In this document: positions 1-32,000 of the stretch, in pieces
How the letters are laid out: every line of letters begins with the position of its first letter
Numbering within the stretch: position 1 is the stretch's first letter
DNA from: Dickeya dadantii NCPPB 898
GTDB lineage: Bacteria > Pseudomonadota > Gammaproteobacteria > Enterobacterales > Enterobacteriaceae
Assembly: GCF_000406145.1 (NCBI RefSeq)
Contig: NZ_CM001976.1
Location: forward strand, 407,876-439,875
Length of the DNA stretch: 32,000 nt
Direction: 5' to 3'
Translations under genes and position numbers: made by a program
Notes under the pieces: model-generated
The model's input: the letters and a program-made list of their open reading frames with translations, nothing else
Databases searched by the model: none
What the model was told of the DNA's origin: nothing

Positions 1-400
1 CGGCCATCAGTCACAATCGTCATGTGAAGGCGCAATACGAGCGACTGTTGCTAAAAGGCAAGGCAAAGATGCTGGCGATAGGAGCGGCGATGAGGAAGCT
101 GGTTCATCTGTGTTACGGCGTGCTGCATACGCAGCAACGATATGACAGGGATTATGGGGTGGTAGCCAGTTGAAATACTTGACTGGAGACACGGTTACTC
201 AACGCCGCCTCTCCTTGACCACTGGCTGGTGGCTAAACTGTGGCGCTACGCGCTACCTTCGGCGTTCGACTTCGCTGTTCGGGCCGCTCGTGACGTGCTC
301 CCGGCACGGCACGAGCTTTCGCGGCGTCCTGCCGCTCACCCGGCGAAGTCGCTCGCCTCAGCACAGTTTTTGACGCCGGGAAAATCCTTCCTCCTGTACT
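1..400 (+). mobile_element. Partial IS110/IS1111-type insertion sequence: transposase 3-prime end plus structured non-coding tail. The right boundary cannot be fixed from one copy.
   Basis: The transposase C-terminus is followed by non-coding DNA with consecutive GC-rich hairpins at 286-316, 321-335 and 342-357. The end coordinate is only a guess somewhere between about 360 and 520. Confidence 0.4.
3..173 (+). CDS. IS110-family (IS1111-like) transposase, C-terminal fragment; the 5-prime part lies outside the window
   Basis: An open frame enters from the window edge and ends at TGA 171-173. It translates to ...HVKAQYERLLLKGKAKMLAIGAAMRKLVHLCYGVLHTQQRYDRDYGVVAS. The GK-KK..A..A.MRKL....YGVL block is the conserved C-terminal helix region of DEDD/IS110-family transposases. 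This frame is absent from the ORF track because it is open-ended. Confidence 0.7.
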   Translation, partial: AISHNRHVKAQYERLLLKGKAKMLAIGAAMRKLVHLCYGVLHTQQRYDRDYGVVAS

Positions 401-523
401 ACCAAGGGGTTTGTTCACATCCTCTTTTTTGTATTTGGGCTGGCTTCGCTTTTCCTCCTGTATCTCCCGCTATTAGCGCCGTATCGGATGTGATCCCGCC
501 CGTAAAACCGGCATAAGGTTTTA

Positions 524-537
524 TGAAACCGGTTGCA
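524..537. promoter_or_regulatory. LacI/GalR-family operator half-palindrome pair, distal site
   Basis: tgaaaccggttgca matches the family consensus TGnAAnCGnTTnCA with one arm mismatch. It lies 91 bp upstream of the PTS gene start. Confidence 0.55.
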
Positions 538-560
538 GTGATAATGGCTTTCATGCAGTC

Positions 561-574
561 TGAAACCGGTTTCA
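561..574. promoter_or_regulatory. LacI/GalR-family operator, perfect palindrome, proximal site
   Basis: tgaaaccggtttca is a perfect 14-bp palindrome fitting TGnAAnCGnTTnCA. It lies 54 bp upstream of ATG 628. Its centre is 37 bp from the centre of the first site. Confidence 0.65.
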
Positions 575-627
575 GTGGTGGTCGAATCAACGAAGTGGTT
601 ACCGAACATCAACATTAAGGTGGCGCC

Positions 628-2055
628 ATGTCAGGGATCCGAGATTACGCGAAATTAGCGCAGAACATTCTGCAGGAAGTGGGCGGTCAGCCGAATATTG
701 TCGATTTTTCCCGCTGCGCCACCCGGCTACGCCTGATACTGGCGCAAACGCCTGATAACGCGAAAGCGCGGATTCAGAGTCTGCCCGGCGTGATTGCGGT
801 GGTGGAGAGCGCCGGTCAGTTTCAGATTGTCATCGGCGTGCATGTGGCGGAAGTGTACCAGCAGATGGCGGCACTGCTCGGCGAGGGCGCGCAGCACGGC
901 GAAGAACCCCGTCGACGCGTGCTGGATACGGTGATCGCCACCATGTCGGCGGTGTTCGCGCCGATTGTGTATATCCTGGCGGCGGCAGGGATACTGCAGG
1001 GCATACTGATCGTTATTCAGCAGTTCTCCGCCGGTTTTGCGCTGACCGGTACCTATCGCGTGCTTAATTTCATGTCCTGGACGCCGTTCGCCTTTCTGCC
1101 GGTGTTTATCGCTCTTACTGCTTCCCGTCATTTCCGCTGCAACACCTATATCGCGGTGCTGTGCTGCTGCGCGTTGATCAACCCGGAATGGACGGCGATG
1201 GCGGGGAAAATCGCCGCCGGCGAGTCGATCACTCTTCTGGGGCTGCCGCTGGCGAAGACGGTGTATACCGCGTCGGTATTGCCGCCGCTGTTTCTGGTGT
1301 GGGTGCTGGCGTGGGTGGAGCGCCGGGTGGAAAAACGATTGCCGGATATCGTCAGCGCGCTGTTTACCCCGTTGATTTGCTTTGTGATTGTGGTGCCGCT
1401 GACGTTGCTGTTGATCGGCCCGGCCAGCACCTGGGTCGCCACCGGGATCGCCGCCGGCTATAACGCGCTGTTCAATGCCTTCCCGGCGCTGGCGGCCGCG
1501 ATTATTGGCGGCGTGTGGCAGATCATTGTGATCTTCGGCGTGCACTGGGGCATCACGCCGGTGGTGGTGGCTAACTTTGACCTGAACGGTTACGACTCGT
1601 TTCAGGCGTTCCAGACCGTCGCCGTGGTCGCCCAGATGGCGGCCGCATTCGGCTGTTTTTTGAAAACGCGTAATCGTGAACTGAAAGCGCGTTCGATGTC
1701 GGCGGGGGTGACGGCGATTTTCGGCATCACCGAACCGGCTATTTACGGAGTGACGCTGCGCTACAAGAAGCCCTTCATCTGCGGCTGCATCGGCGGGGCG
1801 GTGGGCGCGGTAGTCGCCAGCCTGTTCGGATCGCTGTATTACGCTTATGCCGCATTGCCGGGCGTGCTGACGATGATCAACGCCATCAACCCATCCGCCC
1901 CGATGTCGTTTATCGGCGAGCTGGCTGGCTGCGGTGTGGCAATTGTGCTGACTATCGGACTGGTGATGGTGGTGGGGTTTGACGATCCGGTGGAGGAAAC
2001 GGCCGCGGCGCCAGCGGAGGCAACGTCGGCGACCCGGACAAGCACATCGGTTTGA
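628..2055 (+). CDS. ascF: PTS beta-glucoside (arbutin/salicin/cellobiose-type) EIIBC component
   Basis: 475 aa. The N-terminal EIIB domain has the phosphocysteine motif FSRCATRLRL, followed by a long polytopic EIIC region. SD aaggtgg at 617-623. It is followed by a GH1 phospho-beta-glucosidase and preceded by LacI-type operators, as in asc operons. The symbol is tentative. Confidence 0.92.
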   Translation: MSGIRDYAKLAQNILQEVGGQPNIVDFSRCATRLRLILAQTPDNAKARIQSLPGVIAVVESAGQFQIVIGVHVAEVYQQMAALLGEGAQHGEEPRRRVLDTVIATMSAVFAPIVYILAAAGILQGILIVIQQFSAGFALTGTYRVLNFMSWTPFAFLPVFIALTASRHFRCNTYIAVLCCCALINPEWTAMAGKIAAGESITLLGLPLAKTVYTASVLPPLFLVWVLAWVERRVEKRLPDIVSALFTPLICFVIVVPLTLLLIGPASTWVATGIAAGYNALFNAFPALAAAIIGGVWQIIVIFGVHWGITPVVVANFDLNGYDSFQAFQTVAVVAQMAAAFGCFLKTRNRELKARSMSAGVTAIFGITEPAIYGVTLRYKKPFICGCIGGAVGAVVASLFGSLYYAYAALPGVLTMINAINPSAPMSFIGELAGCGVAIVLTIGLVMVVGFDDPVEETAAAPAEATSATRTSTSV

Positions 2056-2073
2056 TATGACAGTGAATATTGA

Positions 2074-3558
<1,485 letters not shown>

Positions 3559-3612
3559 ACCGCGTCAGGATAAGCGTATGGGCTGATAACGCCGGTTATC
3601 CGGCCCGCTGCT

Positions 3613-3648
3613 GAGCCACATCGTCGTCGGTGTGGCTCACTGTTTTTT
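3613..3648. terminator. Rho-independent terminator between convergent ascB-like and argI genes
   Basis: Stem gagccaca (3613-3620) pairs with tgtggctc (3631-3638), followed by a T-run at 3642-3647. Confidence 0.7.
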
Positions 3649-3653
3649 GCTGC

Positions 3654-4670
3654 TTAAATCTCGACGCTGTGGCTTAACGTCGCCACCATCACCGCTTTGA
3701 TGGTGTGCATGCGGTTTTCCGCCTGATCGAACACAATGCTGTGGGCGGATTCAAACACATCGTTGGTGACTTCCATACCGTTGTGCAGGCCGTATTGCTC
3801 CGCCATCTGTTTGCCGAGCGTGGTCTGGTCGTCATGAAACGCCGGCAGGCAGTGCAGGAATTTCACCTGCGGGTTGCCGGTGGCGGCGATCATCGCGGCG
3901 TTAACCTGATATGGCCGCAGCAGGTCGATACGCTGCTGCCATACCTCTTTCGCTTCCCCCATCGAGACCCACACGTCGGTATAGATGAAGTCTACGCCGT
4001 TTACCCCGGCCGCCACGTCTTCAGTCAGCGTAATCGAACCGCCGGTTTTAGCGGCCGCAGCCTGACATTCCGCCACCAGACCGGCATCCGGCCAGCAGGC
4101 TTTCGGGGCGATTAATCGCAGATCCAGCCCGGTGATGGCGGCGGCTTCCTGCATACTGTTGCCCATATTGTTGCGGGTGTCGCCCACGTAGGCCAGCGCC
4201 ATGCCCGACAGCGATTTGCCTGGCAGGTGCTCTTGCATGGTCAGCAGGTCCGCCAGCAACTGGGTCGGATGGAATTCGTTGGTCAGGCCGTTCCACACCG
4301 GCACGCCGGAAAACTCGGCCAGGGTTTCCACCAGCACCTGGCCGTAGCCGCGGTACTGGATGCCGTCGTACATGCGGCCCAGCACCCGGGCGGTGTCTTT
4401 CATGGATTCTTTATGGCCGATCTGGCTGCCGCTGGGGCCGAGGTAGGTGACTTGCGCGCCTTGATCGTATGCAGCAACTTCGAAAGAGCAACGAGTGCGG
4501 GTCGAATCTTTTTCGAAGATGAGTGCGATGTTTTTACCTTGCAGGTGACGGGTTTCGGCGCCGTTTTTCTTATTGGTTTTCAGGGTGGCGGCGAGGGTCA
4601 GAAGGCTGCTGATCTCAGCTGGAGTGAAATCCATCAGCCGTAAAAAATGGCGTTTGTAGAACGGGTTCAT
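3654..4670 (-). CDS. argI: Ornithine carbamoyltransferase
   Basis: Near-colinear with E. coli ArgI: [33 protein letters not shown] and [10 protein letters not shown] motifs. Start was set at [10 protein letters not shown] (ATG 4670, SD ggagaa) by comparison with MSGFYHKHFL of ArgI. The ORF track extends to 4694. Confidence 0.96.
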
Positions 4671-4702
4671 CGTTGTCTTCTCCATGTGGCTCAACGTTTA
4701 AG

Positions 4703-4741
4703 GTTGAATTAAAATTCACTTTATATGTGTAAATATTCAAA
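4703..4741 (-). promoter_or_regulatory. Tandem ARG boxes (ArgR operator) upstream of argI
   Basis: Box 1 (4703-4720, gtTGAATTAAAATTCAct) matches the core TGAAT-WWWW-ATTCA exactly. A 3-bp spacer follows, then box 2 (4724-4741, taTGTGTAAATATTCAaa) with 12 of 14 core matches. Both lie 33-71 bp upstream of the argI start. Confidence 0.75.
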
Positions 4742-4832
4742 TTCAAGTGCCGCGTTCAAACTTTCTGGTGGAGAGAGAGGCTAGCCTGTGGGAAAATAAC
4801 CCTATCTTTGCCGCTTTGATGAGGACTGAGAC

Positions 4833-5261
4833 ATGGCAAACCGCGAACTGCTGGAAGAACAACGTGAAGAGACCCGCCTGATCATTGAGGAGTTGCTGGA
4901 GGACGGCAGCGATCCCGATGCGCTCTATACCATCGAACACCATTTCTCAGCCGAGAAGTTTGAAGATCTGGAAAAAGTGGCGGTGGATGCGTTCAAGCTG
5001 GGTTACGAAGTCACCGACGCCGAAGAAATGGAAATGGAAGACGGCGTGATGCTGATGTGCTGCGATGCTATCAGCGAGTTGGCGTTGAACGCTGAGCTGA
5101 TCGATCAGCAGGTGGAACAACTGCTGGCGCTGGCTGAGCGTCATGGCGTCAATTACGACGGCTGGGGCACCTATTTCGAGGACCCGGACGGCGAGGATGA
5201 AGACGAATTCGAGGAAGACGAAGACTTCTATGATGAGGATGACGACGGCAAACGCCACTGA
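4833..5261 (+). CDS. rraB: Regulator of ribonuclease activity B (RNase E inhibitor)
   Basis: 142 aa, [38 protein letters not shown]..., with a strongly acidic C-terminal tail. It occupies the position next to argI, as in E. coli. Confidence 0.93.
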
Positions 5262-5275
5262 TTCCCCGCTTGCGT

Positions 5276-5307
5276 ATCGCCCGGCAATTGCCGGGCGATG
5301 TGTTTTT
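5276..5307 (+). terminator. Rho-independent terminator after rraB
   Basis: atcgcccggca (5276-5286) pairs with tgccgggcgat (5289-5299), followed by tgttttt. Confidence 0.75.
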
Positions 5308-5335
5308 ATGCGGCGCAATGACAGCGCCCGCGTCC

Positions 5336-5848
5336 TTACAGCGTTTTCAGCATCCTGACTTCACAATCCACATGACCCGTGCTGCCCATAGCATGCGGGA
5401 TATGCTCGAAGCCGAGTTTTTCATACAGGTGGATGGCGCTGGTCAGGTGCGCGGTGGTTTCCAGATAGCAGCGGCGAAACCCCTGCTCGCGGCCAAACGT
5501 CAGCGCCAGCTCCGCCAGCCGGCGGGCGATGCCCTGGCCACGCGCCAGCGGTAGAAAATACATTTTCTGCAATTCGCAAATATCCGATTCGCCGCCGGAC
5601 AGCGGGGCCAGGCCGCCGCCGCCCACCACTTCGCCATTGCACTCCACTACCCAGTAAGCGCTGGCAGGGCGACAATAGAGTTCGAACAACTGGTCCAGGT
5701 CCGGGTCGGACACGGTATACCCTTTGTCGGCCGTCAGGCCGAATTCAGCGGAAACCCGGCGGATCACGCTGGCAATCGCCGCGTTGTCCGCGGCCGTAAT
5801 CGGGCGGGTCAGCAGTGGTGTGGACGCTGAAATTGTCATGTTGCTCAC
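5336..5848 (-). CDS. yjgM: GNAT-family N-acetyltransferase (YjgM-like)
   Basis: 170 aa with the acetyl-CoA binding signature [15 protein letters not shown]. Its position and orientation between rraB and valS match E. coli yjgM. An alternative start is at MTISAS (5839). Confidence 0.85.
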
Positions 5849-5903
5849 TCTTGTCGGCAGAATCCTGTCAGGTCGAAAACGTCGGCAACCGGCTGGCGTT
5901 TCC

Positions 5904-5951
5904 CGATGATACGTACTGTCGGTGATACGTACCGCCGATTATACGTACCGA
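5904..5951. repeat. Three exact-period 16-bp tandem repeats with an ATACGTAC core
   Basis: cgatgATACGTACtgt / cggtgATACGTACcgc / cgattATACGTACcga, in the divergent intergenic region between yjgM and the XRE-cupin regulator. Confidence 0.8.
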
Positions 5952-6135
5952 CGCGCCGGCTCAAAACCCCGTTATTGATAAAGACGCGTAACGAAAAGCG
6001 CAACCGTGGATTAGCGCAGCGGTAATCGCTCGACCATGGCGCGGCTCCCGCCGTTGAACGTGCGACGGAATAACCCGTATTTACAGCGTCTTAATCTGAA
6101 CGTATCTTGATCTGTTTTCTCATTTGTGAGATTTT

Positions 6136-6151
6136 TTATCAAAATTGATAA
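6136..6151. promoter_or_regulatory. Inverted repeat TTATCAA-AA-TTGATAA, candidate autoregulatory operator
   Basis: Perfect 7-bp arms with a 2-bp spacer. The repeat ends 13 bp upstream of the regulator ATG (6165). Confidence 0.45.
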
Positions 6152-6164
6152 TCAAGGATACGCG

Positions 6165-6752
6165 ATGGAACCCTCTATTTCCGAAACCGATCGTCTTTCC
6201 GAAACCGATCGTCGTCTGGCCGGGCGGCTGGCGGCGCTGCGCCGTGAGCGCGGCTGGTCGCTGGATGAACTGGCGCAGAACAGCGGCATCAGCCGCGCTA
6301 CCTTGTCCCGGCTGGAACGGATGGAGTCCAGCCCGACGGCGGCGTTATTGGGCCGCTTGTGCGCGGTGTACGGCTGTACCATGTCGTGCCTGCTGGCCGA
6401 AGTGGAAACCCAACTGCCGCAGAAGCTGAGCGCCGCGCAACAACCGGTATGGATTGACCCGGAAACCGGGTTTGTCCGGCGCAGTATTTCTCCCCCTTCC
6501 GCGGGTTTTCGTGCCGAAATGATTCATGGCGAGCTGCCGACCGGCGCGCGTATCGATTACAGCGCGCCGCCGTTGGCGGGGCTGGAGCATCACCTGTATG
6601 TGCTGGAGGGTCAGTTGGTGATGACGCTGGAAGGCGTGACCCACACGCTCGGTCCGCAGGACAGCCTGCGCTATCGCCTGTATGGCGCATCTGGCTTCCA
6701 TAATCCCGGCCCGGATCCGGTTCGCTACCTGATTGCTATCTGCACCCCCTGA
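6165..6752 (+). CDS. XRE-family HTH transcriptional regulator with C-terminal cupin domain
   Basis: HTH region RERGWSLDELAQNSGISRATLSRLERMESSPT. The C-terminal beta-rich part (HHLYVLEGQLVMTLEG...SLRY) is typical of cupin sensor domains. Start is ATG 6165 behind SD aagga. The ORF-track GTG at 6126 is less likely. Confidence 0.85.
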   Translation: MEPSISETDRLSETDRRLAGRLAALRRERGWSLDELAQNSGISRATLSRLERMESSPTAALLGRLCAVYGCTMSCLLAEVETQLPQKLSAAQQPVWIDPETGFVRRSISPPSAGFRAEMIHGELPTGARIDYSAPPLAGLEHHLYVLEGQLVMTLEGVTHTLGPQDSLRYRLYGASGFHNPGPDPVRYLIAICTP

Positions 6753-6776
6753 TCTTTTTTTACTACGGAGCTGACG

Positions 6777-7274
6777 ATGGAGCTGACGATAATGACAAAC
6801 TCATCCCCGCGGGCGCCGCTGGTGATCCGCGAAGACGATCTGAGCGGCGAGGCCACACGAGTGCTGGTGGCCCTGCATCTGGCAGGCATGCACGATAATT
6901 CACCGCCGGAGCAGGTGTTCGCGCTGGATCTATCCGGTTTACAGGCACCGGACATCACGTTCTGGAGCGTCTGGCGCGGCGAGCAGATCGCCGGTATAGG
7001 AGCGCTGAAAATGCTGCCGGACGGCAGCGGAGAGCTGAAATCGATGCGTACCCACCCGCAGTGCCTGCGTCAGGGGGTGGCCGCGTGCCTGCTGGCCCAT
7101 ATTCTGGCCGAAGCGCGTCGGCGCGGCTTGCACCGCCTGAGTCTGGAAACCGGCAGCGGTTCGGCGTTTGAACCGGCGCTGGCGCTGTATCGTCGGCACG
7201 GTTTTGTGAATGGCGAGGCATTTGCTGAGTATACGGCCAGCGAATTCAACCAGTTTCTGCATCTGCCGCTGTAG
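6777..7274 (+). CDS. GNAT-family N-acetyltransferase
   Basis: 165 aa. The motif A region is RTHPQCLRQGVAACLL, followed by YRRHGF near the C-terminus. It lies 24 bp downstream of the XRE-cupin gene, so it is probably co-transcribed. The alternative start ATG 6792 is equally plausible because a 12-bp duplication supplies two SD-ATG pairs. Confidence 0.85.
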   Translation: MELTIMTNSSPRAPLVIREDDLSGEATRVLVALHLAGMHDNSPPEQVFALDLSGLQAPDITFWSVWRGEQIAGIGALKMLPDGSGELKSMRTHPQCLRQGVAACLLAHILAEARRRGLHRLSLETGSGSAFEPALALYRRHGFVNGEAFAEYTASEFNQFLHLPL

Positions 7275-7422
7275 AGGATGGCCCGGTTTCTCTCTTTAAC
7301 CTTCGCGCACAGGCGACAATATCGGCAACCGGAGGGTAACGGCGGGCTTTCTCTGCGGTGAGCGGCGCATGCCTGAACAGAATCAGGACACGGATTGTTT
7401 CATGAGTATTGTTCAGGACTAA

Positions 7423-7468
7423 ATTATATGCCGCGATAACTAAAATTGGCGGCATATAATTATTTTTT
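7423..7468 (+). terminator. Rho-independent terminator
   Basis: attatatgccgc (7423-7434) pairs with gcggcatataat (7449-7460), followed by tatttttt. Confidence 0.65.
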
Positions 7469-7557
7469 CAATGATTAGCAGGCGAGCATTATTGGGATAT
7501 TTTACAGGAAACATTAACATCAGGGTCCCCCGCCTATGATTATGGAAGAGTTGTTCT

Positions 7558-8625
7558 ATGGTTAATCGCTTGTTGTCTGGACTGGCTGGTCTGATTTTTC
7601 TGTTGGTTTTATCCCCTTTTTCGACCGCACAAACGCTACAACCACAAGAAGGGAATTGGGCCGCGCCTGAATTCCGATTCCATACCGGAGAAACCGTCAA
7701 CAATCTCCGTATTCATTATTACACGTTGGGCGACAGTAAAAAGCCGGCCGTATTATTGCTGCACGGCACTAATCAGCCGATCGGCGCCTTATTGGCCGCC
7801 GGTTTTGGCGGCGAATTATTTGGTCCCGGCCAGCCGTTGGACACCAGCAAATATTTCATCATTATTCCTGAAAGCATCGGTTCAGGAAAATCCGCCAAGC
7901 CGTCTGACGGCCTGCGCACTAAATTCCCGCAATATAACTACGATGACATGGTGCTGGCGCAATACCGCTTGCTGACAGAAGGGCTCGGCATTACGCATCT
8001 GCGTCTGGTGATGGGATATTCGATGGGCGGCATGCATACCTGGATGTGGGGCGAAAAATACCCGGACATGATGGATGCGCTGGTGCCGATGGCGTCGCAG
8101 CCGAATGAACTGTCGGGCCGCAACTGGATGTTGCGCCGTATGCTGATTGAAACCATCAAGCGCGATCCGGCGTGGAAAAACGGCGATTACACCACCCAGC
8201 CGCCGTCGCTGCAGACCGCCAACATCATGTTCAGCATCGCCACCACCGGCGGTACGCTGGCCTACCAGAGCAAAGCGCCGACTCGTGCCCTGGCGGACAA
8301 ACTGGTGGATGAGCGCTTAGCCGCGCCGGTCACCAGCGATGCCAACGACTTTATTTATATCTGGAATTCTTCGGCGGATTATAACGCGTCGCCGGAATTG
8401 GCCCGTATCAAGGCGCCGTTGCTGGTGATTAATTCCGCCGATGATGAACGTAATCCGGTTGAAACAGGAATATTGGAAAGTGAACTGAAAAAGGTAAAAC
8501 ACGCCGAGCTGTTTTTGATTCCGGCAAGTAAGGAAACCAGCGGTCATGCCACCATGATGTCGGCGAAGTTTTACAAAAATAAATTGGGTGAGTTTTTGGC
8601 AGCGGTTCCACCCCATAATAAATAA
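7558..8625 (+). CDS. Secreted alpha/beta-fold hydrolase (homoserine O-acetyltransferase-like superfamily)
   Basis: 355 aa. The signal peptide MVNRLLSGLAGLIFLLVLSPFSTAQT is followed by an HG oxyanion region (LLLHGTN) and the nucleophile elbow GYSMGG. Confidence 0.85.
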   Translation: MVNRLLSGLAGLIFLLVLSPFSTAQTLQPQEGNWAAPEFRFHTGETVNNLRIHYYTLGDSKKPAVLLLHGTNQPIGALLAAGFGGELFGPGQPLDTSKYFIIIPESIGSGKSAKPSDGLRTKFPQYNYDDMVLAQYRLLTEGLGITHLRLVMGYSMGGMHTWMWGEKYPDMMDALVPMASQPNELSGRNWMLRRMLIETIKRDPAWKNGDYTTQPPSLQTANIMFSIATTGGTLAYQSKAPTRALADKLVDERLAAPVTSDANDFIYIWNSSADYNASPELARIKAPLLVINSADDERNPVETGILESELKKVKHAELFLIPASKETSGHATMMSAKFYKNKLGEFLAAVPPHNK

Positions 8626-8643
8626 CAGAAATTAACCGCGTCG

Positions 8644-8683
8644 GGCCGACGATAACGACACAATAACGTCGGCCTTTCCTTTC
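8644..8683 (+). terminator. Probable Rho-independent terminator
   Basis: ggccgacg (8644-8651) pairs with cgtcggcc (8667-8674), followed by tttcctttc. Confidence 0.5.
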
Positions 8684-8766
8684 ATGATATTTCCTTTTCA
8701 TTTTTGTTGCGGTTTACGTGTGAGCTGAAGCTCATGGTTTCTTATTACCAAACAACAGGGACAATT

Positions 8767-10386
8767 ATGTTTCGTAAGATAAAGATCCGCACAACGCTCA
8801 GTATTATGGTGTTCTCTCTGGCGGTGCTGTCATTGATTGTGGGCGTCCTGGGGTTGGTGGCCGTCCAGTCGGGTAATAAATCGTTTGCGCATGTGGATAA
8901 CGTGGTGTTGCCGGGGTTGGTGGCGCTGAATGAAAGCTCGGAATTGTTATTGCGCGCTCGTCTGGATTTACGGCTGTACGAATCCCTGATGGGGAAAGGG
9001 GACAAGGATGCCGCCACGGTGGCGCTTAAGCGCGCCAGAGGCAAAATTGATGATGCCGGCAAGAAGTGGCAGGAGTACCTGACCTATCCGCAATTCGAAC
9101 AGGAAAAGATCATTTCTTCCGATATGGCGGCGAAACGCGACACCCTGATGAATGAGTTCATCAACCCGGCGTTTATCGCGCTGGAAGCCGGCAATCTGGA
9201 TGACTATCGCCAGCGGGCGGGGAAATCCACCACGCTGTACGCCGATTTTGACGGCGCGGCGAAAAAACTGGTGCAGTACAAGCGCCAGAGCATCGACGAG
9301 GCTTACAGTGACTCGAATGCGCGCGTTAGCCGTATGCAGATGATCCTGTCGGTGGTGATTGTGTGCGCGCTGGTGCTGGCGGCGCTGGCCTGGTCTATCC
9401 TGACCAATCTGGTGGTGAAACCGCTCAATCAGGCGATTACCGTATTTGACCGGATTGCTGAGGGCGACCTGCGCGCCAAAATCGATATTCGCGGCAATAA
9501 TGAAATCGCCCAGCTGTTTGGTGCGGTGCAACATATGCGCGACGGGCTGGAAAATATGGTGCGGGCGGTGCGCAACGGCACCGACGCCATCAGTGTCGGC
9601 GTTGAGGAGATCGCCTCCGGCAACATTGATTTGTCCAGCCGTACCGAGCAGCAGGCCGCGTCGCTGGATGAAACCGCCGCCAGTATGGAACAGATTCTGT
9701 CGACGGTGGGCAACAATGAAGACAACACCCGCAAGGCGAACGATCTGGCGAAGAAAGCGTCGGATTCCGCTTCTCGCGGCGGTAACGTGGTGACGGAAGT
9801 GGTGGATACCATGCGGTCTATCCAGCAGAGTTCGGCCCGCATTTCCGACATCGTGGGCGTGATCGACGGCATCGCCTTCCAGACCAACCTGCTGGCGCTG
9901 AACGCGGCGGTGGAGGCCGCACGGGCGGGCGAACAGGGGAAAGGGTTCGCGGTGGTGGCATCCGAAGTGCGCACGCTGGCGCAGCGCAGCGCCACGGCGG
10001 CCAAAGAGATCGGCACCATGATCGATAATTCACTGAACCGTATCGAAAAAGGCGCCGGGCTAGTGGAAGTGGCCGGCAAGACGATGGATGAAATCCTGTC
10101 GGATGTTCGCAAAGTGGTGGATATCATGGGCGAAATCATGCTGTCTTCCGGCGAGCAGAGCCGGGGTATTTCGCAGATTAATATCGCCATCAACCAGATG
10201 GACGGCGTGACCCAGCAGAACGCCAGCCTGGTGGCGGAGGTGGCGACCGCCGCCAGTTCGCTGCAGGCCCAGGTGACGCATCTGCAACAGTCGATCGCCA
10301 GCTTCCGTCTCGACAGCGAGACGCAACCGATGCTGACCGGTAGCCTCAATGCACAGCCGCGCGTGGCGCTGGTCGGCGCGCGCTAA
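8767..10386 (+). CDS. Methyl-accepting chemotaxis protein
   Basis: An N-terminal TM helix is followed by a periplasmic helical ligand-binding region, a second TM helix, a HAMP domain and a signalling domain. The signalling domain has the invariant hairpin AFQTNLLALNAAVEAARAGEQGKGFAVVASEVRTLAQRS. Start ATG 8767 (MFRKIKIRTT, SD aggga) is preferred over the ORF-track TTG at 8704. Confidence 0.93.
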   Translation: MFRKIKIRTTLSIMVFSLAVLSLIVGVLGLVAVQSGNKSFAHVDNVVLPGLVALNESSELLLRARLDLRLYESLMGKGDKDAATVALKRARGKIDDAGKKWQEYLTYPQFEQEKIISSDMAAKRDTLMNEFINPAFIALEAGNLDDYRQRAGKSTTLYADFDGAAKKLVQYKRQSIDEAYSDSNARVSRMQMILSVVIVCALVLAALAWSILTNLVVKPLNQAITVFDRIAEGDLRAKIDIRGNNEIAQLFGAVQHMRDGLENMVRAVRNGTDAISVGVEEIASGNIDLSSRTEQQAASLDETAASMEQILSTVGNNEDNTRKANDLAKKASDSASRGGNVVTEVVDTMRSIQQSSARISDIVGVIDGIAFQTNLLALNAAVEAARAGEQGKGFAVVASEVRTLAQRSATAAKEIGTMIDNSLNRIEKGAGLVEVAGKTMDEILSDVRKVVDIMGEIMLSSGEQSRGISQINIAINQMDGVTQQNASLVAEVATAASSLQAQVTHLQQSIASFRLDSETQPMLTGSLNAQPRVALVGAR

Positions 10387-10416
10387 CCCATAGATAGACG
10401 TTAGAATTACATCAAT

Positions 10417-10455
10417 AAAAAGCCCCGCGATAACAAGCGGGGCTTTTACTTTTTG
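10417..10455. terminator. Bidirectional Rho-independent terminator between the convergent MCP and valS genes
   Basis: aaaagccccgc (10417-10428) pairs with gcggggctttt (10437-10447). An A-tract lies on one side and a T-tract on the other. Confidence 0.8.
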
Positions 10456-10523
10456 TCTCTCTCAGGCAAACACGGCATCAATCAAGACCGACGCAGCGTT
10501 GACTGCGTCAGTCGGCGACCTGA

Positions 10524-13382
10524 TTACAGCGCGGCGATGGTGGCCTGTTGTTCCAGCAGTTTGGCTTTGGCAACCGCGTAACCGTCGCGTTTTTCGCGCT
10601 CTTTGGCGACGACCGCTTCCGGCGCGCGCGCGACAAAGCCTTCGTTAGACAGCTTGCTGTCGATGCGGCTGATTTCCAGTTCAAGCTTCGCCACTTCTTT
10701 TGCCAGACGATCCAGCTCGGCCACTTTGTCGATAAGACCCGCCATCGGGATCAGCAGCTCAGCGCCATCCACCAGTTTGGTGACGGATACCGGGCCTTTG
10801 TCGCCGGCTGGCAACAGCGTGATGCTCTCCAGACGCGCCAGCGTCTGAATAAAACCGAGGTTGTCCTGCACGCGGCGGGTAGCATCGGCGGACGCATCGC
10901 GCAGCAGCAGCGTCAGTGGCTTGCTGGGCGCAATGTTCATTTCGGCGCGGATGTTGCGTACCGCGACGATCGCCTGTTTGATCCACTCCAGATCGTTGAA
11001 CGCCTGCTCGTCTTCCAGCGTGGCGTCAAAAGCCGGGAACGGCTGCAGCATAATGGTGTCGGCGGTCACGCCTTTCAGCACTTTCACCCGTTGCCAGATG
11101 GTTTCGGTAATGAACGGAATGATCGGGTGCGCCAGACGCAGCAGCGCTTCCAGCACGGTGACCAGCGTATGGCGGGTGCCGCGCAGTTCCGCGTCGCTGC
11201 CGCCGGTCATCACCGGCTTGGTCAGTTCCAGATACCAGTCGCAGAACTGGTTCCAGGTGAACTCGTACAGCACGTTGGCGGCCAGATCGAAACGATAGCC
11301 GTCCAACGCTTCGCGGTAGGTTTTTACCGTGCGGTTGAATTCCGCCAGAATCCAGCGGTCGGCCAGCGACAGCACTTTTTCCCCGCCGCCAGTAAAGCCG
11401 CAGTCCTGGTCTTCGGTGTTCATCAGCACGAAGCGGCTGGCGTTCCACAGCTTGTTGCAGAAGTTGCGGTAACCTTCCAGACGTTTCATGTCCCAGTTGA
11501 TGTCGCGGCCGGTAGAAGCCAGCGCCGCCAGCGTAAAGCGCAGCGCGTCGGTGCCGTGCGGTTCGATGCCGTTCGGGAACTGTTTCTCGGTGCGCTTGCG
11601 GATTTTCTCCGCCAGCTGTGGCTGCATCATGTTGCCGGTGCGTTTTTCCAGCAGCGCTTCCAGCGAAATACCGTCCACCATATCCAGCGGGTCAATCACG
11701 TTACCCTTGGATTTGGACATCTTCTGGCCTTCCTCATCGCGGATCAGGCCGGTCATGTACACAGTGTGGAACGGCACCTGCGGCTTGCCGTCTTCATCTT
11801 TGATGAAGTGCATGGTCAGCATGATCATGCGGGCAATCCAGAAGAAGATGATGTCGAAGCCGCTGACCATCACGCTGCTCGGATGGAAGGCTTTCAGCTC
11901 CGGCGTCTGTTCCGGCCAGCCTAGGGTGGAGAAGGTCCACAACCCGGAGGAGAACCAGGTGTCCAGTACGTCTTCGTCCTGATGCAATGCTACATCGGCG
12001 CTCAGGTTGTTGTCGCGGCGCACTTCGGCTTCATCACGGCCGACATACACCTTGCCGTTATCGTCGTACCACGCCGGAATACGGTGGCCCCACCACAGCT
12101 GGCGGGAGATACACCAGTCCTGAATGTCGCGCATCCAACTGAAGTACATGTTTTCGTACTGCTTCGGCACGAACTGAATACGGCCGTCTTCCACCGCTTC
12201 GACGGCCGGCTTGGCCAGCACGCCGGCACGGACGTACCACTGGTCGGTCAGCATCGGTTCGATGACTACGCCGCCGCGGTCGCCGTAGGGCACGGTCAGG
12301 TCGTGTGCTTTGATTTCTTCCAGCAGGCCCAGTTCGTCAAAAGCGGCCACCACCGCTTTACGGGCGGCAAAACGTTCCAGTCCGCGGAAAGCCTCCGGAA
12401 TGTCGCTGCTGTAGGCGGTGTTGGCTTCACCGTTGCTGCTGAAGACTTCCGCTTCCTGACGGATATCGCCGTCAAAAGTCAGGATGTTGATCATCGGCAA
12501 TTGATGGCGCTTGCCGACTTCGTAGTCGTTGAAGTCATGCGCCGGGGTGATCTTCACGCAGCCGGTGCCTTTTTCCATATCGGCGTGTTCGTCGCCGACG
12601 ATCGGAATGCGGCGGCCGACCAGCGGCAGGATCAGGAATTTGCCGATCAGATCCTTGTAGCGCGGATCTTCCGGGTTCACCGCCACGCCGGTATCGCCCA
12701 GCACGGTTTCCGGACGGGTGGTCGCCACCACCAGATAATCGTTGCCGTCGGCGGTTTTAGCGCCGTCCGCCAGCGGGTAGCGCAGGTGCCACATCGAGCC
12801 TTTGACGTCGCGGTTTTCCACTTCCAGATCGGAAATGGCGGTGCGCAGTTTCGGATCCCAGTTCACCAGGCGTTTGCCGCGGTAGATCAGGTCTTCTTTA
12901 TACAGGCGAACGAACACTTCCTTCACCGCGTTGGACAAGCCGTCGTCCATGGTGAAGCGCTCGCGCTCCCAGTCTACCGAGTTGCCCAGACGGCGCATCT
13001 GACGGGTAATGGTGCCGCCGGATTCCGCCTTCCACTGCCAGATTTTATCGATAAACGCATCGCGGCCGTAATCGTGACGGGTTTTGCCCTCTTCGGCGGC
13101 GATCTTGCGCTCCACTACCATCTGGGTGGCGATACCGGCGTGGTCGGTCCCAGCCTGCCACAGGGTGTTTTTACCCTGCATACGCTGGTAGCGGATCATC
13201 GTGTCCATAATGGTTTGCTGGAAAGCATGACCCATGTGCAGGCTGCCGGTGACGTTGGGCGGCGGGATCATGATGCTGAAGCTTTCCTGGCTGGTGTCGC
13301 CATGGGGCTTGAAGTAGCCCTGTTTTTCCCAGTGCTCGTACAGCGGCTGCTCAATGTCGTGCGGGTTGTATGTCTTTTCCAT
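10524..13382 (-). CDS. valS: Valine--tRNA ligase
   Basis: [26 protein letters not shown] is nearly identical to the E. coli ValS N-terminus. The HIGH-type motif is [14 protein letters not shown] and the KMSKS motif is [10 protein letters not shown]-terminal coiled coil is present. Start is at 13382 rather than the ORF-track 13391. Confidence 0.98.
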
Positions 13383-13395
13383 TATGCTCAAAAAG

Positions 13396-13845
13396 TCAGT
13401 GAGTTGGCGGCGTCGCCGTGGTCAATTGGAAGCCGACGCTGCGATAGGCCTTGTAGCGGTCGCGCGCCAACTGTTTCAGAGATTCTTCGTAAGGGACGAA
13501 GTCTATCACTTCATGGAAAGCGGTGGCAAAATCTGCGAACTGCGGCTGCAGGCTGATCAACAGGTCGCGCGGCGCGTTGCCGCGCTTCTGCGGCCAGGCC
13601 AGCTCCACCGGCGCGCCTTGCCGCGGCCCTTCTCCCGCCAGATTATGCGGCACGAATTCGTGAGGTTCGCGTTGCCACAGCGCCTCGTCCAGCCTCAATG
13701 CCTGCTGTTCATCCTCGCAGGCGATCAACACTCGCTGACCGGCACGCCAGCGCGCCGCCGCCAGGGAGCAGGCCAGCGCTTCGCAGGCGTTCAGCTCGCC
13801 GCTGGGGCGATCGTGATCAATAAGATAGAAGGTCGCGTTTTTCAT
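13396..13845 (-). CDS. holC: DNA polymerase III subunit chi
   Basis: [12 protein letters not shown]...[20 protein letters not shown]...[11 protein letters not shown]...[33 protein letters not shown] is colinear with E. coli HolC. Start is ATG 13845. The ORF-track extension to 13896 is not supported. Confidence 0.95.
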
Positions 13846-13959
13846 GGTGCTCCGCATACCGATGAGGGTCACAGACAGAATAACAAATCCCCGCAAGCGC
13901 GGGGATCAGGCCGTAAAGGGATGAATACGCCACCGGCCGGCGGTGGCGATTGCCGATGA

Positions 13960-15651
<1,692 letters not shown>

Positions 15652-15751
15652 TTAGCTACGAAGGTTGCCACAAATGAGTGTAAATGGCGAGTTAGCGAAA
15701 AAACTATCGACTTTCCTGCAAAAATACAAGTTTTCACAGGCGTAATTAAGC

Positions 15752-16870
15752 GTGATCATCATTCGATATCTGGTACGGGAAACCTTCAAGAGCCAGGTGG
15801 CCATTCTGTTTATCCTGTTACTGATTTTTTTCTGTCAGAAACTGGTGCGGATACTGGGCGCTGCCGTGGACGGCGACATCCCGACAAACCTGGTTTTGTC
15901 CCTGCTGGGGCTGGGCGTGCCCGCGATGGCGCAACTGATTCTGCCGTTGAGCCTGTTCCTCGGGCTGCTGATGACCTTCGGGCGGCTCTACGCTGAAAGC
16001 GAAATCACCGTAATGCATGCCTGCGGGCTGAGCAAAGGCGTATTGCTTAAGGCCGCGCTGTTGCTGTCGCTGCTGACGGCGTCGTTCGCCGCCGCGAATG
16101 TGTTGTGGCTGAGCCCCTGGTCGTCGCGCCATCAGGACGAAGTGCTGGCGGAGGCGCGCGCCAACCCTGGCATGGCGTCGCTGGCGGAAGGCCAGTTCCA
16201 ACAGACGCAGGACGGCAACTCGGTACTGTTCGTCGGCAAGGCGAATGGCAGTGATTTTGAACGGGTGTTCCTGGCGCAATTGCATCCGCGCGAGAACACC
16301 CGGCCATCGGTAGTGGTGGCCGATCGCGGAACGGTCGCGGCACGCGGCGACGGCTCCCAGGTGGTGACGCTGAGCAAGGGGACGCGCTATGAAGGCACGG
16401 CGATGCTGCGGGATTTCCGTATCACCGATTTCATCGATTATCAGGCGATTATCGGCTACCAGCCGGTTGCGCTCGATCCGAACAACGTCGACCAGATGGA
16501 TATGCAAACACTGTGGCGTTCGTCGGATATCGCCGCCCGAGCCGAGTTTCACTGGCGGTTGACGCTGATTCTGTCGGTGTTAGTCATGGCCATCATGGTG
16601 GTGCCGCTGAGTGTGGTTAACCCGCGTCAGGGCCGGGTGCTGAGCATGCTGCCCGCCATGCTGCTGTATCTGGTGTTCTTCCTGTTGCAGAGTTCGCTGC
16701 GCTCCAACGCCGGTAAAGGTAAGCTTGACCCGTTGGTGTGGATGTGGCTGACCAATCTGGGCTATTTTGCGCTGGCTATCGCCCTGAATCTGTGGGACAG
16801 CCTGCCGGCGCGTAAAATTCGCGCCAGCCTGAAATCAGCCAACGGCCAGAAAACGAAAGGAGCGGCCTAA
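15752..16870 (+). CDS. lptF: LPS export ABC transporter permease LptF
   Basis: GTG start. MIIIRYLVRETFKSQVAILFILLLIFFCQKLVRILGAAVDGDIP matches E. coli LptF closely. Confidence 0.97.
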   Translation: MIIIRYLVRETFKSQVAILFILLLIFFCQKLVRILGAAVDGDIPTNLVLSLLGLGVPAMAQLILPLSLFLGLLMTFGRLYAESEITVMHACGLSKGVLLKAALLLSLLTASFAAANVLWLSPWSSRHQDEVLAEARANPGMASLAEGQFQQTQDGNSVLFVGKANGSDFERVFLAQLHPRENTRPSVVVADRGTVAARGDGSQVVTLSKGTRYEGTAMLRDFRITDFIDYQAIIGYQPVALDPNNVDQMDMQTLWRSSDIAARAEFHWRLTLILSVLVMAIMVVPLSVVNPRQGRVLSMLPAMLLYLVFFLLQSSLRSNAGKGKLDPLVWMWLTNLGYFALAIALNLWDSLPARKIRASLKSANGQKTKGAA

Positions 16871-16871
16871 G

Positions 16872-17942
16872 ATGTTTCGCGTACTGGACCGCTATATCGG
16901 TAAAACCATTTTCAACACCATCATGATGACGTTGTTCATGTTGGTGTCGCTGTCCGGCATCATCAAGTTTGTCGATCAGCTACGTAAAGTCGGGCAGGGC
17001 GGTTACTCGGTGATGGGCGCCGGGCTGTATACGCTGCTCAGCGTGCCGAAAGACATTGAGATTTTCTTCCCGATGGCTGCGCTGTTGGGCGCGCTGCTCG
17101 GGCTTGGCACCCTCGCCACCCGCAGCGAGCTGGTGGTGATGCAGGCTTCCGGCTTTACCCGCTTGCAGATTGCCGCCGCGGTGATGAAAACCGCCATTCC
17201 GCTGGTGTTGCTGACTATGGCGATTGGCGAATGGATGGCACCGGCGGGCGAGCAGATGGCCCGCAACTACCGTTCCCAGATGATGTACGGCGGCTCGATG
17301 CTCTCGACCCAAGGCGGGTTATGGGCCAAAGACGGCAATGATTTTGTCTACATCCAGCGGGTGGCGGGAGAAAACGAACTAGCCGGCGTCAATATCTACC
17401 ACTTCGACAAACAAAGTAAACTGTTGTCGATACGCTACGCCGCATCGGCCCTGTATGAGAACGGCACCTGGAAACTGTCTCAGGTTGAAGAGTCCGACCT
17501 GCGCGACAGCAAACAGATTGGCGGCAGCCAGACGGTGAGCGGCGAATGGAAAACCAACCTGACGCCGGACAAGCTCGGCGTGGTGGCGCTGGATCCGGAC
17601 GCGCTATCGATCCGCGGTCTGTTCGACTATATCAACTACTTGCACCAGAGCGGCCAGGAAGCGAGCCGCTATCAGCTCAACATGTGGAGCAAGCTGTTCG
17701 CCCCGCTGTCGGTGGCGGTGATGATGCTGATGGCGCTGTCATTTATTTTCGGCCCGCTACGCAGCGTGCCGGCCGGCGTGCGTATCGTGATCGGCATCAG
17801 CTTTGGTTTTCTGTTCTACGTGCTGGACCAAATCTTCGGCCCGCTCAGTCTGGTGTACCACATTCCGCCGGTGCTGGGGGCGTCGCTGCCGAGCGCACTG
17901 TTCCTGTTTATCAGCATCATGCTGCTGCTGAAACGGCGCTGA
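16872..17942 (+). CDS. lptG: LPS export ABC transporter permease LptG
   Basis: VLDRYIGKTIFNTIMMTLFMLVSLSGIIKFVDQL matches E. coli LptG. The start lies 1 nt after the lptF stop. Confidence 0.97.
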   Translation: MFRVLDRYIGKTIFNTIMMTLFMLVSLSGIIKFVDQLRKVGQGGYSVMGAGLYTLLSVPKDIEIFFPMAALLGALLGLGTLATRSELVVMQASGFTRLQIAAAVMKTAIPLVLLTMAIGEWMAPAGEQMARNYRSQMMYGGSMLSTQGGLWAKDGNDFVYIQRVAGENELAGVNIYHFDKQSKLLSIRYAASALYENGTWKLSQVEESDLRDSKQIGGSQTVSGEWKTNLTPDKLGVVALDPDALSIRGLFDYINYLHQSGQEASRYQLNMWSKLFAPLSVAVMMLMALSFIFGPLRSVPAGVRIVIGISFGFLFYVLDQIFGPLSLVYHIPPVLGASLPSALFLFISIMLLLKRR

Positions 17943-17957
17943 TTCACCTTTCCCACT

Positions 17958-17990
17958 AAACGGGTGAGCTGCGGCTCGCCCGTTTTTTTA
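17958..17990 (+). terminator. Rho-independent terminator after lptG
   Basis: aacgggtgagc (17959-17969) pairs with gctcgcccgtt (17974-17984, one G-U pair), followed by a T-run to 17989. Confidence 0.8.
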
Positions 17991-18245
17991 TCAGCGCTAA
18001 ACCGCTGCGTTGGGCGTGGCGATGGTTGGTCTTCCATCGGTGCATGCCGGCAGTGATGAGGCGTGTTGTCCGGTATCAATGATGAAGGTCTGCCGCATCG
18101 CCGGGTGTGTCTTTTTAACGCGCGCCATTGCTCGCTGGCTTCAGGACACGTCGGGAATAATGCTACGACGGCAAGGCATTAAGACGATGAAACCTCGACA
18201 ACGGCGATTTTTTCAGCGCTCGCAACGCCATACGACGGATTGGGG

Positions 18246-18273
18246 TTGCGCCGGGCCCGCACCACGGTATAAT
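18246..18273 (+). promoter_or_regulatory. Candidate sigma-70 promoter of leuX
   Basis: The -35 element is ttgcgc (18246-18251). A 16-nt spacer precedes a perfect -10 tataat (18268-18273). A GC-rich discriminator follows, about 30 nt upstream of the mature tRNA 5-prime end. Confidence 0.5.
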
Positions 18274-18304
18274 CCACCACGTTTTCCGCAAAGTACTACT
18301 TCGT

Positions 18305-18389
18305 GCCGAAGTGGCGAAATCGGTAGACGCAGTTGATTCAAAATCAACCGTAGAAATACGTGCCGGTTCGAGTCCGGCCTTCGGCACCA
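18305..18389 (+). tRNA. leuX: tRNA-Leu (anticodon CAA)
   Basis: The 85-nt sequence gccgaagtggcgaaatcggtagacgcagttgattCAAaatcaaccgtagaaatacgtgccggttcgagtccggccttcggcacca matches my recollection of E. coli leuX. It has a 7-bp acceptor stem, a long variable arm and an encoded CCA. Confidence 0.97.
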
Positions 18390-18390
18390 A
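18372..18390 (+). repeat. attL-type core: 3-prime end of leuX, repeated at 24548-24565
   Basis: gtccggccttcggcaccaa recurs as gtccggccttcgcaccaa (one G deleted) about 6.2 kb downstream. Confidence 0.7.
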
Positions 18391-18403
18391 AATTCAAAAA
18401 TCA

Positions 18404-18427
18404 AGCCATCTTCGGGTGGCTTTTTTT
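18404..18427 (+). terminator. Rho-independent terminator after leuX
   Basis: agccatc pairs with ggtggct around a ttcg tetraloop, followed by ttttttt. Confidence 0.75.
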
Positions 18428-18608
18428 GTGTCCGCTATCGTCCATTGACTTCCATATATCATTGTTAAATAACTATTTATCCTGATTTTATTGTCTGGGT
18501 GGATTGTGCGTTTTTTCCACAGTGGTCTTTTTGCATCCGTTGTAATCCAGATTATTTGGGGGTCAAGATAAGGGTCAATTCGCTTCGATTATGAGTTGAC
18601 CCCCAATT

Positions 18609-19877
18609 ATGGCCCTGACTGACGTTGTTGCTCGTACCGCTAAGCCCCGCGAGAAAGCCTACAAGCTTGCGGATGCACATGGCCTGTACCTTCTGGTGAG
18701 TCCTAACGGTTCTAAGCGCTGGTATCTCAAGTACCGTTTCGACGGTAAGGAAAGCCGGATTGCTTTCGGTGCCTACCCGCTGATCTCGCTGGCGAAGGCC
18801 AGGGAGAAACGCAACGAGGTGCGATTACTGCTGTCAGAAGGCATCCACCCAACGGAAAAGCGGGAAGAAGAGAAAGAACAGGCACAGGATGCACTGAACA
18901 CCTTTGAAAAGGTGGCAAGAGACTGGCACCGAAACATCAGCCAAAACCGATGGTCACAAACACACGCCGGACGGGTATGGCGTGACATGGAGCGCAATAT
19001 TCTGCCTGCCATCGGCCAGCGCCACATCGCTGACCTGAAAACCAAAGACCTGCTTGAACCGCTTAAAGCCGTGGAGCAAAACGGCCATCTTGATTTGGCG
19101 TCGCGGCTACGCCAGCGCGTTACCGATATCATGCGTTACGCGGTACAAAATGACCTGATAGAGCGCAACCCGGCGCAGGATCTCACCGGGGCGATAGCTG
19201 CGCCAAAGGCAACGCATCGGCCAGCCTTGAAGCTCGATAAACTGCCTGGCTTTCTGGCACGGATTGAACGCTACAAAGGGCGAGCGTTAACCCGATTGGC
19301 TTTAAAACTCACCCTGTGCGTTTTTATCCGTTCCAGTGAGCTACGCTTTGCCCGTTGGCCGGAAATCGACTTTAAACGTGCGATGTGGACGATACCGCCC
19401 GAACGTGAAGCCATCCCCGGAGTGAAACACTCACAGCGTGGTGCAAAGATGCGCTCTGAACATTTGGTGCCGTTATCCCGACAGGCTTTAGCACTGTTGG
19501 AAGAGATTAAGGCTATCAGCGGCGCTCACGAACTGATCTTCCCCGGCGACCACCGACCAACCAAACCGATGAGTGAAAACACCATCAACAGTGCATTGCG
19601 AACAATGGGCTATGACACTACCACCGAAGTATGCGGACACGGCTTCCGCACGATGGCCTGTAGCGCGTTGGTTGAGTCCGGTCAGTGGTCGCGGGATGCG
19701 GTAGAGCGGCAAATGAGCCATCAGGAACGCAATGGCGTCCGTGCTGCTTATATCTATAAAGCGGAACATCTTGAGGAACGCAAGCTGATGCTGCAATGGT
19801 GGGCAGATTATCTGGATGCCAACCGGGAAGAGCATGTCGTGCCGTATGAGTTTATAAATCGTGGTGTAAAAGCATAA
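18609..19877 (+). CDS. Tyrosine recombinase, P4/CP4-57-type phage integrase
   Basis: 422 aa. The N-terminal arm-binding domain is MALTDVVARTAKPREKAYKLADAHGLYLLVSPNGSKRWYLKYRFDGKE. Catalytic-region motifs are IRSSELRFARW, HGFRTMA and VRAAYIYK (Tyr). It is adjacent to a tRNA gene. Confidence 0.95.
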   Translation: MALTDVVARTAKPREKAYKLADAHGLYLLVSPNGSKRWYLKYRFDGKESRIAFGAYPLISLAKAREKRNEVRLLLSEGIHPTEKREEEKEQAQDALNTFEKVARDWHRNISQNRWSQTHAGRVWRDMERNILPAIGQRHIADLKTKDLLEPLKAVEQNGHLDLASRLRQRVTDIMRYAVQNDLIERNPAQDLTGAIAAPKATHRPALKLDKLPGFLARIERYKGRALTRLALKLTLCVFIRSSELRFARWPEIDFKRAMWTIPPEREAIPGVKHSQRGAKMRSEHLVPLSRQALALLEEIKAISGAHELIFPGDHRPTKPMSENTINSALRTMGYDTTTEVCGHGFRTMACSALVESGQWSRDAVERQMSHQERNGVRAAYIYKAEHLEERKLMLQWWADYLDANREEHVVPYEFINRGVKA

Positions 19878-19975
19878 AAGACAATTATTTATAACAATAA
19901 ATCATAACTAATTAACGTTTATCTTTTCCCGATATTCTACTATTAGATAATAGTAATCATGGAAAGGTAAATGCT

Positions 19976-21193
19976 ATGTATAATGAAGACGTTAAGGAAT
20001 TTGCGAAAGAAGAAGAGAAAAAACTATTAAGCTTGGACTGTCGCTACTTTACCGAAGATAGTCGGCGTTCAGTTGATAGAGATCCATTTATGCGTGATTA
20101 CGCACGGATTCTTTATTCGTCATCTTTTCGGCGCTTACAGGGAAAGATGCAACTTTTAGATATAGATCCAAGCAAATTTACAAGAAATAGATTAACGCAT
20201 AGCTTAGAGGTTGCGCAAATTGCACGCTCAATAGCTACAGATTTAGGCTTAGAAAACCCCGTGGTTGCTGAATCAGCATCTTTAGCTCATGATCTTGGTA
20301 ATCCACCATTCGGCCATAATGGTGAAAAAATTTTAAATGAACTTATAAAAGATCAAGGCGGATTTGAGGGTAATGCACAGACGTTTAGGATATTAAGAAT
20401 ACTAGAAAAAAAACATCATTCTTTTTCCGGATTAAATCTTACTCTTCGAACAATGCTGTCAGTAACTAAATATTTTAATAGGAAGGGATTAAGTAATAAA
20501 AAATTTATTTATGATGATGATTTTCAGTTCTTAAGTGATGAATTAAATAAAAGGAACATAGGTATTATTAAAAGTATTGATGCTCAGATTATGGATATTG
20601 CCGATGAAATTGCTTATGCTGCGCATGATTTAGAGGATGCTTTAAGCATGAATTATATAACTATGGGCGAGCTTTTGCATGAGTTTAAGATAAGTGTTGA
20701 ATTTAAGGATGCGTTTGATGATATAAGTGAGATATATGAAATGGTTCATAAGGATGCGTTATTATCTCATAGGCTTTGTACTTCTGAAGAATTTGCGTTG
20801 ATTGAAAGAAAAGAATTGACTTCAAATATAGTTAATGTTCTCTGTAATGATATAGATATAGTCAAAGATGATAATAGTATATCCTTGTTAGGATATAGAA
20901 CGAAAAGTAAGTTAGCTGTAGGCTTGAAGAAGCTTTTGTTTAAAGCTGTTTTGAGAAAAAGAAATATACAATTTTATGAGTTAAAGGGTGAGAATATAAT
21001 TAAAGGTCTTTTTGAAGTTTATACTAGTGCATTAAATAGGAATAATCTATTATTTCCCCCTGAGATAAGAAATTTACCTGATTCTAAGGAAAAGTTAGCT
21101 ATAGATCATATCGCAGGTATGATGGATTCGTTTGCTATTCAGGAGTATGAACGATTCTTTGGCATTGGTAGCGCTAATATAATAATGAAATAA
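19976..21193 (+). CDS. Dgt-like HD-domain deoxynucleoside triphosphate triphosphohydrolase (dGTPase family)
   Basis: 405 aa. Motifs are DRDPFMRDYARILYSSSFRRLQGKMQ, NRLTHSLEVAQIARSIA (His), SLAHDLGNPPFGHNGE (HD, as in E. coli Dgt HDIGNPPFGHFGE), GFEGNAQTFRIL and MDIADEIAYAAHDLEDA. SD ggaaagg. The gene is very AT-rich. Confidence 0.9.
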   Translation: MYNEDVKEFAKEEEKKLLSLDCRYFTEDSRRSVDRDPFMRDYARILYSSSFRRLQGKMQLLDIDPSKFTRNRLTHSLEVAQIARSIATDLGLENPVVAESASLAHDLGNPPFGHNGEKILNELIKDQGGFEGNAQTFRILRILEKKHHSFSGLNLTLRTMLSVTKYFNRKGLSNKKFIYDDDFQFLSDELNKRNIGIIKSIDAQIMDIADEIAYAAHDLEDALSMNYITMGELLHEFKISVEFKDAFDDISEIYEMVHKDALLSHRLCTSEEFALIERKELTSNIVNVLCNDIDIVKDDNSISLLGYRTKSKLAVGLKKLLFKAVLRKRNIQFYELKGENIIKGLFEVYTSALNRNNLLFPPEIRNLPDSKEKLAIDHIAGMMDSFAIQEYERFFGIGSANIIMK

Positions 21194-21236
21194 TTGCCAT
21201 TTGGTTTTTATAAAAACAAATAAAATGAGATATTAT

Positions 21237-22865
21237 ATGAAAAAACCTCAACCTAGAAAGGAAAAGCTTTCTATATATCTCGTAAGAAATGCCAATAAAA
21301 AAGATGATGAATTCATAAAAATAGATAAGGCTAAAAATGGAATTGAGATAAAATTAGATGGAGTTGATTATGCATTTCTATATGCAAAAAATAGTTTTAA
21401 AAATACTCCATCTTGGACAAAATTGTTTACTCATTATGAGCATATAAATGCAGATTATTTTGGTATGTCTAGCAACGTTGGTGCTGTTTTTGTTGTTAGA
21501 GCTTTTGGGTATGCTTTTATTTTATCATTTGGTTCCGGTTTTCACTTAATAAAAGATGAAGAAATAGAAAGGGACTTCGGTTTAAGAGTAACATTAAATT
21601 CAGTTGATCCAGACAAACTGAGAAGCTTAGATAAAGCTAGTTATGATCATAATCCTTTAAATTCCCGAACGCAAAGTACAAAAGATGTAGATATTTTTAA
21701 TCTTCATTTAGATTCAGAGTCAGAGTTGCTTTACGCAGTAACTGGGACTTCTTTGGTTAAAGAATTTGGTAGTCAAGTTACTGGGAGAGATGCTCTCACA
21801 CTTGCAGTTGATATTACTTTGGAACAAATATCAGGAATTCTTCATGAAGCAATTTCGAGATATAAGAAAAAACTACCTGATAAGTTTTCTTGGGTTGAGA
21901 ATATCAACAGGGTTCGTGATCAAGATGAAATTGATATTCTTGATTTGGAGTTGGATGACTATTTTTCATCTGGGTGTTATACCAATTTTTGGTTAGGAGA
22001 ACCTGAGATAGTTGATTGGGAGGGGCAAGTTGGATATTCGTTTGATATGTATCCCAGAACACCTAGGTATATTATTTTGACATTAGATGATTATATAGAA
22101 TATCTTAATGGTGAGCCCATTTCTGTATTCAGGCTTAAGGGTGACGTTATTCATATAAATAATAGTGATTTTATATCAACCAAATCTTGGTCTGTATATA
22201 GATGTTTGTATGCTGAAATAATTTTTGGTGATGCGTATTATATATTAAGAAATGGAGTGTGGTATAAAATAAATCAAGATTTTGTTAACTCTGTTGATGA
22301 ATATCTCGTTGATTTAAGTGATTATGATTTTGATTTTCCTATCTATGATCATGAAAGAGAAGATATTTATAACGATTACCTTTGTAAAAATTATTCTAAC
22401 TTTTCTTTAATGGATAAAAAGAATATAGCAATAGGTGGAGTATACGATAAATTGGAACATTGTGATCTTATTCGAAATGGATGTGATTTTATTCATGTTA
22501 AATATTACAGAAGCTCTGGTACATTAAGTCATTTATTCTTTCAAGGTATGGTTGCCGCAGAAGCATTCATTAAGGACAAAGATTATAGAAAAAAGTTAAA
22601 CCCTAAATTGCCTGAATCCATAAGATTAGATGATGTAAACTCAAGGCCAAATCCCAATAAATATAAAGTTGTTTATGCTATAGCGACAGTTAAGAACCTG
22701 CCACAGGAATTACCTTTCTTTTCTAAAGTAACATTAAAAAACACTCTAAAGACATTAAAGGCCTTGGGTTATATTGTATCAATAGCAAGAATTGATATAT
22801 CTCCTATAATTCTTAAGATTAAGAAATGCAAGCCTAAAAAATATCATCTTAATAATTTTAATTAA
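21237..22865 (+). CDS. Uncharacterised 542-aa protein, partner of the Dgt-like gene; possibly TIGR04141/DUF6119-like, unverified
   Basis: A long open frame on the same strand begins 8-44 nt after the dGTPase stop and has the same AT-rich composition. Conserved-looking blocks are GYAFILSFGSGFHLIKDEEIERDFGLRVTLNSVDPDKLRSLD and KLEHCDLIRNGCDFIHVKYYRSSGTLSHLFFQG. The start is ambiguous among TTG 21201, ATG 21225 and ATG 21237. Confidence 0.8.
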   Translation: MKKPQPRKEKLSIYLVRNANKKDDEFIKIDKAKNGIEIKLDGVDYAFLYAKNSFKNTPSWTKLFTHYEHINADYFGMSSNVGAVFVVRAFGYAFILSFGSGFHLIKDEEIERDFGLRVTLNSVDPDKLRSLDKASYDHNPLNSRTQSTKDVDIFNLHLDSESELLYAVTGTSLVKEFGSQVTGRDALTLAVDITLEQISGILHEAISRYKKKLPDKFSWVENINRVRDQDEIDILDLELDDYFSSGCYTNFWLGEPEIVDWEGQVGYSFDMYPRTPRYIILTLDDYIEYLNGEPISVFRLKGDVIHINNSDFISTKSWSVYRCLYAEIIFGDAYYILRNGVWYKINQDFVNSVDEYLVDLSDYDFDFPIYDHEREDIYNDYLCKNYSNFSLMDKKNIAIGGVYDKLEHCDLIRNGCDFIHVKYYRSSGTLSHLFFQGMVAAEAFIKDKDYRKKLNPKLPESIRLDDVNSRPNPNKYKVVYAIATVKNLPQELPFFSKVTLKNTLKTLKALGYIVSIARIDISPIILKIKKCKPKKYHLNNFN

Positions 22866-22949
22866 TATAAATTTAATGAGGATATTCGGAATGACTTTAA
22901 ATTTTTAAAAATCATTGCGTTGATTTTTTAATCAATTTGTTCTTGTTTC

Positions 22950-22991
22950 CACCGCGCCCGCCCCCTCCCCAAAAAGGGGGCGGGCGCGGTG
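22950..22991. repeat. Perfect 16-bp GC-only-rich hairpin at a compositional junction
   Basis: caccgcgcccgccccc (22950-22965) is the exact reverse complement of gggggcgggcgcggtg (22976-22991). The loop is tccccaaaaa. No flanking T-run occurs on either strand. Confidence 0.85.
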
Positions 22992-23088
22992 CCAGACGCT
23001 ATCATGATTGGCAAACCATAAGGTCTGGTTGCTACTAATAACGTTAATTGGTTGGCTTTCGACTAATACTGATGGGAAATGACGCCAT

Positions 23089-23490
23089 TTATTTTAAATC
23101 AGCATGCTTAAATGTTTGTTCGCCAGCCTGGCTATTTGTCATTTTTAGCATGCTATTCTCTTCTGTATAAGTGATTAAGGCGTCATTCGGGTTATCTCGC
23201 CAACGGCCTATGTAGTTAGGTTCCGAATCACTTCCAGCGGTTCGCCATAGCACTCGTGACCCTTCTATCATCTTGCACTGATATTTCCACAGGCTATTAT
23301 CACTTGGCCTGTGATATTGCAAATTAACGAGATCCCCATTCACTTTTGTTTTCATTATTTTGGGTTCTTTTGCGAACTCCATTGACATGGCTGCTTTACA
23401 GATTTCAGCATTCGAGAAGGGAGCTGAAAAAGCGGGAATAGCCATTAATGAGGTACTTAAAATCAGAGAGAACTTAATTAAATGCTTCAT
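23089..23490 (-). CDS. Small secreted protein of unknown function
   Basis: 133 aa. It has a Sec signal peptide, MKHLIKFSLILSTSLMAIPAFSA followed by PF. I recognise no family. Confidence 0.6.
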   Translation of the reverse strand: MKHLIKFSLILSTSLMAIPAFSAPFSNAEICKAAMSMEFAKEPKIMKTKVNGDLVNLQYHRPSDNSLWKYQCKMIEGSRVLWRTAGSDSEPNYIGRWRDNPNDALITYTEENSMLKMTNSQAGEQTFKHADLK

Positions 23491-23518
23491 AAACCCTCTT
23501 TATTTTGATAAAAATTTA

Positions 23519-23998
23519 TTACCATAACGATAATAATAAGGTGTGTTCCTGTATTTCTGACGGGACAAAACCCCAGTATTGGTAGAACGCTTTTGCCTCA
23601 TCAGATAACGCATGTACCAATAACGCTTTGTTGCCTACCTGCTGCGCTACATTGCGGGAGCGGAGTACCGCATCTTTCAGAAGCCCGGCACCGATCCCCA
23701 TACGTTGATAACGTTCATCAACGGCTAATCGGCCAAGTACCAGAACAGGAATGGGGTCAGGCATATTGCGCCGGAATGCGCCCGGTGCAACCTGACGCTG
23801 GATGCTACCCGACGCGAGGGCATAGAACCCCACCACACGCTGTGTACCGGCTTCACACACCACGAAGGTGCGTGAAGCGCCCAGCGTCTGATTTTTTAAC
23901 GCCTTGCGTTTCAGCCATTCATTCAATGACGGCTCGGAACAATGAAAATCCACAACTGCATGTTGAGGCAGCAATAATTCAGGTGCCGTTATTCCCAC
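23519..23998 (-). CDS. GNAT-family toxin of a type II toxin-antitoxin system (TacT/AtaT/ItaT-like aminoacyl-tRNA acetyltransferase)
   Basis: 159 aa with a GTG start. VDFHCSEPSLNEWLKRKALKNQ, GFYALASGSI and LGRLAVDERYQRMGIGAGLL are the hallmark blocks of this toxin family. It overlaps the upstream DUF1778-type gene by 10 nt. Confidence 0.85.
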   Translation of the reverse strand: MGITAPELLLPQHAVVDFHCSEPSLNEWLKRKALKNQTLGASRTFVVCEAGTQRVVGFYALASGSIQRQVAPGAFRRNMPDPIPVLVLGRLAVDERYQRMGIGAGLLKDAVLRSRNVAQQVGNKALLVHALSDEAKAFYQYWGFVPSEIQEHTLLLSLW

Positions 23999-24261
23999 GG
24001 AGATTTCCTGTTCAGTAATGCATTCACACGCGGATTATCTGTGACTGGTGATTCCAACACCTGAATGAAAGCATCATATTGTTCATCATTGACCAGAAAC
24101 AGCCTTTGATCCAACAACACATCCTCAGCCTCACGGCAGGCAGCATCAAGGATAAACTCTGTTCTTGATTTCGACAGCAATTTAGCGGCGACATCAATCA
24201 GCTCCCGCTGTGATGCTTTAGCACGAATATTAATCGGCATTTCTTTTGGCTCTGTTCGCAT
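23989..24261 (-). CDS. DUF1778/RHH-type antitoxin (TacA-like)
   Basis: 90 aa, MRTEPKEMPINIRAKASQRELIDVAAKLLSKSRTEFILDAACREAEDVLLDQRLF, which is the characteristic DUF1778 pattern. SD gagagg. The ORF-track start at 24333 is an unsupported extension. Confidence 0.85.
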   Translation of the reverse strand: MRTEPKEMPINIRAKASQRELIDVAAKLLSKSRTEFILDAACREAEDVLLDQRLFLVNDEQYDAFIQVLESPVTDNPRVNALLNRKSPWE

Positions 24262-24547
24262 CGTGACCTCTCTGTGTAGCGAATAGCTATACATCCAGTA
24301 TAGTGAACGGTACAGCAAATAGCCACACGCCATTCATGAACAACATTTTCGTCATAGCGGGGTTGGGTTAGGATCTGTTACACGGAATCGAACCGGAACG
24401 GATAAGAATTAATCTTATTGATAAAATGACGTGATATAGCTCATTGAAAACATGGGCTAAAAATGAAGTGGGGGCATAAAAGGGGGCACCTAAATTAGGT
24501 TGGTGAGTATTAAATTTTATTATTCAATCAATTACATCATTTTGCGT

Positions 24548-24565
24548 GTCCGGCCTTCGCACCAA
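24548..24565 (+). repeat. Degenerate copy of the leuX 3-prime end: attR of island 1 and old att of island 2
   Basis: gtccggccttcgcaccaa differs from tRNA positions 18372-18390 by a single-base deletion. Confidence 0.7.
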
Positions 24566-24577
24566 CAGTATATAAAT

Positions 24578-24601
24578 AGACGTCAACCGACGTCTTTTTT
24601 T
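24578..24601 (+). terminator. Rho-independent terminator-like hairpin following the tRNA-end remnant
   Basis: agacgtc (24578-24584) pairs with gacgtct (24589-24595), followed by a T-run to 24601. Confidence 0.6.
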
Positions 24602-24750
24602 ATGCCTGAAATCCAGTATTTACCCGCCTTTCCCGCTATATTCATTCTCTCAGGGTCAACCGACATCTATGTACATCTACCAACAGTTGTTGGTACAGCT
24701 GATGGTATTTTCGGTTCGATAATGCTTGTACCAACGGGGAGGAAATAAGT

Positions 24751-25209
24751 ATGGCGCTCACTGATATCAAAGTCAGAACAGCCAAGCCTTCGGATAAGCA
24801 ATACAAGCTGACCGACGGCAATGGTATGCATCTGCTGGTTCATCCCAATGGCTCAAAGTATTGGCGCTTTCGTTTCGGTGGTAAACAGCACCTGATAGCG
24901 TTTGGCGTCTATCCCGAAGTTTCACTGGCTGATGCCAGACATAAAAGAGAAGCTGCCAGTGGACTGACCCCGCCACGGCTTTCGCACCATGGCCTGTAGC
25001 TTACTGATTGAATCAGGATTATGGTCGAGGGATGCGATGGAACGGCAGATGAGCCACATGGAGCGCAACTCGGTACGAGCGGCGTATATCCTAAAGCTGA
25101 GTATCTGGATGAGCGTAAGCTTATGCTGCAATGGTGGGCAGATTTTCTGGATGCTAATAGGGAAAAGGCGGTGAGTGCGTTTGATTTTGGTAAGATAAAA
25201 AGTCGTTAG
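24751..25209 (+). pseudogene. P4-type integrase pseudogene with a large internal deletion plus a frameshift
   Basis: The N-terminus MALTDIKVRTAKPSDKQYKLTDGNGMHLLVHPNGSKYWRFRFGGKQHLIAFGVYPEVSLADARHKREAA is joined out of frame near 24960-24973 to the C-terminal HGFRTMACSLLIESGLWSRDAMERQMSHMERNSVRAAYI. A further 1-nt frameshift near 25090 precedes KAEYLDERKLMLQWWADFLDANREK. Confidence 0.85.
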
Positions 25210-25235
25210 ACACGTATTCTGAATCAGGGGATATT

Positions 25236-26093
25236 ATGTATACGGATGAGTTATTGGCTATTCAATCTGATTGGTCAAAAAAATCATTGTTATTAATGAG
25301 AAAACTTCTAACATTAATGACTCCGGTTGCTTTATTTGACCAATGGACTAAAGAAGAGCAAAGTACGATTGGTTTTTTGCTTGCTGCATCAGCAAGGTCA
25401 ACAGAAAGTCTATTTTTATTGACCTCATATGGGCAGCTTTGGGACGCAGAAATGATGCAAAGGGCTATCATTGAAGCATCGTTAAAATTTGTATTTCTTC
25501 TTGAATCTAGAGAAACATTTAAAGATAGGTTTAATGAATACTCAACAGCGCAATACGAGATATCCCTACTCAAGGATGATAATAAGGTTTTAGAGCTATT
25601 AAGCATCCTGCCTAACTCTGATGATGAAAAATGGCTCCCTTTGCGGGAACGTTTGCTTGCTGATGAGGAAAGAAAAATGATTAATGAAACGTACGATAAA
25701 AGTTATCGCAGATCTCTTGAAACGCGATGGGGGTTTACTAGTATTATAGGAAGTTTGACCCGTAGCGGAAAACTATTTCATGGGTTAAGTGAATTATCAT
25801 ATGGGTACTCTGTATCAAGCCATGTTCTACATGCCGATTATTTAGGGGTAGTACTACCGATTGAAAGAGATAGTAGAGAGCATGAGAATCGATCTGCTTT
25901 ACATTTGGCTCATTTGAGTAGACATATCTCTGATGCTTTCACATGCCTGATCATGCGACTATATGCTGGATATCGATTTGTCGGGATAGATACGGCGGCC
26001 ATAAATGAAGCTATTAAGAAAATAGATGATCTACAGGTACCATTTCGTGAAGAATATAATAAATGGATAGATATAGAATACGGAGGTAAATAG
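25236..26093 (+). CDS. Hypothetical protein, 285 aa, no family recognised
   Basis: A clean ORF behind SD agggga, AT-rich and predicted to be largely helical, with no TM or signal sequence. Confidence 0.65.
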   Translation: MYTDELLAIQSDWSKKSLLLMRKLLTLMTPVALFDQWTKEEQSTIGFLLAASARSTESLFLLTSYGQLWDAEMMQRAIIEASLKFVFLLESRETFKDRFNEYSTAQYEISLLKDDNKVLELLSILPNSDDEKWLPLRERLLADEERKMINETYDKSYRRSLETRWGFTSIIGSLTRSGKLFHGLSELSYGYSVSSHVLHADYLGVVLPIERDSREHENRSALHLAHLSRHISDAFTCLIMRLYAGYRFVGIDTAAINEAIKKIDDLQVPFREEYNKWIDIEYGGK

Positions 26094-26130
26094 AATTAAG
26101 AACGAGCCTGTCCACTAATGCTGGGTAATA

Positions 26131-26208
26131 TCATGAATGCAGTCCATTTTCAGATAGTGAAAAAAATTCCACGCAAGCATTATCATAACAACAACCCTTG
26201 ACACTCAT
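26131..26208 (-). pseudogene. IS3-family transposase (OrfB, rve domain C-terminal region) remnant
   Basis: The minus-strand frame gives [25 protein letters not shown]. This resembles the conserved S-R/K-G-N-C-x-DNA-x-x-E-S-F-F-x-x-L-K-x-E block of IS3-family transposases. Only about 25 codons survive. Confidence 0.4.
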
Positions 26209-26639
26209 ACCGCCTCGAAAATTATGTTGTATCAACCAACTAATAAGGTAAAAGATAACTATGCACAATAATATCGCAAGAACCTTTGAAAATGGTTCGT
26301 CGAGTCCATAGTAATTTTTTGTTATTAAATCAATTAATTATTAAAACTATGAGTTACATCAATATATTAGACTCTAAATTGTTCAAACTTGGTTTTTTGT
26401 GGATTTGATGGGTTAGTATACTTCAATTACACAATTGGCATGGCACTGAAGTAAGCACCGTTAGCCTTAGTAAGCTCCTTGGGACATTAGCAAGAGCTTC
26501 GCCATTCTCGGTAAAGGCAATATCGGTTAGTCCTTGGGGCACTTATACCGAGTTGAAGGGTTATCTTTGCATCGTTTACGAGGCAAAGAATATGATGTCA
26601 TTCCTTTTCCTGTGAGGATGACGTTGTGTACTGATTTAT

Positions 26640-28841
26640 ATGGGGTCTCGAACTTTGGATAGCATTGTGGGAAAGCTCAATCCGCTATTGCGGCTAGCAG
26701 CCATCTCGGGCGTCGAAGCTGCGATCACATTCCATATTCTTCGGGGTGATGACTTGGATGCCCGCGATAGCAGTGGCTCAACGCCTCTGATCCTCGCCGC
26801 ATCTAGGAGAAACAGCGGGGCTGTAAGGCTTCTACTTGACGCGGGGGCAAATCCGACACTTGTCGATCCAGAAGGGATGAATGCTCTAGCGCATGCCTTA
26901 CGAGCCAATTGCCTAGAGACAATTGAGATACTAAGTGAGGCATTCAATATGCCACCCTTGGAGGCCACTGAGTCAGATGAAGTAATTACCAACAATCAGG
27001 AAAAGATATCCTCTTGCTTCGATAAAATATCTGATGGCCAGGCATCGGGGAGCGAATCCCACGCAGTGGGCAAGAATATCCCTACCTCTCCTGAATATCA
27101 CTTCGAGCCCATTTCCCCCAAGGCAACGACTCGATATATTTTTGAAGTCGATTCCCTTTCTCTAGATCCTCTTTCCTTGGATGCTGAATTTGAGGACAAC
27201 TGGGAAGTTGAGATTAACCCTGTTGCGCCTGTTGGTGACCAACATGTTGCAGAGGCCGTCAAGAATGTTTACAAGGCGATAGGTCAACATAAGGCAGTAG
27301 ATAACGACGAGGACTGGGGTGATATCGATCTCTATCTTCCTGTAATAAAATCCATTTTAGACCATGAGGGCGTTGATTATACCCTCCGGGTTTTCCTCCT
27401 TGCAGCAATCCGCGATGGGATTATTTCTGAAGAAAACCTTGTTGAACTTTGCTTAAACGCCAACGGATCACGCAATGAAGATTTTGAGAGATTCATTGGT
27501 ATTGCTGCAGGAGAGCTTGGTGCGATTGTGGACGAACAGAGTGGAGTCACTATAAATGATACCTCTCTCGATGAGTCGTCTCTTGAGGAAAAACTCCTTC
27601 TCGATGAAGCAATTGAGTTCATCAAGGATCTAGCCTCGGATCACAATGAACCGTTCAGATTTTATTCCAAGGATATCCGATGCAGGCTTCTTGAGGCCAA
27701 AGAAGAGATCGCTCTTAGTCGAGAGATGGAAGAGGCTTGGCAAGATGTGCTATCGGTCCTTGCTCAATGGCCAGAAGGACTCGCGGTGTTATTTGACTGT
27801 GCTGAAAAGGTTTTGAGAGGGGAGGTTGATGCTGGAGCGTTCAGCACTGGACCTGATTTGCTCCTAGAAGATGGGGCAACAGAACTGGAGGATGTGTACG
27901 ATGAGGATGAAGAGGAAAAAGAGCATGATGCCGGCTCAGCATTTATGACTGCTATAGCAGCCGTTCGGAGTAAGATTGGAGACTTCCAGCGAACCAAAGA
28001 AGCATTAGAAGCGGCTAAGCTAACTCGCGGATTTCTTTTTGAGCTAGCCGAACGAGCCAAAGATGATTCTAATGCAAAGGGCCTTACTGATGCTCTTGAG
28101 CGGCAGTCCTATGCTCGGGATCGCTTGATTCAGTGTAATCTTAGACTCGCTTTATCCATTGCCAAGAAGCACCGGTGGTCAGGAGTGCCGATGGACGATC
28201 TTGTTCAAGAGGCAAACATTGGCCTTATAAAAGCGGTTGAACGCTACGACTGGCGCAGAGGTTTTCGCTTCTCTACATACGCAACGTGGTGGATTCGTCA
28301 ACAGATAACACGTTCCATTGCTGACAAAAGTAGGAGTGTTAGGGCACCGGTACACGTTCAGGATAAGGCTTGGAAGATCATACGGGAGCGCAATGAGATC
28401 GAGTTGCAGAGAGGGTACCCTGAGCGTGATATCGACACAGCTTCGCGGCTCGGAATTCCGCTATCAAAAATATGGATTCTCCTGTCGATATTTGATGATG
28501 CAGAGTCTCTTGATGAGATCGATTTGAATATGAGTTGTGCTCGAGTGGAGCTTCTCGTGAATCGGAATGCCTCGGCACCATTTAAGCTTGTTGAGAATTC
28601 GTCTCTCTCCTCTACGCTCTCGGGAATGCTGGAAGAGTTAGATGAAAGGTCTCGCACAGTGATTATGTATCGCTTTGGATTAGGCAACATTGACGCGATG
28701 ACCTTGGAAGAGGTAGGGCAGATCTTCGGGGTTACACGTGAGCGTATCCGCCAAATAGAGTCCAAAGCGATGCAGAAACTTTCTAGTGAGAAAAGGAAGG
28801 AGATCTTGGCTTCCTTTATGAGCGAGGATGATTATCAATAA
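26640..28841 (+). CDS. Ankyrin-repeat / RpoD-like sigma-70 fusion protein carrying all sigma regions 1.1-4
   Basis: 733 aa. Residues about 12-100 are ankyrin repeats ([45 protein letters not shown]). Residues about 250-300 are region 1.1-like. Region 1.2 is [28 protein letters not shown]. Region 2 is [54 protein letters not shown]. Region 4 is [43 protein letters not shown]. The protein is colinear with E. coli RpoD to the C-terminus. Confidence 0.9.
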   Translation: [733 protein letters not shown]

Positions 28842-30334
28842 TGCAGAAAACCAGATATGCGCCGCCGAAAGCCAATGCAATGATGGAGGCTCTCAGAGGG
28901 CTCGGTTATTCAACCGCAGCAGCCTTGGCTGATGTTGTAGACAACGCTGTGTCTGCAGGTTCTGCAGAGGTGTATCTGCGATTTGAATGGGATGGAACGC
29001 AAAGCTGTATTTCGATACTAGATGATGGTCATGGAATGACTGATACCGAGCTTGAGACTGCCATGACCCTTGGGACGATAAATCCTTTGGATGAAAGGAC
29101 TGCGACTGATCTCGGACGTTTTGGTATGGGTCTGAAGACTGCCTCGTTTTCCCAATGCCGTAGGCTTACTGTTGCTTCCAAGCGAGAAGGCGGAGTTCTG
29201 GTTTGTTTACGCTGGGACTTGGACGCTATCGCTACAGATCCGCAGGTTGGTTGGCGTATGTTCGAGGGACCAGCATTAGGCTCCGAGCGGTTCTTTGAAC
29301 CGCTAAACGACTTAAGCTCGGGGACGCTCGTTCTTTGGGAATTAATGGACAGAGTTGTCATGCCCGGTACGAACTTGGATCACTTTGCCGACCTAATTGA
29401 TGATGTGGAATCCCGTTTATCGATGACCTTCCATCGCCTTATTGAGGGGCCTCGCCCAGATTTCCGCCTGTTCATCAATGGCAAACTGGTGGTCCCTTGG
29501 GATCCGTTCATGGTTGGCCACCCTGCTAAAGCCTTGGAATCTCCCATAGAGCGCAGAATCACTCAGTCAGGAGTTTTGGAGGTCCAATGCCATGTTCTCC
29601 CGCACAAAGATAAATTATCTGACGAGGATCTTTTCAAGGCTGGCGGCCCTGACGGCTGGATATCTCAGCAAGGGTTCTATGTCTATCGTAACAAAAGACT
29701 CCTTCTGGCCGGTAGTTGGCTAGGGCTTGGAAGAGGGAGAGCATGGAGCAGGGATGAATCGCATCGACTTGCGAGAATCCGGGTTGATATGCCGAATACC
29801 GCCGACGCAGATTGGAAGATCGATGTTAAGAAGTCCACTGCCCGACCACCGGTTTTTGTCCGTAACTGGTTGACTGGAATAGCAGAAAACACGAGAGACA
29901 GAGCTCGTAAGGTATTCGCCTTCCGAGGATCGCCGACGTCTAGGTTGAGCAGTGCTCCCATCGAGCAGACTTGGCGGGTTGAACATCTGAAGAGCGGCGT
30001 TCGATACCGCATAGATGAGACGCACCCTGCCGTCGCGGCAGTTATTGAGGTTTGTTCAGACCGAAAGCATCTTGTTAGAGCGATGCTCCGGGTTATTGAG
30101 GAGACAGTCCCTGTCCAACGGATATGGCTCGATACTGCCGAGAACAAGGACACTCCTAGAACAGGGTTTGATGGGGAACCGAACGAAGCTGTTATACAGG
30201 TTGCGAGTGTCCTTTTTAATGATTTGATCGAGCGCAAGGGACTGAGTGTTGAGGAAGCCCGTAAGTCAATGCTCAAGACTGAGCCCTTCCAAAAATATCC
30301 CTCACTAATTGCAAATTTACAGAGAGATGAATGA
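28841..30334 (+). CDS. GHKL-superfamily ATPase, MORC-like (HATPase_c_3 type)
   Basis: 497 aa. The N-box is ALADVVDNAVSAGS, the DxGxG motif is ILDDGHGMT and the Gly-rich lid is LGRFGMGLKTASFS. The start ATG overlaps the sigma gene stop (TAATG at 28839-28843). Confidence 0.88.
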   Translation: MQKTRYAPPKANAMMEALRGLGYSTAAALADVVDNAVSAGSAEVYLRFEWDGTQSCISILDDGHGMTDTELETAMTLGTINPLDERTATDLGRFGMGLKTASFSQCRRLTVASKREGGVLVCLRWDLDAIATDPQVGWRMFEGPALGSERFFEPLNDLSSGTLVLWELMDRVVMPGTNLDHFADLIDDVESRLSMTFHRLIEGPRPDFRLFINGKLVVPWDPFMVGHPAKALESPIERRITQSGVLEVQCHVLPHKDKLSDEDLFKAGGPDGWISQQGFYVYRNKRLLLAGSWLGLGRGRAWSRDESHRLARIRVDMPNTADADWKIDVKKSTARPPVFVRNWLTGIAENTRDRARKVFAFRGSPTSRLSSAPIEQTWRVEHLKSGVRYRIDETHPAVAAVIEVCSDRKHLVRAMLRVIEETVPVQRIWLDTAENKDTPRTGFDGEPNEAVIQVASVLFNDLIERKGLSVEEARKSMLKTEPFQKYPSLIANLQRDE

Positions 30335-32000
30335 ACATGATGGAAGAGGTTGGCTTGCAAGCTGAGCTACTAGAAAACGTCATCGCCACGGCTCAACGGC
30401 TAGTAAAGGCAGAGAAAGATAAATCTAAGATAACCCCGGCGTTCATTGCTGAGAAGGTGAGTTTTGCCACGAAGATGTTTGCTGATGACTCACTTCACTC
30501 GGTGGATCAAAATCAGGCTATTGCCATACTAATTCAGCGTTTCAGTCACCGAATCGGTAAGCCAACCACGTTGAAGAACGATGTAGACCATGTCGACTGG
30601 CTTTCTGCAGCGAGAAAACGTGATTGGCGCTATTGGCGTCGATATGGAGACTACTTGGAATCCAAGCTTTCCGACGTTGTAGTCGAGGGGCTTAACGAGA
30701 CCACTGATGATATCCTCAGCCTCCTGGAGGATCCAGAAAGATCGGACTCATGGGATCGTAGGGGGCTTGTTGTCGGGCATGTGCAATCAGGCAAGACCAG
30801 CAACTACTCAGGACTAATTTGTAAGGCAGCTGATGCTGGCTATAAGATTATCATCGTCCTTGCAGGCATGCATAATAACTTGAGGTCGCAAACTCAGATG
30901 CGGCTAGAAGAGAGTTTTCTTGGCTACGAGACGACCACTGATCGTGATGTCGGTATACCAATAGGTGTTGCAGAGTTCGGTGATGACCTGAAGACCAACT
31001 CTGCAACAACGCGGGCTGAGAACGGTGATTTTAGTAAAGCGATTGCGAGGCGATTTCACGGTATATCTCCAGAGGAGAGGCCATGGCTTTTCGTTGTAAA
31101 GAAGCAAAAGACCGTCCTCACAGCTCTGTTGGACTGGATTCAAAAACGAGTAGCGGACAGCACCGACTCAATTGATGGTCGCAAGCTTGTGACTAAACTT
31201 CCGCTTCTAATGATCGACGACGAGGCAGATAACGCGTCAGTTGATACTGGAGAGCAGATATTCAAGGATGATGGTACACCTGACGAAGAGCATCAGCCTA
31301 AGACTATTAACAGTCTTATTCGTCAGATCCTTCATACCTTCACTAGGAAGGCGTATGTTGGCTATACTGCAACGCCTTTTGCCAACATTTTTATCCACCA
31401 CAAAGGTGCAACAGCGAAGGAAGGCCCTGATCTTTTCCCTCGTTCGTTCATCATCAATTTAGCAGCTCCATCCAATTACGTTGGTCCTACGCAGATGTTT
31501 GGCAAGATGACGAAGGATGGCCGTACGGAGGGGCTGCCTCTATCTAGAAACATCTGTGATCATTACGACCCCAAGTCAGAGTCTGGGTGGATGCCACCAA
31601 AGCACAAGAAGACTCATATCCCTAATTACAACGGCGAAGAGGCGATTCCTCCATCGTTGCAGCAAGCTATCTACACGTTCATTTTGTCATGTGCTGCCCG
31701 TCAATTACGAGGGCAAGGCACCCAACATAGCTCCATGCTGATTCACGTCACCCGTTTCGTTGATGTTCAAAAGCTCGTGTGCGAACAGGTCGATAAGACG
31801 GTACGTCGCATGCGGCAGCGTATAACTCGAGGAATGGGGGCGGAGGAGATTCTGGGACAGTTGCACCAACTTTGGAACGATGACTTTCTTCCTGTTCGAG
31901 ACAAAGTTGCAGTGCTCCTACCAAAAGAGGAGTGTCCTCCGAAAATGCCGACTTGGAATGATATTCTCGCTGTTCTGCCTGAGGTGCTGGAGGATATAGA
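30331..32000 (+). CDS. Z1-domain-type P-loop NTPase (SF2 helicase-like), 3-prime partial
   Basis: I translated this open frame by hand; it is absent from the ORF track because it runs off the window. It begins MNMMEEVGLQAELLEN... The Walker A motif is GLVVGHVQSGKTSNYSGLICKAADAGYKIIIVLAG and the Walker B/DEAD-like motif is LPLLMIDDEADNASV, followed by YVGYTATPFANIF. The start overlaps the upstream stop (ATGA at 30331-30334). Confidence 0.85.
   Translation, partial: MNMMEEVGLQAELLENVIATAQRLVKAEKDKSKITPAFIAEKVSFATKMFADDSLHSVDQNQAIAILIQRFSHRIGKPTTLKNDVDHVDWLSAARKRDWRYWRRYGDYLESKLSDVVVEGLNETTDDILSLLEDPERSDSWDRRGLVVGHVQSGKTSNYSGLICKAADAGYKIIIVLAGMHNNLRSQTQMRLEESFLGYETTTDRDVGIPIGVAEFGDDLKTNSATTRAENGDFSKAIARRFHGISPEERPWLFVVKKQKTVLTALLDWIQKRVADSTDSIDGRKLVTKLPLLMIDDEADNASVDTGEQIFKDDGTPDEEHQPKTINSLIRQILHTFTRKAYVGYTATPFANIFIHHKGATAKEGPDLFPRSFIINLAAPSNYVGPTQMFGKMTKDGRTEGLPLSRNICDHYDPKSESGWMPPKHKKTHIPNYNGEEAIPPSLQQAIYTFILSCAARQLRGQGTQHSSMLIHVTRFVDVQKLVCEQVDKTVRRMRQRITRGMGAEEILGQLHQLWNDDFLPVRDKVAVLLPKEECPPKMPTWNDILAVLPEVLEDI

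What the first reader, a model, noticed from the sequence alone, without database searches (positions are those of the whole stretch)
19976..22865. Very AT-rich two-gene cassette: Dgt-like dNTP triphosphohydrolase plus a large uncharacterised partner, a candidate anti-phage module
The cassette lies directly after the island integrase. By eye its composition drops sharply to far below the host and returns to normal at the GC hairpin at 22950. Gene 1 has every catalytic block of the dGTPase/HD family: THSLEV, AHDLGNPPFGHNGE and DIADEIAYAAHDLED. dGTPase-family enzymes are an established single-gene anti-phage defence acting by dNTP depletion (Tal et al. 2022). Here the enzyme is tightly followed, within 8-44 nt on the same strand, by a 542-554 aa protein with no assigned function. 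Its N-terminal half has a conserved-looking core, FILSFGSGFHLIKDEEIERDFGLRVTLNSVDPDKLRSLD. Its C-terminal part has E-x2-D ... IHVK followed by SHLFFQG (nt 22455-22502). That could be a degenerate PD-(D/E)xK-like nuclease signature. From memory it resembles the sporadically distributed TIGR04141/DUF6119 family, which I cannot verify. A dedicated sensor, regulator or second effector coupled to a dNTPase would be a system architecture I do not know as described.
Basis: partly seen in the sequence, partly recalled or inferred. Interest (0 to 1): 0.72.

Follow-up and report, generated by a model that had tools for sequence, protein, structure and literature searches.

The report
dGTPase and DUF6119 defence islet
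A small mobile island in a Dickeya genome carries a known type of phage-blocking dGTP-destroying enzyme next to a gene of a large unstudied family, and the two look like separate defence genes parked side by side, not a new coupled system.

Summary
Two AT-rich genes (GC 0.30-0.33, host 0.58) lie after a P4-type integrase at tRNA-Leu(CAA). Gene 1 is a dGTPase (TIGR01353; PADLOC dGTPase 1.9e-110).

The coupled-system reading is not supported. Gene 1 is 60% identical, end to end, to Vdg (PDB 9VWA), a Vibrio dGTPase shown in 2026 to defend alone as an octamer. The catalytic, dAMP-pocket and octamer-interface residues are kept.

I fetched 110 DUF6119 loci (55 clusters at 80% identity). A dGTPase is nearby in only two, Brenneria and Edaphovirga. 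Both carry the same tRNA-Leu integrase-dGTPase-DUF6119 block, so this is one lineage. Three dGTPase relatives at about 60% identity lack DUF6119.

DUF6119 is usually solitary and sits in defence islands: inside or beside type I R-M operons, and next to Mrr, NERD, BREX, Gabija-like, PARIS-like and SIR2-HerA genes. Its family-wide invariant E375, E407-x2-D410, H420-x-K422, S431-H432 and Q436 lie on an alpha-beta-beta-beta-alpha-beta core. That suggests a PD-(D/E)xK-like nuclease, but Foldseek found no significant match.

A dNTPase with a dedicated partner already exists (Clover: CloA plus an NTase).

Verdict: two stacked single-gene defence modules. The real lead is DUF6119 as an uncharacterised defence candidate.

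The parts
18305..18389 (+). tRNA-Leu(CAA), the integration site. Its 3' end (18372-18390) is the left copy of the att repeat.
   Evidence: ARAGORN. Rfam tRNA, 59.4 bits. Repeat found.
18609..19877 (+). P4-type tyrosine integrase of the islet. Its GC (0.545) is host-like.
   Evidence: Pfam Arm-DNA-bind_3, Phage_int_M and Phage_integrase. It is 94% identical to the Brenneria orthologue and 90% to the Edaphovirga orthologue.
19976..21193 (+). Gene 1: a standalone Vdg-class dGTP/dNTP triphosphohydrolase (405 aa, HD + HD_assoc domains).
   Evidence: Family hits: Pfam HD and HD_assoc; PADLOC dGTPase 1.9e-110; TIGR01353 1.5e-98.

Closest solved structure: 9VWA (Vdg), E 5.9e-153, aligned 1-401, 60% identity.

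Conserved residues: H75, H105, D106, H114, E117 and D207; R31, R35, R40, R44, Y47, Q81, K146 and V286; H235 and E236.
21237..22865 (+). Gene 2: a DUF6119/TIGR04141 protein (542 aa from ATG 21237; alternative starts at TTG 21201 and ATG 21225). It has N-terminal and middle domains, a small beta-rich region, and a C-terminal PD-(D/E)xK-like core.
   Evidence: Family hits: PF19614 6.6e-128 and TIGR04141 4e-158. No PADLOC model hits it.

Family-wide invariant residues: F98, G99, G101, G115, G183, W342, E375, E407, D410, H420, K422, S431, H432, Q436, P493, F495.

AlphaFold2 models: pLDDT 78.7 for the full protein and 83.9 for the C-terminal part.
22455..22547 (+). Segment encoding the candidate active site: E407-x2-D410, H420-V-K422, S431-H432 and Q436.
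   Evidence: These residues are invariant in 48 representatives that share 28-58% identity with the window protein. They map to strands 411-413 and 417-423 and to helix 427-446 of the model.
22950..22991 (.). GC-rich perfect hairpin (17-bp stem) about 85 nt after the gene 2 stop. No U-tract follows it. Collinearity with the Brenneria islet ends inside it.
   Evidence: Folding gives dG -46.3 kcal/mol, z -8.2. Both arms were found. The blastn end point is at window position about 22964.
23519..24333 (-). TacT-like GNAT toxin (23519-23998) and TacA-like antitoxin (23989-24333). This is additional cargo of this islet copy and is not shared with the Brenneria or Edaphovirga islets.
   Evidence: Pfam Acetyltransf_7/10/1 and TacA1. 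Collinearity with the other islets stops before this region.
24548..24565 (+). Right copy of the att repeat (GTCCGGCCTTCG-CACCAA, one base shorter than the tRNA 3' end). It bounds a roughly 6.2-kb islet and is followed by a second, degraded integrase.
   Evidence: The pattern occurs only twice in the window; none is expected by chance. Integrase remnants at 24751-25188 are 74-76% identical to the first integrase.

Best explanation
What it is: the cassette is the cargo of a roughly 6.2-kb islet driven by a P4-type integrase. The islet is inserted at tRNA-Leu(CAA) of Dickeya dadantii. It carries two independent single-gene anti-phage modules stacked in one transcriptional direction.

Module 1 (gene 1) is a Vdg-class standalone dGTPase.
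- By homology to Vdg, it assembles into an octamer.
- It is allosterically tuned through a conserved dAMP pocket.
- On infection it hydrolyses dGTP (possibly other dNTPs) to nucleoside plus triphosphate. This starves phage DNA replication.
- This mechanism was shown for the homologue and is inferred here.

Module 2 (gene 2) belongs to DUF6119/TIGR04141. This is a large family of uniform proteins of about 530 aa with no published function.
- It is normally a solitary, AT-rich, horizontally moved gene inside defence islands. It is repeatedly found inside or beside type I R-M operons.
- I infer that it is a self-contained defence protein. Its N-terminal and middle domains would recognise a nucleic-acid or infection cue. 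Its C-terminal PD-(D/E)xK-like core (E375, E407/D410, H420-x-K422, Q436) would cleave nucleic acid.

Why they are together: the juxtaposition arose once, in the ancestor of the Dickeya, Brenneria and Edaphovirga islets. It persists because the block moves as a unit. Any benefit of the pairing is probably additive layering of two defences, not obligate coupling.
For: Gene 1 identity and conserved residues.

Vdg works alone: it protects E. coli against T2, T4, T5, T6, T7 and phiX174 without a partner, and protection needs H114 and the octamer interface (PMC13519002).

The pairing occurs in one lineage only:
- The integrase-dGTPase-DUF6119 block is collinear with Brenneria (86.7% nt) and Edaphovirga (77.2% nt). 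Collinearity ends at the gene 2 stop or at the hairpin.
- A dGTPase profile finds no other hit in 110 DUF6119 loci, which form 55 clusters at 80% identity.
- dGTPase relatives in Yersinia ruckeri, Vibrionaceae and Pseudomonas lack DUF6119.

DUF6119 stands alone:
- The family has 3283 representative clusters, and every listed protein that matches at full length is about 510-580 aa with only PF19614 and no fusions.
- In 25 of 40 clusters there is no same-strand ORF within 60 nt on either side.
- Upstream neighbours are heterogeneous.

DUF6119 sits in defence contexts:
- hsdM-hsdS-DUF6119-hsdR with overlapping gene ends, on two plasmids.
- Beside type I R-M systems in S. meliloti, Rhizobium and V. 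parahaemolyticus.
- Next to NERD and PLD genes.
- In SNF2-DUF6119-MTase-RhuM-ResIII, PARIS-like plus SIR2-HerA, and BREX plus Gabija-like neighbourhoods.
- In a neighbour census of 28 loci, the most frequent families are HSDR_N, ResIII and AAA_15 (5 each) and SWI2_SNF2 (4).
- Type I R-M parts lie within the flanks of 13 loci. The three V. parahaemolyticus places are one lineage.

Horizontal acquisition: the DUF6119 gene has lower GC than its flanks in 72 of 76 loci.

Nuclease-like core: invariant residues and an alpha-beta-beta-beta-alpha-beta topology.

No adaptation to the pairing: the paired copies have no lineage-specific insertion or extra domain compared with solitary relatives.
Against: - No experiment exists for either gene of this locus, or for any DUF6119 protein.
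- Three observations are also what a real operon would show: the tight spacing (26-43 nt), the absence of a detectable terminator between the genes, and the similar divergence of both genes across three genera.
- The nuclease assignment is unproven. Foldseek gave no hit at E <= 0.001 for the full or the C-terminal model. The best probabilities were 0.60-0.69 for the CdiA-CT DNase 4g6u and 0.23 for the Hef nuclease. There were no Pfam or PDB sequence links. The acidic residue of the (D/E)xK motif is replaced by His.
- Gene 1 scores below the cut-off of NCBI's antiphage_dGTPase model (275 against 400 bits). It is therefore not in that named clade.
- The defence-island association of DUF6119 is descriptive. 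I had no matched background control.
Confidence: 0.68

Rival explanations
1. True two-gene system in this lineage. DUF6119 would act as a sensor, regulator or second effector that is functionally coupled to the dGTPase, for example by activating or restraining it, or by cutting DNA once dGTP is depleted.
For: - The genes are on the same strand, 26-43 nt apart, in all three genera, with no terminator-like site between them.
- The block ends right after gene 2.
- There is a precedent for a dNTPase with a partner gene: Clover.
- DUF6119 often lies tightly downstream of another gene, in 13 of 40 clusters.
Against: - The pairing is seen in one islet lineage only, 2 of 110 loci.
- Both families are otherwise solitary.
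- The Vdg homologue needs no partner.
- Neither protein shows a lineage-specific extension.
- The tight upstream neighbours of DUF6119 elsewhere are unrelated to each other: NERD, HsdS, SNF2, DUF4276 and a PG_binding_1 protein.
Confidence: 0.12
2. DUF6119 is not a defence gene. It would serve the mobile element itself (for example exclusion of competing elements, addiction or anti-restriction), or it would be a DNA-processing accessory of type I R-M systems.
For: - It occurs on conjugative megaplasmids and in one temperate Pseudomonas phage, between two integrase genes.
- It is embedded in type I R-M operons next to a SprT/YgjP-like metalloprotease.
- It hits phrog_18579, a family of unknown function.
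Against: - It is rare in phages (1 of 50,697 records) and on plasmids (23 of 72,556).
- Most copies are chromosomal and lie among unrelated defence systems without a type I R-M system.
- Here there is no R-M system in the islet.
Confidence: 0.15
3. Gene 1 is a metabolic dNTP-homeostasis paralogue, not an immune gene.
For: - Its best NCBIfam match is the generic TIGR01353 model, and it is below the cut-off of the anti-phage model.
- dGTPases also have housekeeping roles (established knowledge about E. coli Dgt).
Against: - It is island-borne and AT-rich, sits next to an integrase, and lies in a defence hotspot that also holds TacAT and an Mza system.
- It gives a full-length PADLOC dGTPase hit.
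- It is 60% identical to Vdg, which has a demonstrated anti-phage effect.
Confidence: 0.05

Closest known systems
Vdg, the octameric standalone anti-phage dGTPase of Vibrio cholerae (PDB 9VWA/9VWC/9VWG; Shi et al. 2026, PMC13519002)
   Same: - Gene 1 aligns over its full length (1-401) at 60% identity and has the same size (405 aa against 402 aa).
- The catalytic residues are conserved: H114 and the HD residues.
- The dAMP-pocket residues are conserved: R31, R35, R40, R44, Y47, Q81, K146, V286.
- The dimer-to-octamer interface residues are conserved: H235, E236, R322, K323.
   Different: - The octamer-octamer (16-mer/filament) contacts C127, C366 and N364 are not conserved. The paper shows they are dispensable.
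- Gene 1 has a 5-residue insertion at 296-300.
- Gene 1 is carried on an integrase islet and is followed by DUF6119.
- Its activity and oligomeric state are untested here.
dGTPase single-gene defence of Tal et al. 2022 (e.g. Shewanella putrefaciens SpdGTPase; NCBIfam NF041026)
   Same: Same enzyme superfamily and the same dNTP-depletion logic. Gene 1 gives a full-length hit to the PADLOC dGTPase model.
   Different: It belongs to a different clade. It scores 275 bits against a cut-off of 400 for NF041026. The solved dGTPase-like chains of about 440-460 aa align only over residues 19-167 (7lwz, 9p8w).
Clover (CloA dGTPase plus CloB nucleotidyltransferase; Yamaguchi et al. 2025, PMC12265719)
   Same: A two-gene locus in which a dNTPase effector sits next to a second gene.
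   Different: - The Clover partner is a Pol-beta-type NTase that makes the signal p3diT, not a DUF6119 protein.
- The 471-473 aa 'DNTP triphosphohydrolase' chains 9p8s-9p8v, which I take to be CloA (not verified), are only distantly related to gene 1 (E about 1e-22 to 1e-24).
- Clover pairs are reported in more than 650 loci. The dGTPase-DUF6119 pairing is confined to one islet lineage.
Defence genes embedded in type I R-M operons, such as PrrC and RloC, and standalone type IV / PD-(D/E)xK restriction nucleases such as Mrr (from my own knowledge of the literature, not retrieved here)
   Same: Like these, DUF6119 is a single large protein found inside or beside hsd operons. It has a C-terminal D...xK-type motif on an alpha-beta-beta-beta-alpha-beta core.
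   Different: There is no detectable sequence or significant structural similarity to any of them. It has His in place of the acidic residue of the (D/E)xK motif. Its substrate and trigger are unknown.

Membership tests
dGTPase / dNTP triphosphohydrolase (TIGR01353; Pfam HD + HD_assoc) | Full-length match above the curated cut-off | tested here: met
   TIGR01353 scores 330.9 bits against a cut-off of 152.35, covering 2-389 of 389. HD scores 49.2 bits and HD_assoc 45.7 bits, both above their cut-offs.
dGTPase / dNTP triphosphohydrolase (TIGR01353; Pfam HD + HD_assoc) | Metal-binding H...HD...D residues and the catalytic His/Glu | tested here: met
   H75, H105-D106, H114, E117 and D207 are all present and aligned to Vdg.
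Vdg-class octameric anti-phage dGTPase | Close full-length homology, with the dAMP allosteric pocket and the dimer-to-octamer interface residues | tested here: met
   60% identity over 396 aligned positions. R31, R35, R40, R44, Y47, Q81, K146, V286, H235, E236, R322 and K323 are conserved, and K324 is replaced by R (residue list from PMC13519002).
Vdg-class octameric anti-phage dGTPase | Octamer formation, dGTP hydrolysis and phage protection | not testable with these tools
   This needs SEC-MALS or cryo-EM, an enzyme assay and plaque assays.
NCBIfam NF041026 antiphage_dGTPase | Score at or above the curated cut-off of 400 bits | tested here: not met
   The score is 275.2 bits, and the best matched stretch covers only residues 27-167. 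Gene 1 is not filed in this clade.
Clover (CloA-CloB) | An adjacent Pol-beta-type nucleotidyltransferase partner and a CloA-type dNTPase | tested here: not met
   There is no NTase in the islet. The presumed CloA chains 9p8s-v match only at E about 1e-22 to 1e-24.
DUF6119 / TIGR04141 | Full-length match above the cut-off, and presence of the family-invariant residues | tested here: met
   PF19614 scores 428 bits (cut-off 27) over 1-524 of 524. TIGR04141 scores 527 bits (cut-off 35) over 1-516 of 516. All 16 invariant columns of a 48-member alignment are present.
PD-(D/E)xK (restriction-endonuclease-like) nuclease superfamily | An alpha-beta-beta-beta-alpha-beta core with an acidic residue on beta2 and (D/E)xK on beta3 | tested here: inconclusive
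   - The predicted topology fits: H375-385, E389-391, E411-413, E417-423, H427-446, E477-483. D410 and H420-x-K422 are invariant.
- However, the middle motif has His where the acidic residue would be.
PD-(D/E)xK (restriction-endonuclease-like) nuclease superfamily | Significant sequence or structure similarity to a known member | tested here: not met
   Foldseek against PDB gave no hit at E <= 0.001. The best were the CdiA-CT DNase 4g6u (probability 0.60-0.69, TM about 0.3) and Hef 1j24 (probability 0.23). There were no links from Pfam or PDB profile searches.
Known or candidate defence systems in PADLOC-DB 2.0.0 | Gene 2 matches any model of the library | tested here: not met
   No family matched at E <= 0.1.
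   A dGTPase is present in 2 of 110 DUF6119 loci, both from the same tRNA-Leu islet lineage. None of 3 dGTPase relatives has DUF6119 nearby.

The most novel reading that the evidence does not exclude
In the Dickeya/Brenneria/Edaphovirga islet, the Vdg-type dGTPase and the DUF6119 protein have become a functional two-effector module. For example, DUF6119 might sense infection, or might attack phage DNA only when the dGTPase has lowered dGTP. This would be a new dNTPase-partner architecture distinct from Clover. A milder version is more likely (about 0.5) and is already part of my best explanation: DUF6119 on its own is a new, widespread single-protein anti-phage family that is recurrently embedded in type I R-M operons.
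Probability: 0.1. Interest if true: 0.7.

Novelty: new member of a known kind. Interest (0 to 1): 0.42.

Why it matters
The proposed new dNTPase-partner system does not hold up, so effort should not go into it as a system.

The useful outcome is a concrete lead. DUF6119/TIGR04141 has at least 3283 clusters at 50% identity and no function in the searched literature. No model in PADLOC 2.0 matches it. It shows the genomic signature of a standalone defence gene: it is AT-rich, sporadic, and found inside type I R-M operons and among BREX, Gabija-like, PARIS-like and SIR2-HerA genes. It also has an invariant nuclease-like motif that gives clear mutagenesis targets.

The locus further documents a tRNA-Leu defence hotspot in a plant pathogen, with tandem islets: dGTPase + DUF6119 + TacAT, followed by an Mza system.

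Tried and rejected
- E. coli genomes: megablast of the cassette found no match.
- Literature: full-text searches for DUF6119, TIGR04141, PF19614 and 'sporadically distributed protein' returned nothing relevant.
- Sequence links for DUF6119: a profile search against PDB sequences gave 0 hits at E <= 1. A lenient Pfam scan of 48 family members found only PF19614 recurrently.
- Structure links for DUF6119: Foldseek of the full model against PDB and BFVD, and of a separately predicted C-terminal domain against PDB, gave no significant match.
- PLD/HKD reading of 'HVK': rejected by inspecting the aligned family sequences. The HxK(x)4D...GSxN pattern is not there; there is no conserved D or N.
- Diverse-alignment scan: the search for related loci with the diverse alignment A2 failed, as it had no stretch conserved enough. 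The closer alignment A1 was used instead.
- Shared AT-richness as evidence of coupling: rejected. DUF6119 is AT-poorer... rather, lower in GC than its flanks in 72 of 76 loci whatever its neighbours, and solitary dGTPase relatives are also AT-rich.
- Promoter scan: uninformative in AT-rich DNA (16 sites found, 17 expected).
- Residue clustering: I could not test how the invariant residues cluster in space, because model coordinates are not exposed.


Full report
**Observation.** The window is from Dickeya dadantii: the gene 1 product is 100% identical to a D. dadantii dGTP triphosphohydrolase. The gene order is pepA, lptF, lptG, then tRNA-Leu(CAA) at 18305-18389, then a P4-type integrase at 18609-19877. 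Two same-strand ORFs follow, at 19976-21193 (405 aa) and 21201-22865. For gene 2, ATG 21237 (542 aa) fits the N-termini of the homologues best. GC drops from about 0.58 to 0.29-0.36 across the two genes. The hairpin at 22950-22991 is a 17-bp GC stem with dG -46 kcal/mol and z -8.2. One detail needs correcting. The composition does not return to host level after the hairpin, because the islet continues. It holds a secreted 133-aa protein and a TacT/TacA module, up to an att repeat at 24548-24565 that copies the tRNA 3' end at 18372-18390. A second island with a degraded integrase follows.

**Gene 1.** It has HD and HD_assoc domains. It matches TIGR01353 at more than twice the cut-off and the PADLOC dGTPase model at 1.9e-110. 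It is below the cut-off of NCBI's antiphage_dGTPase model (275 against 400 bits), so it is not in the clade of the Shewanella enzyme. Its closest solved relative is chain 9VWA (E 5.9e-153, aligned 1-401). This is Vdg, the Vibrio cholerae dGTPase of Shi et al. 2026 (PMC13519002). Vdg expressed alone protects E. coli against T2, T4, T5, T6, T7 and phiX174. Protection depends on H114 and on the dimer-to-octamer interface. Gene 1 is 60% identical to Vdg. It keeps the catalytic H114, the HD residues, the whole dAMP pocket (R31, R35, R40, R44, Y47, Q81, K146, V286) and the interface residues H235, E236, R322 and K323. Only the dispensable octamer-octamer contacts differ. Gene 1 is therefore a new member of a known standalone anti-phage enzyme class.

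**Gene 2.** The family is large: 3283 representative clusters at E <= 0.001. The listed full-length members are uniformly about 510-580 aa, and in the two searches that report precomputed domains they carry only PF19614, with no fusions. No PADLOC 2.0 model matches it. The paper library holds nothing about it. Across 48 representatives that share 28-58% identity with the window protein, 16 positions are invariant: F98, G99, G101, G115, G183, W342, E375, E407, D410, H420, K422, S431, H432, Q436, P493 and F495. In the AlphaFold2 models (pLDDT 78.7 for the full protein, 83.9 for the C-terminal part), these residues fall on helix 375-385, strands 411-413 and 417-423, and helix 427-446. That is the alpha-beta-beta-beta-alpha-beta order of restriction-endonuclease-like nucleases. 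However, the usual acidic residue of the (D/E)xK motif is His here. Foldseek found no significant structural match; the best probabilities were 0.60-0.69 for the CdiA-CT DNase 4g6u and 0.23 for the Hef nuclease. Profile searches of PDB sequences and Pfam gave nothing either. The nuclease reading is therefore a reasoned inference (I put it near 0.45), not a result.

**Are the two genes a system?** I collected 110 DUF6119 loci, which form 55 clusters at 80% identity. They came from genomes, metagenomes, plasmids and one phage, and look-ups of close and distant homologues. A dGTPase profile finds a hit within the flanks of only two of them: Brenneria goodwinii and Edaphovirga cremea.
- Both carry the same lptG, tRNA-Leu, integrase, dGTPase, DUF6119 block. 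It is collinear with the window at 86.7% and 77.2% nucleotide identity and ends at the gene 2 stop or at the hairpin. This is one evolutionary event.
- DUF6119 relatives at 67-68% identity already lack the dGTPase.
- From the other side, dGTPase relatives at about 60% identity in Yersinia ruckeri, Vibrionaceae and Pseudomonas have no DUF6119 nearby.
- The paired copies have no insertion or extra domain compared with solitary relatives.
- The shared AT-richness is not evidence of coupling. DUF6119 has lower GC than its flanks in 72 of 76 loci, and solitary dGTPase relatives are AT-rich as well.

In addition, the homologue of gene 1 works alone.

**What DUF6119 does associate with.** In 25 of 40 clusters there is no same-strand ORF within 60 nt on either side. 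Where a tight upstream neighbour exists, it differs from clade to clade. The recurrent theme is defence islands:
- The gene lies inside type I R-M operons (hsdM-hsdS-DUF6119-hsdR-SprT, with overlapping gene ends) on a Mesorhizobium and an Actibacterium plasmid.
- It lies beside type I R-M systems in S. meliloti pSymB, Rhizobium sp. AB2/73 and V. parahaemolyticus, the last also with Mrr.
- It follows PLD and NERD genes in Aeromonas.
- Distant members (31-36% identity) sit in three settings: an SNF2-DUF6119-MTase-RhuM-ResIII operon; between a PARIS-like AAA_15 + DUF4276 pair and SIR2 + HerA; and between BREX PglZ-BrxL and a Gabija-like pair.
- Type I R-M parts lie within the flanks of 13 loci, of which the three V. 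parahaemolyticus places are one lineage.
- In a census of the four nearest neighbours in 28 non-redundant loci, the most frequent Pfam families are HSDR_N, ResIII and AAA_15 (5 each) and SWI2_SNF2 (4).
- The family is rare in phages (1 of 50,697 records, in the integrase region of a temperate Pseudomonas phage) and on plasmids (23 of 72,556).

This is the signature of a mobile, self-contained defence gene. I had no matched background control, so the enrichment is descriptive.

**Mechanism proposed.**
- Shown by homology: gene 1 depletes dGTP as an octameric, dAMP-regulated enzyme and blocks phage DNA synthesis.
- Inferred: gene 2 is an independent effector. Its N-terminal and middle domains would recognise a nucleic-acid or infection cue, and its C-terminal PD-(D/E)xK-like site would cut nucleic acid. 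The N-terminal part includes the highly conserved but low-confidence loop 129-168.
- Inferred: the two genes are probably co-transcribed cargo of one islet and give layered protection. No terminator-like site lies between them.

**Comparison with known systems.** A dNTPase with a dedicated partner is already described: Clover, which pairs the CloA dGTPase with the CloB nucleotidyltransferase in more than 650 loci (PMC12265719). Gene 1 is only distantly related to the chains I take to be CloA (E about 1e-22 to 1e-24), and the islet contains no NTase.

**Verdict.** The sequence observation is confirmed. The enzyme and family assignments are confirmed. The proposed new two-gene architecture is not supported. 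The cassette is best described as two stacked single-gene defence modules on a tRNA-Leu islet. The dGTPase is a new member of a known kind. DUF6119 is a well-defined, uncharacterised defence candidate worth testing. Functional coupling in this one lineage remains possible, at about 0.1.

Noticed in passing
window 26640-32000 (+): The second island downstream carries an Mza defence system. MzaA (26640-28841) is an ankyrin-repeat protein fused to sigma-70 regions 2 and 4 (PADLOC 3.5e-62). MzaB (28841-30334) is a HATPase_c_3 protein (1.1e-173). MzaC starts at 30331 and runs off the window (2e-190). The tRNA-Leu site is thus a defence hotspot with tandem islands.
   Followed up: partly
window 24751-25188 (+): Remnants of a second P4-type integrase: an N-terminal 82-aa ORF and a C-terminal fragment, 74-76% identical to the 3' part of the first integrase. 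They lie just after the att repeat at 24548-24565 and indicate successive insertions at the same tRNA.
   Followed up: partly
window 23519-24333 (-), 23089-23490 (-) and 25236-26093 (+): - A TacT-like GNAT toxin and TacA-like antitoxin pair (23519-24333) lies inside the first islet.
- A 133-aa protein (23089-23490) has an N-terminal signal-peptide-like start and no family hit.
- A DUF5677 protein (25236-26093) has unknown function.
   Followed up: no
L094-L106 (metagenome contigs, several labelled human gut), about 4266-4979 in each locus: In one DUF6119 clade (43-44% identical to the window protein), a conserved protein of about 237 aa with a C-terminal PG_binding_1 domain lies 4-20 nt upstream on the same strand in all 13 loci. 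This is a lineage-specific partner different from the dGTPase.
   Followed up: partly
L024 6010-7677, L109 4152-5873 and L110 4881-6551: DUF6119 is embedded in or adjacent to type I R-M operons, which in these three cases also carry a SprT/YgjP-like zinc metalloprotease right after hsdR. The trio hsdR, SprT and DUF6119 recurs in three alphaproteobacterial plasmids.
   Followed up: partly
L019 443-979 and L021/L022 4589-5959: Some solitary relatives of gene 1 (about 60% identity) have notable upstream neighbours. In one Vibrionaceae contig it is an NTP_transf_6 nucleotidyltransferase, a Clover-like arrangement. In Pseudomonas guariconensis it is a radical-SAM protein that ends 41 nt before the dGTPase.
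   Followed up: no
window 21621-21740 (residues 129-168 of gene 2): The most conserved stretch of DUF6119 (KLRSLDKASYDHNPLNSRTQS...) is predicted with very low confidence (pLDDT 29-39). It may be a flexible loop that becomes ordered only on substrate binding or on oligomerisation.
   Followed up: no
L023 (Pseudomonas phage vB_PaeS-D14B, 38375-40084 of the record): The only phage-borne DUF6119 homologue in 50,697 phage records lies between two integrase genes, at the end of a temperate phage genome. This looks like a moron or accessory gene.
   Followed up: partly

Follow-up and report, generated by a model that had tools for sequence, protein, structure and literature searches.

Introduction

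The closest described relative of the locus studied here is mzaABCDE, an anti-phage system validated in Salmonella enterica (Gao et al. 2020, Science 369:1077, as cited in PMC9523054). An Escherichia coli version of mzaABCDE has also been validated for phage defence (bioRxiv 10.1101/2022.06.16.496414). Both PMC9523054 and bioRxiv 10.1101/2022.06.16.496414 describe the first gene, mzaA, as encoding a sigma factor. Systems related to mza are mostly without mzaA, and the Z1/AIPR/MORC relatives work without a sigma factor (PMC9523054). Our literature search found no paper stating the role of MzaA.

Here we analysed a window of 32,000 nucleotides from Dickeya dadantii that contains an ankyrin-sigma-70 fusion gene. 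The open reading frame almost certainly codes for a sigma factor of the MzaA type and leads an anti-phage operon of mzaABCDE type, of which mzaABC is read here. This operon occupies an old island with a decayed integrase at the lptG / tRNA-Leu(CAA) hot spot. An earlier note on this DNA had presented such a sigma factor as unusual; it already has entries as MzaA in NCBIfam and PADLOC and appears in the literature (PMC9523054).

Results

An mza-type operon on a decayed island

The gene and its surroundings comprise the following features:

24549..25209, + strand: left end of an older island (tRNA-Leu 3'-end repeat and P4-type integrase remnant)
24549-24565, + strand: tRNA-Leu 3'-end repeat
24751-24999 and 25021-25209, + strand: P4-type integrase remnant (integrase-domain match, N-terminal fragment)
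26094..26639, + strand: leader / promoter region 5' of mzaA, 546 bp (no ORF of at least 50 aa)
26640..28841, + strand: mzaA, ankyrin-sigma-70 fusion protein, 733 aa from ATG 26640 (NCBIfam MzaA, PADLOC MzaA)
28841..30334, + strand: mzaB, GHKL (MORC/MutL-type) ATPase, 497 aa (NCBIfam, PADLOC, Pfam HATPase_c_3)
30331..32000, + strand: mzaC, Z1-domain helicase-like ATPase, first 556 aa, running past the window end (NCBIfam, PADLOC, Pfam Z1)

The best family match of MzaA was NCBIfam MzaA (NF041931; E = 1e-140, residues 12-729 against profile positions 1-716 of 726). PADLOC MzaA (PDLC02203) scored 208.6 bits over residues 187-728 and left the ankyrin part unmatched. MzaB scored 711 bits with NCBIfam (below the cutoff of 850) and 576 bits with PADLOC, and MzaC scored 779 bits over profile positions 6-545 of 806 with NCBIfam and 633 bits with PADLOC. 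We compared the protein with the canonical Salmonella and E. coli MzaA through the NF041931 and PADLOC profiles. It was homologous end to end with NF041931 and held the same first-gene place before MzaB (GHKL) and MzaC (Z1), but its score was below the equivalog cutoff (470.9, or 471, versus 800 bits). Because MzaA and MzaB fall below their NCBIfam cutoffs, the function of the validated Salmonella and E. coli system transfers to this locus only by homology.

The mzaA stop and the mzaB start overlap in TAATG, and mzaB and mzaC overlap by 4 nt (ATGA). The order ankyrin-sigma, GHKL (HATPase_c_3), Z1 was kept in nine of nine related loci sampled from Enterobacterales, Aeromonas, Azonexus and metagenomes, and the upstream neighbours were different each time. 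DUF4420, AIPR and a convergent C5 methylase then followed in all six loci with enough sequence, and Vsr in four; the methylase forms a separate, convergent transcription unit. At the orthologous Pectobacterium mza locus (85% identical), PADLOC called MzaC, MzaD and MzaE, and MzaD (DUF4420 nuclease) and MzaE (AIPR) were found there and at four more distant loci. The mza operon looks restriction-modification-like.

The island that carries mzaA has a low G+C content and was acquired horizontally. The integrase remnant shares 74-76% nucleotide identity with the intact integrase at 19638-19853. The remnant at 24751-25209, together with an exact protein annotated in Dickeya dadantii, bears out the earlier reading of a decayed island in an enterobacterium.

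The same note had seen an unusual stand-alone second RpoD, which does not hold: mzaA is the first, translationally coupled gene of mzaABC(DE). In its full form, that alternative is a free-standing second housekeeping-type sigma factor, gated by a cellular protein through its ankyrin repeats, that competes with or mimics RpoD genome-wide and is unrelated to its neighbours. RpoD-like promoter-recognition and core-binding residues, the ankyrin module and the position on a low-G+C island would all fit such a protein. However, the mzaB overlap, a gene order kept in every sampled locus while the upstream neighbours change, and a best family match to the MZA-system sigma factor all argue against it. 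We also found no full-length MzaA copy in the plasmids and phages searched, and a DNA search of E. coli genomes for canonical mza matched only rpoD, which leaves no stand-alone copy in these sets. We consider this alternative highly improbable. Taken singly, competition with RpoD and gating through the ankyrin domain may each still apply to MzaA.

Domain layout of MzaA

The mzaA reading frame (+ strand) is intact and without a frameshift, as the earlier note had it, and orthologues of 722-739 aa span 99-100% of the 733-aa product. Start-codon comparison left the start ambiguous by 5-9 codons (ATG 26640, TTG 26655 or GTG 26667). A 724-aa Dickeya dadantii protein at NCBI is 100% identical and matches the start at GTG 26667. 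The protein is laid out as follows:

26667..26951, + strand: ankyrin domain, three repeats, residues 10-104 (Pfam, AlphaFold2)
26952..27236, + strand: disordered, poorly conserved linker, residues 105-199 (pLDDT ~30; conservation)
27195..27344, + strand: conserved acidic, tryptophan-containing segment, residues 186-235 (shares the linker's last 14 residues)
27372..27533, + strand: region 1.1-like domain, residues 245-298 (AlphaFold2, hhalign, Foldseek)
27645..27767, + strand: region 1.2, residues 336-376 (hhalign against RpoD 95-127)
27768..28106, + strand: shortened non-conserved region, residues 377-489 (hhalign, opposite RpoD 128-373)
28107..28337, + strand: sigma region 2, residues 490-566, predicted core binding, promoter melting and -10 readout (Pfam Sigma70_r2)
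28338..28604, + strand: sigma region 3, residues 567-655 (colinear alignment with RpoD)
28605..28820, + strand: sigma region 4, residues 656-727, predicted -35 readout (Pfam Sigma70_r4)

Pfam matched Ank_2 at residues 18-100 (44.3 bits, cutoff 27.3), Sigma70_r2 at 496-565 and Sigma70_r4 at 664-714, and Ank_5 and Ank were also above cutoff. Pfam called no region 1.1 (Sigma70_r1_1), 1.2 or 3 in the Dickeya protein itself; among 57 relatives it called region 1.2 (Sigma70_r1_2) in 39 and region 3 (Sigma70_r3) in 36. In the AlphaFold2 model the ankyrin repeats were predicted with pLDDT >90 as six helices in three pairs (residues 15-102). The N-terminal ankyrin repeats that had been proposed are thus backed by both the HMM and the structure prediction. 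The model was disordered at residues 105-199 and 216-244, in line with the acidic, low-complexity linker that had been placed between the ankyrin and sigma parts, and its helical sigma domains reached residue 727. Residues 245-298 were predicted to fold as helix-strand-helix-helix-strand (pLDDT 72-83), and the end of this domain aligned with RpoD 47-58 (hhalign). The acidic loop at residues 406-429 was disordered (pLDDT <50). The acidic patch picked out by the earlier note ([10 protein letters not shown], residues 421-430) lies opposite the acidic stretch of the sigma-70 non-conserved region.

Overall, MzaA has retained sigma regions 1.2 and 2-4 together with a region 1.1-like domain and a non-conserved region cut to about half its length. 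N-terminal to these lie the ankyrin domain with its three repeats and a partly conserved acidic linker of ~130 residues.

MzaA is an RpoD-type sigma-70 paralogue with conserved holoenzyme residues

Profile-profile alignment (hhalign) matched MzaA 289-729 to RpoD 47-613 with a probability of 100, a span that takes in the end of region 1.1, region 1.2 and the start of the non-conserved region. The top Foldseek matches were E. coli sigma-70 chains (570-585 aligned columns). Both results agree with the colinearity that had been claimed from a region 1.1-like segment to the C-terminus, and the alignment with RpoD described for the quoted strings ([56 protein letters not shown]) and for the tail KEILASFM is also correct. 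Compared to E. coli RpoD, MzaA is colinear from the end of region 1.1 via regions 1.2, 2 and 3 to region 4, and the non-conserved regions of both proteins have an acidic loop in corresponding positions. It differs in that identity over regions 2-4 is only 39%, the non-conserved region is about half as long (RpoD 128-373 has about twice the length of MzaA 377-489), and the N-terminus carries ~240 extra residues (ankyrin domain and linker).

We assessed residue conservation in 121 MzaA relatives whose overall identity is only 44-87%. The equivalents of the RpoD core-binding residues D403, Q406, E407 and N409 were invariant or nearly so (Q406/E407 correspond to Q523/E524 in MzaA). The same was true of the melting residues F427, T429, Y430, W433 and W434, of the -12 readout residues Q437 and R441, and of the -35 readout residues R584, E585, R586, R588 and Q589. 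The extended -10 residues R451 and H455 were conserved. Conservative changes from RpoD to MzaA were Y425F and E458D, and the C-terminal region 4 surface is altered (R596Q, R599S, H600S, R608A). The earlier description of the core-binding, -10 and -35 reading residues as almost unchanged is therefore upheld by the alignment with RpoD and these relatives. Judged from these residues, MzaA likely binds host core RNA polymerase and opens sigma-70-type (-35/-10) promoters.

These data bear on whether MzaA could be a degenerate, sigma-like scaffold that has lost RNA polymerase and DNA binding and serves only as a structural piece of the Mza complex. Such decay would be in keeping with the regions 1.1, 1.2 and 3 that Pfam leaves uncalled, with the large shortfall from the equivalog cutoffs of RpoD and RpoS, and with a divergent region 3 and non-conserved region. 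But the core-binding, -10 melting and -35 residues, which have no other known role, are invariant in a family that is otherwise only ~30-50% identical. This invariance is hard to explain without selection for core binding, melting and -35 readout, and a scaffold of this kind seems very unlikely.

Two RpoD models scored below their cutoffs on MzaA (PRK05658, 256.5 bits, cutoff 555; RpoD_Cterm, 226.6 bits, cutoff 354), as did the RpoS model (208.6 bits, cutoff 378.7). In a neighbour-joining tree, which is crude and carries no support values, 54 of 57 MzaA family members formed one clade beside the group 1 sigmas and away from RpoS. The tree places the MzaA clade on the group 1 side, and not with RpoS, in agreement with the RpoD-type assignment of the earlier note. 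Unlike rpoD, mzaA sits in a defence operon on an island and not in a core-genome housekeeping context. The usual rpoD context is rpsU-dnaG-rpoD, and dnaG lies directly 5' of rpoD in the rpoD locus compared. We conclude from the sequence that MzaA is a group-1-derived (RpoD-type) sigma-70 paralogue.

A large ankyrin-sigma family with a conserved interaction module

A search for other ankyrin-sigma fusions, which the earlier note had suggested, returned a large family of at least 146 clusters at 50% identity. Ank_2 was present in 55 of 57 diverse relatives sampled. All 57 matched NF041931 at E <= 1e-90 and none reached ~800 bits, so the curated model or its cutoff appears to fit only a narrow canonical clade. 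A contig scan with the family alignment used peptide patterns from region 2 and for that reason picked up mainly ordinary housekeeping sigma genes; the only full-length relatives were L004 and L005. A frameshift or an assembly artefact joining two genes had been named as a possible source of the fusion. We rejected it because full-length orthologues exist and the same architecture recurs across the family clusters.

The mean top-residue frequency of the ankyrin domain was 0.80, second only to sigma region 2. A domain as conserved as region 4 (0.78) is unlike a surface under diversifying selection and suggests a conserved ankyrin partner. Linker residues 105-185 were poorly conserved (0.38). 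Conservation rose to 0.79 in residues 186-235, yet this segment is mostly predicted to be disordered; its motifs resemble DNWEVE and [12 protein letters not shown]. W188 and W226 were invariant in two family alignments (A1 and A4), and P197 was invariant or nearly so. In many distant relatives, the match to the query starts at about residue 186. The ankyrin domain and the acidic motifs are left over by a purely transcriptional role.

A further alternative is that MzaA is a targeting or sensor subunit and not a regulator. In the targeting version, a holoenzyme containing MzaA would land on strong sigma-70-type promoters in phage DNA as it enters, and the ankyrin domain and acidic linker would recruit the MzaB/C/D/E ATPase-nuclease. 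In the sensor version, MzaA would be a sigma-70 look-alike whose binding by phage anti-sigma (AsiA-like) proteins switches the system on. Both draw on the strong conservation of the ankyrin domain and acidic tryptophan motifs, interaction features for which a plain sigma factor would have no use. MzaA is always together with mzaB and mzaC in the sampled loci, and the start/stop overlap with mzaB, present in eight of nine, is usual for subunits of one complex. The altered region 4 surface is one that activators and anti-sigma factors use, and the DNA-reading residues remain sigma-70-like, so MzaA would see the promoters that phages use for early genes. Against this, a pure decoy for region 4 binders needs no invariant region 2 melting residues. 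Moreover, the related systems that work without a sigma factor (PMC9523054) indicate that MzaA is not a core targeting part. We regard a targeting or sensor role as somewhat unlikely.

The leader upstream of mzaA

The leader (26094..26639) contains no + strand ORF of at least 50 aa. It is 90% identical to that of Pectobacterium polaris, and a block at ~26480-26620 is still recognisable where MzaA is only 65-70% identical. A small conserved ORF in this block is unlikely because the reading frame is not kept between loci. No Rfam family matched the leader, and we dropped a structured leader RNA as a candidate on this result.

A consensus promoter scan of the leader was at chance (5 sites versus 3.0 +/- 2.1 in shuffles). 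The best -35/-10 matches upstream of mzaA in eight loci lay at inconsistent distances and revealed no shared promoter motif. A conserved autoregulatory promoter upstream of mzaA was rejected on these grounds. If MzaA truly has the specificity of sigma-70, its promoters would also be open to the host's sigma-70, and a controller role would need a further discriminating feature. We found none; the leader matches were at chance and no promoter motif was shared across distant loci.

Discussion

MzaA belongs, as its sigma-like first gene, to an anti-phage system that is already catalogued and experimentally validated, and so represents neither a new kind of sigma factor nor a new system. What we show here is that the family retains its holoenzyme and -10/-35 residues throughout and combines them with acidic tryptophan motifs and an ankyrin domain of high conservation. 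In the sampled loci the operon travels with a C5 methylase and often Vsr. Why a defence system should have a near-housekeeping sigma factor of its own is a clear question that can be tested, with two answers: expression timing or robustness during phage takeover of sigma-70, or RNA polymerase coupled to restriction.

Taken as a whole, MzaA is on balance best explained as a functional sigma subunit of RNA polymerase that serves the Mza system specifically. More specifically, and more tentatively, it could be the mza operon's own transcription-initiation subunit. An accessory or regulatory role is favoured by the position of mzaA as first gene of the operon and its coupling to mzaB, by the separate methylase, and by the related systems that mostly do without mzaA (PMC9523054). 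As such a subunit, MzaA might sustain expression of the operon after host sigma-70 has been disabled by a phage. The strongly conserved ankyrin domain and the acidic tryptophan motifs may dock onto a conserved partner that gates MzaA, most plausibly MzaB, the GHKL ATPase to which it is translationally coupled, or else RNA polymerase.

It is unlikely, though conceivable, that MzaA finds or senses the invader, acting as a sigma-70 mimic on host RNA polymerase, either at phage early promoters or when caught by an anti-sigma protein. In this reading, the MzaB-E ATPase/nuclease complex would be brought in or activated by way of the ankyrin domain and acidic motifs. If true, this MzaA-guided reading would amount to a sigma-factor-guided restriction system; to our knowledge, sigma-guided target recognition has not been described for any defence system.

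For MzaA as a dedicated sigma subunit, two sets of known systems offer comparisons. In the SpoIIAB-sigma F and RsbW-sigma B pairs, as at mza, a sigma-70-family gene adjoins and is translationally coupled with a gene for a GHKL-fold ATPase. This adjacency and coupling suggest, by analogy only, that MzaB could bind and gate MzaA. The pairs differ in that MzaB is a 497-aa HATPase_c_3 protein (MORC/MutL-type) and not a small SpoIIAB-type serine kinase, and in that the mza locus has no STAS-domain antagonist. A SpoIIAB-like anti-sigma identity for MzaB was rejected because of its MutL/MORC-type GHKL fold, and we keep the pairs as an analogy. CapK/CapS, regulators of immune operons, offer a further comparison (PMC13373217).

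The second comparison is with the C proteins of type II restriction-modification. These proteins (C.PvuII, C.AhdI) are small dimers of the Xre helix-turn-helix type and act together with the host sigma factor. MzaA is itself a sigma factor, 733 aa long and with an ankyrin domain, and falls outside that family; a scan of the leaders of eight mza loci found no C-box-like or conserved promoter element. The likeness is a works-like analogy and lies in the layout: a transcription factor comes first and is co-transcribed with the restriction genes, and the methylase stands apart. Such an arrangement is well suited to expressing the toxic part with a delay and in a self-reinforcing way. Like the C proteins, MzaA might govern how strongly or when mzaBCDE is expressed compared with the methylase, which is transcribed separately.

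MzaA joins an ankyrin domain to an RpoD-like sigma factor

The mzaA open reading frame at 26640-28841 (+) is real and encodes a product of 733 aa. The earlier note had described an RpoD-like architecture, and this was borne out by Pfam, BLASTP, profile alignment, AlphaFold2 and Foldseek, with three small corrections to the Pfam calls, the identity to RpoD and the start. Pfam matches and the segments of an AlphaFold2 model made from the family alignment (mean pLDDT 68.7) are listed here.

Segments of MzaA
Residues 10-104: three ankyrin repeats (AlphaFold2, pLDDT above 90)
Residues 18-100: Ank_2 (Pfam, 44.3 bits, cutoff 27.3)
Residues 105-199 and 216-244: disordered stretches (AlphaFold2)
Residues 245-298: helix-strand-helix-helix-strand domain (AlphaFold2)
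Residues 406-429: disordered acidic loop (AlphaFold2)
Residues 496-565: Sigma70_r2 (Pfam)
Residues 664-714: Sigma70_r4 (Pfam)
Out to residue 727: helical sigma domains (AlphaFold2)

The N-terminal ankyrin repeats proposed earlier were thus found by both the Pfam model and the structure prediction. Regions 1.1, 1.2 and 3 had no Pfam call of their own in the window MzaA. We observed that E. coli RpoD aligned with residues 471-727 at 39% identity (E 1e-49, BLASTP), in an alignment that reproduced the region 2, region 4.2 and tail strings previously quoted against RpoD; identity was modest outside the DNA-reading helices. In a profile-profile alignment using 69 relatives, MzaA 289-729 was colinear with RpoD 47-613 (probability 100); the aligned stretch takes in the end of region 1.1, region 1.2, the acidic loop and the beginning of the non-conserved region. 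The order of helices and strands in residues 245-298 is what we take to be expected for RpoD region 1.1. E. coli sigma-70 chains were the top PDB matches of the model (570-585 aligned columns; Foldseek). The start codon is uncertain: ATG 26640 was not kept as a start among MzaA relatives, and TTG 26655 and GTG 26667 were better conserved as start-capable codons in the relatives compared. Starting at GTG 26667 gives NCBI's 724-aa version.

mzaA opens an mza defence operon

The best NCBIfam match of the ORF was NF041931, 'MZA anti-phage system associated sigma-70 family RNA polymerase sigma factor MzaA'. It matched end to end (E 1e-140), scoring 470.9 bits, below the equivalog cutoff of 800, and PADLOC also called MzaA. 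Two further genes of the system follow in the window.

28841-30334: mzaB, GHKL ATPase (NCBIfam MzaB 711 bits, cutoff 850; PADLOC 576 bits)
From 30331, open to the window end: mzaC, Z1-domain protein

The mzaB ATG shares one base with the mzaA stop codon (TAATG), and mzaC overlaps mzaB by ATGA. As a defence system, mzaABCDE is already known; PMC9523054, which terms mzaA 'a sigma factor', cites Gao et al. 2020 for the first report. An E. coli mzaABCDE system was validated against T4, and nuclease activity was shown for MzaD (preprint, bioRxiv 10.1101/2022.06.16.496414). The mza system has been catalogued before, and so has the presence of a sigma-like gene at its head. The window MzaA belongs to a broad clade scoring under the NCBI naming cutoffs, hence its generic annotation; the exact protein is a 'sigma-70 family RNA polymerase sigma factor' in Dickeya dadantii.

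We compared gene neighbourhoods at nine related loci, counting two Pectobacterium assemblies separately. The order ankyrin-sigma, HATPase_c_3, Z1 was kept in 9/9 loci, and the mzaA stop overlapped the mzaB start in 8/9. DUF4420, AIPR and a convergent C5 DNA methylase then followed in all six loci with enough flank, four of which also carried a Vsr mismatch endonuclease. Because the upstream neighbours differed in each case, mzaA marks where the mobile module starts. The earlier note had proposed, from the nearly unchanged DNA-reading helices, that the protein would compete with, or mimic, the housekeeping sigma; a stand-alone competitor of RpoD is contradicted by this strict operon linkage, and we consider it very improbable.

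In the Pectobacterium orthologue, PADLOC scored MzaC at 999 bits, MzaD at 196 bits and MzaE at 690 bits. The methylase (~520 aa, at about 19400-21600 in each locus, convergent to mzaE) is present in the two Pectobacterium polaris loci (L002, L003) and in four other mza loci (L084-L087), and matches the PADLOC models DrmMII and MTase_II. These data suggest that this mza clade works as a modification-dependent, restriction-like system.

The operon lies on the older of two tandem islands

The window runs pepA, lptF, lptG, tRNA-Leu(CAA), intact integrase, dGTPase, DUF6119 protein, GNAT/TacA toxin-antitoxin pair, integrase remnant, DUF5677 protein, mzaA, mzaB and mzaC.

18305-18389: tRNA-Leu(CAA)
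18609-19877: intact P4-type integrase, younger island
19976-21193: HD-domain dGTPase, younger island
21201-22865: DUF6119/TIGR04141 protein, younger island
23519-23998 (-): GNAT acetyltransferase, overlapping the TacA-like antitoxin
23989-24333 (-): TacA-like antitoxin
24751-25209: integrase remnant, N- and C-terminal fragments only
25236-26093: DUF5677 gene, 285 aa, just upstream of mzaA

The tRNA-Leu 3' end (GTCCGGCCTTCGGCACCA) is repeated, with a 1-nt deletion, at about 24549-24565. The integrase remnant follows this repeat and shares 74-76% nucleotide identity with the intact integrase. Together they indicate two islands in tandem, with mza on the older one, and they mark the island junction and the decay of the mza-bearing island. 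The core genes have a G+C of about 0.58, against 0.31-0.52 over the islands. The lptG hot spot has been reported as an mza-enriched defence island in Serratia (bioRxiv 10.1101/2024.01.28.577318).

The younger island (18305-24565) starts directly after tRNA-Leu(CAA). Its dGTPase and DUF6119/TIGR04141 genes are very AT-rich (G+C 0.31). Against the anti-phage dGTPase model NF041026 (cutoff 400), the first of them reaches 275 bits; the pair may be another defence module. The GNAT and TacA-like genes form a TacT/TacA-type toxin-antitoxin pair at the island's right end, beside a 133-aa ORF (23089-23490, -) with no family match. The DUF5677 gene also precedes mzaA in both Pectobacterium polaris loci and is missing from more distant mza loci; it is probably separate island cargo. 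Opposite pepA, which is on the - strand, lies an Rfam match to the Yersinia antisense sRNA Ysr276 (14719-14910, +; 181 bits, gathering score 100).

The ankyrin-sigma fusion is the family norm

A word-indexed search gave 195 clusters of MzaA relatives at 90% identity, nearly all carrying Ank_2, Sigma70_r2 and r4, from Pectobacterium, Yersinia, Aeromonas, Azonexus and many metagenomes. An exhaustive search among 50%-identity cluster representatives gave at least 146 full-length-type relatives (289-705 bits among the matches listed), from which a spread sample of 57 was taken for domain counts.

Domain matches in the sampled relatives
Pfam Ank_2: 55/57
Pfam Sigma70_r2 and r4: 57/57
Pfam Sigma70_r1_2: 39/57
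Pfam Sigma70_r3: 36/57
NCBIfam MzaA at E <= 1e-90: 57/57
NCBIfam MzaA near the 800-bit cutoff: 0/57

The search for further ankyrin-sigma fusions that the earlier note had called for therefore shows the fusion to be the norm, and the NCBIfam cutoff suits a narrow canonical clade only. Plasmids and phages yielded no full-length copy, nor did a DNA search in E. coli genomes. Many relatives, among them P0056, P0118 and numerous ~890-aa proteins, carry a C-terminal extension of about 160 aa past region 4 that has no Pfam match and is lacking in the window MzaA. A full Sigma70_ner domain is kept in 2/57. Among best-matching homologues, MzaB was far better conserved (69-94% identity) than MzaA (44-87%), whose divergence is mostly in linkers. 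Named MzaB relatives were all labelled 'ATP-binding protein', a generic ATPase name or 'hypothetical protein', which indicates that the whole clade is under-annotated.

Sigma-70 functional residues are conserved

We read residue conservation over 121 family members (44-87% identical overall), using E. coli sigma-70 numbering and the roles described for these residues in sigma-70. Invariant or nearly so were the equivalents of D403, Q406, E407 and N409 (beta-prime coiled-coil binding), F427, T429, Y430, W433 and W434 (melting of the -10 element), Q437 and R441 (reading of -12), R451 and H455 (extended -10 contacts), and R584, E585, R588 and Q589 (reading of -35). The family differs from RpoD at Y425F, Y421W and L402D, with S or T at T440, and the window MzaA differs on its C-terminal region 4 surface (R596Q, R599S, H600S, R608A). 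By domain, conservation was 0.90 in region 2, 0.83 in region 1.2, 0.80 in the ankyrin domain, 0.79 in the acidic tryptophan segment (186-235), 0.78 in region 4 and 0.38 in the first linker.

In a crude neighbour-joining tree of regions 2-4 without support values, 54/57 members, including the window MzaA, formed one clade that adjoins group 1 sigmas, apart from the RpoS group, in keeping with the RpoD-like character noted before. Three ankyrin-bearing outliers (P0255, P0357, P0295) grouped with RpoD itself in this tree. From residue conservation we infer selection for holoenzyme formation and sigma-70-type promoter recognition, and MzaA probably associates with core RNA polymerase to open promoters of the -35/-10 type. 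That it is an inert scaffold is contradicted by the invariant functional residues and seems very improbable.

No conserved promoter was found upstream of mzaA. In its 546-bp leader (26094-26639), a block at about 26480-26620 (...CTTGGGGCACTTATACCGAGTTGAAGGGTTATCTTTGCATCGTTTACGAGGCAAAGAATATGATG...) can still be made out in two loci (L088, L089) with an MzaA of only 65-70% identity; Aeromonas-type loci lack it. No Rfam family matched the block, and because its reading frame is not maintained from locus to locus it could be a regulatory element acting as DNA or RNA.

Possible roles of MzaA

In the literature searched we found no account of MzaA's ankyrin domain or acidic motifs, of sigma-70 functional residues being conserved throughout the family, or of the linkage to Dcm/Vsr. 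These observations leave the classification of MzaA unchanged. The domain, conservation and Dcm/Vsr observations sharpen the question of what part a near-housekeeping sigma factor plays in restriction-like defence.

Tentatively, we favour MzaA as the system's own initiation factor because mzaA is first in the operon and coupled to mzaB, because the methylase is a separate transcription unit, and because related systems are reported mostly to lack mzaA, which makes it accessory (PMC9523054). Against this stand the lack of a conserved promoter and a sigma-70-like specificity with no obvious selectivity; nor does transcription alone explain the ankyrin domain. The main rival, which we consider rather unlikely, is a targeting or sensor subunit that would link the nuclease machinery either to RNA polymerase and promoter recognition or to capture by phage anti-sigma proteins.

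As the system's own initiation factor, MzaA might have its ankyrin domain and acidic motifs bound to a conserved gating partner, either MzaB or RNA polymerase, and might also keep mza expression going when phage proteins disable host sigma-70. It would set the level or timing of mzaBCDE expression relative to the separately transcribed methylase, on the same principle by which C proteins control restriction-modification systems.
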